Part shown: one piece after another, positions 1 through 64,000 of the stretch | Layout of the letters: each line of letters opens with the position of its first letter | Numbering within the stretch: the first letter of the stretch is position 1 | Source: a virus | DNA length: 64,000 nt | IMG/VR virus record: IMGVR_UViG_3300032246_000381 | Span: 8,446-72,445 of that record | Direction: 5' to 3' (one strand) | The notes under the pieces: model-generated | What the model was told of the DNA's origin: nothing | The model's database searches: none | Seen by the model: only the letters and a program-made list of their open reading frames with translations | Position numbers and translations under genes: made by a program

Positions 1-26
1 CAAATTTTTTCGGCGTAAGATCTTAA
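1..26 (+). CDS. 3' end of upstream gene (partial), probably T4 gp26-like baseplate hub / tail assembly protein, ending ...NFFGVRS*
   Basis: Frame 3 reads AAT TTT TTC GGC GTA AGA TCT TAA (3-26). A C-terminal 'NFF' is typical of gp26-like proteins in T4-like phages, but only 7 codons are visible. Confidence 0.4.
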
Positions 27-238
27 ATTTATCTCTGCCAGAGATCTTACGAGAATCAGAGAAGTTAGACAAAGAGGCGAGAGCTATAAAAAAAGACTGC
101 CTAAAGCTGTCTTGGTATATGCGAGGTCTTAGCTATTCAGAAGTTATGAATATGAGCTACGAAGAACGAGAAATAGTCGGTGAGATAGTTAAAGAAAATC
201 TCGAAACAACTAAGAAATCTGGACTGCCGTTCTTTTAA
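2..238 (+). CDS. gp51-like baseplate hub assembly protein / frameshift extension of the upstream gene
   Basis: Frame 2 is open from 2 to TAA at 236-238 (KFFRRKILNLSLPEILRESEKLDKEARAIKKDCLKLSWYMRGLSYSEVMNMSYEEREIVGEIVKENLETTKKSGLPFF). The WYMRG-LSYSEVMNM..ER pattern resembles gp51-like proteins. Not in the ORF track. Confidence 0.6.
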   Translation, partial: KFFRRKILNLSLPEILRESEKLDKEARAIKKDCLKLSWYMRGLSYSEVMNMSYEEREIVGEIVKENLETTKKSGLPFF

Positions 239-609
239 TGAAATTGTCTTCTAAAATCTGTAACAGCCTGTTGCTGTTGCGGATTTAATTCTTGATTGCG
301 AAGACCGGCTGCTAGAGCCGATTGCAATACTTGAGCATTGATATTCGATGCCGGTTTTAAAGTTCCATTTTGAACCTGAGCAGAAATTGTTTTTAAATTA
401 TTAACATCTGCCGGTAATAATTTTTTACCATTTAGTAGCAAAGACAATACATCATTTAATCCGTTTTGAACTAAATTAGTATCTACTGGTTTTTCTTTGC
501 CTTTAAACCAAGTGCTTGGACTGAACAGATTCTTTGTAGCCTGATAGGCAGTCTGCATAGGATCAGGATCTCCTGCATCTACTTTACCAACTACTTCATT
601 AATTCTCAT
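235..609 (-). CDS. hypothetical virion protein (putative internal head protein)
   Basis: 124-aa ORF with N-terminus MRINE; last gene of a late-promoter operon. Confidence 0.7.
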   Translation of the reverse strand: MRINEVVGKVDAGDPDPMQTAYQATKNLFSPSTWFKGKEKPVDTNLVQNGLNDVLSLLLNGKKLLPADVNNLKTISAQVQNGTLKPASNINAQVLQSALAAGLRNQELNPQQQQAVTDFRRQFH

Positions 610-610
610 A

Positions 611-1747
611 TTAGTGTGTTCTAAAAATGCTGATCTTACCTTCAGCTACCATTCTACGTTTTTCTGCAGCAATGGCTTTCAGTAGTGTTTCAGCAAGATT
701 ATTTCCTGTTCTAATAATGCTGTCTGATGTTGGACCCATAACACGTTCACGTTCTGCATCAATCTCAGCTTGCGACTGTTGTGGAGCAGGCGCAGCAGCA
801 GTTTTCTTATTACGAGTACGTTTTGGTTTAGCACCTTGCTCTTGCCCAGGTGCTTGTTGTGTTGCATCTGCTGCTGGTGCTGCTTGAGTCGCATCTGCTG
901 CTGGTGCTTGTTGTGTTGCATCTGCTGCTGGTGCTGCATTTGGATTACCTGGCTTAGCTTTATTTGTTTTGCTAACCGGAGCATTAGCCATTGTGTTTGC
1001 TGTAGAAGGTGCACCTAGACTGGCGGCCATATTGCCCATTGCAGCGGCACCTGCTGCATCACCTGCCGCTGCTTTAGGATCTGGTGTTCCTAACGACTTG
1101 TTTAGCAATGCTAAAATTCTTTGCTTGCCTTTCTTATCAAGTTGCCCAACTTGTGATTTAACTTGAGCGTATAGTGTTTGTCCTGCTTTTTCTGCTGCTG
1201 GATTAGCTGGAGGTGTTCCTGTTGCGCCGTTTGTAGGAGCTGAACCTGCTGGTGCAGCCGCGCTGCCGCCTTGGGCATTACCACCTGCTACATTAACATT
1301 TGTTGTACTTGGTGCTGCTCCACCTGCTGGTGCTGCTCCACCTGCTGGTGCTGCTGCCACTGGTCTACCGCTAGAATCAAATCCACTGCCACCTGCTGGA
1401 GCACCGCCACCTGCTGGTGCTGCTGCACCACCGCCCGCTGCTGGTGCTGCTGTACCGCCGCCTTGAGCGCCTGCTGCTGGAGCTGCTGCGCCACCTGCTG
1501 CCTGTTGAGGATCTGCTGGAGTTGGATTAGGATCTGCATCACCTGCTACTCTGGCTTTACCTGATGCAAAGCCTTTCTTAAATGCACGTCCCATACCTGC
1601 AACACCGCCTGCTACTGCGCCAACCCCTTTAGCAACACCGCCTGCAACATCACCTACAACGCCACCAATCTTGTTTAAGATTGGTCCTTCTTCAAGATAT
1701 TGTAGTTCGTGTATTTCTGATTCTGTTAGTAATTCTGTTAGTTTCAT
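611..1747 (-). CDS. Ala/Gly/Pro-rich low-complexity protein, putative internal head/ejection protein
   Basis: 378-aa ORF; N-terminus MKLTELLTE; APAGG and APAADATQQ repeats; 1-nt gaps to both neighbours. Confidence 0.75.
   Translation of the reverse strand: MKLTELLTESEIHELQYLEEGPILNKIGGVVGDVAGGVAKGVGAVAGGVAGMGRAFKKGFASGKARVAGDADPNPTPADPQQAAGGAAAPAAGAQGGGTAAPAAGGGAAAPAGGGAPAGGSGFDSSGRPVAAAPAGGAAPAGGAAPSTTNVNVAGGNAQGGSAAAPAGSAPTNGATGTPPANPAAEKAGQTLYAQVKSQVGQLDKKGKQRILALLNKSLGTPDPKAAAGDAAGAAAMGNMAASLGAPSTANTMANAPVSKTNKAKPGNPNAAPAADATQQAPAADATQAAPAADATQQAPGQEQGAKPKRTRNKKTAAAPAPQQSQAEIDAERERVMGPTSDSIIRTGNNLAETLLKAIAAEKRRMVAEGKISIFRTH
849..937 (-). repeat. 27-nt coding tandem repeat (APAADATQQ/APAADATQA, about 3 copies)
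   Basis: TGCTTGTTGTGTTGCATCTGCTGCTGG unit repeated with one variant copy, inside 611..1747. Confidence 0.85.
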
Positions 1748-1748
1748 T

Positions 1749-3221
1749 TTAAGCGGTTCCTAATTGTTTTTGCAGATAGCTTGCGATACGCTGACGTTGT
1801 TTCTTATTTAACTTCAAAACTTGATCTTTGACTTGTTTATATGCACTGGCTGCTGCTGGTGTTTCAGCGGCTGCTGCACCTGCTGAGTCTATTTTCATAT
1901 CGGCATAGACTTTGTCGACTATGTCCGATGTTACTTCCATACTGGCTAAAAACTTTTTGAGTTCTTCAGAATCCGTCGGCGATCCGTCTAGTTTCCACCC
2001 AGCTAGTAATTTTTCATAGGTAACTTTGTTGGTAATATTCTGTCCAACACGATCAATACCCTTGCCTACTGCTGCTGCACCTTTCTTGATCCAATCCATC
2101 GGACCTTCATTTAGTTGACTAGCAGCAACTTTCTTTAATACAACGTAGACCTGGCCTTCACTAAGTGGACGAGTCTGACGATAATAACTTTCTTGTTTTG
2201 CGGGCATCGAACTTGCGCCAGCAACCGCACCTTGACTCAGTGCCTGCCCTGCTTTGGAAACACCGTTTATCCATTGTAGCAAGCTGTCGTTGCTCAGTTG
2301 AACTTGTCGAGCACCCTGCATAATACTGCTGATAGATGACTTGTATTCTGGTGTGTTTATTTCTCTAGCAATAGTTTTTAATGTATCAAAGCCACCTGCT
2401 TGACCATCCCTAATAGCATTCATTGCCTGTGTCACAGCTTCTCGCTGTTCTGGAAACACTGTGATATTAAATCCCTGTATTGTTTCTGTAGAACTCATTC
2501 CAGGTGCGGTCAGTGTTTGTGTTGCACCCCAGTTGACTTTTTCTAGTCCTGCATCTTTAGGTCCAAACGGTATTGCTTGTTCTCTAAATCCACCAACCCA
2601 ATTGCCTAACACTTCAAAGGCTTTGCCAGATAGATAACCCAGTGCTGCGGTCTTAATACCTTTACCGATGGCAGTTGAAAGTTTTTCACCTTTTAGTAAT
2701 TCTGTAGCACCTTTAAGTACTTGACCAGCAATAGCGCCGCCAACAGGACCACCAGCGAGCGAAGCGAGGGCCGTCAAGATTCCGATTACTGCTGCGGTCT
2801 TACCAGGATTATCCTTAACCCAAATAGCCAAGTTTGAAACTCCGTCAAGTATTTTACTGTCAGGGAACTTGGTATTAATGTCATTCTTTAGTTTTTCGAA
2901 CTTGGCATCAAAGTTCTTAACAGGAGTAGTGTCCTGTAGCCATTTACCTGCTTTGTCAATAATGGCATTGACCTGTTTAACTCCGTCTACACCAAGACCC
3001 GCTAGTGTTCTGTTGTTTCCACCTGCTACGGCCTGTTGCTCAACGTTCTTGAATATGTCTTTTACTTGATCAGCTGTCAGAGTTGCTTCGATTAAAGGCA
3101 CGAATTCATTATAGATGTTTTCTACAATAGTTCTTTGTTGCTGTGTTAGTCCATCACACGATTCTTTTAATAATTGCTTTCTCGAATAGTTGTGATTTTC
3201 TAATAATTGTTCAATACGCAT
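1749..3221 (-). CDS. hypothetical virion protein, putative internal head/ejection protein with a hydrophobic Gly-rich segment
   Basis: 490-aa ORF with N-terminus MRIEQLLE; hydrophobic AAVIGILTALASLAGGPVGGAIAG stretch; downstream of a TAAATA motif. Confidence 0.75.
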   Translation of the reverse strand: MRIEQLLENHNYSRKQLLKESCDGLTQQQRTIVENIYNEFVPLIEATLTADQVKDIFKNVEQQAVAGGNNRTLAGLGVDGVKQVNAIIDKAGKWLQDTTPVKNFDAKFEKLKNDINTKFPDSKILDGVSNLAIWVKDNPGKTAAVIGILTALASLAGGPVGGAIAGQVLKGATELLKGEKLSTAIGKGIKTAALGYLSGKAFEVLGNWVGGFREQAIPFGPKDAGLEKVNWGATQTLTAPGMSSTETIQGFNITVFPEQREAVTQAMNAIRDGQAGGFDTLKTIAREINTPEYKSSISSIMQGARQVQLSNDSLLQWINGVSKAGQALSQGAVAGASSMPAKQESYYRQTRPLSEGQVYVVLKKVAASQLNEGPMDWIKKGAAAVGKGIDRVGQNITNKVTYEKLLAGWKLDGSPTDSEELKKFLASMEVTSDIVDKVYADMKIDSAGAAAAETPAAASAYKQVKDQVLKLNKKQRQRIASYLQKQLGTA

Positions 3222-3244
3222 TTATGATCCAAAGATATATGTGT

Positions 3245-3252
3245 TATTTATT
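3245..3252 (-). promoter_or_regulatory. T4-type late promoter (AATAAATA)
   Basis: Plus-strand TATTTATT at 3245-3252, 23 nt upstream of the ATG at 3221. The T4 late consensus is TATAAATA. Confidence 0.65.
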
Positions 3253-3254
3253 AA

Positions 3255-3708
3255 GAACGAGCTTACGCTCGTTTGCTTTTTCGCTTGCGCTCAAAGCACT
3301 TTTTTTCTTTCTTTTATTATTGAACTTATAGTAAGTGCGAAGCACTTTAAGTATTATGCAGATTGTTCAGTCACACTTAACCCAGGACGGGTTAAGAAGC
3401 ATTATGCGAGTTGCACAGTACACTTAGCGTTAAAGCAGTTACAGAGGCGGTCATCCGGTACCTCGAGCTCAGTCAATATGACGGTGGATCAATACATATA
3501 CGCTAACATACGTATCAACCTAAGGGTTTCTCTCCCTTCTTTTTGCCTTGTTTTTCTTTTCAAATAACCAAATCGCAGGGCTTAGTAGCGATCGTCATCC
3601 TTTCGGGTAGTGGTTAAGCACCTTTGCGGCAAGGTTTTCCATCCCTGTGTACACGTAGACCAGGTTTAGAGCGCACGAAATTAGGCCTGCGCCAGCCAAA
3701 AAACCGCT
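3255..3708 (-). ncRNA. candidate large structured non-coding RNA (or structured ssDNA element) of unknown class
   Basis: Gene-free interval with more than 10 hairpins. GNRA loops (GAAA, GUAA, GCAA) and G-U pairs occur only in the minus orientation. There is a 7-nt loop/distal complementarity (3500-3506 with 3424-3430). Confidence 0.6.
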
Positions 3709-4143
3709 TTATTTTGCCTTTGGTTGTTCTAAAAGACGCTGTCTAAGTATATTTGATCCGCCAACTCTGACGTTTATAATGCCATTATAATAGTCATCAG
3801 TTTCTAAAACTCTACGTTCAAACTGTTCTCTAGCTTCTAAATAACTTAGTTCTGCCTTGGATTTGCAAAGATATAGTATTTCTCTTGTGAATTTTTCCGG
3901 ACCTAATGCTTGGACGTCTGCGTTTAACCTATCAGATGAACCCCAGTATTCGCGCCAATCGCTTTCTACTGTGCTTCTTCTTTTAAGTTTTTTGCCTTTG
4001 AGTGGGGGTTTTGTACGTTTAAACTGTGCTAGTTTCTTGCCTATGTACTTCTGTCCGGTTACGGTGTTCGTGATTATGTAAACAAAGCCAATATAGCCTT
4101 CTGGGATTTCATCTACGGGTTGATTTTGATACGTCCATTGCAC
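3709..4143 (-). CDS. GIY-YIG family endonuclease (Seg / Endo II-like)
   Basis: GFVYIITNTVTGQKYIGKK (GIY-YIG motif), YWGSS, FTREIL, conserved E in LSYLEAREQF, and YYN at the end. Confidence 0.85.
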   Translation of the reverse strand: MQWTYQNQPVDEIPEGYIGFVYIITNTVTGQKYIGKKLAQFKRTKPPLKGKKLKRRSTVESDWREYWGSSDRLNADVQALGPEKFTREILYLCKSKAELSYLEAREQFERRVLETDDYYNGIINVRVGGSNILRQRLLEQPKAK

Positions 4144-4374
4144 TCATTTAGTTACCTTGGGAGGCCTTCCAGGCTTGCCTTTTCTGGTTGCTTTACGTGC
4201 TTCTCGTTTTGCCTGTATTTCTGTTCGCCTAGTTGATGCCTCGTTGCGTATTTCTGATAGCCAATATCGTGCCTTAATGCCTGCTTCGTCTGAGCCTCTG
4301 TATTCAAATCGATCCTGCCACTTAAAATATTCCTGAAAAGCAGCGATCATCTTATCGTGACTGTCTGTACTCAA
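4144..4374 (-). CDS. small basic protein, possibly nucleic-acid binding (histone-like Hc1-type fold suspected)
   Basis: 76 aa; AGIKARYWLSEIRNEASTRRTEIQ helix followed by a K/R-rich tail (RKGKPGRPPK). Confidence 0.6.
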   Translation of the reverse strand: MSTDSHDKMIAAFQEYFKWQDRFEYRGSDEAGIKARYWLSEIRNEASTRRTEIQAKREARKATRKGKPGRPPKVTK

Positions 4375-4991
4375 GGTTCTCGTCCAAGAAATACGTTACC
4401 TGATACAGAAATGCGTGTTTCTGTAGAATCGCTGAAAGGATATACACAGTGTCTCAATAGACTAGGAAACATCATAGTCTTTCCTACGCTGTTTTTGTCA
4501 ACATTCATAGTTGCGCCCTGTGTGCGTCCTAGTATATCTGTATAGGTAAACTCCAATTGACCACTAAACTGATCTTTAGTATAGTCTACTACATCGGGAA
4601 TTCTAAGCCAGATAGTGTAACTCAGTACTCCGCCGTGCATATGATTGGGAATAAACTCCCCAGCCTTTTGAAAATTGATCCAAGGACGTTCACAGTAGTA
4701 TTCTGGAGTGATATTAGGAGCATCAAAGGTCATTAGATAGTGACAGCTATTTCTGTACAACTGTGTGCATTCTAGAATATACTGTTTTAGTAGATCTTCT
4801 GTAGGTTTAGTGAACCGGTAGTGCTTAGGTACACCTTTAGAAGTTAATCCTGAAGCAGTTTCTTCAGCTGATGCAACATCTTGTTCTATTTGATCTACTT
4901 CAGACAGCATTTTAACCAATAGATCTTTAGGAGCAGATGCCCTAAAGATATTCATATTAGTTAATGCTATGTTGCCGCTGTCAAATTTCAC
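4371..4991 (-). CDS. putative 2OG-Fe(II) oxygenase
   Basis: PNHMHGGVLS (HxH), FPSLLRHCVYP (distal His) and RISVSGN (2OG-binding RxS) motifs. Confidence 0.8.
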   Translation of the reverse strand: MKFDSGNIALTNMNIFRASAPKDLLVKMLSEVDQIEQDVASAEETASGLTSKGVPKHYRFTKPTEDLLKQYILECTQLYRNSCHYLMTFDAPNITPEYYCERPWINFQKAGEFIPNHMHGGVLSYTIWLRIPDVVDYTKDQFSGQLEFTYTDILGRTQGATMNVDKNSVGKTMMFPSLLRHCVYPFSDSTETRISVSGNVFLGREP

Positions 4992-6766
4992 CCAACAATC
5001 TCCACGTCATTGCTATAACTGGTAAATCCGTTTTCTTTAATAACCTTGAGCACGTGATTAACACGACTGGTTAGATCATCACGATGTGAAATTAAGAATA
5101 CATTCTTATCTCGTTCACGAGTCATCTTCTTAAGTACTGCAATTGAGCTTTCAACCCCGGAACTATCCATCCCGCTGTCTACAAGTTCGTCGATGAACAG
5201 TAAGTTAATGCTGTGATATAGGTTCTCCCACACATCTCGGAATGCCCAGGACATACTGAGTATCAAACGGTTACGTTCACCACGGCTTAAATTGTCAAAG
5301 TCTAGGTCTTGGCCTAGCTGTGTGATAATAACTGTTAGGTCATTCTGGAATTCTACAATGTGCGGTAAGCCAATCTTGTCAAGATAGTAAGTCAATCGTT
5401 GATTCAAGAACGCTAGATTCTGATCAATAATTCGTTTACGCACAAAGCTGTCTTTGTTTGTCAGTAACTTATACAAGAACTCCTGATGTTCTTTAACACG
5501 TACCAGCTCATTGACCTGATTCCAATCAATTTCCTGCACCGCAGTAGTTTTCAGTTCAGTGATCTGATCGTCGTAGGGATTAGATTCGGCAACTTTAACA
5601 GTTAGATCACGTTCTAGACTGTCAATTGTGCTTTTATGATTAAGCGCCTGCTCTAGTGTGTCGTAGAACACCTTAGGCATCGGACCCAGTTCACCTACTT
5701 CTTTGAGAGCATCTGTAAGTTCAATCCACTGAGTGTTATCTGAGAGGTATTGTAGCGCAGACTCTTGTAGAGCTTTCTTTTTACCTGCCAGCACTTCTTC
5801 GTGTTTGGTATCGTGTAGGTCTTGACCACAGGCATAACACTTGTGATCTTCGAGATCTGCAATTTCTTTTTTCAGTTTATCGCTTTGCTTGGTATCTCGT
5901 TCCATATCCAGCTCAGCACGAGCAATAGCTTTAGTTAGATCTGCGATGTCTTTGCTTTTGCTATTGTATTCAATTAATGATCTATGTGCTAGAATCTCTG
6001 AGTCAATATCAATATGACTCAGTGTTTCAATACTCTTACGTAGATTATCCAACGCACTTTCTTTAGTTTCTTCCCACATACGCTGTTTTCTTTCCAGCGA
6101 TTCAATACTCTGTTGAATACGTTCATTTGAAACTTTGATAGTTTCGATGCGAGTATTTTCTGTAGTGATTGCATCCTTGGTAATCTTGGTCTGTTCTTTA
6201 AGAGCTTCTGCTTTTTCACTCAACAGAGTAATACCCAACAACTGCTCAATGATCATACGCTGTTCAGCAGCCTTAGTTGCCAAGAACGGTTCTGTGTAGG
6301 TATTCAACGCCACTAGATGCTTGAACATCTCGTGCTTCATACCAAACATCTCTTCAATTGCCTTCTGTGTTTCTCTGCTGTCGCCCTGACTTTCGTCTAG
6401 ATCTTCTAGTTCTTGTTCCTGACCGTTGACACTGAACTTTAGAACATTGGGTTTACGACCACGCTCAATGTGATAGTCAATGCCATCCTTTTCAAAGCTG
6501 ACAGTTACCAACATACCTTTGCCGTTGATCTTGTTAATCAAGTTATCACGTTTGATATTTGTCAATGCCTGTCCGTAGATAGCATAGCTAAGACCGTTAA
6601 TGATTGTGGTTTTACCTGTGCCGTTACGAGCTCCGCTGTCGTCTCCTCCTAGATCTAGGTTTTCACCTAGCACCAGAGTCAGCTGTCCTCGATCAAAGTC
6701 GATGGCCTGGGTCTGTGCGCCCACGCTCATAAAATTACGTACTGTGAGATTCTTAATTTTTATCAT
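4988..6766 (-). CDS. gp46: recombination endonuclease ATPase subunit (Rad50/SbcC-like, T4 gp46)
   Basis: Walker A NGTGKT, CYAC zinc hook, LSRGE signature, LFIDE Walker B, ISH motif. Confidence 0.95.
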   Translation of the reverse strand: MIKIKNLTVRNFMSVGAQTQAIDFDRGQLTLVLGENLDLGGDDSGARNGTGKTTIINGLSYAIYGQALTNIKRDNLINKINGKGMLVTVSFEKDGIDYHIERGRKPNVLKFSVNGQEQELEDLDESQGDSRETQKAIEEMFGMKHEMFKHLVALNTYTEPFLATKAAEQRMIIEQLLGITLLSEKAEALKEQTKITKDAITTENTRIETIKVSNERIQQSIESLERKQRMWEETKESALDNLRKSIETLSHIDIDSEILAHRSLIEYNSKSKDIADLTKAIARAELDMERDTKQSDKLKKEIADLEDHKCYACGQDLHDTKHEEVLAGKKKALQESALQYLSDNTQWIELTDALKEVGELGPMPKVFYDTLEQALNHKSTIDSLERDLTVKVAESNPYDDQITELKTTAVQEIDWNQVNELVRVKEHQEFLYKLLTNKDSFVRKRIIDQNLAFLNQRLTYYLDKIGLPHIVEFQNDLTVIITQLGQDLDFDNLSRGERNRLILSMSWAFRDVWENLYHSINLLFIDELVDSGMDSSGVESSIAVLKKMTRERDKNVFLISHRDDLTSRVNHVLKVIKENGFTSYSNDVEIVG

Positions 6767-7773
6767 AGTTCTTGGTAAATTCCTAACAGCAGATTTTTGT
6801 CATAGCTGTCACTGTCAATAGCATTGATCTGATTCATCACAATCGTGTCAACACTTTCAAAGTTAATGTCAATTGGTGTGTGGTTGCTTTCAACTTCTAC
6901 TTTTTCTGGAATAAGCATCAGTTCACGCAGTTGGAATTCTAGCATAAACTTTTCTTTGATATAGTTTGCTTCTTCAAAAGTGATAGGCAAGTCGATGGTT
7001 ACACGACAGTGCATTTTTTCACGCAGTAATTTTTCTGGTGTGTCGATGATCTGGCTTAATTTGTATGTTCTATATATCGGTTGAGCGTCCCAAGTTAAGT
7101 ACTCAGGTTTCCCACCCCACTCGAGAATCATCATACCGCGATCATCATCGCCGGCATCTGCATAATTGTGCGGAAACGCATTACCAATATAGGTAATGTT
7201 GCCTTTAGTCTGACGCTTGTGAAAGTGTCCACTGAATACATATTCCTGGTTAACGAAATCATCACCTTTCAACTGACCGTGATCGGGCATCTGTACCATA
7301 GCATTCATATAGAATAATGGTAATTCAAAGTGTCCAAACACATAACGGCTTTTCAGCTTAGGTACAGTCTTCCATTCATCACCGACTAGCCAAGGCATAA
7401 TGGTTACACCACCTTCTGTCAGTGTTTCTTTAATTGGAATAACGTTTGGAAACAGACGCATAAATTCAACAGAGTTGATTTCTCGCTTGTCTTTGTAGAA
7501 TAGATCGTGATTGCCTAATATGAAATAAACCTTTTCAAAGCTCTGACTAAGTTTTTCCAAATTAGATACTGTATAGTTCATAGTACTAACGTCTGTAGTA
7601 CTACGATTGTGGTGCCAATCGCCCAAGAAAATTGCTGTTTCGCAATTTTCCCGCTTCGCGGTTTCGCAAAACCAAGTCACAAAATCTTCGCAATCTTGAT
7701 TATGGGTACGGCTACCAGATTTTAAACCGAAATGTATATCGGTAAAACACGCTACTTTTTTGAATAGTTCCAT
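6763..7773 (-). CDS. gp47: recombination endonuclease nuclease subunit (Mre11/SbcD-like, T4 gp47)
   Basis: Metallophosphoesterase motifs TDIHFG, LGDW, GNHD, GHFE, SGHFH; adjacent to gp46. Confidence 0.95.
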   Translation of the reverse strand: MELFKKVACFTDIHFGLKSGSRTHNQDCEDFVTWFCETAKRENCETAIFLGDWHHNRSTTDVSTMNYTVSNLEKLSQSFEKVYFILGNHDLFYKDKREINSVEFMRLFPNVIPIKETLTEGGVTIMPWLVGDEWKTVPKLKSRYVFGHFELPLFYMNAMVQMPDHGQLKGDDFVNQEYVFSGHFHKRQTKGNITYIGNAFPHNYADAGDDDRGMMILEWGGKPEYLTWDAQPIYRTYKLSQIIDTPEKLLREKMHCRVTIDLPITFEEANYIKEKFMLEFQLRELMLIPEKVEVESNHTPIDINFESVDTIVMNQINAIDSDSYDKNLLLGIYQEL

Positions 7774-7813
7774 ATGATCTCCTTTATTATTGTAACACGT
7801 CTACAACAATAGA

Positions 7814-8674
7814 TCAATCGAAATCCCCGCCTCCGCCACCGTCGATATTGCCAACTGGTGCTGAAGGAGCAGCAGGTGCGCCGCCGCTGTTTTGACGTGT
7901 CCAACTTGGAGTCATACCGTTCATCTCGAGGATGTCGTCTCTAATATTTTGGTTACGTTTTTCAATGTTGATGATACGTACGAAACTATTGGTAACAGCA
8001 GCAGTATAGTAAGCAAAAGGATTATCAGATTTACTTTCATCGAATTGGAGCCCTATTTGAGTTAGTTGTAAAATGGCCTGGCCACGCATTTCATCATTAT
8101 ATGTATAGCCACGAACGTTACCGCGAGTAGCATATCGTTCACAGAGTTTAATAAACATACGGGCCAGATTGTCGGTCATCTGACCGTGATCTTTACTGAA
8201 CACTCCGTTAGACAATCCACCCTTCCAATGGCTCTTACCCACCAGTATAAGATTATCATTGTCGTCAAACTTCCAATGTTGGAACGGAGGAAAGTTTACT
8301 TTGTCGTGACTATCGGCAGTATTTTTAAGTGTCTTTTTACGTCCAGGAGCAAGCGGTACGTGTTCAAATGTCATCACCCTAAAAACCACATCAGTCTTTG
8401 CGACTTTTTTGTAGTCAACTTCAAAGTCCTTAGCAGGTAATTTTTTACCGCCTGCTAGTACCGCAGCTTCGTGAGCAGCCTTGCCCATCTTGATAGCACG
8501 ATTGCGTTTTGCTTCAGCGATTGTGCGTATATTGACTTTGTCTAGATTAGGTACGATTAAATCGTAGTCGCTATATTCAGGCGCTAGGAAAGTACAATAG
8601 GTATTTTTACTTCGGTGTATTTCTTTTAATAAATCTTTATTAGTTAGGTACTTTATTTTTGGGATGATAGTCAT
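7814..8674 (-). CDS. gp55: late-transcription sigma factor (T4 gp55-like)
   Basis: YLTNKDLL N-terminus, GYTYNDEM, FDESKSDNPFAYYTAAVTNSFVRII..EK; conserved 55-47-46 gene order; AGGAG RBS. Confidence 0.88.
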   Translation of the reverse strand: MTIIPKIKYLTNKDLLKEIHRSKNTYCTFLAPEYSDYDLIVPNLDKVNIRTIAEAKRNRAIKMGKAAHEAAVLAGGKKLPAKDFEVDYKKVAKTDVVFRVMTFEHVPLAPGRKKTLKNTADSHDKVNFPPFQHWKFDDNDNLILVGKSHWKGGLSNGVFSKDHGQMTDNLARMFIKLCERYATRGNVRGYTYNDEMRGQAILQLTQIGLQFDESKSDNPFAYYTAAVTNSFVRIINIEKRNQNIRDDILEMNGMTPSWTRQNSGGAPAAPSAPVGNIDGGGGGDFD

Positions 8675-8685
8675 TAAATAGGGGT

Positions 8686-8729
8686 CTCCTGTTACTTATT
8701 ATAATAGCACATTTTGTTTAGAATAAATA
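8686..8729. promoter_or_regulatory. divergent control region: minus-strand TATAAT (-10 box, 8698-8703) and AGGAG RBS for gp55; plus-strand late promoter AATAAATA (8722-8729) for the baseplate operon
   Basis: Motifs read directly from the intergenic region. No canonical -35 box is seen for the minus-strand promoter. Confidence 0.6.
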
Positions 8730-8756
8730 GAGTTATAACAAGGAAATTCACTCAAA

Positions 8757-9857
8757 ATGGCGTTATCTATCAATCCTTTGTCAACATTAGTTAACCAAGT
8801 AAGTGCGTCAATCCAGACCGCTTCTAATGCAGCTAACTCAGCGTTGACAGATGCAACAAACTCTATTGACAAAGCACAACTAGATGCCAAGATAAGCCAG
8901 TTGAGCGGTGAGCTTGGTAGTGGGCTTAACGGTCTCAGCGGCAATCTTAAAACAGCATTTGGTTCTTCTGCACTAGGAGACTTTGCTAATAAAGCATCAA
9001 GCTCAGTATCGGGTGCAGTAGGCAGTTTGCAATCTGCAGTTGGTAGCACTAGTAACATTGCTGCTGACATTTCTGGAACATTAAACAAACTAACAGGCGG
9101 TAACCTAGCAGGTGGCCTACAAAGCCTAGCTGGACAAATTTCCTCAGCAGCTGGAATGTTAAACAACATCCTCAGCTTACGTAGGGGAGCAAATTTACCC
9201 GGCGGCGGTGAAACTCTACTTAAACAGGGACAAGCAATTAAATTAAGACCAGGATTCAAAGACGACTGGCGAGTAAGACTTCAAGCTCCTTGGGATCTCT
9301 TTAAAAGCGATTTATTTACACGTCTGTCAGCAACAGGTGGTGTTGTTTGGCCCTATAACCCAAACATCACAGTAACTACCAAGGCAGAATATAACAGTCA
9401 GTCATTGGTGCATAGCAATTATAATTTCCAGTCTTATAAAAACAGTTCTGTAGAGGCGATCCAGATATCTGGAGAGTTCAGTTGCGAAACAGAAGTTGAT
9501 GCTGCCTACTGGATCGCAGCAACTACATTCTTTAAAACAGCAACAAAAATGTTTTTTGGTACGGGACCTAATGCAGGTAACCCTCCTATCGTCTGTAACC
9601 TATCTGGTTACGGCAGCAGTGTATTTGATAATATCCCGGTAGTTGTTACAAACTTCAGTGTTGATCTAAAAGATGATGTCAACTACATACGATGCAATAC
9701 ATTTGGTACAAATACTTGGGTACCGATACTTAGTACAATTACAGTGACAGTAATGCCGGTATACAATAGAAGACGTCTACGTCAGTTTAGTTTAGAAGAT
9801 TATGCACGTGGTGGAGTCGCTGGTAAAGCCTCCGGCGGTGGAATAGGATACTTATAA
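8757..9857 (+). CDS. baseplate / tail-tube initiator protein (gp48/gp54-like)
   Basis: Low-complexity S/A/G/L N-terminal half; C-terminal tube-like domain DWRVRL..GVVWPYNPNI..PPIVCNLSGYG..FDNIPVVV; first gene of the baseplate operon. Confidence 0.65.
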   Translation: MALSINPLSTLVNQVSASIQTASNAANSALTDATNSIDKAQLDAKISQLSGELGSGLNGLSGNLKTAFGSSALGDFANKASSSVSGAVGSLQSAVGSTSNIAADISGTLNKLTGGNLAGGLQSLAGQISSAAGMLNNILSLRRGANLPGGGETLLKQGQAIKLRPGFKDDWRVRLQAPWDLFKSDLFTRLSATGGVVWPYNPNITVTTKAEYNSQSLVHSNYNFQSYKNSSVEAIQISGEFSCETEVDAAYWIAATTFFKTATKMFFGTGPNAGNPPIVCNLSGYGSSVFDNIPVVVTNFSVDLKDDVNYIRCNTFGTNTWVPILSTITVTVMPVYNRRRLRQFSLEDYARGGVAGKASGGGIGYL

Positions 9858-9858
9858 T

Positions 9859-10161
9859 ATGTCACAGAGATATTCTAAATATACACCTTGGTCATCAACT
9901 AAAGAAAATAATTTATATCTTGAACTGTTGTCAATTCGACCAGTGCCGGCCGAAGCCGATGACTTTAAGTATATAATTGAAAATCATTATAAACATCGTC
10001 CTGATTTACTATCATACGATCTATATGGTACTCCTAAACTATGGTGGGTATTTGTGCAAAGAAATATGAGTGTGCTACGTGACCCTATCTATGATTTTGA
10101 ACCAGGTGTTACTATCTACGTTCCTAAAAAATCAAATCTTGAAAAATTCCTAGGAATATAA
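9859..10161 (+). CDS. gp53: baseplate wedge LysM-like protein (T4 gp53-like)
   Basis: RPDLLSYDLYGTPKLWWVF..RN motif. Confidence 0.85.
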   Translation: MSQRYSKYTPWSSTKENNLYLELLSIRPVPAEADDFKYIIENHYKHRPDLLSYDLYGTPKLWWVFVQRNMSVLRDPIYDFEPGVTIYVPKKSNLEKFLGI

Positions 10162-10162
10162 G

Positions 10163-12628
10163 ATGGCTGGATTTAGAGATATCGGTATACAGGTAGGTCA
10201 ATATCTATCAGATTTAAGAAAACCCGACGGTACACAGATCCGTACTGACATTGTTGGAGCAGCAGTTTCTGCTGTAGGTTCCGCAGTTAGATCTACAGGC
10301 GCTACAGGCGCTACCGCAATGGCCTTGCTTGAAAACGGCAAAAGTTTTCAATATGTAAAACCTGGTACTACACAAATGGGCAAGGCCCTAGAGTTAGAAA
10401 ACAGAGGATATAATACATTAGAACAGTTTGCTTCGTTTACACCGTTGTGGACAATGGCCTGTTTAGAACCAAAGCAATTCAACGACCCACGATCATATAG
10501 AGATAGTCCTTCTGCCCTCAAGCACGTGGTATTTGCTTCCGGTGGACGGTTTGACGAACAGCGTGTGAGTATTGAAGGACCAACAGCCGGTGGTCAAGTT
10601 CCAGAATACTTTGTCAACAATTTTCAAATGAACTGCGTTATTTCTGCCAACGACAAAAGCGGAAACTCAAATGCTATAAAATTTAGTTTTGATATCTATG
10701 AGCCATATAGTATGGGCCTGTTGCTACAGAGCTTACAGGTGTCTGCTAAAAAAGCAGGATATACAAACTATCTGCAAAATGCTCCATATGTTCTAAGATT
10801 AGATTTTATGGGCTTTGATGAAAATATGTTACAGTACAAAACTGTAAAACCTAAATTCTTCACAATGAAATTAGTCAGCTGTAAGTTTTCAGTGACTGAA
10901 TCAGGTAGTGTGTATAAGGTAGAAGGTATTCCCTACAACCATCACGGCTTTAGTGATTCTGTAAACACAGTATACAATGACGTGAAGATCGAAGCATCTA
11001 AAACAACAGCACCAGATCTAATATATCCATCGGGCTCAATTGGTGATATCTTAGTCACTGGTGAAAACAGTCTATGTGCGTTCTTAAATAAAAACGAAGA
11101 AAAATTAAAACAAGAAGGAAAGATAACCTATCCGGATATCTACGAAATACAGTTCCCAGAAAATGCCAGTGATTATGATACTTCCCCTCCACCGGACCTT
11201 ACTCCAAAAACTGCCACAGTAAATCCCTATGGACCCCCACCTAGAGTATTAGTTCAAGGTGGTGGAGCAGTGGCAACTAACGCCCCTCCTAAGTCATCAA
11301 ACGAAGTTGGCAAGGCAATGATCACTTATCTTAATACACAAGGTGGTAATTTTAAATTTGCTACAAATGAAGTACGTGATGAAAAAACTGGTAAAATTAA
11401 ACGTGATAATATGACAGTTGACCCTAAGGCAAGAACATTTCAATTTGCACAAGGGCAATCACTTACCGCAGTTATTAATCAGATCATCCTAAGTTCTGAC
11501 TATGCCAAGAAAGCGATCGATCCAGCTAATAAACAAGAAGGTTTTATTAAATGGTTTAGACTGGATGTGCAAATACAATTACAAGCAGATAAGTTTGATG
11601 ATCTAATCGGTGATTATCCAATGAGGATAATCTATCGTGTTGTTCCTTTTTTAGTTCACGAAAGTATTTTCCAAGCGCCAAACTCTGCACCTACAGGATA
11701 TAATGAACTTAAAAAGAAAATTCGTAGAGCCTACGAATATATCTATACAGGTAAAAACGTTGACATCATAAAATTTGATATCAATATTAATAATCTTTTC
11801 TTTACTGGTGCAAAAACGTCATCTGAATCCAAGACTGGATCAATTGCTGCGCCAGACAATCAAGGACCCGGCGGAGCAAATCCAACCAAGGCCGTTAAGA
11901 CAGGTAAAGGTGATGCTACCAAAGAAGCACAGACTGCTAATACTGGTCGATCAAGGCCTCAGCGTACTCCTGAAATGATGAAAACAGCAGTTGGTGGTGA
12001 CGGTATGGGATCAGTAGAACGCGAAGTAGCAAAAACATTCCACAAAGCATTCCTTTCGGGATCAAGTGCTGATATGGTCACTGTTGATTTAGAAATACTA
12101 GGCGATCCGTATTGGATGGTTGATAGTGGAATATCAAACTATATGGCCAAGCCAGCAGATAGCAACGGTAAGGGTATATCTCTTATTACAGAAGACGGAA
12201 CAATGAACTACGAAGGTAACGATGTTTACATCTATCTTTCATTCAAAACACCAGTAGATATAAACGAAACTACGGGGCTTTATGATATGTCAGCTCGAGA
12301 AGCTCAAAGCCCATTTGGTGGTATATATCGTGTAGTAATGTGTGAGAACACCTTCAATGATGGGCTGTTCAAACAAAAATTAAAATGTATCAGACAGCCT
12401 GGACAAGAATCAGATTATGATGGTGAAGTATTGACACAAGACAAAGGACAATCGCCTGCGGCAAAAGTTGAAGAAGAATTACGCGATGCAACTTCTCCAC
12501 AAGATTCGCCTGTAGATAGTGAACAGAAGCGTTTATTAAGAGCAGCTAAGTCCGCAGTGGCATCTAGTGATACTGCTGCCGCTGCCGAAGCACTAGGCAG
12601 AATACGACAAAATAGAGGAGTTGCATAA
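10163..12628 (+). CDS. baseplate hub protein (gp27-like)
   Basis: 821 aa; lies between the gp53-like and gp5-like genes; LEILGDPYW and GIYRVVMCENTF..G.FKQKL motifs of hub proteins. Confidence 0.65.
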   Translation: MAGFRDIGIQVGQYLSDLRKPDGTQIRTDIVGAAVSAVGSAVRSTGATGATAMALLENGKSFQYVKPGTTQMGKALELENRGYNTLEQFASFTPLWTMACLEPKQFNDPRSYRDSPSALKHVVFASGGRFDEQRVSIEGPTAGGQVPEYFVNNFQMNCVISANDKSGNSNAIKFSFDIYEPYSMGLLLQSLQVSAKKAGYTNYLQNAPYVLRLDFMGFDENMLQYKTVKPKFFTMKLVSCKFSVTESGSVYKVEGIPYNHHGFSDSVNTVYNDVKIEASKTTAPDLIYPSGSIGDILVTGENSLCAFLNKNEEKLKQEGKITYPDIYEIQFPENASDYDTSPPPDLTPKTATVNPYGPPPRVLVQGGGAVATNAPPKSSNEVGKAMITYLNTQGGNFKFATNEVRDEKTGKIKRDNMTVDPKARTFQFAQGQSLTAVINQIILSSDYAKKAIDPANKQEGFIKWFRLDVQIQLQADKFDDLIGDYPMRIIYRVVPFLVHESIFQAPNSAPTGYNELKKKIRRAYEYIYTGKNVDIIKFDININNLFFTGAKTSSESKTGSIAAPDNQGPGGANPTKAVKTGKGDATKEAQTANTGRSRPQRTPEMMKTAVGGDGMGSVEREVAKTFHKAFLSGSSADMVTVDLEILGDPYWMVDSGISNYMAKPADSNGKGISLITEDGTMNYEGNDVYIYLSFKTPVDINETTGLYDMSAREAQSPFGGIYRVVMCENTFNDGLFKQKLKCIRQPGQESDYDGEVLTQDKGQSPAAKVEEELRDATSPQDSPVDSEQKRLLRAAKSAVASSDTAAAAEALGRIRQNRGVA

Positions 12629-14199
12629 TGGCAGAGTTTAAACGATCGGGATATGACGAAACTTCCTCGGCGGATATTGGCACAGGCCCGTATCTTGCAA
12701 GGGTAATTAGTCACCTTGATACTACGTTTATGGGAGACTTAGAAGTTACACTTTTAAGAGACTCAGGTAATACGATGGGTGAAGATACAGAAACGTACAC
12801 AGTACATTTTGCTTCACCTTTCTTTGGAGTAACCCCATTTGAATTTATGGGGCAAAACAAAACAGACTTTAATGATACACAAAAAAGTTACGGAATGTGG
12901 ATGGTACCACCGGACGTTGGTGTAACTGTTATGTGTACATTTGTAAACGGTGACCCTGCACAGGGATACTGGTTTGCCTGCATTCCGCCTAAGTTTGCAA
13001 ATCAAATGGTTCCAGCAATGGCTGGCACGACACAGGTTGAATTAACCGACGAAGACAAGAAAAAATACAATACAAAAATGCCTTTGCCTACAGGCGAATA
13101 TAATAAAAAAGTTAATGCTAAAACAGAAAGCAGTGTTGATGTTGATAAACTAACAAAACCTATTCATCCTATTGCTGAAGCATTTTTAAACGCAGGTTTG
13201 TTAGAGGATGATGTTCGAGGAATAACAACTACAACAAGTCGTCGTGAAGTACCAAGTATGGTATTTGGTATTAGTACTCCAGGCCCATTAGACAGAAGAA
13301 TAAATGCCAAGAAAGGGTTTATAGGAAAAGTAAACGATCAGACAGCAACACCAGTTCCTGTAAGTCGATTAGGTGGAACAACATTTGTAATGGATGACGG
13401 TGATGATCGATATCAACGAGTAAAACCAGCGAATCAGGGCGGTATGGAGTATGTTGATATCACCGAACAAAAAACTGGACAAACCAGTCAACCAGATATT
13501 CCTTACAATGAATACTTCCGTGTAAGAACAAGAACAGGGCATCAAATATTGATGCACAACAGTGAAGATTTAATCTACATCGCCAATGCTAAAGGCACTG
13601 CCTGGATTGAATTAACAGCCAATGGAAAAATTGATATCTATGCAGGAGACAGTATTAGTATTCACACTGAAACTGATTTAAACATCCGTGCTGATAGAGA
13701 CATCAATATCGAAGCCGGCAGAAATATTAATATGAGAACTGAAACAGGTCGCTGGCACGCCGAGGTTGCAACAAATTTAGAATTTTTAGTTAACTCTGAG
13801 ACTAAGCTCACAGTCGGTGAAAACTGTCAGATATTAGTTGGTAAATCTACTAAAATTTCTAGTAATACCAATTGCGAAATTAATACTAACGGAGATAATT
13901 TATTCAGTGCAGGAGCTAATACAAATATTGGTAGCGGTGGCAACCACGTAGAATCAGCAGCTGATATCTTTATGAATAGTCAGGCAGCAACACCTGCCAC
14001 TACCGCTGATTTCGTACAACCATTAGAATTAAGAGATAATCCAGCAGTGACCACTCAAGTTGGATGGAATCCTAAAAAATATCAAGCCGGTGTTACTAAG
14101 AGTATTATGAAACGTATGCCGATGCACGAGCCTTGGCTATTGCACGAAAATATGGCTCCGCAATTACTAACTCCAGACCAAACAGATAGAGAGGTATAA
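12628..14199 (+). CDS. gp5: baseplate central spike (gp5/VgrG-like: OB-fold plus beta-helix)
   Basis: SYGMWMVPPDVGVTVMCTF OB-fold motif, RTRTGHQILM, beta-helix repeats, C-terminal PMHEPWLLHEN His motif. No lysozyme domain is evident. Confidence 0.85.
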   Translation: MAEFKRSGYDETSSADIGTGPYLARVISHLDTTFMGDLEVTLLRDSGNTMGEDTETYTVHFASPFFGVTPFEFMGQNKTDFNDTQKSYGMWMVPPDVGVTVMCTFVNGDPAQGYWFACIPPKFANQMVPAMAGTTQVELTDEDKKKYNTKMPLPTGEYNKKVNAKTESSVDVDKLTKPIHPIAEAFLNAGLLEDDVRGITTTTSRREVPSMVFGISTPGPLDRRINAKKGFIGKVNDQTATPVPVSRLGGTTFVMDDGDDRYQRVKPANQGGMEYVDITEQKTGQTSQPDIPYNEYFRVRTRTGHQILMHNSEDLIYIANAKGTAWIELTANGKIDIYAGDSISIHTETDLNIRADRDINIEAGRNINMRTETGRWHAEVATNLEFLVNSETKLTVGENCQILVGKSTKISSNTNCEINTNGDNLFSAGANTNIGSGGNHVESAADIFMNSQAATPATTADFVQPLELRDNPAVTTQVGWNPKKYQAGVTKSIMKRMPMHEPWLLHENMAPQLLTPDQTDREV

Positions 14200-14201
14200 T
14201 T

Positions 14202-14648
14202 ATGGCCTTAACAAAAAAACTTTATAACACTAAAATTGTAGCAGCAAATAAAGCCTCAGTAGGCACAGAGGGACAAAATACCTTTACCTACAAGGGATTT
14301 AGTTCTAACGAAACTGGTAAAAACTATAAACTTACAGACATTGATCTAGTAAAGCAAGACCTTATGAATCATTTTTATATTCGTAAGGGAGAGAAATTAG
14401 AAAATCCAGAGTTTGGAACAGTTATCTGGGATATGCTGTTTGAACCATTTACAGAAGAAGTAAAAAAGATTATTGCCAAGGATGTAGAGGATATTATTAA
14501 CTACGATCCTCGTATCGCAGTGAATTCAGTAGCAGTTGACACAACTGAACAGGGTATTAGAATACAAGCAGATCTAGTGTACATTCAATTTAATATCAAC
14601 GAAAGAATGACATTTGATTTCGACAAAGCGAATTCTATCATTAAGTAA
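14202..14648 (+). CDS. gp25: baseplate wedge subunit (gp25-like)
   Basis: DIDLVKQDLMNHFYIRKGEKLENPEFGT..LFEP..YDPRI motif. Confidence 0.92.
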   Translation: MALTKKLYNTKIVAANKASVGTEGQNTFTYKGFSSNETGKNYKLTDIDLVKQDLMNHFYIRKGEKLENPEFGTVIWDMLFEPFTEEVKKIIAKDVEDIINYDPRIAVNSVAVDTTEQGIRIQADLVYIQFNINERMTFDFDKANSIIK

Positions 14649-14666
14649 GTGGTTAATTTTAAGTGG

Positions 14667-14672
14667 TAAATA
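14667..14672 (+). promoter_or_regulatory. late promoter TAAATA
   Basis: In the short gap 18 nt upstream of the gp6-like ATG. Confidence 0.6.
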
Positions 14673-14690
14673 TGATATCAGGAATAAAAA

Positions 14691-17600
14691 ATGACAACGA
14701 CCAGCAGACAAAATAACCTTATTTTAAACCAAGATTGGACTAGGATCTATCAGACATTTAAAAATGCTGACTTTAAATCCTACGACTTTGAAAATCTTCG
14801 TCGGGTTATTATTACCTATCTAAGACAAAACTACCCAGAAGATTTCAACGACTATATTGAAAGCTCTGAGTATATGGCCTTGATTGACGCTGTGGCCTTC
14901 CTTGGGCAGAGTCTAGCTTTTCGTGTTGATTTAGCCAGTCGTGAAAACTTTTTAGAATTAGCAGAACGCAAAGAAAGTGTACTACGTATTGCTCGTATGT
15001 TGAGCTATAACGCCAAAAGAAACAAAGCAGCCAAAGGTCTTTTAAAATTCACATCAGTTACAACTACAGAATCTATTTTAGACGGTAACGGCAAAAATCT
15101 AGCCAACCAGATTATTCAATGGAATGATCCAACAAACAGCAATTGGCTAGAACAGTTTATTATTGTGTTAAATGCTTCTATGTCAGATAACACAGAGTTT
15201 GGTCGTAGCCAAGGATCTGCAACAATTCAGGGAGTTCCAACTGAACAATATAGATTTAGAACTTTCTCAAATGATGTACCTATCTATACATATAGTAAAA
15301 CTGTGTCTGGTAGGGGTATGGCATTTGAAGTTGTTAGCACTGCATTTAACGGTGCTGAAAATTTTTATGAAGAAGCACCAACGCCAGCAAATCAATTAGG
15401 TTTTGTCTATCGTAATGATGGGCGTGGGCCAGGGAGTCCTAACACAGGATTTTTCTTAATGTTCAAGCAAGGAAGTTTAGAGCTTGCAGATTTCAGCATT
15501 GACACTCCTACAACTAATGAAACAATTTCAGTTGGCGCACAAAATATCAACAATGACGATATCTGGTTATTTAAATTAAGTTCTATCGGCGCACAATTAG
15601 ACCAATGGACGCAGGTATCTAATCTAGTTGGCAATAATATTGCCTATAACAGTATCAGTCAAAACATTAGGAATATCTTTTCTGTAGTAACAAAAGAAAA
15701 CGATATGGTGGATCTGTCGTTTGCCGACGGAGTATACGGTAACTTGCCACAAGGTAATTTCCGTTTTTACTACAGAGTCAGTAACGGACTAACATATTCT
15801 ATCTATCCTAACGAAATGAAAGGTATTAACATCTCTGTACCTTACTATAATTCACAAGGAATTCCACAGACAATTACTGTTGGGCTTGGACTACAACAAA
15901 CAATATCGTCTTCTGCTGCAACAGAAACAGTGGACAGTATTAGAACAAATGCTCCAGCGACCTATTACACACAAAATAGAATGATCACAGGAGAAGATTA
16001 TAATCTTGCTCCGTTGTCAAGTAGTCAAAACATTTTAAAAATTAAAGCCATTAACAGAACATCAAGTGGTATCTCTAGAAATTTTGAAATCATTGATGCC
16101 AGCGGAAAATACTCTAGTGTTAATGTATTTGCTGATGATGGTTACATTTATAAAGAAGCTGTAGAAAAAACTCTGTCATTTAAAAATTATGGAAATAGAT
16201 TAGAGATCCTTAATTTCCTTGCAACAGGCGGAACGTCGGGATACAGCATTTTTGAAGATACAGATGTTTACAATTTTTATCTAACAAAGTATGACAAGAT
16301 TTATTTTACAGATAACGTAGAATGGTATCAGGTAACAACCGGTACAAATATTACCACAGGCTATTTTAGAAATTCTACAGATTTCAGCAAGCTCAAAGTC
16401 GGTGCATATTCTACAAACAGTTTAAAATATGTAACACCGGGAGCCGTTGTTAAATTTACTGCGCCAGCGGGTAAAGCCTTTAGAAAAGGTAAACTAGTAA
16501 CTGCTGATACTAGCGATTCAACACAAACGTCCTACATTTGGACAGAAGTTGTTAAGGTAGTAGGCGATGGAACTAATGCAGGACGCGGAGAACTTCCGTC
16601 AGGCCTAGGCCCAATAACATTTAACACGCAGGTTCCGATCGGCGCGATAGCATCAAGAATCGTACCTAAGTGGGTTAGCAGTTTAACAACTGCATTGGCG
16701 CAAGAAATTACAAATCAAATTTTTGAAGGATTGAATTTTGGTATTCGGTACGATATCGTTTCTTCCTCTTGGAAAATTATCACAACATCGAATATTGATC
16801 TAATCAGTCCGTTTAGTTTGGGCAAGGCAGGTGACTCATCTAATGGTCACTTAGACTCGTCTTGGATTGTGTCCTTTGTTAAACTACCAGATCAGTATCA
16901 GATAAGAATTAGAACGATGGCCTACGTGTTCGGTAGTGTCCAACAAAATAGATTCTACTTTGATTCTACACAACGAGTGTTTAATTCGCAAACTGGCAAA
17001 GTAGTTACGGATCAGGTAAAAGTATTAAGTATTAATTCAGGTAAAGATTTAATATCTCCGTTGAAGTATGATATTCCTTTTGAAATTGATGATGCTATTA
17101 AGTTTGACGATGGGTATCAAAGTACAAAAGAAATTAAATTAGCGTTCCTTGATAGCAATAATAACAATGCTATTGATAATCCGGATTCTTTTGAAGATAT
17201 TGTTGGCGACAACACATTACCAAGATTTTTATTTTTTGTCGAGACAACAGATAATTCGGGAACAAAATCTTACGATATTATTGATAATACAAATGATACA
17301 ATATTAGTTAGACAAACAGAAGCTACGACAAACCCAGCTGATTTTAATGACGGACAGTTAATATATTTCTATGACAGTTTAGAAGACCGTGTAAAGAAAG
17401 TAGATAAAATGTCTAATACCTTAATATTGCAAACTCAATACAAGGCTAATAGAGGTAGAGATAAATTAAAATTTCAATATCTGCACAATGCTTCTGGTAA
17501 TAGAAGAATAGATCCAAGCTCTAGCAACATTATCGATCTTTACATTTTACCTAGAGCATATGATACAGACTTCAGAAACTGGTTAGCTGGAGCGATTCCA

Positions 17601-18104
17601 ACAAAGCCAGTTGGATTAGACCACGACGAGTTGCGTGATTCATTTGGTGCAGGTCTGAGTGCAATTAAATCTATCAGCGATGAATTAGCCTATCACTCTG
17701 TAAAATACAAAGTGTTATTTGGCGCCAAAGCAGATATTAAATTACAGGCACAATTTAAAGTGGTTAAAAATCCTAATAAATCTGTTAATGATAATGACAT
17801 TAAAGTTAGAATTATTAATGCCATCAATGATTTCTTTGATGTTAATAACTGGGATTTTGGAGATAGATTTTATCTAAGCGAACTTACAACTTATATTTTA
17901 AATATAACCGCCCCAGACATTAGTAACCTTGTGATTGTCCCGAGACAAACAACGCAGGTATTTGGTAGTTTGTTTGAAATTCAAAGTGCAGCTGATGAAA
18001 TTTTTGTTAGCGGTGCTACTGTCGATGATGTTGAAATCGTAACAGCTATTACTGCTTCAGAAATCCGAGCTACTACTAGCTCAGTCGTTAACACAACTAT
18101 GTGA
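14691..18104 (+). CDS. gp6: baseplate wedge subunit (gp6-like)
   Basis: DFKSYDFENLR, FNDYIESSE, ENFLELAERKESVLRIARMLSY, FADGVYG, TQNRMITGEDY motifs. Confidence 0.9.
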   Translation: MTTTSRQNNLILNQDWTRIYQTFKNADFKSYDFENLRRVIITYLRQNYPEDFNDYIESSEYMALIDAVAFLGQSLAFRVDLASRENFLELAERKESVLRIARMLSYNAKRNKAAKGLLKFTSVTTTESILDGNGKNLANQIIQWNDPTNSNWLEQFIIVLNASMSDNTEFGRSQGSATIQGVPTEQYRFRTFSNDVPIYTYSKTVSGRGMAFEVVSTAFNGAENFYEEAPTPANQLGFVYRNDGRGPGSPNTGFFLMFKQGSLELADFSIDTPTTNETISVGAQNINNDDIWLFKLSSIGAQLDQWTQVSNLVGNNIAYNSISQNIRNIFSVVTKENDMVDLSFADGVYGNLPQGNFRFYYRVSNGLTYSIYPNEMKGINISVPYYNSQGIPQTITVGLGLQQTISSSAATETVDSIRTNAPATYYTQNRMITGEDYNLAPLSSSQNILKIKAINRTSSGISRNFEIIDASGKYSSVNVFADDGYIYKEAVEKTLSFKNYGNRLEILNFLATGGTSGYSIFEDTDVYNFYLTKYDKIYFTDNVEWYQVTTGTNITTGYFRNSTDFSKLKVGAYSTNSLKYVTPGAVVKFTAPAGKAFRKGKLVTADTSDSTQTSYIWTEVVKVVGDGTNAGRGELPSGLGPITFNTQVPIGAIASRIVPKWVSSLTTALAQEITNQIFEGLNFGIRYDIVSSSWKIITTSNIDLISPFSLGKAGDSSNGHLDSSWIVSFVKLPDQYQIRIRTMAYVFGSVQQNRFYFDSTQRVFNSQTGKVVTDQVKVLSINSGKDLISPLKYDIPFEIDDAIKFDDGYQSTKEIKLAFLDSNNNNAIDNPDSFEDIVGDNTLPRFLFFVETTDNSGTKSYDIIDNTNDTILVRQTEATTNPADFNDGQLIYFYDSLEDRVKKVDKMSNTLILQTQYKANRGRDKLKFQYLHNASGNRRIDPSSSNIIDLYILPRAYDTDFRNWLAGAIPTKPVGLDHDELRDSFGAGLSAIKSISDELAYHSVKYKVLFGAKADIKLQAQFKVVKNPNKSVNDNDIKVRIINAINDFFDVNNWDFGDRFYLSELTTYILNITAPDISNLVIVPRQTTQVFGSLFEIQSAADEIFVSGATVDDVEIVTAITASEIRATTSSVVNTTM

Positions 18105-18109
18105 GAAAT

Positions 18110-21100
18110 ATGGCAAAATCAATCTACCCACAAAGCCAATTACCAATAAGAAGAACAGTTGAATTACTGCCATCGATATTCCGTACCGGCGCAAATTCGA
18201 AATTTATGTCGGCGGTTGTTGACCCCTTAGTTCAGCCCGGCGTACTGCAAAAAACTGTTGGATATATCGGTCGTAGGTATGGAAAGACCTATCAAGGAAA
18301 AGACGTTTATCTTGACAATGATAATACTTTAAGAAGCAGATACCAGCTTGAACCAGGTGTTACCTATAAAATAAATGGTAAGATAACAAATTTCTATGAT
18401 TACATTGATTTTAAAAATCAATTGAAATTCTTTGGCAACGACGATGATCGTGATGATGCAATAACTAGCCAACAACACTATTCTTGGAATCCCCCAATTG
18501 ACTGGGACAAGTACGTTAACTTCCGCGAATATTATTGGGAACCAGATGGTCCACCACCGGTTACAATATTAGGACAAGCCGGTAAAATTACCAGTAGTTA
18601 TAAAGTACGATTAGGTCTTGGATCATTTATTTTTACTCCTGACGGTGCGACTAATAACCCTCAACTATTTTTGTTTAGAGGGCAGACATATAAATTTAAT
18701 GTTAATGTGCCAAACAGCGGACTTGTAATTAGAACAAAGTACGATACTGGATCATTAAGATACAATCCAAATCTTGGATATGAAATCGGCGCAGTAGTAT
18801 TGTTTGACGAAAAACTGTGGAGAGCTAAATCTCAAATTCCTCCAGGCGATGGTAGTACTATTGATATTGACACTGCTGACTGGCAGCTAATCAGTGTTGC
18901 TGATCATACTACAGTTTTAGATTTTAACGAAGGTGTTACAAATAATGGTATCGAAAACGGAACAATAACATTCAAAGTTCCTTTCGATGCACCGGATGTT
19001 TTATTCTATCAGAGTAAAACCGATCCAGACAAGTTTGGACAATTTGTAATTTCTAACATCGATGAAAACACGCAGCTAGATATCGATAAAGATATCATTG
19101 GCAAATCATCTTATGTCAGCAGCAACGGCGTTACACTTACTAACGGTCTAATTGTTGAGTTTGGAGGTAAGGTTACTCCTAGCCAGTATGCTTCTTCTAA
19201 CTGGTTAGTCGAAGGTGTAGGGAACGCAATTACGCTAACTCTGTTTTCAGATTTAATTGTCCCGGTTCTTACTAAAGATGTACCTGAGGTATTGTTTGAT
19301 AACGAAGGATTTGATACACAGCCTTTTGATGATGCAACGGCATATCCTTCACAGTTAGATTACATCACAATCACTCGAAACAGCAAAGATTCAAATCCTT
19401 GGTCACGCTATAATCGTTGGTTTCACAGAAGCGTATTAGATTATGCACACGGTCTAAGAGGGGTAAACTATTCTGCTCCTGAAGATGCTAGAGCAAAACG
19501 ACCAATTATTGAATTTAATCCTAATATTCAATTGTTTAATCACGGTGCAGTTTCTAAAAAAGTTGTTGACTATATTGATAACTTTACAACTGATATATTT
19601 TCAAAGATTGAAGGTAGTACTGGATACAACATTGATGGTGAGTTTCTATTTGAAGGTGCTCGAATATTAGTTGTTGCAGATACTGATTCGTTAGCAAATA
19701 ATAGAATTTATAAAGTAAATTTTATTAAATTTAACAACAATGTACAAATTAATCTTAAGTTAGAAAAAGACGGAGAATCACTAACCGACGAGTGTGTATT
19801 AGTGAGACGTGGTACAACCAATGCTGGGCTGATGTATCACTTTAACGGTGATACTTGGCAACTGAGTCAACTAAAAACTAAAGTAAATCAACCTCCGTTA
19901 TTTGATGCCTACGATAGTAATGGGATTAGCTTTGCTGACTTGTCAGTATATCCGGTTAGTTCTTTCTTGGGTACTACACTATTTGAGTATAATCAAGGCA
20001 CTAGCGGAGTAAATGATTCACAACTAGGATTTCCACTAACCTACTTGAACATTGATAATCTAGGCGATATAAAATTTAATTGGACTTGGGATTCTGATGT
20101 TTTCTATTACACTTCCAATACTAATATTACAGAATCAAAATTAATTTCTACAGGTTATTATAAAGAAAATGCAGAATATAAAAACGGATGGATATCAACC
20201 AATCTTGAATACATACAACCATTAATTGACAGTGTCCTAATATCCACACCTACTAATGTTGTAAAATTAACAACATTGGATTGGGAAGCTGTTACTGACA
20301 GCAGTATGTTGGTAATCAATTTTTATCTCAACGGCACCAAGATAACTGATAATCCTTGGACTAGAGAACGCGGCATTTTTACATTTACAACGCCGTTTGC
20401 AGAAACAGATATACTTTCTGTTAAAATAATTACAGACGTTAATCACGTGACCGGTTACTTCGAAATTCCATCTGGATTAGAAAAGAATCCGTTGAATCAA
20501 AAACTAACATCATTTACATTTGGACAAGCGATTGACCACGTTGTTTCAGCACTAGAATTTGATGAAAGATTTCAAGGAACTGTTCCTGGTAAATCAAACC
20601 TAAGAGACTTAGTCGACTATCAAAATAATGCTAAACGTTTCTTAAAGCATTCCGGTTCAGCTCCATTGGCATTGGCATTATTGTGCGATAAAGAAAATAA
20701 TATTATTAAATCTTTACAGTATGCAAAACAGCAGTATACTGAATTTAAAAATAATTTTCTAGCTAGATCTGTAGAACTTGAATATACAAACTCTATTCCT
20801 GATTTTGTTGATAATATTATACAAAGCCTAACCAGTACCAAAACTGTTGCATCACCGTTTGCTGATTCTGATATGATAGGCAGTGGAGCATATTCTACTG
20901 TAACATATACTGTTGAAGATACTGGAATTAAAACATTTGCATTGAAGCAATCATTTAGTCTTGAGCAACTAAGTCGTAATGCAGTTTACGTATACGTTAA
21001 TGATCAACAATTATTAGTTAACAGCCAATACGAATTTAATGCTACATTTGGATTCGTAACTCTCAAAGTAGATCTAGTCGAAGGCGACTATATTGAGATA

Positions 21101-24100
21101 CGAGAGTATATTTCTACATCACATTGTTTCATTCCGGCCACTCCAACCAAATTAGGATTATACAAAAAATATACTCCTATGATCTTTGTAGATGATACCT
21201 ACAGAGAACCAAAAACAGTAATTCAAGGACACGATGGTAGCCTTACCGTTGCCTACGGTGATTACAGAGATCAATTGTTATTAGAATTAGAATTTAGAAT
21301 CTATAATAATATTAAACAACAATACGATACATCAATATTTGACATTGATGCAATTCTCGGTGGGTATTATGGAAATGCTCTATATAACAAGGATCATCTA
21401 GATCCAATTGTAGAACAAGAGTTTTTACAATGGATTAAAAATACAAATATTGATTATACTAATAATTCTTATTTTATTGATACTGAACCTTTTACCTACA
21501 CCTATAGTAATATGACCGATCCCGAAAGCAAGGTTAACTTGCCGGGCTATTGGAGAGGAGTATACAAATGGGCGTTTGATACAGATCGACCACATCGCTG
21601 CCCTTGGGAAATGCTAGGCTTCAGTGAAAAACCAACCTGGTGGGATATGCAGTACGGTACCGCACCGTATACTAGCGGTAACCTATTGCTCTGGGAAGAT
21701 CTGCGTGACGGAATTATTCGCCACGGTGATCGTGCGGGAACATATGATCGATACAAACGTCCAGGATTGCTTGATTATATTCCTGTAGATATCGAGGGTC
21801 GATTGGTTAATCCATTGGATTCTGGTTTTGCCGGAAACTTTATATTGATTAATAATCGTGGTCCATTTAAACTAGGTGATATCGGACCTGTTGAATATGC
21901 TTGGAGATCAAGCTCGGAGTATCCTTTTGCAGTAGCAATCGCATTATGTTTGTTAAAACCTTTTGAGTTTATCACTGATAGCTTTGACAGGTCTAGAATT
22001 AAAATTAATCAGATAGGTCAAACAGTTAGCAAGGATACAGATTTATTTTTAACATTGTCTGATTTGACAATTCCGTATCCTGGTGTTGACCTATCATCGG
22101 GACTTGTGTGCTATCTTGTAAATTATACACAGTCAAAGGGAAAATCTCTAGATAGTCTATCCGCAAAAATACAAAGTATTGATGTAAATCTTGCAACACG
22201 ACTTAGCGGATTTGTTGATAAAGCTCAGCAGAAATATCTGTTAGACAGCAAGAGTCCAAAATCAGTATCTAGCAGTATATATGTTCCTGCAGAAAATTAC
22301 GATATTGTATTCAACGTTAGTGCGCCAATCTCTACATTATCTTATAGTGGTGTAATTGTTGAAAAGAATGATATCGGATGGCACGTTACCGGATATGATG
22401 ACATTCATCCTTTCTTCTATTATTACGAAGCGCAGGCAAGCCAAGGAGATCCATTGCTGTCTATCGGCGGCATTAGCGAAAAATTTATTGATTGGCAACC
22501 TGGAAAAGAATTTACCAACGGAATCATCGTAAAAAACAACAATGATTTTTATCGTGCATTAAGCACTCATACTGATGCAGATGACGGTGCATTATTAGAT
22601 AAAACTGTTTGGAAAAAATTAGCAAAATTACCTCTAATTGGATCAGTCGATGCTTACAAGAGAAGAAAGTTCAATACATTTGAAGTTAGTAAAATTGGTT
22701 ACGGAACAAGCTTCACTACAATACAGGAAGTTGTAGATTTCCTACTAGGTTATGAAGCATACCTACAGGGCCAAGGATTTGTGTTTACAAACTATGATCC
22801 GGTAAATCAAGTGTCACAAGACTGGACTACTAGCTGTAAAGAATTTATGTTCTGGACAAGACATAATTGGGCTGTTGGTTCGCTGATAACTCTAAGTCCA
22901 GCAGCTACTAAGATTAACATTGTAAGAACTGTGGGAGTTGCTGATAGTTTATTAGACGGCTTCTATGACTACCAGTTGCTTAAGAGTGATGGTAAACCGT
23001 TACAACCTCAGTTTATTAATGTTGATAGAACATTCCAAGAAGTAACTGTAGAAACAACTAACACAACAGAAGGAATTTATTTCTTAAGATTATACTATGT
23101 TCTTAAAGAACACGTTGCTATCTTTGATGATCGTACAGTGTTTAACGATGTTATCTACGATAAGTCTACAGGATATAGACAACAACGAATTAAATCTCAA
23201 GGATTTAGAACAACAGACTGGTACGGTGATTACACCAGTCCTGGATTCTTATTCGACAACGTAGACATTGATCTTTGGGAACCGTTTAATGATTATAAAT
23301 TAGGCGATATTGTAGCCTACAAATCTTATTATTGGACCAGCCTGGCAAATCAACAGGGCCAAGAAACCTTTGATTATACCTATTGGTCAAAACTAGACAG
23401 TGTTCCTGAAAAACAATTAATATCAAATTTTGATTATAAAATTAATCAGTTTGATGATTATCTTAATGTAGCATCTGAGGGCATAGGCAATACACAGCGA
23501 GAATTAGCTCGTCATACTATCGGTTATCAGGAAAGATCTTATCTTCAAGAACTTGCAGAAGATCCAGTAACACAGTTCCAATTGTATCAGGGCTTCATTC
23601 GAGAAAAAGGTACAAAAAATGCTATTTCAAAGGTGTTTGATAAACTAAGTCGTTACAACGGAAACAGTATTGAACTACGTGAAGAGTGGGCATTCCGTGT
23701 TGGCCAATTTGGCGGAACTGATCAGTTACGAGAAATTGAAATTGAGCTTCAAAAGAACAATGTTAAAATTGATCCGCAACCGATCATCGCATCGATTGCT
23801 GCATCGGATAACGTAACCAGCGACAAATATTATAGAGTTGCAAAATCTGATTTCACAATCTCTCCACTTCCGTATGTTACAGATATCCATCCAGTGACTT
23901 CTGAAGAAATGCCTAGTCAGGTTGCTGGCTATGTGAAAACTGATCAGATAGATTTTGCAGTTTCAACAATTGATGATATTTTAAAACTTGACATTGCATC
24001 GGTATTAGAAAATAATCATATTTGGATTACATTCAATGTACCAGACTGGACAATTTGGAGATTAAACCAATCGCCGATTTATGTGATAACCGGCGTGTCA

Positions 24101-27100
24101 AAAACATCAACTACTGTAACGGTTACATTGAATAGAGCACATAATTTAACAGTTGATACGATTGTTGGGATACGTGATGTTTTCAATCTTATTGGATTTT
24201 ATAAAATTATCGCAGTTACTAATACAACATTTAATGTAACAGTATCAGCCTCTGCACAAACACCTGTTCTAGATCAAAGCACAATTTCGTCATTGCATTT
24301 GTTTACACCAGTTCGTTATGCAGACTATGGAAAATTAGATCCAGAAGCTATTGCACTATTACCAGCAGGATCGAAGCTATGGATCGATGATAGTGGCGCC
24401 GGCGAGTGGGAAGTAATTAAGAAAAATAAACAATATAAATCTTCAAGTATTACAGCCTATGGTCTTACTTCACCGATCCGCACCGGTGCAAAAGTTCTTT
24501 ACAACGATGCATTAAAACAAGTCGTTACAGGTATTCCGGGATCGGGATACGTAGTTGCCTACATAGAAGTATCAACTAGTACGCCCGGTGAGACAGCATT
24601 GAGCACTAAGCAGATTATCGCACCAGCAAGCGAATTCCTAACAGCGTCGATTGGATCTTTTGGTTCGGCTATTGCTATAAGTCCAGATAATAAATGGATG
24701 GTAGTAGGTGCCCCGTTGGCTAGTGATATTCCTAGCAACTTTATGGGTCCTTTCGATCCAATGGCAACGTATTTTCCAGACGAAGTAGTTTTATATAATG
24801 GTAAATTATGGAAAGCTAAAACTGATATTAATGCCGACGGAAGCACTAATGCAGCCTATGATCCAGATAACTGGGTGCTGGCTGAAATCATCGAAGCCTC
24901 GGCAAGCTATAGAGGTAAAGGATTCTACCAACAAGGTATGATATCTATCTATGAGTGGACTAATCAACAGTGGGAAATTGCAGGAACATTTGCAAGCCCA
25001 AGACCAGCTATTGGTGAGCAGTTTGGTTCAAATATTTCCATCGGGTCAGACGGATCAACATACTTCTTATCTGTTTCAGCAGTAGGCTCGTTAGATGGCA
25101 CCGGCAGAGTTTATCTGTATAAAGGAGTAGAAACATCGGTAGTTTCTCCAGGCGGATATACATCGTCAATAACTACTTGGAAACATCACGATACACAATT
25201 ATCATTACCTCAACGACTGGCATTAGTTGACGACGGGTCCACTCTTGTTCCAACCCCAGTTCCAGGACAGTTGGTTGAGATGTTGAAAGAAAATGATCAA
25301 TTTGGTTACAGTGTTTCAATGAATCAAACAGGATCAATCCTAGCAGTAGGAGCTCCTAACAGTGACAGTCAGTTCTTTGTAAATTACAAAGGTATCTGGA
25401 GACCATCTATTACCTATGTAGGTGGCGATGTTGTACAGCGTGACACATTGTACTACAGTCTAGGCTCAACTGTAATATCAAATACCAATGATGATCCTTC
25501 TAATTCAGCAGTCTGGGCATCTGTTGGCGATAGTACTCTACGCCGCTCGGGAAAGGTGTTTATCTATCACAGAAATATTTCCAATGAATTTGAATTAATG
25601 CAGACTATTGATGCAGCAACGCTGTCGTCGATCAGTGATATCAGCGATTCAACTGAAACCATTGATTCTGGAGATAAGTTTGGATTTGCTATCGCACTTG
25701 ACTATTCGGGTAGAACAATGGTAGTAACTAGCCCAATGGCTGATTTAAATCTTGAATATAGAGGATCTGCCTATGTACTACAAACAGAGTCAGTATCAAC
25801 TCCAAGATTCAGATTAAAACAAAAATTAAAGAACTTTGAAAGTTATTACGACGAATATTTTGGCCAGAGCGTTGCAATCACAGCCAATAGCGAAACGATT
25901 GTTGTAGGTGCAAAAAATTCTCCAGGTAACACTACGGGTGATGCAGGAGCAGTCTATGTATTTGAAAGAAAAACAATACCTCTAAAAGATCGTTACGATC
26001 TTACTATAGGCGGAGCAGATTATTATTTCCTTGCTGAAAAATTAACTGCAACACTATCACCGTTTGAATCTTTCGGCGCAAGCGTTGATTGCCAAGGTGC
26101 TGCTATTGTAGTCGGTTCTCCGGATTACTATTCAACTGCTGGAGCTAATACTGGTAATGTTAGATTATTCAAGAAAGACCCAACAGTTAACTCTTGGGAA
26201 AAAGTAACATATCAATTACCGGTAGTTGATATTGAAAAGATCAAGAGCATTGCATTATACGACAATGTTCGTGACTTAAAAATACAGGATTTAGATATTG
26301 TAGATCCAGCTAAACTTAAAATTTTAAACGAAGCTGAACAAGAAATTACATTTAAAACACCATTTGATCCTGCGATATATTCTATAGGTACAGATGCACA
26401 GATAGTTATTCCAACACAGGAATGGGATAAACCATTTGTAGGAAAAATATGGTGGAATATATCTACTGCTAAATGGCTGTACTACGAGCAAGGTGATATT
26501 TCTTATAAGATCGGAAACTGGGGAGTACTAGCACCTGGCGCCAGCATCGACATATATGAGTGGGTTGAAACTCCGTTGCTTCCGTCAGAATGGGCCGCCG
26601 TTGCAGATACCAACGATGGAGTTGCTAACGGAATATCCGGCCAACCATTGTATCCAAACAACGATGTTTATTCGCTAAAAGTATTGTACAATCCAACAAC
26701 AGGGTTAGCCACTAACACATTATATTATTACTGGGTTAAAAATAAGACTGTTACGCCTACAGGCCTAGCAGGAAGAAAAATTCCTGCTTCGACAATAGCT
26801 TCGTATATTTCTAATCCAGCCGGCGCTGGCACAGCATTTGTATCTGTTATTAGCTCTGATTCGATGTTGGTTTATAATTTAAGATCAGTTATGTCTTCGG
26901 ACACTGCGTTATTAAACATACAGTACCATAAAGATAATAAATCTTTGAATGCAATACACAACGAATATCAGTTATTAGTTGAAGGCGATCCAGAAGGCGT
27001 TCCGGCAAAAGCACTAGAGGAAAAATGGCTTGACAGCCTAGTAGGATATGATGCTGTTGGTAATCGTGTACCTGATCCTGGGTTACCAGCGAAACAGAGA

Positions 27101-30100
27101 TACGGTGTTTCTTTTAGACCGCGTCAGGGTATGTTTGTCGATCGAGCAGCAGCATTAAAAATTGTTATACAGAATGTCAATCATTTCTTACTACAGCTTC
27201 CATTCGTTGATGTTGCAGATTTTACATATCTAAATTTAATAGATCCTATTCCAAATAATTTATATAATTTGTATGATCTTTCAATAGACACTGTTGATCA
27301 GCTTTCAACTGTAGGTACGGTTAGAGTGAAACCAGCTATTCTTTCTGTAAATCTAGTCAACGGTGAAGTAGATACTATTGATATAATAGCACAGGGATTT
27401 GGTTACAAAGTTACTCCTCCAATTGTAATTGACGGTGACGGTATAGGTGCAACAGCTGAGTGTACTATTGATAATCAAGGTAAAGTTATCGCAGTAAAAG
27501 TACTGACTAGGGGAAAGAAATATTCAGTAGCTAACGGTATCGTACGTAAGTTTTCTGTGTTAGTAGTTTCTGATAGCACTGCTAATGGCAACTGGGAAAT
27601 TTATTCCTGGGATACTGATAAACAGACATTCTATAGAAGTAAATCTCAAGCATATGATACAACCAAGTATTGGTCTCTAGTTGATTGGTGGGCTACAAAA
27701 TATGAAGTAGGCGATCTTGTGCCTATTCCATTATACAGCGACTCGTCTAGAATCGTTAAAGAAATACAAGATATCTCTTTAGAACCGACTATCTATACAC
27801 AGATTGGTGATTTAATTAGAATTAAAGAATATGCATCTGGCGGCTGGGCCGTATTTTTAAAAATTGCTGAAGGTGGATCTTTCTCTGAAAATTATCAACA
27901 GGTAGGACGTAAAGAAGGAACATTACAAATAAGCCAAGAGTTCTATAGAGCTGCGTTGGCCGGCACAGGTTACGATAACAATCGTGCTTACGATACTAAT
28001 TTATATGATGTAGAAAATGCTAAAGAATTAAGAAATATTTTAAAAGCAGTGAAAGATAATGCCGCTAATCTAGGCTACGGCGAGCTATGGAGTAATCTAT
28101 TCTTTATCAGTATAAGACACGTTCTATCAGAACAAAAGTATGTTGATTGGTTCTTTAAGACTAGCTTCTTAAAAGCTATTCACAATGTTGGATCGTTTGA
28201 AGAACGCTTAAATTATAAAAACGATAATCTAGCCAGCTTTCAAGCATACGTCGATGAAGTTAAACCATATCGTACAACTATCCGTGAATATGTTAGCCGA
28301 TATGACACTATAGAGCCATTTGGAGGAGCAACATCAGACTTCGATATTCCGCCAGCATATTCTCCAACAGAAGGTCGTATCAATGCTCTGTCGTTAACAG
28401 ACGAAAGATTAAATTCTTATCCTTGGAAATGGTGGACTGATAATCATAAATTCTCTATCGTCGATATACAAATATCATATGCAGGTACTGAATATACAGC
28501 ACCGCCAACTGTGGTAATCGATGGCGATGGCACAGGTGCAACTGCAAAAGCATATATTTCTAACGGCGAAGTATCTGGAATACAGATACTAACAGGCGGT
28601 GAAAACTATACAACAGCCACAGTTACACTTGTCGGGGGTAACGGCAACAGCTTGGATAGAGCTAAAGCAGTGGCTATTTTAGGAGATACTAAATCTAGAA
28701 CATTTGGTATCACATTGAAATTTGATAGAATTTCAAAAGAAGGAATCTATCAAGAATTTTTACAACAACAGACATTTATAGCGCCAGGTGATTCTGCAGT
28801 ATTTGAATTAAGCTATGCACCTACTAGCGATAAGAACAAAATTAAATTGTTTAGAAATGGCCAAGTAGTTTATAAAGATGAATATTCTATCAGTTTATAT
28901 AAATCAAATACTGATTTGTACTCCTTGTTAAAAGGTAAAATCATATTCAAGCAAGTGCCTGCAGAAAACGATACGATATTAGTTATCTATGATAAAAATG
29001 ATCAACTGTTAGACAGTGTTAATAGAATACAGAAATATTATCTAACAAATTCTGATAACAGTGTTGCTGGGCTAGCCGGCAAAGAACTTTCACAGTTAAT
29101 GACTGGATTTGATTTTGGTGGTGTACAGGTTCAAGGAACTACTTTTGAAGTAACTGGTGGTTGGGACGCTCTTCCTTGGTTTACGGATGGTTGGGATAGC
29201 GTTGAGTCATCTCAGGACATATACTATGTCTGTGATGGTAGTACCGCACAGTATACTTTTGCGGTTGCTCCTCCTGCAGGAGATGTAATTAACATTTATA
29301 TTAAGCGCAAGGGTACAACAGATGCAGTAAGAATCGACGACCCGATGTTTACTCCAATGTGGGATTCGTCAATGGCGACAAATCCAAATGCAGAACTACC
29401 TACATTTGTTGGCGACGGCTCAACTAGAGTTATTGAACTTGGTCAGTATATTAGTACAGAAGCAGACGATATATTGATTTTTAGAACGCTTGACAGCGAT
29501 GGTTCGGTATCTATTAACGATCCTAACATTCTAGACACCAAGTTATCAGGCGGCACACTAGCATCAATGGCAGGTGCATACAGCACTGCTTCGGGTATTG
29601 CTGCAGAGGATATCGTGATCGAAGGCGGAGAATTTGTTAGCCCAGATCAAGTTCCTGCAACCGAAGAAAATGTTCCAGGGCAGGTATTAGATAGCCTAAG
29701 CATCAAAGTATTCCAAAGTTCTATTGATGGAGTCGCGCCAATTAATTCCAGAACTTTAATTAGCGATGGCACAACAAGAAATTATGACATTGGTATTAAG
29801 GTATTAGAATTTACATCAGTATTGGTATACAAAAATAAAACACGTATGCTGTTAGGTACAGATTATGATTTGTATCTTAAAACACAGAAATTAACATTTA
29901 CAAATACTCCATTAGCCGGTGATGTTATTGAAATTATTGCATTGGGAATTGGCGGCCATTCGTTATTAGATTATCAAGAATTTGTTGCAGACGGCGACAC
30001 TAGTTTATTTTTATCAAATGCTAATTTCTTAGATACATCGTCTGTATTTGTTACAGTTAATGGCGTATATCAAGATATTGGATTTATAGATAGTACCGGT

Positions 30101-31771
30101 GTTGTTGATGCAACTGGCAAAACGCTAGTTCAGTTTGGCAACAAGCCGACTGCTAACGATGTAATCTTTATTTTAGTATTAGGTAGCAATTCTGGAGCAG
30201 TTCTAGATGGCAGAGGAGTTGTTAGAGTTAACCAACAGATATTCATCTACGACAATAGCACAAGAGCATACAGTTTAGATAACTCAATTATTCACGATCC
30301 GCTATCGACTACACCAGTAACTTATAGTGCTAGTAACTTTACCAATATCGAAGGAGCGTCTGCAGAATCTTCGATGATAGTAGAAATCAATGGTCGAGCT
30401 CTAAACGGTCCAGACTCTACCTACTTTGTCTATGACGGAATTAAAAATGAATTTGTGTTAGGTGTTGATCCTTTAGTGCCGTCTGGTTCTATTCTAACAA
30501 GTAATATTAAATGTTATATCAATAATAGATTAGCATCATTTATTCAAGACTATGTATTCGACGGTAGCTTTAAAACAATTACAATTTCTAAAACTTCATT
30601 AACTAAAAATGATGTAATTAAGATCGTAACAGACTTTAATTCAGAATATAGAATCGTAGACAACAGTATTGTATTAGACGAAGCACTAATTGTCCCTTCG
30701 ACAGCAACTATCAAAGTTACTTGGTTTGGAGAATATCCTTCTATGAAATTTGTATCAGACGAATTCACAGGTGGAAAAATCAAATATCAACTAGCACATT
30801 CTCCGTTGTCTGGTAGTTATGTATGGGTTTACAAAAACGGTAACAGATTAACTCTAGACCAAGATTATAGTGTTGACATCAATCGTGCAGAATTATATCT
30901 AACAGCTAAATCCACATCAGCTGATCAAATCAAGGTATTATTATTTGGATCTGAAATATTTAAATTACCTACTGCTTGGGAAATTTCAAAAGATATGTTA
31001 AACATATATCATTTCAAGAGATTCTCACAGTCGAGCGATGTTGTTCTAGCAAGAGCGTTAAACTATTACGATACTGAAATTTTAGTAACTGATGCATCAC
31101 AATTATCAACCCCAATTTTAACTAGAAATATTCCTGGAGTAGTTTTAATTAATGGCGAGAAAATAGAGTATCTACAAAAAACAGGAAATACTCTGAGACA
31201 GTTACGAAGAGGTACAGTTGGAACAGCAATTAAAGCAGTTCACGCTGCGGGTAGTTATGTAGTTGATGTAGGACCAGAAGAAACTATTCCATATAATGAA
31301 GAACAGGAAAGAGCTGATTTTGTTAGTGATGGAGTAGCAGACGATTCAACTATCGGCTCTTACAAAACTATCGGCCAGCTAGATTTTATACCCGTACAAG
31401 GCACACGTTCAACTGCTTGGTTTAGAGGTACGATTCCGAATACATTTGGTCCTTGCGATCAAATAGAAGTATTTGTTGCAGGTCGCAGACTTCGTAAGGA
31501 TCCAGTAAATGTGTATAATGAAGCCCTTGGAGCATCAAGCCCTGTAGCAGATGTAACGTTGGAAGCAGAGTTTTCAGTAGACGGAATAACTCCGTATATC
31601 CGATTAACTACAACACCTCCGGCTGGTACAAGAGTTACAATTATTAAACGGACAGGCAAAACCTGGTACGATCGTGGTGTAGATACAGCAACTTCGGGTG
31701 TAACGTTCTTAGAAAACGATTCCTCAATTGCTACTTTCATCGCAAAGCGTACAACGAAATTGCCAGAATAA
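18110..31771 (+). CDS. giant baseplate wedge/structural protein (gp7-like) with FG-GAP propeller and carbohydrate-binding-like modules
   Basis: Uninterrupted ~4550-codon ORF after gp6; LLPSIFRT start, FIREKGT and VKPYRT wedge-type motifs, FG-GAP repeats. ATG at 18110 is preferred over GTG at 18101. Confidence 0.8.
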   Translation: MAKSIYPQSQLPIRRTVELLPSIFRTGANSKFMSAVVDPLVQPGVLQKTVGYIGRRYGKTYQGKDVYLDNDNTLRSRYQLEPGVTYKINGKITNFYDYIDFKNQLKFFGNDDDRDDAITSQQHYSWNPPIDWDKYVNFREYYWEPDGPPPVTILGQAGKITSSYKVRLGLGSFIFTPDGATNNPQLFLFRGQTYKFNVNVPNSGLVIRTKYDTGSLRYNPNLGYEIGAVVLFDEKLWRAKSQIPPGDGSTIDIDTADWQLISVADHTTVLDFNEGVTNNGIENGTITFKVPFDAPDVLFYQSKTDPDKFGQFVISNIDENTQLDIDKDIIGKSSYVSSNGVTLTNGLIVEFGGKVTPSQYASSNWLVEGVGNAITLTLFSDLIVPVLTKDVPEVLFDNEGFDTQPFDDATAYPSQLDYITITRNSKDSNPWSRYNRWFHRSVLDYAHGLRGVNYSAPEDARAKRPIIEFNPNIQLFNHGAVSKKVVDYIDNFTTDIFSKIEGSTGYNIDGEFLFEGARILVVADTDSLANNRIYKVNFIKFNNNVQINLKLEKDGESLTDECVLVRRGTTNAGLMYHFNGDTWQLSQLKTKVNQPPLFDAYDSNGISFADLSVYPVSSFLGTTLFEYNQGTSGVNDSQLGFPLTYLNIDNLGDIKFNWTWDSDVFYYTSNTNITESKLISTGYYKENAEYKNGWISTNLEYIQPLIDSVLISTPTNVVKLTTLDWEAVTDSSMLVINFYLNGTKITDNPWTRERGIFTFTTPFAETDILSVKIITDVNHVTGYFEIPSGLEKNPLNQKLTSFTFGQAIDHVVSALEFDERFQGTVPGKSNLRDLVDYQNNAKRFLKHSGSAPLALALLCDKENNIIKSLQYAKQQYTEFKNNFLARSVELEYTNSIPDFVDNIIQSLTSTKTVASPFADSDMIGSGAYSTVTYTVEDTGIKTFALKQSFSLEQLSRNAVYVYVNDQQLLVNSQYEFNATFGFVTLKVDLVEGDYIEIREYISTSHCFIPATPTKLGLYKKYTPMIFVDDTYREPKTVIQGHDGSLTVAYGDYRDQLLLELEFRIYNNIKQQYDTSIFDIDAILGGYYGNALYNKDHLDPIVEQEFLQWIKNTNIDYTNNSYFIDTEPFTYTYSNMTDPESKVNLPGYWRGVYKWAFDTDRPHRCPWEMLGFSEKPTWWDMQYGTAPYTSGNLLLWEDLRDGIIRHGDRAGTYDRYKRPGLLDYIPVDIEGRLVNPLDSGFAGNFILINNRGPFKLGDIGPVEYAWRSSSEYPFAVAIALCLLKPFEFITDSFDRSRIKINQIGQTVSKDTDLFLTLSDLTIPYPGVDLSSGLVCYLVNYTQSKGKSLDSLSAKIQSIDVNLATRLSGFVDKAQQKYLLDSKSPKSVSSSIYVPAENYDIVFNVSAPISTLSYSGVIVEKNDIGWHVTGYDDIHPFFYYYEAQASQGDPLLSIGGISEKFIDWQPGKEFTNGIIVKNNNDFYRALSTHTDADDGALLDKTVWKKLAKLPLIGSVDAYKRRKFNTFEVSKIGYGTSFTTIQEVVDFLLGYEAYLQGQGFVFTNYDPVNQVSQDWTTSCKEFMFWTRHNWAVGSLITLSPAATKINIVRTVGVADSLLDGFYDYQLLKSDGKPLQPQFINVDRTFQEVTVETTNTTEGIYFLRLYYVLKEHVAIFDDRTVFNDVIYDKSTGYRQQRIKSQGFRTTDWYGDYTSPGFLFDNVDIDLWEPFNDYKLGDIVAYKSYYWTSLANQQGQETFDYTYWSKLDSVPEKQLISNFDYKINQFDDYLNVASEGIGNTQRELARHTIGYQERSYLQELAEDPVTQFQLYQGFIREKGTKNAISKVFDKLSRYNGNSIELREEWAFRVGQFGGTDQLREIEIELQKNNVKIDPQPIIASIAASDNVTSDKYYRVAKSDFTISPLPYVTDIHPVTSEEMPSQVAGYVKTDQIDFAVSTIDDILKLDIASVLENNHIWITFNVPDWTIWRLNQSPIYVITGVSKTSTTVTVTLNRAHNLTVDTIVGIRDVFNLIGFYKIIAVTNTTFNVTVSASAQTPVLDQSTISSLHLFTPVRYADYGKLDPEAIALLPAGSKLWIDDSGAGEWEVIKKNKQYKSSSITAYGLTSPIRTGAKVLYNDALKQVVTGIPGSGYVVAYIEVSTSTPGETALSTKQIIAPASEFLTASIGSFGSAIAISPDNKWMVVGAPLASDIPSNFMGPFDPMATYFPDEVVLYNGKLWKAKTDINADGSTNAAYDPDNWVLAEIIEASASYRGKGFYQQGMISIYEWTNQQWEIAGTFASPRPAIGEQFGSNISIGSDGSTYFLSVSAVGSLDGTGRVYLYKGVETSVVSPGGYTSSITTWKHHDTQLSLPQRLALVDDGSTLVPTPVPGQLVEMLKENDQFGYSVSMNQTGSILAVGAPNSDSQFFVNYKGIWRPSITYVGGDVVQRDTLYYSLGSTVISNTNDDPSNSAVWASVGDSTLRRSGKVFIYHRNISNEFELMQTIDAATLSSISDISDSTETIDSGDKFGFAIALDYSGRTMVVTSPMADLNLEYRGSAYVLQTESVSTPRFRLKQKLKNFESYYDEYFGQSVAITANSETIVVGAKNSPGNTTGDAGAVYVFERKTIPLKDRYDLTIGGADYYFLAEKLTATLSPFESFGASVDCQGAAIVVGSPDYYSTAGANTGNVRLFKKDPTVNSWEKVTYQLPVVDIEKIKSIALYDNVRDLKIQDLDIVDPAKLKILNEAEQEITFKTPFDPAIYSIGTDAQIVIPTQEWDKPFVGKIWWNISTAKWLYYEQGDISYKIGNWGVLAPGASIDIYEWVETPLLPSEWAAVADTNDGVANGISGQPLYPNNDVYSLKVLYNPTTGLATNTLYYYWVKNKTVTPTGLAGRKIPASTIASYISNPAGAGTAFVSVISSDSMLVYNLRSVMSSDTALLNIQYHKDNKSLNAIHNEYQLLVEGDPEGVPAKALEEKWLDSLVGYDAVGNRVPDPGLPAKQRYGVSFRPRQGMFVDRAAALKIVIQNVNHFLLQLPFVDVADFTYLNLIDPIPNNLYNLYDLSIDTVDQLSTVGTVRVKPAILSVNLVNGEVDTIDIIAQGFGYKVTPPIVIDGDGIGATAECTIDNQGKVIAVKVLTRGKKYSVANGIVRKFSVLVVSDSTANGNWEIYSWDTDKQTFYRSKSQAYDTTKYWSLVDWWATKYEVGDLVPIPLYSDSSRIVKEIQDISLEPTIYTQIGDLIRIKEYASGGWAVFLKIAEGGSFSENYQQVGRKEGTLQISQEFYRAALAGTGYDNNRAYDTNLYDVENAKELRNILKAVKDNAANLGYGELWSNLFFISIRHVLSEQKYVDWFFKTSFLKAIHNVGSFEERLNYKNDNLASFQAYVDEVKPYRTTIREYVSRYDTIEPFGGATSDFDIPPAYSPTEGRINALSLTDERLNSYPWKWWTDNHKFSIVDIQISYAGTEYTAPPTVVIDGDGTGATAKAYISNGEVSGIQILTGGENYTTATVTLVGGNGNSLDRAKAVAILGDTKSRTFGITLKFDRISKEGIYQEFLQQQTFIAPGDSAVFELSYAPTSDKNKIKLFRNGQVVYKDEYSISLYKSNTDLYSLLKGKIIFKQVPAENDTILVIYDKNDQLLDSVNRIQKYYLTNSDNSVAGLAGKELSQLMTGFDFGGVQVQGTTFEVTGGWDALPWFTDGWDSVESSQDIYYVCDGSTAQYTFAVAPPAGDVINIYIKRKGTTDAVRIDDPMFTPMWDSSMATNPNAELPTFVGDGSTRVIELGQYISTEADDILIFRTLDSDGSVSINDPNILDTKLSGGTLASMAGAYSTASGIAAEDIVIEGGEFVSPDQVPATEENVPGQVLDSLSIKVFQSSIDGVAPINSRTLISDGTTRNYDIGIKVLEFTSVLVYKNKTRMLLGTDYDLYLKTQKLTFTNTPLAGDVIEIIALGIGGHSLLDYQEFVADGDTSLFLSNANFLDTSSVFVTVNGVYQDIGFIDSTGVVDATGKTLVQFGNKPTANDVIFILVLGSNSGAVLDGRGVVRVNQQIFIYDNSTRAYSLDNSIIHDPLSTTPVTYSASNFTNIEGASAESSMIVEINGRALNGPDSTYFVYDGIKNEFVLGVDPLVPSGSILTSNIKCYINNRLASFIQDYVFDGSFKTITISKTSLTKNDVIKIVTDFNSEYRIVDNSIVLDEALIVPSTATIKVTWFGEYPSMKFVSDEFTGGKIKYQLAHSPLSGSYVWVYKNGNRLTLDQDYSVDINRAELYLTAKSTSADQIKVLLFGSEIFKLPTAWEISKDMLNIYHFKRFSQSSDVVLARALNYYDTEILVTDASQLSTPILTRNIPGVVLINGEKIEYLQKTGNTLRQLRRGTVGTAIKAVHAAGSYVVDVGPEETIPYNEEQERADFVSDGVADDSTIGSYKTIGQLDFIPVQGTRSTAWFRGTIPNTFGPCDQIEVFVAGRRLRKDPVNVYNEALGASSPVADVTLEAEFSVDGITPYIRLTTTPPAGTRVTIIKRTGKTWYDRGVDTATSGVTFLENDSSIATFIAKRTTKLPE

Positions 31772-31774
31772 ATA
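31769..31774 (+). promoter_or_regulatory. late promoter TAAATA overlapping a stop codon
   Basis: GAATAAATAC directly before the next gene. Confidence 0.55.
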
Positions 31775-31779
31775 CAACT

Positions 31780-32442
31780 ATGGAAACACAAGAGACTAAT
31801 ATGCCACAAAATAATGATCAAAACAAGCAGTCAGTACCCCCAAATGAGCAGGGCGGATTCCACGTCGAAGGACATATTAAGATATTTGATCCAGAGACTA
31901 AAGAAGTCATTATTGATAAACGCAACGCTATCCACTATGAAAATATGAGTTTAGCAATGGTAAACAGCCTTTCAAATCAAGGGTATGGTTGGATTTATCA
32001 AATGGATTTCGGTAACGGCGGAACTACGGTAGACCCAACAGGGCTTATTACGTATTTGACCCCAAACACCATTGGTACAAATACAAGTTTATACAACAAA
32101 ACTTACAGTAAAATTGTTGATCAGAACGATGCGGGTAATGCAGATCCGGTTAGAAATAAAATGGAAGTTAGACACGTAAGTGGCGCAACTTACAGTGATA
32201 TTCTTGTAAGCTGTTTGCTAGACTACGGCGAGTTAAGTGATCAGCAGGCATTTGATAACAGTCTTGATATGAACGGAAACTTTGTGTTTGATGAACTAGG
32301 GCTTCGCAGTTATAACCCTTTAGGCACTGGACTATTGCTTACACACGTTATTTTCCATCCTGTGCAAAAAAGTTTAAACAGGCTTTTACAGATTGATTAT
32401 ACAATCCGTGTACAGAGCTTGACTGGATTTACGGGAGTTTAA
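31780..32442 (+). CDS. baseplate/tail fibre attachment structural protein
   Basis: GHIKIFD..KRNAIHYEN, FDELGL, LLTHVIFHPVQKSLNR..IDYTIRV; lies between the wedge and fibre genes. Start may be 31801. Confidence 0.7.
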   Translation: METQETNMPQNNDQNKQSVPPNEQGGFHVEGHIKIFDPETKEVIIDKRNAIHYENMSLAMVNSLSNQGYGWIYQMDFGNGGTTVDPTGLITYLTPNTIGTNTSLYNKTYSKIVDQNDAGNADPVRNKMEVRHVSGATYSDILVSCLLDYGELSDQQAFDNSLDMNGNFVFDELGLRSYNPLGTGLLLTHVIFHPVQKSLNRLLQIDYTIRVQSLTGFTGV

Positions 32443-32444
32443 TT

Positions 32445-34577
32445 ATGCCATATACCGTAAATTATACAGATAAAAATAATACAAAACCAATCACGGTTTT
32501 TGATAATACATCGAGTCAAGATACAAGTTTAACATTTCCCGGTCGTAATGTCACTGGGTATGGTCAGATTATTGCTGAAAACTTTTTACACCTACTAGAA
32601 AATTTTGCAAGCATAAAAGAACCAGTCAATCCAACCGAAGGACAACTTTGGTACGATACTGGAAACAATGTTCTTATGTTGTTTGATAATGTTGCTTGGA
32701 AAGCAGCATCGGGAATACAAAAAGGTCCAACTGAACCGTCGACACTAACATCAAAGGTCGGTGAACTATGGATTGACACTACTAATCAACAACTGCGTAT
32801 TTTTACTGGAACACGATGGATTCTAGTCGGGCCAAGTGAAAGTAATATTGATGGTTTAAGATACGGCCCTGCGATAGAAGCAATATCTGACTCAGACAAT
32901 ATAACACGAAATATTTTAACATTATATATTGCGGATCAGCCAATTATTATTGTAAGTAAAGACAGCTTTACTCCGAAGATTTTAATCACCGGATTTTCAA
33001 CAGGAATTAAAGCAGGGGTCAACGTTGCAACACCGCTAGGTGCAACAGAGGCAGCAGTATTCCAAGGTGGCTTCCTTCCTAAATTTTATGGTACTGCTAC
33101 AACTGCTGAAGCACTTAAAGTTGGAAATGATACTGTTCTAGCTTCTAAATTTTTACGAATCGATCAGCTAAACACAACAGAATACGGATTGACAATTGCC
33201 AGCAATACTGGTTTGACGTTAGGTGTTGATAGAACTTTTATTATTTCAAATACTTCAACATCTGCAACACTTTATAATTCCTTAGCAGGTAGCAGTCTAG
33301 ATCTGCAAACAAATAAAGACGGCCTACCAAACACTGTATTAAGAATTAAAGAATCAAATGTAGGTATTAATGTTGCACAGCCCGAACAAGCACTAGAGGT
33401 CGGAGGTAACATTGGTGTTACTGGTTCGTTGATAGTTACTAATACTACAGAATCTACTAACTTTGGAAACGGCAGTATTAGAACTGCAGGTGGAGCAGCA
33501 ATTAGTAAAAACCTGTTGATAGGTCAAAATTTAAATGTTGCAGGAACAACTACTTCCGGAAATATAGTACCACAGACTACTGACATCTATGATATCGGTC
33601 TTTCATCTAAACGATGGAAAACTGTCAGAGCTAAAACAATTATAGCTGACGAAATACAAGGGGTACTAAGCGGAAGTATTACAGGTAACTCGGGTACCGC
33701 TACTGCTTTAAAAACCACTACAACTTTCAGATTGATCGGTGACGTAATTTCAGCGCCAATTACATTTGATGGTCAAGTTGGTGGCTCGACAAAAATATTT
33801 GATACAATCTTAACATCAAATCTTATTGCAAATAAAAATCCTCCGTCGAACGGGCGTTCATTCGCAGAAGACCAAGTGCTAGTATTTAGAGCATCTATAT
33901 CGGGTGTAGGCGGCCAATCGGGACTATTAAGAGAAACTCGCGATACATTCGTTGGAGACCTTGGGGTTCCTATAGGAGGCATTATGCCTTACGCAGGTTC
34001 AAATGCCCCGTATGGTTATTTGTTATGCGACGGCTCAGAAGTAGAACAAGTTAAGTATCCAGATCTATATGATGTAATTGGAACTACATACAACGGTTCA
34101 GGCACACTGTCCGGTATTGGTACATTTAGGATCCCGGATCTGAGAGGTAGATTTGCACTCGGCCGTGATAATATGGATAACGGACAAACAGTACCAAACA
34201 GTACTGGCGGCTTTACAGATGCAGGCGGCGGAACAGCCGGTAGAGTACCAGACATCAAAGCTCAGTCAGTCGGTGGTAGTGCTGGATCAAATGCCGTTAC
34301 TTTAGACAAGCGCAATCTTCCAGAACACGAGCATTCACTATCAGTTAACGGAATTCAGTATGCTGCGGTGCGTGTAGATACTGCTATTAATTCACCAGGT
34401 AAGACTGGCCTTGGTCCTACAGCACCTGGACAGGGACAGTATTTAGAAGAATCCGGCGGTGTACAAATTGGCGAAGGTGTTACACTAGCACAGCCAATCG
34501 GTATTATGAATCCTTATCTAACTATAAATTATATTATTAGATCAGGTCCGCCGAAATTCGTTACTACAACAAGTTAA
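32445..34577 (+). CDS. tail fibre with C-terminal tail-collar domain
   Basis: Shared fibre N-terminus (GRNVTGYG..AENFLHLLENFA..GQLWYD); collar motif PIGGIMPYAG..GYLLCDG..YPDLYDVIG..FRIPDLRGR; YLTINYIIR end. Confidence 0.85.
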   Translation: MPYTVNYTDKNNTKPITVFDNTSSQDTSLTFPGRNVTGYGQIIAENFLHLLENFASIKEPVNPTEGQLWYDTGNNVLMLFDNVAWKAASGIQKGPTEPSTLTSKVGELWIDTTNQQLRIFTGTRWILVGPSESNIDGLRYGPAIEAISDSDNITRNILTLYIADQPIIIVSKDSFTPKILITGFSTGIKAGVNVATPLGATEAAVFQGGFLPKFYGTATTAEALKVGNDTVLASKFLRIDQLNTTEYGLTIASNTGLTLGVDRTFIISNTSTSATLYNSLAGSSLDLQTNKDGLPNTVLRIKESNVGINVAQPEQALEVGGNIGVTGSLIVTNTTESTNFGNGSIRTAGGAAISKNLLIGQNLNVAGTTTSGNIVPQTTDIYDIGLSSKRWKTVRAKTIIADEIQGVLSGSITGNSGTATALKTTTTFRLIGDVISAPITFDGQVGGSTKIFDTILTSNLIANKNPPSNGRSFAEDQVLVFRASISGVGGQSGLLRETRDTFVGDLGVPIGGIMPYAGSNAPYGYLLCDGSEVEQVKYPDLYDVIGTTYNGSGTLSGIGTFRIPDLRGRFALGRDNMDNGQTVPNSTGGFTDAGGGTAGRVPDIKAQSVGGSAGSNAVTLDKRNLPEHEHSLSVNGIQYAAVRVDTAINSPGKTGLGPTAPGQGQYLEESGGVQIGEGVTLAQPIGIMNPYLTINYIIRSGPPKFVTTTS

Positions 34578-34590
34578 TTAGGGCAATACA

Positions 34591-36471
34591 ATGTCATATA
34601 CAATAAACAAAACAGACGGGACAGTTGTAGCTACTGTTGCAGACGGCCAAGTTGATCAATTATCAACTAGTCTAACTTTAATCGGAAAAAACTACAGCGG
34701 ATTTGGAACATTTCTAAATGATAATCTTGTAGGTCTTTTAGAAAACTTTGCAAACACTTCCAAACCTCCACACCCTATCAAAGGTCAAATTTGGTTTGAC
34801 ACCAGCGAAGGAAAACTTAAAGTTTACACTGGTACACAGTTTGTTCCTGTAAGTTCTGCCACAGTCTCGAGTACTAAACCTACAACATTAGGTGTTGGTG
34901 ATTTATGGTTTAACGATGTTGACAAGCAGTTATTTTTCTTTGACGGAACATCAACTATATTGTTGGCTCCGGTCTATTCAGTGAGTCAAGGCACAAGCGG
35001 TTTTCAAGTTTCAAGTATTTTAGATACATTGAACCAAACTCGTGTTATTACAACATTATATAACAACGGAATACTGTTAGGCATTTTTAGTAAGGATTCA
35101 TTTACACCTAAAAATGCTATCACTGGATTCTCGGGAAATATTATTCCTGGATTCAATGCCGGCACACTAGCTGGATTAAAATTTAATGTCACTGCAACTA
35201 ATTCAGAAAATTTAAATGCAATTCCTGCAGCAAATTATGTAAGAACGGATACTGCAAATAATATGCAGGGTCAATTAAAAATTACAACTGACTTAGGTAT
35301 GATTATCGGTAGTGCTGGTCAAGCTACACTACGTGTTACTAGCGGTGATGTAATCATTGCTAATACCGCTTCAAATAAAGATTTTTATGTCAACGTTAGA
35401 AAAGATATTACGCCAGAAACAGCAATTAAGGTTACTTCTAATACACGGACTATTGATCTATATCCGAATCAAGCAAACAGCCAAGTTAATGTTGGTGGTA
35501 GTGTATCGATAACCGGTGACCTAACAGTCAACGGTACAACGACTACATTGAATACCGCAGACGTTGTAGTTGAAGATAAAAACATTATATTGGCTAAAGC
35601 CACTGGTATTACTCCTAGCGATACATTCGCCGCAGGCGGCGGTATTATTCTTCAAGGTGGAACCAGACACGTATTCCTATGGTCGAATGTTATACAAAAT
35701 GCAACATCCGATAGTGCAGGGGCTCTAGCAGAAGGATATTCAGACTCTACACCAAAACTATCAAGCAGTGCTTGGACTAGTTCAGACCATATTAATCTAG
35801 TATCAGGCAAATATTTTGCCATCGATGGTATTCCGGTAATAACAGGAAATTCACTCGGCGCCGGTATTACCAGTATTCCGGGTGTTACTTCTTTTGGTAC
35901 ACAGTCAGTTGTTAATATTGGACCATCACCTGCATCACCATATATTAGATTAGAAAATAATAGAATTTCTACATTAGTTACAGATCAAGATTTAGAAATT
36001 TCACCAAACGGCGCTGGAAATATTTCACTGCTAGGAAGCCCAAGAATTGCTGGTATGGCAGATCCGGTATCTGGACAAGATGCTGCAACAAAAGAATATG
36101 TAGATTATACAATTCAAACAAGACCTTTAGTATTCAGTATTGACTTATCTGATGCGAAAGACAGCACATATATTGTCACTAATATTTTAGATAATATGGC
36201 TCCAGCCGCCGAATACAGAAACGGAACAGTTGCACGTATCCTGTGTAACATTTTAAGTGTTTCGTCAACATCATTAGATCTAAATCCTTTGATTAATCAA
36301 AGTACTTCGATTTTTAGTTCACCTACGGGAACTGCACCAGCAGTTACTAACGTAGCTATTAACACCGCTACTGTATCGCCTGGGTCGATATCAACAACAC
36401 GTATCATTAAAACATATCAGATCATTGCAGGTCTCTGGGTGTTTGTATCTGATACAGTACTACCAGCATAA
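34591..36471 (+). CDS. tail fibre protein
   Basis: MSYTINKTDG..LIGKNYSGFG..LLENFA..GQIWFD N-terminus; GDLTVNGTTT..VEDKNI and DAATKEYVD fibre motifs. Confidence 0.8.
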   Translation: MSYTINKTDGTVVATVADGQVDQLSTSLTLIGKNYSGFGTFLNDNLVGLLENFANTSKPPHPIKGQIWFDTSEGKLKVYTGTQFVPVSSATVSSTKPTTLGVGDLWFNDVDKQLFFFDGTSTILLAPVYSVSQGTSGFQVSSILDTLNQTRVITTLYNNGILLGIFSKDSFTPKNAITGFSGNIIPGFNAGTLAGLKFNVTATNSENLNAIPAANYVRTDTANNMQGQLKITTDLGMIIGSAGQATLRVTSGDVIIANTASNKDFYVNVRKDITPETAIKVTSNTRTIDLYPNQANSQVNVGGSVSITGDLTVNGTTTTLNTADVVVEDKNIILAKATGITPSDTFAAGGGIILQGGTRHVFLWSNVIQNATSDSAGALAEGYSDSTPKLSSSAWTSSDHINLVSGKYFAIDGIPVITGNSLGAGITSIPGVTSFGTQSVVNIGPSPASPYIRLENNRISTLVTDQDLEISPNGAGNISLLGSPRIAGMADPVSGQDAATKEYVDYTIQTRPLVFSIDLSDAKDSTYIVTNILDNMAPAAEYRNGTVARILCNILSVSSTSLDLNPLINQSTSIFSSPTGTAPAVTNVAINTATVSPGSISTTRIIKTYQIIAGLWVFVSDTVLPA

Positions 36472-36494
36472 TAAAAAATAGGAGCGATTAAGCT

Positions 36495-38852
36495 ATGTCT
36501 TATGTAATTAATAGATACAACGGAGATGAACTAGTAGTTCTAACAGATGGAACGTTAGACACGACAACTAGTTTGGGCCTTGTTGGTCGAAATTATGTTG
36601 GCTACGGCACACAACAGAACGAAAATTTCCTTTATCTATTAGAAAATTTTGCAAATGATGCGCCACCAGCAAGACCTATATCGGGTCAAACTTGGTTTAA
36701 TACCAGTAATAATTCGTTGAATGTTTACGATGGCGTTAAGTGGCATCCTGTTAGTACTGAAGTATCCGACGTAACTCCTCTAAATCCAACTGCTGGTTCT
36801 ATCTGGTTAAAAACACCAGTGAATCAACTTTATCTTTATGATGGCGCCAGTTGGGCATTTATCGGTCCAGAAGCAGTAGAAGGTTTTGGAATAACAAGAC
36901 CTCGTGCAACATCATTGATTGATTCAACACAGCGTGAACGACCTGTAATTTTATTAACAATCAACGGTACAGTAGTTGCCATTGCTTCTGAAGTAGCATT
37001 TACTATCGATCCTTCAAACGGTATTGCAGGTTTTTCAAATCTCATCGCTGGTATTACACTATCTACTTCAATGAAAGTGAAAGGTGATTTGCAAGGACTA
37101 GCAGATAGAGCAACGCAATTAGAATATGCAAGGACAATTAACGGTGTGCAGTTTAACGGCACACACGATATTACTATTACTGCATCAACTACAGGGCAGC
37201 TAATCAAAGGTAATTATCTAGTAGGTATTAACTTCAATGGTTCAACAGATTTAACTTGGTCTGTCGATGCAACACCATCCAATGTGATCGGTAAAGTTGT
37301 AGCACGTAATAGTGCAGGTGGATTTGCAGCAACATCTATTACCTCTGATCTAGTTGGTAACGTAACAGGTAATGTTACTGGTTCTACCGGTAAATTTACA
37401 GTTGTTGAAGCAACAGAATTCCGTGGGGCAACATTAACTGGTAATGCGTTTTCAGCAAGCAGATTACAAACGGCAAGATTTATTAATGGTATAAGTTTTG
37501 ATGGTACTGCTGATGTAACAGTTCCAGCAGCAGCAAACACATTAACCACAACTTCATTAGCAGCTAATGTAACATCGTCGAGTCTTAGACAGCTTGGATA
37601 TCTTGACAGTCTGTCGGTGCAAGGATCAGGCGGTGTTGGAGTCGGTAATGGCATAACAGATGCGTTAAGAATTACAGTATCTGGGTCAACAGCACAGATT
37701 AAAGGAACATCTGGATTTGATCTTAGTTTAGATGATCTATCAGTTCCCGCTGGTATAGCAGCAATTAAATTGTTAACTGCTGATCAGTCTTTAACTGCAG
37801 GTGGCGAAGCAGTTACTACTGCTTTACCGAGCGCAGATCTTCAATGGAATTTAGGTATCCCATCTAAGAGATTTAATAAATTATACTCTAAAGATATCTA
37901 CGGTGATCTAAAAGGTAATGCTACTACATCTACAACATCGATCACTGCAACCAATTTAGCAGGTGGTGGAGTCGGTTCAGTTGCCTATCAAACAACATCT
38001 GGCACAACCTCAATGCTGCCAGCAGGCACACCAGGATACACATTAGCCACAGGTGGATCAGGTGCTCCGTATTGGACACCAAACTTCCAAAGTGCTTATT
38101 TTGGAACTACACAGGTTAGCTTTAATAGAGCTAGTGGTGCGTTAACATTAAACGATGTTAGTATCACAGGAAACGCAGCTACCGTTACTAATGGTGTTTA
38201 TACTACAGGCTCTTATGTCAACCCAACTTGGCTAGCAAGTTTAAGTTGGAGCAAGATTACTGACATTAGTCTAGCTACAGTTGCAAGAACAGGCAGCTAC
38301 ACAGACCTAATTAACAAACCCGTCAGCTCTAATGCTCAACTACAGAATATCGTACAGACAGTTATTGGTACTATAGACCTTTATACAACAGCAAGCGGCG
38401 GTAGCGGCTATACCGCAGGCTATCCAGACATCAGCGGTACCGTACAAAGCTGGTCTAGCTTTACCAGTGCTCCAGTTGGTAATACTACACGAACCGGCGT
38501 GTCTATGTGGAGTGGTAATAATGCAGGCCCTACAGTTACATTAACAGTTGACCTAGCAGCATTTATGGGATTAACAAATAATCCAACAGATTTAAACTGG
38601 AAAGGCAATTACGATTTTAACGTTGCACCTAGTCTTACTCGTGTTACAGACTTACGTAATACCTATTACAGTATGGGATACGGCAATTGGGCCGTTTACA
38701 GCGAACCAGCAACTACATCAACTACTAGTCCAGCATATGGAAAGTTTTATATAACAATATCAGTCACTGATACTCATCCATACCACGGTACTAATATCCA
38801 GGCAGGTTGGCTAGGCATTGGCAGCAGAGGACGAAATGTCTACAACCCATAA
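36495..38852 (+). CDS. tail fibre protein
   Basis: Same N-terminal module; ARTINGVQFNGTHDIT and ARFINGISFDGTADVT repeats; VARTGSYTDLINKP; distinct C-terminal domain. Confidence 0.82.
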   Translation: MSYVINRYNGDELVVLTDGTLDTTTSLGLVGRNYVGYGTQQNENFLYLLENFANDAPPARPISGQTWFNTSNNSLNVYDGVKWHPVSTEVSDVTPLNPTAGSIWLKTPVNQLYLYDGASWAFIGPEAVEGFGITRPRATSLIDSTQRERPVILLTINGTVVAIASEVAFTIDPSNGIAGFSNLIAGITLSTSMKVKGDLQGLADRATQLEYARTINGVQFNGTHDITITASTTGQLIKGNYLVGINFNGSTDLTWSVDATPSNVIGKVVARNSAGGFAATSITSDLVGNVTGNVTGSTGKFTVVEATEFRGATLTGNAFSASRLQTARFINGISFDGTADVTVPAAANTLTTTSLAANVTSSSLRQLGYLDSLSVQGSGGVGVGNGITDALRITVSGSTAQIKGTSGFDLSLDDLSVPAGIAAIKLLTADQSLTAGGEAVTTALPSADLQWNLGIPSKRFNKLYSKDIYGDLKGNATTSTTSITATNLAGGGVGSVAYQTTSGTTSMLPAGTPGYTLATGGSGAPYWTPNFQSAYFGTTQVSFNRASGALTLNDVSITGNAATVTNGVYTTGSYVNPTWLASLSWSKITDISLATVARTGSYTDLINKPVSSNAQLQNIVQTVIGTIDLYTTASGGSGYTAGYPDISGTVQSWSSFTSAPVGNTTRTGVSMWSGNNAGPTVTLTVDLAAFMGLTNNPTDLNWKGNYDFNVAPSLTRVTDLRNTYYSMGYGNWAVYSEPATTSTTSPAYGKFYITISVTDTHPYHGTNIQAGWLGIGSRGRNVYNP

Positions 38853-39834
38853 ATTTAGTATTCCTTACACACAGGGAATGATTGATGTATTGCCTGATCT
38901 AGACACTGATTCGATATTAGATGTCTATTTCAGCGATAATAAGTTTGGCAGTGCTAGAAGTATTTTTAATGGCAAAGAAATGTTTGAAGAAATGTATGCC
39001 ATTAAAGCCAAGTACGGTATCAAAGTTCACTATCTAGTGAATCCAAGCCTGTATAGTAATCTATTTTATAAAAAAGTTCCAGATTTAATTGCCTATATTA
39101 AAGATATAGATGCTGATATTGTTACATTGAATAATACCTACCTTCTTAAAGCTGGTATTATTAATGATTTTAGATCAAGTAAACCGGATCTAGAATTAAA
39201 GAACAGCGTAAATAACCTAGTACGTACATTTAAAGATTTTATTTTTATGCACGAGGTTCTAGGATTAACCAGTATCATAGTTGACAGAAGTTTGAATAGA
39301 GATTTAGACACCCTTCGAAAGATGAGTGATTATGCTAAACCTAGAAACATCAAAATAACTATGCTAGTAAATGAAGGATGTATTGTTGACTGTAAATGGA
39401 AACAATGGGACGACCTGATTATCAGCCAAACACAGGATGGTGATGATAGAGAGTTTACAGATAAAGTACATTCTGAACTAGGATGTATCAGCCACTTTAA
39501 AACCACACCCGGTGAATGGCTAAAGACAGCATTTACACTACCAAACGATCTTGATAAATTCAATGGTCTAGTAGATGTTATTAAACTTGCTGGACGAGGA
39601 TTTCCAGTAGATCGATGGTATCGTGTTGTTAACGCTTATCAGACAAAAAGCGGTAATGTACAATTTGGAGAGATTTTAAGCACCACAGGTGACCTAAGTC
39701 TAGCTAGAACAACGGTAAATGAAATCACCGATCTAGGATTTAACGAATTAACAAATAATTGTAAAACAGTATGTGGTATAGAATGTAACCACTGCGATAA
39801 AGTATATGAATCATTGAAGAGGAATTTTGTATGA
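38836..39834 (+). CDS. peptidase U32 family Fe-S protein (putative hydroxylase)
   Basis: DRSLNRDL, LVNEGCIVDC, LGC, DVIKLAGR and C-terminal CKTVCGIECNHC. ATG at 38836 follows a GAGG RBS and overlaps the fibre gene end. Confidence 0.75.
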   Translation: MSTTHKFSIPYTQGMIDVLPDLDTDSILDVYFSDNKFGSARSIFNGKEMFEEMYAIKAKYGIKVHYLVNPSLYSNLFYKKVPDLIAYIKDIDADIVTLNNTYLLKAGIINDFRSSKPDLELKNSVNNLVRTFKDFIFMHEVLGLTSIIVDRSLNRDLDTLRKMSDYAKPRNIKITMLVNEGCIVDCKWKQWDDLIISQTQDGDDREFTDKVHSELGCISHFKTTPGEWLKTAFTLPNDLDKFNGLVDVIKLAGRGFPVDRWYRVVNAYQTKSGNVQFGEILSTTGDLSLARTTVNEITDLGFNELTNNCKTVCGIECNHCDKVYESLKRNFV

Positions 39835-40478
39835 TAACAGGACAAGTTACCACAGGATGGGATGCAGAGAAATTATACTCCGTTGCATACTCAACAGAAA
39901 CAAGGCTAATCAGCGGATTGTACGGTGCTATTCTTCCATTAGGAGATGTGGTGCATAGTGATACCGGAATTACCAGTCATTATATAGGTGCTATCACAAA
40001 AGATATCTACGACAATATTGCAGAAAGCATTACTACATCAAGTGCTCTAGCTTTTTGGAATCACGACAATACACTAAAAGTAAGAAAAATAATTGTAGAT
40101 TTTGATAAAGACACATTCTTAGATGAAAAGAGACATTCGATTGTGGGTCTAAATAATGTAGTTAAGTTGATTGCTAAATGTGTAGATCAACACGGTACGG
40201 TATGGAATGACATTCCGCAGGTACAGATAAAGAATATGGCGAAAAGAGAATTTGCTGTTAGCATAAACGGAGCAGATCCAGCGTCATACAAACTATCAGT
40301 TCCGTCAAATACATCAGTAGCATTTACACTACAGGATCAAGGACGAGTAACAATTAGATTTAAAGTTACGATTCCTGAACTGAGCAGTGTGTGGTTAACA
40401 GTATATCCTGAATTATATGCGTATAATACTGCTGATTTGGCAGCATTCAGTGCCTGGGCTAACAGCCAACCAAAGTAA
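39831..40478 (+). CDS. hypothetical protein
   Basis: 215-aa ORF coupled to the U32 gene by an ATGA overlap; GAGG RBS. Confidence 0.7.
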   Translation: MITGQVTTGWDAEKLYSVAYSTETRLISGLYGAILPLGDVVHSDTGITSHYIGAITKDIYDNIAESITTSSALAFWNHDNTLKVRKIIVDFDKDTFLDEKRHSIVGLNNVVKLIAKCVDQHGTVWNDIPQVQIKNMAKREFAVSINGADPASYKLSVPSNTSVAFTLQDQGRVTIRFKVTIPELSSVWLTVYPELYAYNTADLAAFSAWANSQPK

Positions 40479-40493
40479 TGTGAGAAATTCTAA

Positions 40494-40499
40494 TAAATA
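40494..40499 (+). promoter_or_regulatory. late promoter TAAATA
   Basis: TAATAAATAC in the gap before the fibre gene at 40525, followed by a GGAG RBS. Confidence 0.65.
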
Positions 40500-40524
40500 C
40501 AACGATTAAGGTGGAGCAAGCCAA

Positions 40525-42330
40525 ATGGCATATACAATAAACAAATTTAACGGTACTTTTTTAGTTACAGTACAAGACGGTACAGTAGACACTAGTACAG
40601 ACCTCAACTTAGTTGGTAAAAACTATGCCGGCTACGGTGCTATTGAAAACGAAAATCTAGTATATTTGCTAGAAAATTTTGCAAATACTAGCCCACCACC
40701 TAAATCTTTAAGCGGTCAAATATGGTACGACAGCGGTAACAAAAAATTAAGATTCTATGACGGTACACGTTTTAGAGTTGCCGGCGGTGCTGAACCTAGT
40801 ACATCGGCACCAGCAGGACTAACCGTTGGTGAATTTTGGTTTGATACAACAGCCAAGCAGTTATATACTTGGACGGGAACAGATTATGTATTAATTGGGC
40901 CACAGGCTAGTCCAGATTTAGGTGTATCTGGAGTTTCTGCACAGGTTGTTAAAGGCTTTCCGCCAGGCGTTACTACAGTTAATCAAAACTATACAATATT
41001 AAAATTACAAGCTGGCGGCAAAGTAATGGGTGTTGTCAGCCAAGACGAGTTTACTTTAGATGCATCAGTTAATACTATTACTGGGTTTGAGAATGGGATC
41101 AAGAAAGGTCTTACATTAATCAATACATCATCGACTGGTGTAACAACAAATTCAAACTATTTCTGGGGAACAGCCAGTAACACATTACGATTCGGTGGAG
41201 AACTTCCTACTTCCTACGTAAAGAAAACAGATCCGTTTACTTCCGAGGTTGTATTTAAGAACCCAGGTTTTACATTAGGCGATAATAGCGATTTACGTTT
41301 ATTCATCGATGGCACCGAAGGTGCATTGCTTGAGCATAGATTAGGTTATCCGATCAGTGTAAGAATCAACGTATCTGATATAGATAAAAGAATTGTTGCA
41401 AGATTCGATCAGGACGGACTATACCCAGGTGAGGATAATGCGTATACACTAGGAACAGCGGGATTGAGATGGGGCGATGTTTTCGGTAAAGATATATATG
41501 CTACATTATTTCACGGAGATCTAACAGGTAATGTAGCAGGAAATGTTACTGGAAATATAATTGCAACTAACACTAATATTTTGGTTAATGCCTCTACTGC
41601 ACAGATTGGCTATGACGGTGCAACACTACGAGGTAACTTAGTCGGATCGGTAACAGGTACACTAACAGGAACTGCAACAAATGCAACTACTGTATCAAGT
41701 TTTGTTCCTTCGATCCAAATTCCAACATTATCGGCTACAGTACTTGATAAGAAATCAGTACCAGTTAGAGATGAAAGCGGTAATCTTTATGCAACACAAT
41801 TTATTGGCACAGCTAATCAAGCTGACAGATTAAAAATTAACGATGCCGCAGCAGATACTGATCCGGTATATCGTTCGGCAAAAACTACAGCAACAGGAAA
41901 TACCATCGCTGCTAGAACTGCTGGCGGAAATCTATTAGCAGTTCTATTTGATGGTACAGCAACAGCAGCTAGATACGCTGACTTGGCAGAAAAATATTTG
42001 TCAGATGCAGAATATACTGTTGGTACGGTAGTGATGATTGGCGGTGAAAAAGAAATTACAGCCTGCACCTGGGGCAAACGTGCTATTGGTGTAATTAGTG
42101 AAAATCCAGCGTTTATGATGAACAAAGATTTAGAAGGCGGTGTTTATGTTGCACTCAAAGGTCGAGTTCCAGTTAAGGTAATTGGTCGCATCAAGAAAGG
42201 CGATGACCTAATTGCAACTAATGACGGTTGTGCAATGATGGCAGTTCCACACGCTAGTGGTGTTTTTGCAGTTGCACTCGAAAGCAGCGATGATGAAGGT
42301 GTAAAAGTTGTTGAAGCGTTGGTGTTATAA
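40525..42330 (+). CDS. tail fibre with C-terminal intramolecular-chaperone (peptidase G2-like auto-cleaving) domain
   Basis: Shared N-terminal module; C-terminal YADLAEKY..GTVVMIGG..IGVIS..PAFMMN..VALKGRVPVKV. Confidence 0.85.
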   Translation: MAYTINKFNGTFLVTVQDGTVDTSTDLNLVGKNYAGYGAIENENLVYLLENFANTSPPPKSLSGQIWYDSGNKKLRFYDGTRFRVAGGAEPSTSAPAGLTVGEFWFDTTAKQLYTWTGTDYVLIGPQASPDLGVSGVSAQVVKGFPPGVTTVNQNYTILKLQAGGKVMGVVSQDEFTLDASVNTITGFENGIKKGLTLINTSSTGVTTNSNYFWGTASNTLRFGGELPTSYVKKTDPFTSEVVFKNPGFTLGDNSDLRLFIDGTEGALLEHRLGYPISVRINVSDIDKRIVARFDQDGLYPGEDNAYTLGTAGLRWGDVFGKDIYATLFHGDLTGNVAGNVTGNIIATNTNILVNASTAQIGYDGATLRGNLVGSVTGTLTGTATNATTVSSFVPSIQIPTLSATVLDKKSVPVRDESGNLYATQFIGTANQADRLKINDAAADTDPVYRSAKTTATGNTIAARTAGGNLLAVLFDGTATAARYADLAEKYLSDAEYTVGTVVMIGGEKEITACTWGKRAIGVISENPAFMMNKDLEGGVYVALKGRVPVKVIGRIKKGDDLIATNDGCAMMAVPHASGVFAVALESSDDEGVKVVEALVL

Positions 42331-42332
42331 TT

Positions 42333-43274
42333 ATGGTACAAACTGTAGCAACGGCATCTGGTGATCCAATTGGCGCACTAGACTACAATACTATTAGGAA
42401 TAAAATTATTCCTATTATCGGTGTCGGATCTGCTGACAAAGGCTATGGACAGGCTGTACAAAGCACAGCGGTATTTGAAAGAAACGTTGCAACTAAAGCT
42501 CAATGGGATGCACTGCGTTTTGATATTCTTAACGCAAAACTACATCAAGATGGCGTGATTCCTGCAATAGTAGAAATACAAAAAACAACGCCGATTAGAT
42601 TCGGGCCTGGAAATCCAAATACTGACTACAGTATATTATCCGATATTGCAGTAAGTAATAGATTTACAGTGGCTCCTGGGCAGACAGTACTAAGTGCAAA
42701 AGCCAATAGAACTTTGGAAACAGCCTGGAGTACATTGGCAAGTTGTGAATTAACTTTGACTTTTCTAAACAGTAATGACGCTAGATATTTTTTTAATAGC
42801 GGCGGCAAAATTAAATTTACTTCGACCAGAACCGGCGGAGCTCTTACAGCACAAAATGGTGCCTGGACATCTTTATTGTCAACAGTCGGTACACAGGCAT
42901 TTAGTGCCGATCCAAATTTAATAGTTAATTTCTATAAATTAACAGATAGCTATCAGACATTTTATGTTAGATCATCTAGCACACCATACTCGGATAATAG
43001 TTTTAAACTAGAAGCTAAATCAAATGTTGCTGACAATATCGGCGGCACAGCATCACAGGTGACAATTAAAATCAGTTGGCTTGATTCTTATGTAGATCCA
43101 GACACACTGGCTGCACCAGGATCATATCCTGCAAGTACACCGCCTGGAGACGTAGTTGACGGTATTTTATCTATCAACGTCGAAGAAACAAAAGCATCTG
43201 GAACACTGTATCCGTATGGTGGGTTTACTATCACAAGTCCTACATATTCACTATCTGCAATTTCATATACTTGA
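42333..43274 (+). CDS. virion structural protein (fibre-associated)
   Basis: GYGQ and ARYFFNSGGKIKF..RTGG motifs; paralogous to the C-terminal half of the next gene. Confidence 0.72.
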   Translation: MVQTVATASGDPIGALDYNTIRNKIIPIIGVGSADKGYGQAVQSTAVFERNVATKAQWDALRFDILNAKLHQDGVIPAIVEIQKTTPIRFGPGNPNTDYSILSDIAVSNRFTVAPGQTVLSAKANRTLETAWSTLASCELTLTFLNSNDARYFFNSGGKIKFTSTRTGGALTAQNGAWTSLLSTVGTQAFSADPNLIVNFYKLTDSYQTFYVRSSSTPYSDNSFKLEAKSNVADNIGGTASQVTIKISWLDSYVDPDTLAAPGSYPASTPPGDVVDGILSINVEETKASGTLYPYGGFTITSPTYSLSAISYT

Positions 43275-43280
43275 TAGTGT

Positions 43281-43286
43281 TAAATA
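43281..43286 (+). promoter_or_regulatory. late promoter TAAATA
   Basis: In the gap 23 nt upstream of the ATG at 43310. Confidence 0.6.
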
Positions 43287-43309
43287 ACAGCCCAAGCAGA
43301 ATTTAAAAA

Positions 43310-45268
43310 ATGGCCTTAAACACACTAACATTTACTACAAGCACAACGTGGACAGTACCGGCAGGATTGTCAGTAATCGACACGGTATTTGTTGTTGGCG
43401 GAGGTGGTTCAGGCGGCACAAATCGTGGCGGCGGCGGAGCCGGCGGCCAAGTAGTATTAACAACTAACGTAGTAGTTGGAGCTACGGTTACAGTTACAGT
43501 TGGCGGAAGCAATCAAGCATCAGCATTCGGATCAGTAACAGCAGCAGCAGGCGCAGCAGGTGCATCAAATGCAGGTGCTGGTGGCTCTACAAGTTCAGTA
43601 TTAAAAGGAGTAACCGCAAACTATTATGGCGGAGCAGCATATGGTTATACACCGCCAGGCCCAATTGCCGCAAGGTATGATGGTGGTGGTGGTGCAGGTG
43701 CTGGTCAAAGCGGGTATAATGCCGGCAACTATCCAGGTCGTGGTGGAGACGGATATCGATGGCCTACAACTGGTACCTATTATGGTGGCGGTGGTGGTGG
43801 TGGGGCTGACTCTACTACAACTACAGGTATAGCTAATGTTAGTGCTCCAGCAGCACAAGGCGGTGGCGGCGTAGGTGCAATTAGTGGCGGTGGCGGAGCC
43901 GGCGGAGCAAACTTAGGCGGTGGAGGCGGTGGAGGCGGCGACTCAGCAGGAGGCGGCGCAGGAGGAACAGGGGTTGTTATCATACAATACTTTGATCCTG
44001 TATATACGCTGTCATTAAATCAGCCTGGTGTCAGTGAAGGCGAAACCCTTACAGTTACTCTAAAAACCCAATATGTTACCAATGGGTCAGTTATAGCATT
44101 TACTCTTTCCGGTGGTGGTGTTACTGGCAGCGATTTTGCAGGCGGCCTAACAGGCAGCATTACTATAACCAGTACCGATGGCGGAATTACAGGAACTGGT
44201 TCAACAACAATTACATTAGTTAATGATAGTACTACAGAAGGTAATGAAGTTGTAGTACTATCATTAATAAACGGAAAAGCAGCGATAACATTTTTAGTCG
44301 GCGATTCTTCAATCGGTAACATTAGCAATGTTCTTTCAAAGACAATTTCGCAGTCGGATTATAATCTTATTCGTGCAAAAGTAGTTGGTGTACTAGGTTC
44401 AGGTGTAGGGAATTCGGGATGGGGACAAATCGTTCAGAGTTCAGCAGTTGCCGAAGGTACTACAGTTTCTATCAAAGAATGGAGCAGACTCAAATACGAT
44501 ATTTTTAATTCGTGGCTACATCTGTATAATACAACACCTTCATTGACAGCAATATCCGAAGGTAATTTAGTTAGAGCCAATGCGATAAACTCACCATATT
44601 CGCAATACGATAGTTATGCTAATGTTATTGTATCTAATAGAATGAATTCTCCGGGTACTGGTCAATACATTACACGTTCGACCCCGCCAGCATCACGGAC
44701 AGAAGTATGGGTAGCAAATTATAATACTCCTTGGGCTGCAAGACTAAGCACCATAGTTAGTGCTTCGTGGAGTAATGGAGATGCTGCTAGATATTTCTTT
44801 AACAGTGGCGGAGAACTACGTTTCACAACCAGTCGCACAGGCGGCACAGGCAGTACACAGAATCTGTCCTGGACCACACTATTACAGAATGTAGGAACAG
44901 TGAGATTTGGAGGCGCGATTCCAGGTGGCGTAGTATCAAGCGGAGTTGGAAATTTTTACAGTTTAACAAATACATTCCAAACATTCTTTACAGTAGCATC
45001 ATCAAATCCGTATTCAAATAACTCGTTTAAAATGTCAGCCAGAACACCGGGTGTAAACAATGTAAACGGTGGAGCAACATCATTAGAAATTCAAGTCGAA
45101 TGGCTAGATGATCATCTTGGTATTGCTGGCGGCCCTGACTCCATTGACGGAATTATTCAATTAGTAGTTTCTACATTGGAAGCCTCAGGACTACTGCAAC
45201 CAAGCGGCACTGGAAACTTTACAGTAGAATGTCCGGTTATCAGCACCTTTACAATTCTTAACGGTTAA
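43310..45268 (+). CDS. glycine-rich virion protein (Gly-rich domain + Ig/Calx-beta-like domain + paralogue of the 42333 protein)
   Basis: FTTSTTWTVPAG..VVGGGGSGG..GGTGVVIIQY Gly-rich domain; VSEGE..NDSTTEGNE Ig-like segment; ARYFFNSGGELRF. Confidence 0.8.
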   Translation: MALNTLTFTTSTTWTVPAGLSVIDTVFVVGGGGSGGTNRGGGGAGGQVVLTTNVVVGATVTVTVGGSNQASAFGSVTAAAGAAGASNAGAGGSTSSVLKGVTANYYGGAAYGYTPPGPIAARYDGGGGAGAGQSGYNAGNYPGRGGDGYRWPTTGTYYGGGGGGGADSTTTTGIANVSAPAAQGGGGVGAISGGGGAGGANLGGGGGGGGDSAGGGAGGTGVVIIQYFDPVYTLSLNQPGVSEGETLTVTLKTQYVTNGSVIAFTLSGGGVTGSDFAGGLTGSITITSTDGGITGTGSTTITLVNDSTTEGNEVVVLSLINGKAAITFLVGDSSIGNISNVLSKTISQSDYNLIRAKVVGVLGSGVGNSGWGQIVQSSAVAEGTTVSIKEWSRLKYDIFNSWLHLYNTTPSLTAISEGNLVRANAINSPYSQYDSYANVIVSNRMNSPGTGQYITRSTPPASRTEVWVANYNTPWAARLSTIVSASWSNGDAARYFFNSGGELRFTTSRTGGTGSTQNLSWTTLLQNVGTVRFGGAIPGGVVSSGVGNFYSLTNTFQTFFTVASSNPYSNNSFKMSARTPGVNNVNGGATSLEIQVEWLDDHLGIAGGPDSIDGIIQLVVSTLEASGLLQPSGTGNFTVECPVISTFTILNG

Positions 45269-45309
45269 AATATTCTCAGACTAGTAGGATACTGATAAGT
45301 ATCTGAACA

Positions 45310-46404
45310 ATGTATCAATATCACGAAATTACATCATTAAGTCTTGAAGTCACAAGCAAGTGCCAAGCACGTTGTCCTATGTGTGCTAGGAATTATCACG
45401 GTGATGTAGAAAATCCGTTGTTACCTATAAATGATATTCCTATCGACCTATTAAAACAAATAATTCCTGTAGATTTTGTTAAGCAATTAAGAGCTGTAAC
45501 AATATGCGGAAATTTCGGAGATCCAATATTATACAAGGATTTAATTTTAGCCATAGAATATTTTGCTACAAATAATCCTAGTATCTATATAGAAATAGAT
45601 ACCAACGGCAGTGCTAGAACTAAAGATTGGTGGAGAAATCTTGCAAAGGCATTACCGGATAATCACAGAGTACAATTTGGAATAGACGGACTAAGTGATA
45701 CTAACCACATATATCGAGTAGGCACTGACTATAATACTATTATTGAAAATGCCCAAGCGTTTATCGATGCGGGCGGCAAAGCAAGATGGAATTATATTAT
45801 ATTCAAACATAACCAGCATCAACTAGAACAGGCCAAGCAGATAGCCAACGATCTAGGTTTTGAAAGTTTTCGAGAAAAAGAATCTAGTAGATTTATCGGA
45901 AGTAAAAGTTATGATGTATTAGATCGCAATGGAAATGTGGCATATAAATTAGAAGCTCCTACAGAACAGCGTATAACTTTTGTTACCAAAGAAATAGTAG
46001 AAAATTATAAACAAATCTTTAGCCAAGCAACAATTAACTGCCAGGTAAAACAGACCAAAACGATACATATCAATGCTCAGGGCTATGTTTGGCCTTGTAC
46101 ATTTGTCGCAGCCATTCCTTACCTCTATGAAAAACCAGGCGAATTAGTTTATAATTATATAATGGATTCTAGAAAGAATTTAGAAGAATTTTTAGATAGT
46201 AAATTTGGCGGAATGGAATTTCTTAATTTAAGACACACTACAATTGAATCTGTCGTTAATAGTACACAATGGCAGACTGAATGGGATAAAGTATTTCGAG
46301 ATAATTCGGTATATGTATGCACTCGTGCCTGCGGTAAGTTTACTGAAGATGTTATAAGTCAATGTAGAGACCAATTTTTAGATGTACAGAACTTTATTGG
46401 ATAG
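45310..46404 (+). CDS. radical SAM enzyme with C-terminal SPASM/twitch-like Cys motifs
   Basis: CQARCPMC, GNFGDP, TNGS, GIDG; C..GYVWPC..CTRAC. Preceded by a TAAGTA late-promoter variant at 45296-45301. Confidence 0.88.
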   Translation: MYQYHEITSLSLEVTSKCQARCPMCARNYHGDVENPLLPINDIPIDLLKQIIPVDFVKQLRAVTICGNFGDPILYKDLILAIEYFATNNPSIYIEIDTNGSARTKDWWRNLAKALPDNHRVQFGIDGLSDTNHIYRVGTDYNTIIENAQAFIDAGGKARWNYIIFKHNQHQLEQAKQIANDLGFESFREKESSRFIGSKSYDVLDRNGNVAYKLEAPTEQRITFVTKEIVENYKQIFSQATINCQVKQTKTIHINAQGYVWPCTFVAAIPYLYEKPGELVYNYIMDSRKNLEEFLDSKFGGMEFLNLRHTTIESVVNSTQWQTEWDKVFRDNSVYVCTRACGKFTEDVISQCRDQFLDVQNFIG

Positions 46405-46445
46405 AGTACCGGGTTAGAAATATTTTCACCCTTAATATAGCACGG

Positions 46446-46451
46446 TAAATA
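46446..46451 (+). promoter_or_regulatory. late promoter TAAATA heading the glycosyltransferase/radical SAM operon
   Basis: GGTAAATAAAG followed by a GGAG RBS and the ATG at 46477. Confidence 0.62.
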
Positions 46452-46476
46452 AAGTGCTATGTTAATAGGAGATAAT

Positions 46477-46827
46477 ATGGAAGACCAACTTCAAACTGCG
46501 CTAAACTTTGCCAATTACCGGCAATCTTTTTCAATCCAACGTAAAACCCTAAAAGAAAAAATCGAAGCTAAACTAACCTACGGCTTTGGTGGCGGCATCT
46601 TTAAAATTGATAGAGAGTTGATTAGTTTTACACAGACCCTAATTGACAAAGAGCGTGCCTTTGGTGTAGTTATGTTAGATCAAAATGATAATCCCGTGTT
46701 AGTAGATGATCTACAGCATTTCCAAGATGACATTATTTCAAGATATTTCGAAGCAACAAACGAATATTTTGAACAGTATCAAAATTTAAAGAAAAGCAGA
46801 ACTGTGGAAAAATTATTAGACCTATGA
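46477..46827 (+). CDS. hypothetical phage protein
   Basis: ORF with a GGAG RBS before ATG 46477; overlaps the next gene (ATGA). Confidence 0.75.
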   Translation: MEDQLQTALNFANYRQSFSIQRKTLKEKIEAKLTYGFGGGIFKIDRELISFTQTLIDKERAFGVVMLDQNDNPVLVDDLQHFQDDIISRYFEATNEYFEQYQNLKKSRTVEKLLDL

Positions 46828-47690
46828 AAAAAGGTGCATTGATTTTTGCTCACAATAATAGAGACGTTGACTATGCGTTGATGTCCCTAATTTCAGGCGG
46901 CCTAGCTAAAAAGCATCTAGGAATTCCAGTGACATTAGTTACAGATGAAACTACGTTAGCCTGGATGAAGCAGTCGAACATATATCAACGATCTACAGAA
47001 GTATTTGAAAATATTATTACAGTTGAAAAACCAGTTACTGAGAATCAACGTAGGCTATGGGACGGAGTTGAACTTAACAAAGTAGTGCCTTTTGCAAATT
47101 CTAATCGAGCATCGGCCTACGATATCACTCCCTATGATCGTACACTGCTGTTAGATAGTGATTTTTTAATTTTTTCAAATAGACTAAATGAGTTTTGGGA
47201 TTCTGAAGAAGATGTATTGATTGCAGATTCAATGAATGATATCTACGGTCCTAGTCGCGTTGGATATCACGACAAATATATTTCAGATACTGGAATCCAT
47301 ATGTTCTGGGCCACTACTGTTATGTTTACTAAAAATGAATATAGCAGAGAATTTTTTAATCTAGTGAATTTTGTTAGAACCAACTATCAATATTACGGTG
47401 ATCTTTTTAGATTTAATACTCAGCAGTATAGAAATGATATTGCATTTAGTATTGCCAAACACATAATGTCTGGTTTTGAAACCGATCGAACAACAGCCTT
47501 ACCGCCATTGCTTACAACTATTGATAAAGACATTTTACATAGTGTAGACTCTAACGGTAAATTAACATTTTTAGTTTCTCCTATGTTTGATTCTAATATG
47601 TGTGCCGCTGCAATTAAAAATACTGATGTACACGTTATGAATAAACAAAGTCTTGTGCGTAACGCAGATGCACTATTGGAGCTAATATGA
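46824..47690 (+). CDS. putative GT-A fold glycosyltransferase (GT8-like)
   Basis: TPYDRTLLLDSD (DxD), FWATTVMF, YRNDIAFSIA. Confidence 0.65.
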   Translation: MKKGALIFAHNNRDVDYALMSLISGGLAKKHLGIPVTLVTDETTLAWMKQSNIYQRSTEVFENIITVEKPVTENQRRLWDGVELNKVVPFANSNRASAYDITPYDRTLLLDSDFLIFSNRLNEFWDSEEDVLIADSMNDIYGPSRVGYHDKYISDTGIHMFWATTVMFTKNEYSREFFNLVNFVRTNYQYYGDLFRFNTQQYRNDIAFSIAKHIMSGFETDRTTALPPLLTTIDKDILHSVDSNGKLTFLVSPMFDSNMCAAAIKNTDVHVMNKQSLVRNADALLELI

Positions 47691-48526
47691 ACTTTGGATA
47701 TCTAATAGTTGTTTCGACCTCGAGTGAAGTTGATTACACACAGTTAGCCTATGCGCTGGCCTTAAGTATTAAAAACACACAGAAACCAGGTTACGATAAA
47801 GTTGCATTGGTGATAGACGATCCACAACAGATAACACGCTTTAATTCTACCTGGGTATTTGATCACGTAATTCATTGGGACAAGGAAGTGTATTGGGATG
47901 GTCGTAGTTGGATGGATCAATTATCACCGTTTGACGAAACAGTTTGCCTTGATGCCGATATGTTATTTTTAAGAGATTACAGTCATTGGATTGATTATTT
48001 TGTTGAAAATGCGGAATTGTATATCGCAAACAAAGCCTATACCTATAGAGGCGAGACAGTTACCTCAGACGAGTATAGGAGAACATTTACTAAAAATAAT
48101 TTACCTAACTTATATTCGATGTATACCTTCTTTAAAAAAGATAGCAAATTAGCTAAAGAGTTTTTTACTCTAGGAAGATATATTCTTAAAAATCCAAAAG
48201 AGTTTAGTAATTTATTTTTATCAGTAAACAAGCCAAAGGTAGTTGGTACAGACGAAGCGTTTGCTCTATCTGCTAAACTACTTGACATAACAGATGATGT
48301 TGCCTACGAATTAGAGTTTCCAAGGATAGTCCATATGAAGCCAATGGTACAGAATTGGCCGTGGCCTGCAGACAGTGTATCAGACCACGTGGGATTCTAT
48401 CTTAATAAAAAAGGTCAGTTAAAGATAGGAAACTATCAACAATCGGACATTGTGCATTATGTTGAAAAAGATAAGATTAATACAGAAATGATCAATATCT
48501 TAGAGGAGATAGCGTGGAAGAAATAA
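47687..48526 (+). CDS. putative GT-A fold glycosyltransferase (GT8-like), paralogue of the previous gene
   Basis: SPFDETVCLDADMLF (DxD), TDEAFALSA, HMK, HY motifs. Confidence 0.65.
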   Translation: MNFGYLIVVSTSSEVDYTQLAYALALSIKNTQKPGYDKVALVIDDPQQITRFNSTWVFDHVIHWDKEVYWDGRSWMDQLSPFDETVCLDADMLFLRDYSHWIDYFVENAELYIANKAYTYRGETVTSDEYRRTFTKNNLPNLYSMYTFFKKDSKLAKEFFTLGRYILKNPKEFSNLFLSVNKPKVVGTDEAFALSAKLLDITDDVAYELEFPRIVHMKPMVQNWPWPADSVSDHVGFYLNKKGQLKIGNYQQSDIVHYVEKDKINTEMINILEEIAWKK

Positions 48527-49146
48527 TTGACGATTTTGAATCTTGGCTAAAAAACTATACTCCCGTAGAGATAGATTATTATGCAACGTTCGATCCTGAT
48601 ACTGGTAAGGTCACTTCGGTAGGACCATCCTATGCGTTTGCTGATGAAAAGAATAAAATTGCTATCGACAGAGAAATGGCAGAGTTAATATTAGAAGGAA
48701 AGATCAATATACATTCTTGTGTAATCGATATGCGATCAAATACACTTGAAATCGCAGAATTAAAATCTGTGTTTAAGATCGACGATGTACTGCATAGAAT
48801 AATTTCTAAAGAATGGTCTGAAATCGAAAAGCCGGATATCTATATCACATACGATAGAAGTAAAAAATCTTTGAAATTTCAAATGACTGAGGAATTTTCT
48901 GGAACTTATAAATTAGATAAACAGTTCCAGCCTGTAGTGCAGCGTAAGATTTATTGGGACGGAGAAACAGTAATGAATTTTTTAATAACTGATTACAACG
49001 ATCCTAATATTTTACACAAAATGATTTCTTTAAAAATATCCGATTTAATTGCAGCATCTAAAACTTTTAGAAGTTTAGATCTACCAGAAGCATTTAGCGT
49101 TTACACCAGACGCATTTTTAAAAATTATGTTATTGAAATAAAATGA
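48514..49146 (+). CDS. hypothetical protein
   Basis: 210-aa ORF with a GTG start after GAGGAG; overlaps both neighbours. Confidence 0.7.
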   Translation: MEEIIDDFESWLKNYTPVEIDYYATFDPDTGKVTSVGPSYAFADEKNKIAIDREMAELILEGKINIHSCVIDMRSNTLEIAELKSVFKIDDVLHRIISKEWSEIEKPDIYITYDRSKKSLKFQMTEEFSGTYKLDKQFQPVVQRKIYWDGETVMNFLITDYNDPNILHKMISLKISDLIAASKTFRSLDLPEAFSVYTRRIFKNYVIEIK

Positions 49147-50036
49147 AAATTATAGAATTTGATGTTGTATTTTTAAGCTACGATGAGCCGAATGCTGATC
49201 TACACTATGCAGATTTATGTAACAAGGTTCCTTGGGCAAAGCGTGTTCACGGAGTTAAAGGCAGCGACCACGCACATAAAGCAGCAGCAGAAATGAGTGA
49301 AACAGAATGGTTTATTACTGTAGATGCTGATAACATTGTAGATCCTACGTTTTTCAATCTAGAACTTGATATGACAGATCCTAAGATACAGGTCTATGGA
49401 TGGTGTGGTCGTAATAGTATCAATGGTCTGCGTTACGGAAACGGTGGACTGAAGATCTGGAAAAAAGACTTTGTGCTTAATATGAAAACCCACGAAAACT
49501 CAGATAGCGATCGCGGCCAAGTAGACTTTTGCTGGGAAGATGGTTATAAAAACTTTCCACGTATCTACAGTGAAAGCATTATTACAGGATCTCCATTCCA
49601 AGCCTGGCGGGCAGGATTCCGTGAAGGCGTCAAGATGACTTTACTTGACGGAGTTAAAGTTCCTCCACAAGAAATTAAAGAACGCATATGGTGGCATAAC
49701 ATTCATAGACTGCGTATGTGGTCAACAGTTGGGGCCCACGAAGAAAACGGAATCTATGCAATTCTTGGAGCTCGACTAGGGACGTGGATGACCAATTGTA
49801 CTGATTGGAATTATGTTGATGTGCGTGACTTTGAAATATTGAGAACTATGTATGAAGAAAATATCAAGCACGATAATATTGAAGCGGATATTATAGAGGT
49901 TGGAGAAAAATTAAAAGTAGAGTTGGGTCTCGATTGGCCACTGCTTGATGCAGCACAAAGCAAGTACACCCTAGATTTATACGATGAAACAATTAATCTA
50001 GGTTTAACCTATTATAGAATGCCTGACAATGTATGA
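49143..50036 (+). CDS. putative glycosyltransferase (GT2-like, DxD)
   Basis: DVVFLSYDEP, RVHGVKG..AH, VDADN, YGNGGLK, AWRAGFREGVK. Confidence 0.7.
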   Translation: MKIIEFDVVFLSYDEPNADLHYADLCNKVPWAKRVHGVKGSDHAHKAAAEMSETEWFITVDADNIVDPTFFNLELDMTDPKIQVYGWCGRNSINGLRYGNGGLKIWKKDFVLNMKTHENSDSDRGQVDFCWEDGYKNFPRIYSESIITGSPFQAWRAGFREGVKMTLLDGVKVPPQEIKERIWWHNIHRLRMWSTVGAHEENGIYAILGARLGTWMTNCTDWNYVDVRDFEILRTMYEENIKHDNIEADIIEVGEKLKVELGLDWPLLDAAQSKYTLDLYDETINLGLTYYRMPDNV

Positions 50037-51099
50037 TATTTTTTATGTTGGTAAGGGGGCGATCAGCAATACTGCTTGGGAAGAATTCAGGCAGAGATAT
50101 CCTAACGCACAAAAATTAGAAAACGTAAAGTCTTTTGAAGAAGTAAAACGCAGAGCTTTTACTAAAATGTTTTGGGTAGTATGGGATTATGTTTTATTAG
50201 ACCCAGAATTTAATTTAGATTATCGTGTGCCTAAGTGGGATGAAAAATACGTTCACGTATTTAAGAACGGCAACTTCTATGACGGTATCTGTATATTTCC
50301 TAAGAATGCACGTATACTGCAACGAGAATGGGAATATAGATTCTTTACAAATAAAAAAGAAATGGACACAGTGGCCAGTTACCCAAGAAAATATGACGTA
50401 GTTTTTATTTCGTACAATGAACCGTCTGCAGAGACAAATTTTTCTGCACTGCTAACACATATAGATGGTAATCGAGTACATTGGGTTCAAGGAGTTAAGG
50501 GCATACACCAAGCACATATTGAAGCGGCTAAGCGTGTTTCCACAGATATGTTCTATGTTGTAGATGCTGATGCTGATATTGCAGATAGTTTTAAATTTGA
50601 TTATCAAATCCCGCATTTTGATTTTAATGCAAAAAACACAGTGTATGTTTGGCAAAGTCAAAATCCAGTGAACGATCTAGTATATGGATATGGTGGAGTT
50701 AAATTATTACCAACGCAGATGACTATTGATATGGATCTGTCTAAAGCAGATATGACAACTAGCATATCAAAGCTATTTCGTCCAATGCCAGAAATTAGTA
50801 ATGTTACTCGATTTAATACTGATGCATTTAGTACCTGGCGTAGTGCATTCCGTGAATGTTGTAAATTAGCCAGCAGAGTAATTGATCGTCAAGACGATAA
50901 AGAAACACAGCAGCGATTGGAAGCGTGGAACACACTCAATGAATCTGTACCATACGGTGCTTACGCATATATGGGTGCAATAGCAGGAAAGTATTTTGGC
51001 CTGTTCTGGCAAAACGCACCTGCTGAGTTGGCAAAGATAAATGACTTTGACTGGCTGAAAGAACAATTTGAATTAGCAAAGGAAAATCTAAATGGATGA
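50029..51099 (+). CDS. putative glycosyltransferase with a degenerate duplicated N-terminal domain
   Basis: The C-terminal half (DVVFISYNEP..GVKGIHQAH..VDAD..YGYGGVKL..WRSAFRECCKL) parallels the previous gene. The N-terminal half (YDIFY..MFWVVWD) is a decayed copy. Confidence 0.7.
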   Translation: MYDIFYVGKGAISNTAWEEFRQRYPNAQKLENVKSFEEVKRRAFTKMFWVVWDYVLLDPEFNLDYRVPKWDEKYVHVFKNGNFYDGICIFPKNARILQREWEYRFFTNKKEMDTVASYPRKYDVVFISYNEPSAETNFSALLTHIDGNRVHWVQGVKGIHQAHIEAAKRVSTDMFYVVDADADIADSFKFDYQIPHFDFNAKNTVYVWQSQNPVNDLVYGYGGVKLLPTQMTIDMDLSKADMTTSISKLFRPMPEISNVTRFNTDAFSTWRSAFRECCKLASRVIDRQDDKETQQRLEAWNTLNESVPYGAYAYMGAIAGKYFGLFWQNAPAELAKINDFDWLKEQFELAKENLNG

Positions 51100-52456
51100 C
51101 AAGGCACGGATACAAAAATTCATTCCTATAATGAATGAAATCAGTCCTACGTTTTGTCTAGCGAAATGGCATCATACGACTATCTATTTGCAAACAGGAG
51201 AAACACATAGTTGTTATCATCCTGCTCCACATAAAATTCCGTTAGAAGAAATTGCATTAGATCCTAGTGCATTACATAACACTAAAGAAAAGATTAATCA
51301 ACGTGCTGAAATGATGGCAGGACAAAAACCTAGTGGTTGCAATTACTGTTGGAATATCGAAGCAATGGGCGAAGACTATATCAGCGATCGCAAAGAACGT
51401 AATGCAAGTATCTATACTGAAGAAAGACTAGGAGCTATTAAAGCCGATCCCCTAGCTCCGGTAAATCCGCAATATATTGAAATCAGTTTTGGCAACGAGT
51501 GCAATTTTAAATGCGGCTACTGTCATCCTAAACATAGCAGTGCATATCATAAAGAGATTAAAGATTTCGGACCATATAATATGGTTAAGAATCATCGTAA
51601 TGATATTAACTGGTTTACAGTCTATGAAGAAGAAACCAATCCCTATGTTGAAGCGTGGTGGCGTTGGTGGCCCGAAGTTAGCAAGACATTGACAATTTTA
51701 CGCATCACTGGCGGCGAGCCGCTGCTACAACAATCAACTTGGAGACTTTTAGATGAGCTTAATAATAATCCTAAACCTAATCTTGAGCTTAACATTAATA
51801 GCAACTTCGGGGTCAAACCGATCCTCATCGATCGACTCGTAGAGAAAGTAAACAAACTATTAAGTGAAAAGAAAATCAAAGACTTTAAACTGTTTACTAG
51901 TATTGATACTTGGGGCAAACCTGCAGAATATATTCGAACAGGCCTAGATATTGCTGTATGGGAAAAGAATCTAGACACCTACCTAACAAAAACTAATCTG
52001 CCAGTTACATTTATGATTACATTTAATATTTTAACAGTAACAACTTTCCAAAGTCTATTAGAAAAGATTCTAGAATGGCGTGTAAAGTACAATGGTAACG
52101 ATCAAAACAAATGGCAACGCATACGCTTTGACACACCGTTTTTGAAAGAACCGTTGCAGTACGATATGAATATACTGCCCAAAGATGAGTTTATGAACTA
52201 TATGAAAAACCATCTAGACTTCATTCTAGCCAATCTAGACGATAAAAACCGCAGCAAATTCAACGACTTAGAGTATGCTAAATTTGAAAGAGTTGTAAAG
52301 TATATGGAAACGACTCAGTATACTAACGAGAAGCTGTTAGAAGGCAAACGCGACTTCTTTAATTGGTTTACCGAATATGACCGCCGTAGAGGCACAGATT
52401 TTGTTGCAACCTTCCCAGAATTGGAAAACTTTTATTATGACTGCCGCATCGTCTAA
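51092..52456 (+). CDS. radical SAM enzyme with N-terminal twitch/SPASM-like Cys cluster
   Basis: FCLAKW..SCYH..CNYC N-terminal cysteines; CNFKCGYC; ITGGEPL; DRRRG..F..TFPEL end. Confidence 0.9.
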   Translation: MDDKARIQKFIPIMNEISPTFCLAKWHHTTIYLQTGETHSCYHPAPHKIPLEEIALDPSALHNTKEKINQRAEMMAGQKPSGCNYCWNIEAMGEDYISDRKERNASIYTEERLGAIKADPLAPVNPQYIEISFGNECNFKCGYCHPKHSSAYHKEIKDFGPYNMVKNHRNDINWFTVYEEETNPYVEAWWRWWPEVSKTLTILRITGGEPLLQQSTWRLLDELNNNPKPNLELNINSNFGVKPILIDRLVEKVNKLLSEKKIKDFKLFTSIDTWGKPAEYIRTGLDIAVWEKNLDTYLTKTNLPVTFMITFNILTVTTFQSLLEKILEWRVKYNGNDQNKWQRIRFDTPFLKEPLQYDMNILPKDEFMNYMKNHLDFILANLDDKNRSKFNDLEYAKFERVVKYMETTQYTNEKLLEGKRDFFNWFTEYDRRRGTDFVATFPELENFYYDCRIV

Positions 52457-53630
52457 GACATTCTGTATCCTACCCTGGGTACACTTCTACTCCAATCCGG
52501 ATGGCAGCGTCCTGCCCTGTTGTATTGGCGATCATAATAAGCCCTTAGGTAATGTTCGCAATAATACTGTAAAAGAAATCTGGAATAACGATCAGTATAA
52601 AACAATGCGTTTAAAGATGCTCAATGGAGAACGCTGTGATGAATGTTCTGCTTGTTATCATAGTGAAGATAACGGTATAAAAAGTTCACGTCAGGTAAAG
52701 AATTTAGATTTTCAAGAGTTTAATAAATTTGCCTATTTTACAAATCCGGACGGATCTCTAGACGAAATGAATCTTAAGTATTTGGATATTCGGTGGAGCA
52801 ATATATGTAATTTTAAATGCCGCAGTTGCAGTGGGACGTATTCGAGTAGTTGGGCCACCGAGGATAATAAAAACGGATTTAATCGAGATGTTTTTATATT
52901 CTCCGGAGGTGTTAATAATGACAGCCTGTATGAACAGTTATTGCCGCATATTGATACAGTTAAAGAGATTTACTTTGCTGGCGGAGAACCATTGTTAATG
53001 GACAAGCATTACGAAATGCTACAACATTTAATCGATACCGGCAACACCAATGTGCGTATTCGTTATAGTACAAATCTAAGTACGATCGAGTATAAAAGAA
53101 AATCCATAGTAGACTATTGGAAACATTTTTCACGAGTAGAAGCGTTTGTCAGTTTAGATAGTTGGGCCGACCGAGGCGAGTATATCCGTGAAGGAACCGA
53201 TTGGCCACTGTTAGAAAATAATATAAGATATATTAGAGAACACGCACCGCACATTAAACTTGAAATTGCATCAGTTATTTCTGTGTTTAATGTCTATACC
53301 TTACCTGAGTTTTTAAATTATATCTACGATAATAATTTGTTTGATCGTACAATATCACGTCCAAGTTTTTACAATTTGATAAACCCGCACTACTACAGTT
53401 ACAGTATTTTAAATGACGATTTAAAAAATAGAATAATAGAAAAACTTTCAGCAGTATCTTATAGTCCAGCAATTGATAATCAAATTAATAATGTCCTATC
53501 GCATCTTAAAAATTCAATCTATAATGAAGAACTAAAAAATGAATTTTTAAATGTGACCGACCATTATGATGAAATTCGAAACAGACATTTTGTAAAGACA
53601 TTTCCAGAGTTAGCGGAGTTATATTCTTGA
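52437..53630 (+). CDS. radical SAM enzyme with N-terminal twitch/SPASM-like Cys cluster
   Basis: FCILPW..PCC..CSAC; CNFKCRSC; FAGGEPL; TFPEL end. ATG at 52437 is preferred. Confidence 0.9.
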   Translation: MTAASSKTFCILPWVHFYSNPDGSVLPCCIGDHNKPLGNVRNNTVKEIWNNDQYKTMRLKMLNGERCDECSACYHSEDNGIKSSRQVKNLDFQEFNKFAYFTNPDGSLDEMNLKYLDIRWSNICNFKCRSCSGTYSSSWATEDNKNGFNRDVFIFSGGVNNDSLYEQLLPHIDTVKEIYFAGGEPLLMDKHYEMLQHLIDTGNTNVRIRYSTNLSTIEYKRKSIVDYWKHFSRVEAFVSLDSWADRGEYIREGTDWPLLENNIRYIREHAPHIKLEIASVISVFNVYTLPEFLNYIYDNNLFDRTISRPSFYNLINPHYYSYSILNDDLKNRIIEKLSAVSYSPAIDNQINNVLSHLKNSIYNEELKNEFLNVTDHYDEIRNRHFVKTFPELAELYS

Positions 53631-54865
53631 AAGCATACTTTGACAATTTAAAATTTTATGATTCTAATATGATTCATTTAACAGAGAATGGAGACAACAA
53701 GTTCTGGCTGGTATCTCCGGGATCTATCATCAAGAATAGATTATTAGAATACGGTATTCCGATCGCTACAGTTGATGAAGTTACTGACCCGGGCTGTTAT
53801 TTTATTGACGTAAATGGCGACCCGCAATGGTGGAACGGAGTTTTAAAAGATAAAGGTACTCCGCGAGATCATATTATATCAGTTATTCCAGATAAGATTA
53901 AAAAACTAGTTCGTAAGCGTTTATTAAGAATAGTCATTGCCGGTGATAAAGAAGGCGGAATGTTTGTGTCTCAAGATTTTGATTGTTTCCGAGCTACTAC
54001 TGATGCTATCCGTAATGCAGAGTTTCCAGCAGGATCTGTTTTGATATTACAAGGTAATATGAAAGTAGAACAGCAATACACCGAATGGTTAATAAAAAAC
54101 AACGAACAGAGATTGTTTGAAGTTATGTATTCTAATACATTTTTAAAAGTATTCTTTGATAAAGATGTTCCGCCTACGCCAGTGGTAACCTATTCTGTAA
54201 CAAATCCTAATGCATCGGATTATAACAGCCTTAACAGAATATTCAGACCGCATAGAGGAGCACATCTTTACAAGCTAGTTAAAGACAAGATATTAGACAA
54301 GGGATTAGTGAGTGCTAATCAAATATCCAAGTTAGATCGTACAGCAGTGCATCTAGCAGATACCAACCTAGTAGACTACGGAATAGTTATGACAACAAAC
54401 TTTCCTAAATTTATAGATGGTGATTGGTCACAAGATAACGCAGGCGGACAATACAATATTGATATCTATAAAAACAGTTTAATGACAGTTATTACAGAAA
54501 CTAAGTTTAATGAAGATACTATTTTTCCTACAGAAAAGATTTACAAGCCACTGGCACTAGGACATCCGTTAATTTTATTTGCATCGGCAGGTACATTGGC
54601 CGCAATGAGAACACTTGGTTTTAGAACAGATTGGTGTGGAATAGATTCGTCATACAATGATATTGAAGATGATATAGAACGTATGCAGGCCACACACAAT
54701 ATTTTATTAGATTGGGTTCGATTGCCTAGAGATGAAAAAATTAAAAGAATAATGTCATCAATGCCAACAATAGAACATAATTTTACATTATCTCGTAACA
54801 GCGATTTTCATAAAGACTCGTTACTTGAATCATTAAATAGATCCTTGAGGTACTTTAATGATTGA
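53627..54865 (+). CDS. putative GT-B glycosyltransferase-like protein
   Basis: LNR..RPHR and VITET..FPTEKIYKPL..HP..GF.T..D.SY.D motifs shared with two paralogues. Confidence 0.6.
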   Translation: MKAYFDNLKFYDSNMIHLTENGDNKFWLVSPGSIIKNRLLEYGIPIATVDEVTDPGCYFIDVNGDPQWWNGVLKDKGTPRDHIISVIPDKIKKLVRKRLLRIVIAGDKEGGMFVSQDFDCFRATTDAIRNAEFPAGSVLILQGNMKVEQQYTEWLIKNNEQRLFEVMYSNTFLKVFFDKDVPPTPVVTYSVTNPNASDYNSLNRIFRPHRGAHLYKLVKDKILDKGLVSANQISKLDRTAVHLADTNLVDYGIVMTTNFPKFIDGDWSQDNAGGQYNIDIYKNSLMTVITETKFNEDTIFPTEKIYKPLALGHPLILFASAGTLAAMRTLGFRTDWCGIDSSYNDIEDDIERMQATHNILLDWVRLPRDEKIKRIMSSMPTIEHNFTLSRNSDFHKDSLLESLNRSLRYFND

Positions 54866-55646
54866 ATTTAAAAAATATAAACGATTCTTTGCGTTTGGTT
54901 GTAGTATGACTGACTATTGGTGGCCTACCTGGGCAGATATAATTGGACAAGAAGTTAATGAATATTATAACTTTGCACAAAGCGGTGCTGGTAACGAGTT
55001 TATTGCTCTACAGGTAGCAGAAGCCAACCAACGATATAATTTTAGTAAAGACGATCTAGTTATGATTATGTGGTCTAGTACTACACGAGAAGATCGTTAT
55101 GTAAAACAGCGATGGGAAACTCCCGGAAATATCTATACACAAAATTATTATACTGATGAATTCATTAAGAAGTATAGCGACCTTCGCGGATATTTAATTA
55201 GAGACCTTGGATTGATAACTTTAACGTATCATATGTTAACTAAGTCGGAGTGTGAGTATCATATGCTTAATATGAGTCCATTTGTTGATCGTCCATCTAG
55301 ATACAATCATTATAATTCTGATGACCCTACTCAAGGGCTAGATGATGTAATGAATTTATATGAGCCGGTACTTAAACTGATTAAACCGGATCTGTTAACA
55401 GTAGGATGCAACGGTCAATGGCCGCAGATAAAAATGTATCATAATGAAAATCATACAATAGATTATCATCCGTCCCCAGCAATGCATCTTAGATACATTC
55501 AAAATATATTCTCTCAACTGGCGTTATCTGAGGAAACACTTAAATGGGTACAGTTACAGGAGGAGTTGGTTCGTAAATCTAATAACATTGATCAATTAGA
55601 TCCCAAGTCTTGGAAAAACAAAAGAATAAAGCGAAAAATCTTATAA
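54858..55646 (+). CDS. SGNH/GDSL-like hydrolase or acyltransferase
   Basis: FGCSMT (GxS block I), N.AQSGAGN, MWS..RED, DYHPSP (DxH). Confidence 0.6.
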   Translation: MIEFKKYKRFFAFGCSMTDYWWPTWADIIGQEVNEYYNFAQSGAGNEFIALQVAEANQRYNFSKDDLVMIMWSSTTREDRYVKQRWETPGNIYTQNYYTDEFIKKYSDLRGYLIRDLGLITLTYHMLTKSECEYHMLNMSPFVDRPSRYNHYNSDDPTQGLDDVMNLYEPVLKLIKPDLLTVGCNGQWPQIKMYHNENHTIDYHPSPAMHLRYIQNIFSQLALSEETLKWVQLQEELVRKSNNIDQLDPKSWKNKRIKRKIL

Positions 55647-56803
55647 TGCCTTGCGTAAACAATCCCAGTCCGTATCTAATAACATACGACCCATCTAATC
55701 CTAGACTAGAAATGACCACTTCTCGTGCAACTACAACTCGTAAAGGTGAAAGTTTTAACTATTGGTATTGTCAATTTAGCTGTCACAACAGTTTTAAATG
55801 CTACGATATATTTCAATTGATGTCTGCCAAAGATATCGATCGAGTAAAAAAAGGTAAACTGTTTATTGTATTAGACAACGGTCTTGAACCTTTCTTAAAA
55901 TCAGCAGACAGCATATATCATAATATTGTAATGAGAGGAATACCTGCCAAGCAGATCATCTTTATGAGCTCTGTCCCCAATATGGTCGACTATGTTAAAA
56001 TGCTATCGAGCCAGTTAGGTCAGGAGCCTATCCGTGTAGAATGGTACAGTCTGTTCGAAGAAGCGATGTGGGATGTTATAACACACCAATTAACGAAATC
56101 ACTAGACACACTGTCAAAAAAACAGTATAATAAGAAGTATATTAACTTCAATCGCCGGTGGAGATTGCATCGTCCGTTGATGTTAACAATGCTAAAGGAT
56201 AAAAATCTAATAGAACAAGGATATGTAAGTTTTGGAAAGAGTGATTTCCCACAAGACACCTGGCCTAGTAGATGGAATGAAATGCAAAGATACTATTCGG
56301 GCGATAGAGAGATACTAGATATATTAGATAGGAATAGCGATATACAGGATACGGATCCGTTGTATCTCGATACAGAGGATCTAGTAACTAATCGTGCTGA
56401 ACAGACTAACTCTACCGACAGGTATTATCTAGATACCTACTTTAGTTTGGTAAATGAAACTACCTATCATACTAAACCAGGATATGATGGAGTTCCATTC
56501 TGGAGCGAAAAGATTTTCAAATGTATTGGAATGCAGCATCCTTTCATTGTTGCCACCGCTCCTAATAGCTTGCAGTATCTAAAGCAGTTAGGATACAAAA
56601 CATTCGAAGGCATAATTGACGAAAGTTATGATCTTGAAACAGATGACGGCAAACGTATGATTAAGATTGTTAAAGAAACAGAAAGACTGTGTAACTTATT
56701 ACCAACTGAACTTGAATACTTTTTAGATCAAGCAAAGGCGATCTGTGAATATAATTATACTGTATTAAAAAATAAAACTGAATTTATTCGAGCAATGAAC
56801 TGA
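55646..56803 (+). CDS. putative GT-B glycosyltransferase-like protein
   Basis: NRRWRLHR, LVNET..SEKIFK..HPFI..LKQLGYKTF..IDESYD. ATG at 55646 overlaps the previous stop (TAATG). Confidence 0.62.
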   Translation: MPCVNNPSPYLITYDPSNPRLEMTTSRATTTRKGESFNYWYCQFSCHNSFKCYDIFQLMSAKDIDRVKKGKLFIVLDNGLEPFLKSADSIYHNIVMRGIPAKQIIFMSSVPNMVDYVKMLSSQLGQEPIRVEWYSLFEEAMWDVITHQLTKSLDTLSKKQYNKKYINFNRRWRLHRPLMLTMLKDKNLIEQGYVSFGKSDFPQDTWPSRWNEMQRYYSGDREILDILDRNSDIQDTDPLYLDTEDLVTNRAEQTNSTDRYYLDTYFSLVNETTYHTKPGYDGVPFWSEKIFKCIGMQHPFIVATAPNSLQYLKQLGYKTFEGIIDESYDLETDDGKRMIKIVKETERLCNLLPTELEYFLDQAKAICEYNYTVLKNKTEFIRAMN

Positions 56804-58968
56804 TGGGATTTAATTTTAAAAATTTTAAACATAAGTCTGAACCAAGAGAAAAGCCGGCTGACCTCGAGGATCGTCACAAGGCTATGCTTGCGGCGATTGC
56901 GCCTTATGCTAAGACCAGTGTTCAAAAAAATGTTACAGATGTCACTATTGATTATGCCAGTAGAAATACCAAGTTAATATTAGTGTTGATGCCAGAATGG
57001 TCTGCACGATTTCCACCTTTCAACCTTGCACGTCTAAGTGCAGTGGCTAAAGAAGCAGGATACCAAACACGTATACTAGATGTTAATGCTAAATGTTACA
57101 GAGAATACAGATTAAATATCAAACCAAAAAATATTGTCAATTTTACTTTATGGAATCCAGCAAGTAGTTGGAGATGGGTGGGAGAGAATTATTATAAGTT
57201 TGTTCATCCGTTGTTTGAGGAACAATACAAGGAATACATCAAGGATATTGTAGACTACGCACCTGATGTTATTGGATTCTCAATGTATCAGTTTAGTGAA
57301 GAACCGACTAAATGGTTGATTACTGAACTTAGAAAACAATTACCTAATGCAAAAATAGTAATTGGTGGCAGCAATGTACAACACGGTTGGTTTAAAATTG
57401 AACCCTATTACAATTATGTTGTTAATGGTGAGGGCGAACAAAATATTTTAAAAATATTAGACGAAGTTGAAACGGGGGTTACTCATTCAACTCCGCAGTA
57501 TCTTACACAGCCAGAAGAACAACGTATTAATTTAAATAATTTACCTATGCCAGATTATTCCAGCATAGATTTTAACGATTACGAAATACCCAACGGTGCT
57601 CTAAGTGAACTAAGCCGCGGCTGTACAGCAAAATGTACATTCTGTGAAGAAACACATTTTTGGAAGTATCGACAGCGTCAGGCAGTAGATGCATTATCTG
57701 AAATAGAATATCTCTATTATAATAAAGGTACAGATATTATTTGGTTTATTGATAGCTTAGTCAATGGCAATCTAAAAGAACTACGTGCCTTTGCTAAAGG
57801 AGTTGTAGCGAAAGGTCTCAAAATCAAATGGACAGGATATGCTCGGTGTGATGGTCGTATGGATCTTGCCTATCTACAAGACCTTGCTGACAGCGGATGT
57901 ATTGCTCTTAACTATGGTTGTGAAAGCGGTAGTCAAAAAGTGTTAGATGATATTGACAAAGGTGTTACTGTAGCAGAGATGGAACAAAACTTCCGCGATG
58001 GGAAGCGTGTGGGAATCTATGCAGCAACAAATTGGATCGTGGGATTTCCTACAGAAACATATCAAGACTTTGCAGACACAATGACATTCTTATGGCGTAT
58101 GCGTAATGAGAATATCAACAATATCGGCACAGGTATGGGCTTTGGTCTAGGTCCGGAAACTATCGCAGGACAGAATCCAGATAGATTTAATCTGTCAGGA
58201 CAGAAGTACCTAGGGTTTTGGATTACAAAAGATTTTAAATTAGGTGGAAGTCACGTGCTTACTCGTGTAAAAGGTTTCAACATACTTGTTGACAATCTTG
58301 CACCAGAGCAGCACATTGATTATCCGGTACGTCCTGATCTTGCCAAGTATCACTATGATTTAACTTTTAATAATGATACTACTCGCAAAGACCTAACTTA
58401 TGAAAAGTACGATTATAATATTATCAAGACAAACATAAACCCTTACGCCGACAGTCTTGTAAATGAAATATGGCCTACACTTCGTACTTTATGGCGAGCC
58501 CGTGGCGGTTACAGTATTACGATTAATTTCTCTCCAGAGTTGGATACAGCAGAATTTGGTGGACACTTTGGTACCGGACAGTACTGGGCTGAATATCATT
58601 TTGTTATAGATGACGCGGGTAAATGGACAGCTGATTTTAAAATTAAATTCAATCAAGTCCACGATACAGAAAATGATCCACGGGAATCTCATAGACACGG
58701 CCCGTTCTTTGCTCAAGAGTATTCTCGTATGGACGGCAACGCTGCTAAACGTGCTAGGAAATTAGCCAAGCCGGTATGGGGAGAACAAGGCCGATCACAT
58801 CAAGAGTTTGAAGAATTGTTAAATGAAGAATTTTATCTTAATCAGACTACTGAGTGGAGTTTTGATTGGGCTTGGAAAGGACAAGGCGATTGGAGTGATT
58901 ATCAACAGTACGTAGTAGAAACTCCCAACTACCAACCTATTACATTTTACAAAACTGTCGAATTGTAA
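56803..58968 (+). CDS. cobalamin-binding (class B) radical SAM enzyme, putative methyltransferase
   Basis: PPFNLARL..PDVIGFS..IVIGG..GEGE B12-binding domain; SRGCTAKCTFC; GCESGSQKVL; IVGFPTET. Confidence 0.88.
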   Translation: MGFNFKNFKHKSEPREKPADLEDRHKAMLAAIAPYAKTSVQKNVTDVTIDYASRNTKLILVLMPEWSARFPPFNLARLSAVAKEAGYQTRILDVNAKCYREYRLNIKPKNIVNFTLWNPASSWRWVGENYYKFVHPLFEEQYKEYIKDIVDYAPDVIGFSMYQFSEEPTKWLITELRKQLPNAKIVIGGSNVQHGWFKIEPYYNYVVNGEGEQNILKILDEVETGVTHSTPQYLTQPEEQRINLNNLPMPDYSSIDFNDYEIPNGALSELSRGCTAKCTFCEETHFWKYRQRQAVDALSEIEYLYYNKGTDIIWFIDSLVNGNLKELRAFAKGVVAKGLKIKWTGYARCDGRMDLAYLQDLADSGCIALNYGCESGSQKVLDDIDKGVTVAEMEQNFRDGKRVGIYAATNWIVGFPTETYQDFADTMTFLWRMRNENINNIGTGMGFGLGPETIAGQNPDRFNLSGQKYLGFWITKDFKLGGSHVLTRVKGFNILVDNLAPEQHIDYPVRPDLAKYHYDLTFNNDTTRKDLTYEKYDYNIIKTNINPYADSLVNEIWPTLRTLWRARGGYSITINFSPELDTAEFGGHFGTGQYWAEYHFVIDDAGKWTADFKIKFNQVHDTENDPRESHRHGPFFAQEYSRMDGNAAKRARKLAKPVWGEQGRSHQEFEELLNEEFYLNQTTEWSFDWAWKGQGDWSDYQQYVVETPNYQPITFYKTVEL

Positions 58969-60113
58969 GGTATTGTATTAATCAATGATAGATTGTGTTC
59001 TATTATTGGCAGCATTTCTTCATACATAGTACATAACTCGTCTAAAGATTTACTGTTAATAAAGTCAATAATATCAAATATTTGCTCTAGTCTTGTTTGA
59101 TGATCTTCTTCTAGATCGTAGCTTTCATCCCACCAATGATCAAAAGTTTTAAACCCAAAGGTCTTTAGATATTCGAGACTTCTCGGAGGTGCTACTAATA
59201 GGATAGGCAACTTATGATACATTGCACTTAAAGTTTTTTCGCTGAAATATCCTAATGGTTGTGCATATCGAGTTTCGTTAATTACTGCACAAAAAGAATC
59301 TGTATAGCTTTTAGAAAATCTATCAGTGTACTTGGGAGAATTACCTCCAGGAATATAAACATCTCCCGCAGATTCTATACTAACAGGCGACAATGTTTGA
59401 TCTATTGAAAATACTTTATCTTTTAAAATATCAGCGCCTTCTAATAGTCTAGCCTTTCTAGACGATTGTTCAACGTCAAACCACGCATTAGATTTAAGTA
59501 TACTAGAGTCGCATTTAACATTCCAACTATAGTTCCCGTCTAAGTTTACTAGATAAGACATAACAAGATGTCTGTGTGCAGTGTAACGCCAGTTGCCACA
59601 CCAGAATTTCTTTTTAATTTCGTTATTAGATTTTTTATTTCTTACTAACCTATGTCTAAGAAATATATCTAAACAATATAGATTTAAATTGGGATATTGA
59701 GATTGTAGTCTTTTTATATTATAATCTGATGTGTATATATTAACATTTGTTAGATTATTGTTTCTAATAAAAATTTCTATACTATCTAGCTCGTCGGAAA
59801 GAATGTCAGTATCGGTATTTTTAAATTCACTGTAGAAAGAACAGTTATGATCATCCCCTTTGCGTAAACACATCGGTTCATACAGATAAATGCCCAACCC
59901 TAATTTGTTAATCTTGTTTGCAATTTTTTCGCTGTAAATTAAATTTTCTAATTTTACAATACGATTAGTTCCTGTATAGATATAGTAGGGAGTTGTTACT
60001 TCAGATAGAAAACAAAAGTCTACTAATTCAGATTGTAGAAATCCTAATTTAGTAGAGAAGTTTTTTCCATCGCGTGGAATATTACTATAAAAGAGGTCTT
60101 GTTGATAGTCCAT
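58947..60113 (-). CDS. putative GT-B glycosyltransferase-like protein
   Basis: NWRYTAHR, VINET..FSEKT..P..LKTFGFKTF..WDESYD; third paralogue. Confidence 0.62.
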   Translation of the reverse strand: MDYQQDLFYSNIPRDGKNFSTKLGFLQSELVDFCFLSEVTTPYYIYTGTNRIVKLENLIYSEKIANKINKLGLGIYLYEPMCLRKGDDHNCSFYSEFKNTDTDILSDELDSIEIFIRNNNLTNVNIYTSDYNIKRLQSQYPNLNLYCLDIFLRHRLVRNKKSNNEIKKKFWCGNWRYTAHRHLVMSYLVNLDGNYSWNVKCDSSILKSNAWFDVEQSSRKARLLEGADILKDKVFSIDQTLSPVSIESAGDVYIPGGNSPKYTDRFSKSYTDSFCAVINETRYAQPLGYFSEKTLSAMYHKLPILLVAPPRSLEYLKTFGFKTFDHWWDESYDLEEDHQTRLEQIFDIIDFINSKSLDELCTMYEEMLPIIEHNLSLINTIPYNSTVL

Positions 60114-61024
60114 TACTCTCTAACTAAATCCAAAGTAACACAGTGATGTCCGCCACCGAGTGTTCTACTATGTCTTAACGGTACTCCGATTGATTCTACT
60201 TTATGTTTTGCTAATTCTTGTCTAAGATGAGTTTGATAAGGATCGCAAATAACTAGTTTTGGATTTACGGTTAAGAAATTTAATCCTATGTATTTGCTGG
60301 CATAGGGATATTCTACAAATGATTGAGAATGTAACTGTTCGCCAGTGATCCAAATTTTATCCCAAGATTTCAATGGTTCTGGTACAGTATCTTCTGTAAG
60401 CCTATCAGCGTTTAATACAACCAGCCCCTCACGTATAGGACTTATAGTACTGTCGATATGTACACCACGATAGATATTAGTTAGAACGTGAACGGTATAT
60501 TCTGGAAATGCTTTTTGTAACCATTCTGCTCCAGCAAGATTTCCGCTGTCACTTACAAGATATAATAGATCTTTGCCTAGTCTACAGATATTAGCAGCGT
60601 CAAACGTAACATCCTTAGAAGAACAATGTAGCATTTCGCCTTCTAATAAATGTTCGATTGCCAACAGCTCTGGTACACGAGTGCGATACATCATAGGTGC
60701 ATCAACAAATTTATTTCCTAATATTAATACCCTGTCACGAGGACAGTAATTATACATACCATCAAATGATTGAAAATCTAAATCTTTAGGTCTATGTACA
60801 ATAATATCCAACGACTGTAAATGACTGGATAAATTATCAAGGTCCTCGTTGGCCTCATCAATGACCCATTTTGTAACAGGTCCTTTAGGAACAGGAGAAA
60901 ATGTCCAAGCAGTTGTTTTTTCTAAAGTTCGAAATGATTGACAATTCACTGGCCAGTGTGCGTTAGTTGCCGACCCTACAATAATTTCTCGTAACTGACC
61001 CCATTCATTATTGCTATTCAACAA
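60113..61024 (-). CDS. amidinotransferase (glycine / inosamine-phosphate amidinotransferase family)
   Basis: NEWGQLREIIVG, YCPRD, FDAAN, HIDST, LGGGHHCVTLD (Asp-His-Cys catalytic motifs). Confidence 0.9.
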   Translation of the reverse strand: MLNSNNEWGQLREIIVGSATNAHWPVNCQSFRTLEKTTAWTFSPVPKGPVTKWVIDEANEDLDNLSSHLQSLDIIVHRPKDLDFQSFDGMYNYCPRDRVLILGNKFVDAPMMYRTRVPELLAIEHLLEGEMLHCSSKDVTFDAANICRLGKDLLYLVSDSGNLAGAEWLQKAFPEYTVHVLTNIYRGVHIDSTISPIREGLVVLNADRLTEDTVPEPLKSWDKIWITGEQLHSQSFVEYPYASKYIGLNFLTVNPKLVICDPYQTHLRQELAKHKVESIGVPLRHSRTLGGGHHCVTLDLVRE

Positions 61025-61604
61025 AATTAATTCTCCTGCAATCTGGATATTGTTTTTCTTTAGGAGTGTAATCTCCTGCTTCTATATATGTTGCTAGTTT
61101 TTCTAAAGCTGTTACGCACTCTTCTGGATTTAATTTATAATGAAATCCTAACTTAAATTCTATTTGTTCGACCCACGGACTGACTGATAGATCCCTGCCG
61201 TCGTATCGCATTTTTAAAAGTTCTTCGTATGTTTCTTTGTTATCTAACAGTATAGCACCGCCTCGTCCGTTATTCAATGGCTTGTCGTAGCCAAAGCTCA
61301 AACATTGTAATTGACCTTTACGATACATTTTGTTTTCTAATCTACGAGCACTATCCCAAATAGCAGTACCGTGAAAGTTATATTCTCCGACCCAGGTCTC
61401 GTCTAGTAACTCGTAGTCGATGCCCAGCTTGTGCATAGTCATCGGTATACTTAGATATGTATAGGCTGTAAATGCACAATATTTTATTTTAGAATATCGC
61501 ATACACAGTTCTATTGCGTGAGTGCAACAGTCTGTACTAACAGCGTAAGGAGCCCCAGTAAACTTTGCTAGGGCAGTTTCAAATTCTAAGATTTTATCAA
61601 ACAT
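61014..61604 (-). CDS. short DegT/DnrJ/EryC1/StrS-family PLP-dependent sugar aminotransferase
   Basis: FETALAKFTGAPYAVSTDCCTHAIEL, DSA, SFGYDKPL (PLP Lys), GGAIL, YDGR. ATG at 61604 overlaps the previous gene. Confidence 0.8.
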   Translation of the reverse strand: MFDKILEFETALAKFTGAPYAVSTDCCTHAIELCMRYSKIKYCAFTAYTYLSIPMTMHKLGIDYELLDETWVGEYNFHGTAIWDSARRLENKMYRKGQLQCLSFGYDKPLNNGRGGAILLDNKETYEELLKMRYDGRDLSVSPWVEQIEFKLGFHYKLNPEECVTALEKLATYIEAGDYTPKEKQYPDCRRINFVE

Positions 61605-62097
61605 CGGTAAATGTGATCTGTGCAGTATATCGAGGATCACTTCCTAAGTTTGCAGCCATATGTGGTGTATCATATTGCCATACAACATATTCTCCAGCTC
61701 GATAGTTTGTTATTGCAGTATCATTGATTTCAAAAATGTGTCCAGGTTTCCAATCTTCTAGAAAAATAATAGCCCTCCAGATCGTGCTAGTATCTTTGAT
61801 TGTAAATATTTTTTTATAATATTCGTAAGTATCTTGATGTCGAGGCAATATAACACAGGTATCCATCTTGTAAAAACTTAAACCTATATTAGCGCCTTTG
61901 AATAATGAAAAGAAAGGAGTTGTCCAATCAGGCATAGAACTTTTCATATCAAACATTTCGCCTGTGAAAAATTCTTGGGTATATCCTTGAGCTCTCCATT
62001 TGTCTAAATCGCTTTGATTATTAAATGGTTCTCGGACATACTTTAGGTCTTTGTGTTTATCACTCCAGAATGGTTCTATCAAACCTTGCCTATACAA
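61597..62097 (-). CDS. putative 2OG-Fe(II)/cupin-fold hydroxylase
   Basis: LPRHQD (HxD), PHMAAN (distal His), RYTAQIT; TTG start after a GGAG RBS. Confidence 0.7.
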   Translation of the reverse strand: MYRQGLIEPFWSDKHKDLKYVREPFNNQSDLDKWRAQGYTQEFFTGEMFDMKSSMPDWTTPFFSLFKGANIGLSFYKMDTCVILPRHQDTYEYYKKIFTIKDTSTIWRAIIFLEDWKPGHIFEINDTAITNYRAGEYVVWQYDTPHMAANLGSDPRYTAQITFTDV

Positions 62098-62110
62098 CTA
62101 TTATCTCCAA

Positions 62111-62131
62111 TAAATATGCTACTATTATTTA
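62111..62131. promoter_or_regulatory. pair of opposing late promoters (TAAATA on + at 62111-62116; TAAATA on - at 62126-62131)
   Basis: CAATAAATATGCTACTATTATTTATTTG between divergent genes. Confidence 0.65.
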
Positions 62132-62143
62132 TTTGAGGTTTTT

Positions 62144-63367
62144 ATGCAGATTGGTTTTATTGGAGTTGGTAAATTGGGAATGCCGTGTGCTGAAGCGATT
62201 GCTCAAAAAGGACATTCAGTGACCGGATACGATGTAACAGATAGACACAGCAATTACATTGATGTCGTTGATAGCATAGAAGCCTGTGTACACGGCAAAG
62301 ACATTGTATTCATTGCAGTGCCTACTCCTCACGATCCTGCATATGACGGCAGGGCTCCTACAGCCCATTTAGAACCAAAAGACTTTTCTTACCATATTGT
62401 CATAGAGTGCCTCAAAGAAGCAAACAAGTATATGAAAAAGGACCAGTTGTTAGTTCTTATATCTACAGTGCTTCCGGGAACAGTAAGACGTGAATTTGTT
62501 AAGCACGTTACTAATACTAGATTTGTCTATAATCCATATTTGATTGCTATGGGATCAGTAGCCTGGGATATGGTTAATCCTGAAATGGTAATGATTGGCA
62601 CAGAAGATGGTAACGAAACCGGAGATGCAAAGCAGTTAGTAGATTTTTACAAGACTGTTATGGAGAATGAACCTCGTTATGTTATTGGAACCTGGGACGA
62701 GTGTGAGTGCATCAAAGTATTCTACAATACTTTCATCTCTGCTAAAATTGGTCTTGTTAATATGATACAGGATGTTGCTATCAAACAGGGCAATATCAAT
62801 GTGGATGTAGTAACAGATGCACTGGCTAAATCAACAATGCGTATTATGGGACCACAGTATATGAAAGCTGGTATGGGAGATGGTGGTGCTTGCCATCCTA
62901 GGGATAATATTGCTCTACGATATATGGCACAAGAGCTAGGTCTAGGGTATGATCTGTTTGATAGTATTATGAATGCTCGCGAAATACAAGCAGAAAATCT
63001 TGCTAAAGAATTAGTTAGACACGCCAAGCAAAATAGAATGTCGATCTTTATCCACGGTAAGGCCTATAAACCTGATGTAGAATATCTCGATGGCAGTTAT
63101 AGTTTATTAATTGGACACTACTGCGAGCAGTTAGGATATGCGCCTACGTATATCGATCCACTTACTGGTGATGATATGGGCGGAGTATATGGCGTTGTTC
63201 TGTTAGCACACAACAAAAAAGTTACCTACGAATATCGTGGTTTTGAAGAACAACAGGATCTTTATTGCATAATAGAAAAAGGGTCAATCGTAATTGACCC
63301 TTGGAGAACTTTTGATCTAAATAACAAAGATTACAAAGTAATTCACTACGGTAATACTAGAGCATAG
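62144..63367 (+). CDS. ugd: UDP-glucose/GDP-mannose dehydrogenase family protein
   Basis: GVGKLG Rossmann motif, IAVPTP, STVLPGT, KVFYNTF, GDGGACHPRD (catalytic Cys), AYKP. Confidence 0.9.
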   Translation: MQIGFIGVGKLGMPCAEAIAQKGHSVTGYDVTDRHSNYIDVVDSIEACVHGKDIVFIAVPTPHDPAYDGRAPTAHLEPKDFSYHIVIECLKEANKYMKKDQLLVLISTVLPGTVRREFVKHVTNTRFVYNPYLIAMGSVAWDMVNPEMVMIGTEDGNETGDAKQLVDFYKTVMENEPRYVIGTWDECECIKVFYNTFISAKIGLVNMIQDVAIKQGNINVDVVTDALAKSTMRIMGPQYMKAGMGDGGACHPRDNIALRYMAQELGLGYDLFDSIMNAREIQAENLAKELVRHAKQNRMSIFIHGKAYKPDVEYLDGSYSLLIGHYCEQLGYAPTYIDPLTGDDMGGVYGVVLLAHNKKVTYEYRGFEEQQDLYCIIEKGSIVIDPWRTFDLNNKDYKVIHYGNTRA

Positions 63368-63662
63368 TTTTAGTTGAATCTCCGATATCCTTTTTAAGTT
63401 TATCGATATCAATTTTAAAATCCATTTTCTTAATCGTATCTTTATATTCCTGCATTGTCTCTAACAGTCGGTCGGCAATTTCATCAGGGTTAGAATCAGT
63501 TAACTGTTCTTTGATATCAATTTGCCAGACACGACCATTATCGAATTCGATGTGAACGGTGACTAGATAGGCCACCGGCATCGTGTTCATATACAGGTCC
63601 TCAAAAACTTCTGGCCACTCTTTGACTAAATGTCTCGGCGGCCTAAATAACGGTTTAGGCAC
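63357..63662 (-). CDS. hypothetical phage protein
   Basis: 101-aa ORF overlapping both neighbours; WPEVF motif. Confidence 0.7.
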   Translation of the reverse strand: MPKPLFRPPRHLVKEWPEVFEDLYMNTMPVAYLVTVHIEFDNGRVWQIDIKEQLTDSNPDEIADRLLETMQEYKDTIKKMDFKIDIDKLKKDIGDSTKTML

Positions 63663-64000
63663 TGGTTTCTTCTACCGTCTTAGTTGTTTTCTTTTTTGGA
63701 GGATCTAACTCGTCTGCCTGTTTACGAAGCTGTGCGGCTTCCTTGTACAATGCATCAGCTTGGCTACGATAAGATTTAGCAATGTCTGAATCAGAAAGAA
63801 CTGCATTTTCTGCGGCCTGTGCTTTAATAGGAGCAGCGTCTGGAGCTTTTGGTGATTTAGTTTGTGCTTTAACTTTTTCAGCTTCACCGCCTTTAACAAA
63901 AGTACATAGATCGTCGATCGTACAGTTCTTTTGTTCAGCAATCATAACATTTAAGTCTGCTAAGATCACTTCAGCATTTGGATTTGGAGTCATAATCACA
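63655..64000 (-). CDS. hypothetical phage protein (3' part; 5' end outside the window)
   Basis: Open frame runs to the window edge; YRSQADALYKEAAQLRKQADELDPPKKK C-terminus. Confidence 0.7.
   Translation of the reverse strand, partial: VIMTPNPNAEVILADLNVMIAEQKNCTIDDLCTFVKGGEAEKVKAQTKSPKAPDAAPIKAQAAENAVLSDSDIAKSYRSQADALYKEAAQLRKQADELDPPKKKTTKTVEETSA

What the first reader, a model, noticed from the sequence alone, without database searches (positions are those of the whole stretch)
3255..4374. Large structured RNA-like element directly behind a GIY-YIG nuclease gene: candidate nuclease-ncRNA system
Seen in the sequence: the only large gene-free interval in this dense window (~460 nt) starts right after the GIY-YIG stop codon and is packed with helices. 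These are 3671-3675/3688-3692; 3644-3647/3661-3664; 3620-3624/3631-3635; a multibranch stem 3565-3570/3611-3616 enclosing a CC-GAAA-GG loop and 3572-3576/3588-3592; 3522-3526/3534-3538; a 10-bp stem 3491-3500/3507-3516; 3444-3464; and a perfect 8-bp stem 3376-3383/3389-3396. The 10-bp stem only closes on the minus strand, where it uses G-U pairs, and the GNRA loops also read correctly only on the minus strand, i.e. co-oriented with the nuclease. The loop UUAGCG(U) (3500-3506) is complementary to ACGCUAA (3424-3430), a likely pseudoknot. The nuclease has a very basic insertion (KRTKPPLKGKKLKRR), and a small basic protein gene abuts it upstream. Established: nuclease ORFs with adjacent structured RNAs occur in HEARO/IscB-omegaRNA, TnpB-reRNA and intron systems. 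I do not recognise this fold as tRNA, tmRNA, RNase P or a group I/II intron. Inference: an undescribed phage ncRNA, possibly forming an RNP with the GIY-YIG protein, or a structured origin or processing element that the nuclease acts on.
Basis: partly seen in the sequence, partly recalled or inferred. Interest (0 to 1): 0.85.

Follow-up and report, generated by a model that had tools for sequence, protein, structure and literature searches.

The report
Knotted twin-box RNA behind phage nuclease
The gene-free 460 bases behind a small nuclease gene of this uncultured giant T4-like lake phage encode a real, multiply knotted non-coding RNA that carries one 7-letter word twice; the same RNA also occurs in bacterial islands that have no such nuclease, so the nuclease looks like a neighbour, and the RNA's job is unknown.

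Summary
Window 3255-3707 (minus strand) is a structured RNA of about 450 nt.

- **Known part.** The 5' third (3562-3697) is Rfam RF01718, Polynucleobacter-1, at 101.5 bits against a cut-off of 37. This is a catalogued motif of unknown function.
- **Uncatalogued part.** The other ~310 nt match nothing in Rfam. They hold a central double pseudoknot, two boxes and a terminal hairpin.
- **Twin boxes.** ACUC-GCAUAAU (3411-3401) and AUCU-GCAUAAU (3363-3353) always carry the same 7-nt word. That word changed at least 24 times on a 64-sequence tree.
- **Link to the nuclease.**
  - The SegE-type GIY-YIG gene sits directly upstream in about 108 of 119 RNA-seeded phage contigs.
  - Its homologues in Melnitz, P-SSM2, S-SRM01 and phiM12 have no such RNA.
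  - The RNA occurs as a stand-alone gene beside DUF6641 and a small integrase in betaproteobacterial islands.

An obligate nuclease RNP is therefore unlikely. The function, and whatever reads the twin word, remain unknown. This scan had already noted the same RNA family on other DNA.

The parts
3255..3707 (-). Whole non-coding RNA, about 450 nt. It runs from the 5' pseudoknot strand next to the nuclease stop codon to the terminal hairpin. The ends are inferred, not mapped.
   Evidence: Conserved in 101 of 119 related loci beyond the Rfam part. Covariation over 21 helices. No conserved ORF.
3562..3697 (-). 5' domain = Rfam RF01718, Polynucleobacter-1 RNA. Helices 3692-3688/3675-3671, 3664-3661/3647-3644, 3636-3631/3624-3620, 3616-3611/3570-3565 and 3593-3588/3576-3571, plus the CC-GAAA-GG loop.
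   Evidence: cmscan 101.5 bits against gathering score 37, model positions 1-141 of 141. Helices 3-9 are 94-99% paired with compensatory changes.
3703..3707 (-). 5' leader strand of a pseudoknot with the loop of the third helix (3627-3630). It lies outside the Rfam model and touches the nuclease stop codon (3709-3711).
   Evidence: Columns 13-17 with 103-107: 89.5% paired, 3 of 5 pairs with double changes. The same pairing is visible with other letters (CUACUG/CAGUAG) in the bacterial version.
3490..3517 (-).
   Evidence: 6 of 6 stem pairs with double changes and up to 6 pair types per pair. G-U pairs fix the strand.
3424..3430 (-). 3' strand of the long-range pseudoknot with loop 3500-3506.
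   Evidence: 7 of 7 pairs covary, 96-97% paired.
3432..3482 (-). Central knotted core. Helix 3482-3478/3454-3450 crosses helices 3471-3467/3436-3432 and 3464-3460/3448-3444. Near-invariant GGUACC and ACCGCC.
   Evidence: Helices 14-16 are 92-97% paired and 9 of 15 pairs have double changes. Invariant columns are listed. The ACCGCC core is also present in the bacterial version.
3401..3411 (-). Box 1: ACUC + word GCAUAAU (word = 3407-3401).
   Evidence: Direct covariation with box 2: columns 492/558, 493/559, 496/562 and 498/564 carry the same letter in 97-100% of rows.
3376..3396 (-). 8-bp hairpin between the two boxes.
   Evidence: Helices 17-18 are 96-99% paired. 5 of 7 pairs covary across the phage and bacterial types.
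3353..3363 (-). Box 2: AUCU + the same word GCAUAAU (word = 3359-3353).
   Evidence: As for box 1. The 7-nt word is identical in both boxes in 95 of 99 RNA-seeded loci and in 50 of 59 nuclease-seeded loci.
3275..3297 (-). Conserved hairpin UGCUU-UGAGCG-CAA-GCGAA-AAGCA, with a GA-rich internal motif.
   Evidence: Helices 19-20 are 91-97% paired and 5 of 5 pairs have double changes. The motif UGAGCG..GCGAA is kept in types A, B and C.
3255..3274 (-). Terminal 8-bp hairpin, the probable 3' end or terminator. It is followed by the late-promoter-like AAUAAAUA (3246-3253) of the next gene.
   Evidence: Terminator-like site (scored on the plus strand; the stem is palindromic). 5 of 5 pairs covary but only 79% are paired. 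Reading it as a T4-type late promoter is recalled knowledge, not a test.
3709..4143 (-). SegE-type GIY-YIG nuclease gene, 144 aa, catalytic domain only. A constant upstream neighbour in this phage lineage.
   Evidence: Pfam PF19835, E = 2.4e-36, profile positions 1-123 of 123. GIY, YIG, E and N positions are conserved. A homologue lies within 4 kb of the RNA in 111 of 119 loci.
4144..4374 (-). 76-aa basic ORF with a GRP (AT-hook-like) C-terminus. A variable neighbour, not part of the unit.
   Evidence: Homologue in only 44 of 119 loci. No Pfam or PHROG family.

Best explanation
Window 3255-3707 (minus strand) is a gene for a non-coding RNA of about 450 nt with three parts:
- a 5' domain, which is the Rfam Polynucleobacter-1 motif plus a 5' pseudoknot strand that the Rfam model lacks;
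- a central core locked by two crossing pseudoknots;
- a 3' domain in which two boxes, about 48 nt apart and separated by a hairpin, display the same 7-nt word. This domain ends in two conserved hairpins.

In this phage the RNA is most likely made as the tail of the early or middle transcript that carries the GIY-YIG gene. It probably ends at the last hairpin, just before a late-type promoter (inferred).

The RNA is an autonomous module carried by mobile elements. The same architecture stands alone, without a co-oriented upstream gene, in betaproteobacterial genomic islands (a promoter there is inferred, not tested), and a version with a different 5' domain follows the same nuclease gene in other uncultured T4-like phages.

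I therefore read the nuclease as a fixed syntenic neighbour. I read the RNA as a trans-acting, folded RNA whose two identical boxes are the business end. They must be read as a matched pair, by a partner that tells G from A.

- Shown: the RNA structure, the family, the twin-word rule, and independence from the nuclease.
- Inferred: the transcript ends, action in trans, and the boxes being the recognition site.

The confidence figure is for the whole statement. My odds for its parts are: a real structured RNA about 0.95; not an obligate partner of the nuclease about 0.75; the boxes being the recognition site of a trans-acting RNA about 0.4.
For: Structure:
- RF01718 match at 101.5 bits.
- 84 pairs in 21 helices, 94.1% paired against 78.5% (shuffled, 0 of 500 reach it) and 34-43% (slid). 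62 of 84 pairs have double changes.
- The MI scan finds the same pairs without prior structure.

Family size:
- The tail beyond the Rfam part is conserved in 101 of 119 loci.
- At least 587 viral contigs encode the nuclease relative. Of 59 such loci with at least 450 nt downstream, 50 have a 7/7 twin word.

Twin word:
- Identical in 95 of 99 RNA-seeded loci.
- On a tree built without the box columns, the word changes at least 24 times. Each variable position changes the same number of times in both boxes (13, 5, 6, 4). Only 1 of 64 rows is mixed.

Independence from the nuclease:
- Homologues without the RNA: Melnitz, S-SRM01, P-SSM2 and phiM12. My twin-box model found nothing better than E = 0.09 in those four genomes.
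- RNA without the nuclease: 10 loci from bacterial genome or MAG records with RF01718 at 84-104 bits and no tblastn hit to the nuclease.
- The same three-part architecture, with twin boxes and a divergent DUF6641 gene, is seen there. It is also seen on a 149-kb chromosomal contig.
- Locus L083 has an unrelated upstream ORF.

Expression hint: contigs from freshwater RNA libraries of 2 of the 4 studies laid cover the RNA region. Two contigs bridge the ORF/RNA junction, at 3556-3775 and 3658-3830.
Against: - No transcript ends are mapped. The RNA-library contigs are from 90-95% relatives, and DNA carry-over cannot be excluded.
- Within the phage lineage the nuclease-RNA adjacency is almost perfect. 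Of 109 loci with a 110-170-aa ORF ending within 45 nt of the RNA, 108 are homologues.
- The RNA's first pseudoknot strand abuts the nuclease stop codon. A functional coupling in this lineage (cis regulation, or a lineage-specific RNP) is therefore not excluded.
- No partner for the twin word was found in cis or in the 64-kb window.
- The single-sequence fold is only z = -1.77.
- The RNA-less cultured homologues share only 35-66% identity with this nuclease. They show the protein family can work alone, not that this clade's protein does.
Confidence: 0.6

Rival explanations
1. Nuclease-RNA particle. The RNA binds the DNA-binding-domain-less GIY-YIG protein and supplies target recognition through the variable twin word, in the manner of IscB-omegaRNA or TnpB-reRNA.
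For: - The gene and RNA are adjacent, co-oriented and probably co-transcribed in about 108 of 119 loci.
- The protein is the catalytic domain only.
- The word is short, variable and changes fast, as a guide would.
- In the bacterial islands the RNA lies 0.9-1.5 kb upstream of a 188-212-aa tyrosine recombinase that is also catalytic domain only. This holds in 4 of the 4 loci with at least 2 kb downstream.
Against: - The protein family is widespread without the RNA: 531 phage records, and the four I inspected have none.
- The RNA occurs without the protein.
- The basic segment is a family trait and is not specific to RNA-bearing members.
- No complementary target was found nearby or in the window.
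- A guide read by Watson-Crick or wobble pairing should tolerate G/A mixtures between the boxes, yet only 1 of 64 rows is mixed.
Confidence: 0.08
2. Cis-acting tail of the nuclease mRNA. It would be a 3' UTR that stabilises, terminates or feeds back on the upstream operon, or a leader for the next (late) gene, as the 2010 catalogue's 'cis-regulatory: yes' flag suggests.
For: - The structure starts at the stop codon, so a terminating ribosome would melt the first pseudoknot (sequence).
- A terminal hairpin sits before a late-promoter-like box.
- The table in PMC2864571 marks the motif as likely cis-regulatory (only that table row was seen).
Against: - In the bacterial islands the RNA has no co-oriented upstream gene; DUF6641 is divergent. 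It ends in its own hairpin about 500 nt before the next ORF.
- The upstream gene can be swapped (L083).
- The downstream genes differ: the 490-aa gene is found in only 10 of 119 loci.
- Some 450 nt with three pseudoknots and a paired-word rule is far more than a stabiliser needs.
Confidence: 0.12
3. Self-recognising ornate RNA. The two boxes contact each other directly, for example as a parallel-stranded same-letter pairing within or between molecules, as part of a fold or homo-oligomer like those of GOLLD and ROOL.
For: - Same-letter covariation at four variable positions, with almost no mixed states, is what like-with-like pairing predicts. It is hard to get from pairing to a common wobble-tolerant partner.
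- No third strand covaries with the boxes.
- The 40-50-nt linker with a hairpin could let the strands run in parallel (inference).
- Large phage-borne RNAs are known to form RNA-only assemblies (abstract of 10.1101/2024.12.08.627333, seen in the listing).
Against: - I know of no natural RNA with a 7-nt mixed-sequence parallel homoduplex (recalled).
- The constant flanks differ (CUC against UCU).
- Nothing here tests three-dimensional structure.
Confidence: 0.1
4. A DNA-level element (a replication origin, a single-strand initiation site or a nuclease target site), not an RNA.
For: - Direct repeats that stay identical recall iterons or the identical crossover cores of recombination sites.
- The element lies beside DNA-metabolism genes, gp46/gp47-like.
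Against: - Compensatory changes run through 21 helices, with many G-U pairs on one strand only.
- There is a GNRA loop and a match to an RNA family model.
- RNA-library contigs cover the region.
- The flanks of the words are not inverted repeats, as recombinase sites would be (sequence).
Confidence: 0.03

Closest known systems
Polynucleobacter-1 RNA motif (Rfam RF01718; Weinberg et al. 2010, Genome Biol 11:R31, PMC2864571; I saw only the table row, as the supplements are closed)
   Same: Window 3562-3697 is a full-length, high-scoring member. The habitat fits: Burkholderiales, and fresh water or estuary.
   Different: - The catalogued motif is 141 nt. Here, and in the bacterial loci, it is only the first third of an RNA of about 450-500 nt.
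- The 5' pseudoknot strand, the central double knot, the twin boxes and the terminal hairpins are not in the model.
- A sister branch of phage RNAs keeps the 3' domain but has another 5' domain and gives no RF01718 match: 0 of 20 loci.
GOLLD (RF01998) and ROOL (RF03087), large ornate RNAs often carried by phages and prophages
   Same: A large, multi-domain, pseudoknotted RNA of unknown function carried by phages and other mobile elements.
   Different: No match to either model above the gathering score. The domains are different, and the twin-word rule is not described for those RNAs as far as I know (recalled).
IscB/HEARO omegaRNA and TnpB reRNA (RNA-guided nucleases of mobile elements)
   Same: A nuclease gene with a large structured RNA directly beside it on the same strand, and a short variable segment in the RNA.
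   Different: - The nuclease is GIY-YIG, not RuvC/HNH.
- The RNA lies 3' of the gene, and the variable word is internal and duplicated.
- The protein family occurs without the RNA, and the RNA without the protein.
- There is no HEARO match.
Free-standing Seg-type homing endonucleases of T4 that sit beside conserved RNA genes (segB in the tRNA cluster; recalled, not checked here)
   Same: A Seg-family GIY-YIG gene next to a conserved structured-RNA gene in a T4-like genome.
   Different: The gene here is fixed, not sporadic. It lacks the DNA-binding domain, and its family is a conserved gene of cyanomyoviruses.

Membership tests
Rfam RF01718 Polynucleobacter-1 RNA | Covariance-model score at or above the curated gathering score (37 bits) | tested here: met
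   101.5 bits, E = 8.5e-21, minus strand 3562-3697. Found again in the own record.
Rfam RF01718 Polynucleobacter-1 RNA | Full-length match to the model with its helices intact | tested here: met
   Model positions 1-141 of 141, two non-standard pairs marked. The model's helices covary in 68 relatives (helices 3-9).
Rfam RF01718 Polynucleobacter-1 RNA | Occurrence in Burkholderiales and in fresh-water sequence | tested here: met
   Matches in MAGs labelled Polynucleobacter, Limnohabitans and Aquabacterium. Over the cut-off in 4 of 151 sampled genomes of one order. Freshwater RNA libraries hold relatives.
RNA-guided nuclease systems (IscB-omegaRNA/HEARO, TnpB-reRNA) | The RNA belongs to the HEARO/omegaRNA or reRNA families | tested here: not met
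   RF01718 is the only family over its gathering score in the 64-kb window. Nothing else is significant at E <= 10 in 3150-3800.
RNA-guided nuclease systems (IscB-omegaRNA/HEARO, TnpB-reRNA) | Protein and RNA are mutually dependent, so neither occurs without the other | tested here: not met
   Protein without RNA. RNA without protein. Swapped upstream gene in L083.
RNA-guided nuclease systems (IscB-omegaRNA/HEARO, TnpB-reRNA) | A variable guide segment complementary to a DNA target | tested here: inconclusive
   A variable 7-nt word exists. No complementary site was found at a consistent place within +/-1.5 kb, in the window or in a bacterial island.
Group I intron carrying a GIY-YIG homing endonuclease gene | Match to the group I intron model, and an interrupted host gene | tested here: not met
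   No intron family at E <= 10. The flanking ORFs are separate genes that differ between loci: 76-aa in 44 and 490-aa in 10 of 119.
GOLLD / ROOL large ornate RNAs | Match to RF01998 or RF03087 | tested here: not met
   No match over the gathering score in the window. The likeness is in kind only.
SegE-type GIY-YIG nuclease (Pfam PF19835), for the neighbouring gene | Profile match over the curated cut-off, with the catalytic motifs kept | tested here: met
   125.1 bits against 25, profile positions 1-123 of 123. G19-Y22, Y33-G35, E103 and N120 are invariant in 10 diverse homologues. Activity was not tested.
Intrinsic terminator (for hairpin 3255-3274) | GC-rich stem followed by a U-run on the transcribed strand | tested here: inconclusive
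   The scan scores the site on the plus strand. On the minus strand the stem is followed by UCUUAAUAAAUAA in the window and by UUUAUAAAU in many relatives, which is a poor U-run.

The most novel reading that the evidence does not exclude
The RNA is a programmable specificity module for DNA enzymes that lack their own DNA-binding domain. These would be the SegE-type nuclease in the phages and the ~200-aa catalytic-domain-only tyrosine recombinase in the bacterial islands. Its duplicated 7-nt word would bring the enzyme to two identical DNA sites, a new kind of RNA-directed cutting or recombination. An equally unexcluded variant is that the two boxes pair like-with-like in a parallel duplex, a structural motif not known in natural RNAs.
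Probability: 0.07. Interest if true: 0.95.

Novelty: new variant of a known kind. Interest (0 to 1): 0.68.

Why it matters
A catalogued but unexplained 141-nt motif turns out to be the front end of an RNA of about 450-500 nt. That RNA is kept by hundreds of uncultured giant T4-like phages and by genomic islands of lake bacteria.

It has three pseudoknots and a rule I have not seen described elsewhere: two boxes that must carry the same fast-changing word. That rule is a precise, testable handle (change one box, or both) on the function of a large orphan RNA.

The bacterial version, in Polynucleobacter-like genomes, could allow genetics without the uncultured phage. The three full-text searches I ran found only the 2010 catalogue for this RNA. 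The supplements of that paper, which I could not open, may say more about its gene context.

Tried and rejected
- **Cis partner for the twin word.** I looked for a 7-mer complement (at least 6 Watson-Crick pairs) within -1.5 to +2 kb of the RNA start in 64 loci. There was no consistent site. Two apparent clusters, at +600-670 and +1300-1375, are conserved codons of opposite-strand genes in single clades, so they give no covariation test.
- **Partner in the 64-kb window.** The best hit is a 12-nt run inside the next gene, which is not distinguishable from chance.
- **The word as a frequent genome motif.** It occurs 16 times against a mean of 12.3 for comparable 7-mers.
- **The word at other sites of a bacterial island.** 5 matches against 7.6 expected.
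- **Other columns of the RNA covarying with the boxes.** None for the first two variable positions. The third and fourth show weaker links (MI 0.60-0.67), to the two sides of one 5'-domain base pair and to two poorly aligned columns in the late-promoter-like stretch. These are not separable from clade structure and form no consistent strand.
- **Stop codons or a translational-bypass reading of the boxes.** The phage words contain UAA or UGA, but the bacterial words (AUCGAAA, AGCGAAA, ACCAAAA) do not.
- **Box 1 as the loop of its own hairpin.** The longest flanking complement is no better than in shuffles (5.9 against 6.0). Type-B sequences do show a covarying stem by eye. I make no claim for the window.
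My twin-box model found no match at E <= 1 in NC_025447. The model covers one subdomain only, so this is not proof of absence.
- **Marginal model hits in Melnitz** (E = 0.09 and 0.18). They have no twin boxes.
- **Parts of the stretch without cover in the RNA libraries, and runs X2 and X4 covering only the ORF.** No conclusion can be drawn.
- **A count** (core word GGGATGGAA within 200 nt in 3 of 59 nuclease-seeded loci). It disagrees with the nhmmer result, where 24 of the 80 nuclease-seeded loci matched from the 5' domain. I think my ORF-end finder was off for some loci and I do not use that count.
- **A crude ORF-coverage test of 'the only gene-free gap'.** It was uninformative.
- **Not used:** protein structure prediction, complex prediction, and the large protein searches.
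Full report
**What is at the coordinates.** The window is a 64-kb piece of a 72-kb IMG/VR virus record that CheckV rates 18% complete. It has T4-like replication and recombination genes on the minus strand. ORF 3709-4143 (minus, 144 aa) is a full-length match to Pfam PF19835, the SegE-type GIY-YIG domain (E = 2.4e-36, profile positions 1-123 of 123). It is the catalytic domain with no DNA-binding module. The next minus-strand ORF starts at 3221. Between them there is no minus-strand ORF of 40 aa or more and no tRNA or tmRNA.

**Known part.** Rfam gives one match over its gathering score in the whole window: RF01718, Polynucleobacter-1 RNA, at 3562-3697 on the minus strand. It scores 101.5 bits against a cut-off of 37 and covers model positions 1-141 of 141. 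The only paper in the searchable library that names this motif is the 2010 catalogue, PMC2864571. I saw only its table row: RNA likely, cis-regulatory likely, riboswitch unknown, found in Burkholderiales and fresh water or estuary. Its supplements are closed. The remaining ~340 nt (3222-3561) match nothing in Rfam at E <= 10 beyond noise.

**Relatives.**
- In 111 of the 119, a homologue of the 144-aa protein lies within 4 kb.
- In 109 of them, an ORF of 110-170 aa ends within 45 nt upstream of the RNA on the same strand. One of these (L083) is an unrelated protein, at 15% identity.
- Seven of the eight loci with no ORF of 50 aa or more called upstream of the RNA have the RNA at the edge of the DNA held. 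The eighth (L084) looks like a chance pattern match.
- The other neighbours vary: the 76-aa ORF is in 44 loci, the 206-aa oxygenase in 3, and the 490-aa downstream gene in 10.
- The ~330 nt after the Rfam part are conserved at the DNA level in 101 of the 119 loci, at 69-99% identity.
- They are not conserved as an ORF. Any antisense ORF of 50 aa or more overlapping at least 200 nt of the element occurs in only 37 of 97 loci.

**Structure.**
- I aligned 68 non-redundant copies (A1).
- I wrote these as 84 pairs in 21 helices and counted them. 94.1% of cells are paired, against 78.5% in shuffles (0 of 500 reach it) and 34-43% when the partner is slid by 1-3 columns.
- 62 of the 84 pairs change on both sides. 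The covariation score is 0.454 against 0.180.
- The structure was derived from this same alignment, which favours it against the slid controls. The size of the gap and the number of pair types (up to six per pair) leave little doubt all the same.

- The leader 3703-3707, next to the stop codon, pairs with the loop of the third helix (3627-3630 in the window).
- 3697-3695 pairs with 3686-3683.
- The central core is a double knot. Helix 3482-3478/3454-3450 crosses 3471-3467/3436-3432 and 3464-3460/3448-3444.
- The single-sequence fold alone is weak evidence (z = -1.77).

**The twin boxes.**
- Two stretches, ACUC-GCAUAAU (3411-3401) and AUCU-GCAUAAU (3363-3353), flank the 8-bp hairpin 3396-3376.
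- Across the alignment their four variable positions carry the same letter in both boxes in 97-100% of rows. This is covariation by identity, not by complementarity.
- On a tree built with the box columns left out, the word changes at least 24 times among 64 rows. Each variable position changes equally often in both boxes (13, 5, 6 and 4 times). One row (L054) is mixed.
- A 7/7 identical pair is found in 95 of 99 RNA-seeded loci with enough sequence, and in 50 of 59 nuclease-seeded loci. By my rough estimate, chance would give under 0.001 per locus.
- No other column of the RNA covaries with the first two variable positions of the word. The third and fourth show only weaker links (MI 0.60-0.67) that I cannot separate from clade structure. 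No complementary site turns up nearby or in the window.
- Mixed G/A states are almost absent although G and A swap 13 times. A reader that pairs by wobble-tolerant base pairing is therefore not an easy fit. Something tells G from A in both boxes at once.

**Is the nuclease a partner?** I also searched from the protein side.
- At least 587 viral contigs encode relatives.
- Those closest to the window have the full element starting 2 nt after the protein match.
- A more distant group (71-79% identity) has no RF01718 domain: 0 of 20 loci at E <= 0.1. It still has about 500 nt without a consistent ORF. That stretch has a different 5' domain, a different central core, and the same 3' domain with twin boxes (ACUC-ACAUGAA / AUCU-ACAUGAA), the UGAGCG..GCGAA hairpin and a terminal hairpin (A3).
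- Further out, the protein family is common in cultured phages: 531 records, 339 of them Synechococcus phages, often mislabelled 'NAD synthetase'.
- In Melnitz, S-SRM01, P-SSM2 and phiM12 the next gene follows within 0-148 nt and there is no such RNA. My twin-box covariance model found nothing better than E = 0.09 in these genomes.

**RNA without the nuclease.**
- The same pattern in bacterial and archaeal genomes gave 96 matches, about what chance predicts. Eleven of them are real RF01718 RNAs at 84-104 bits.
- One (L149, a MAG labelled Polynucleobacter) is the phage arrangement with the nuclease. The other ten have no nuclease homologue in the 4-8 kb held.
- In those ten, the motif is again the front of a longer conserved RNA (nine shown; the tenth, L180, matches L161 over the part held). 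It has the leader pseudoknot (CUACUG with CAGUAG) and a core with AAAGGAGA..GCGAAACCGCCCUU. It has twin boxes (for example ACUC-AUCGAAA / AUCU-AUCGAAA), the UGAGCG..GCGAA hairpin and a terminal hairpin.
- Upstream and divergent lies a DUF6641 gene, in all ten loci. That family assignment rests on one scanned ORF and on visibly similar sequences in the others.
- About 0.9-1.5 kb downstream, in all four loci with at least 2 kb of sequence, lies a 188-212-aa tyrosine recombinase that is little more than the catalytic domain.
- One such locus sits on a 149-kb contig of a 1.9-Mb genome.
- RF01718 is over its cut-off in 4 of 151 sampled genomes of that order. That patchiness fits a mobile island.

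**Expression.**
- Seventeen RNA-library runs from freshwater or lake studies hold part of the stretch.
- Of the four I laid, two have contigs over the RNA: X1 at 3346-3467 and 3483-3684, and X3 at 3556-3775 and 3658-3830. The X3 contigs bridge the ORF/RNA junction.
- These contigs are from relatives (90-95% alike), and DNA carry-over cannot be excluded. This is a hint of co-transcription, not proof.

**Reading.** It is a large non-coding RNA, but a third of it is already catalogued. The evidence goes against an obligate nuclease-RNA particle, because the protein occurs without the RNA, the RNA without the protein, and the upstream gene is swapped in one locus.

I read it as an autonomous RNA module of mobile elements. 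In this phage lineage it has settled at the end of the transcription unit that carries the GIY-YIG gene, just before a late-promoter-like box (AAUAAAUA, 3246-3253). The promoter reading is from memory of T4 and was not tested. The two boxes are the most likely working part. What reads them is unknown.

A lineage-specific coupling to the nuclease, a cis role, or direct box-to-box contact are not excluded, and I score them as rivals.

**Relation to earlier notes.** After I had reached this reading, I found that this scan had already reported the same RNA family on other DNA at least 15 times, with the same conclusions: a real RNA, knotted, a twin word, and the nuclease as a neighbour. One note's lead to E. 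coli phage 121Q was not reproduced with my subdomain model.

Noticed in passing
L316 (G054:C4:66000-80000), RNA at locus 6578-6718 minus strand; also L161, L210, L202, L208, L201, L162, L150, L172, L187: Bacterial version of the RNA. It is a stand-alone gene of about 500 nt (RF01718 front, ACCGCC core, twin boxes, terminal hairpin). It lies divergent from a DUF6641 gene and 0.9-1.5 kb upstream of a 188-212-aa catalytic-domain-only tyrosine recombinase. DUF6876 lies nearby in some loci. It looks like a genomic island of lake Betaproteobacteria.
   Followed up: partly
L240-L297 (for example L243:2948-3510): A sister branch of phage RNAs behind the same nuclease gene has a different 5' domain (TAAGGTTGGCGGGCCAGT...) and a different core (GATGTCGACGTAGGTTGGGAAAGGTCAGAGCCC). 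It keeps the twin-box 3' domain. No Rfam family matches it in 20 loci.
   Followed up: partly
L083:4681-5133 (minus): One phage locus has the RNA directly behind an unrelated 151-aa ORF instead of the GIY-YIG gene.
   Followed up: no
window 3709-4143, and the phage records: Homologues of this SegE-type GIY-YIG protein are labelled 'NAD synthetase' in many cyanophage records and in PHROG 447. The Pfam match suggests that the label is wrong.
   Followed up: no
window 611-1747 (minus): A 378-aa protein that is mostly Ala/Gly/Pro-rich low-complexity sequence, with repeated APAADATQ units. It has no family match. Homologues occur in 14 of the 119 loci.
   Followed up: no
window 4144-4374 (minus): A 76-aa basic ORF ending in KGKPGRPPK, an AT-hook-like GRP motif. 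It abuts the nuclease start and is present in only 44 of the 119 loci.
   Followed up: no
G005 (the genome of L149), contigs C80 and C51: A MAG labelled Polynucleobacter holds two RF01718 copies on different contigs. One is the phage-type arrangement with the nuclease, which may be a mis-binned phage contig.
   Followed up: no
window 3275-3297, and the equivalent in all three RNA types: The hairpin with the near-invariant UGAGCG...GCGAA internal motif (tandem G-A candidates) resembles a kink-turn or loop-E-like protein-binding site. This was not tested.
   Followed up: no
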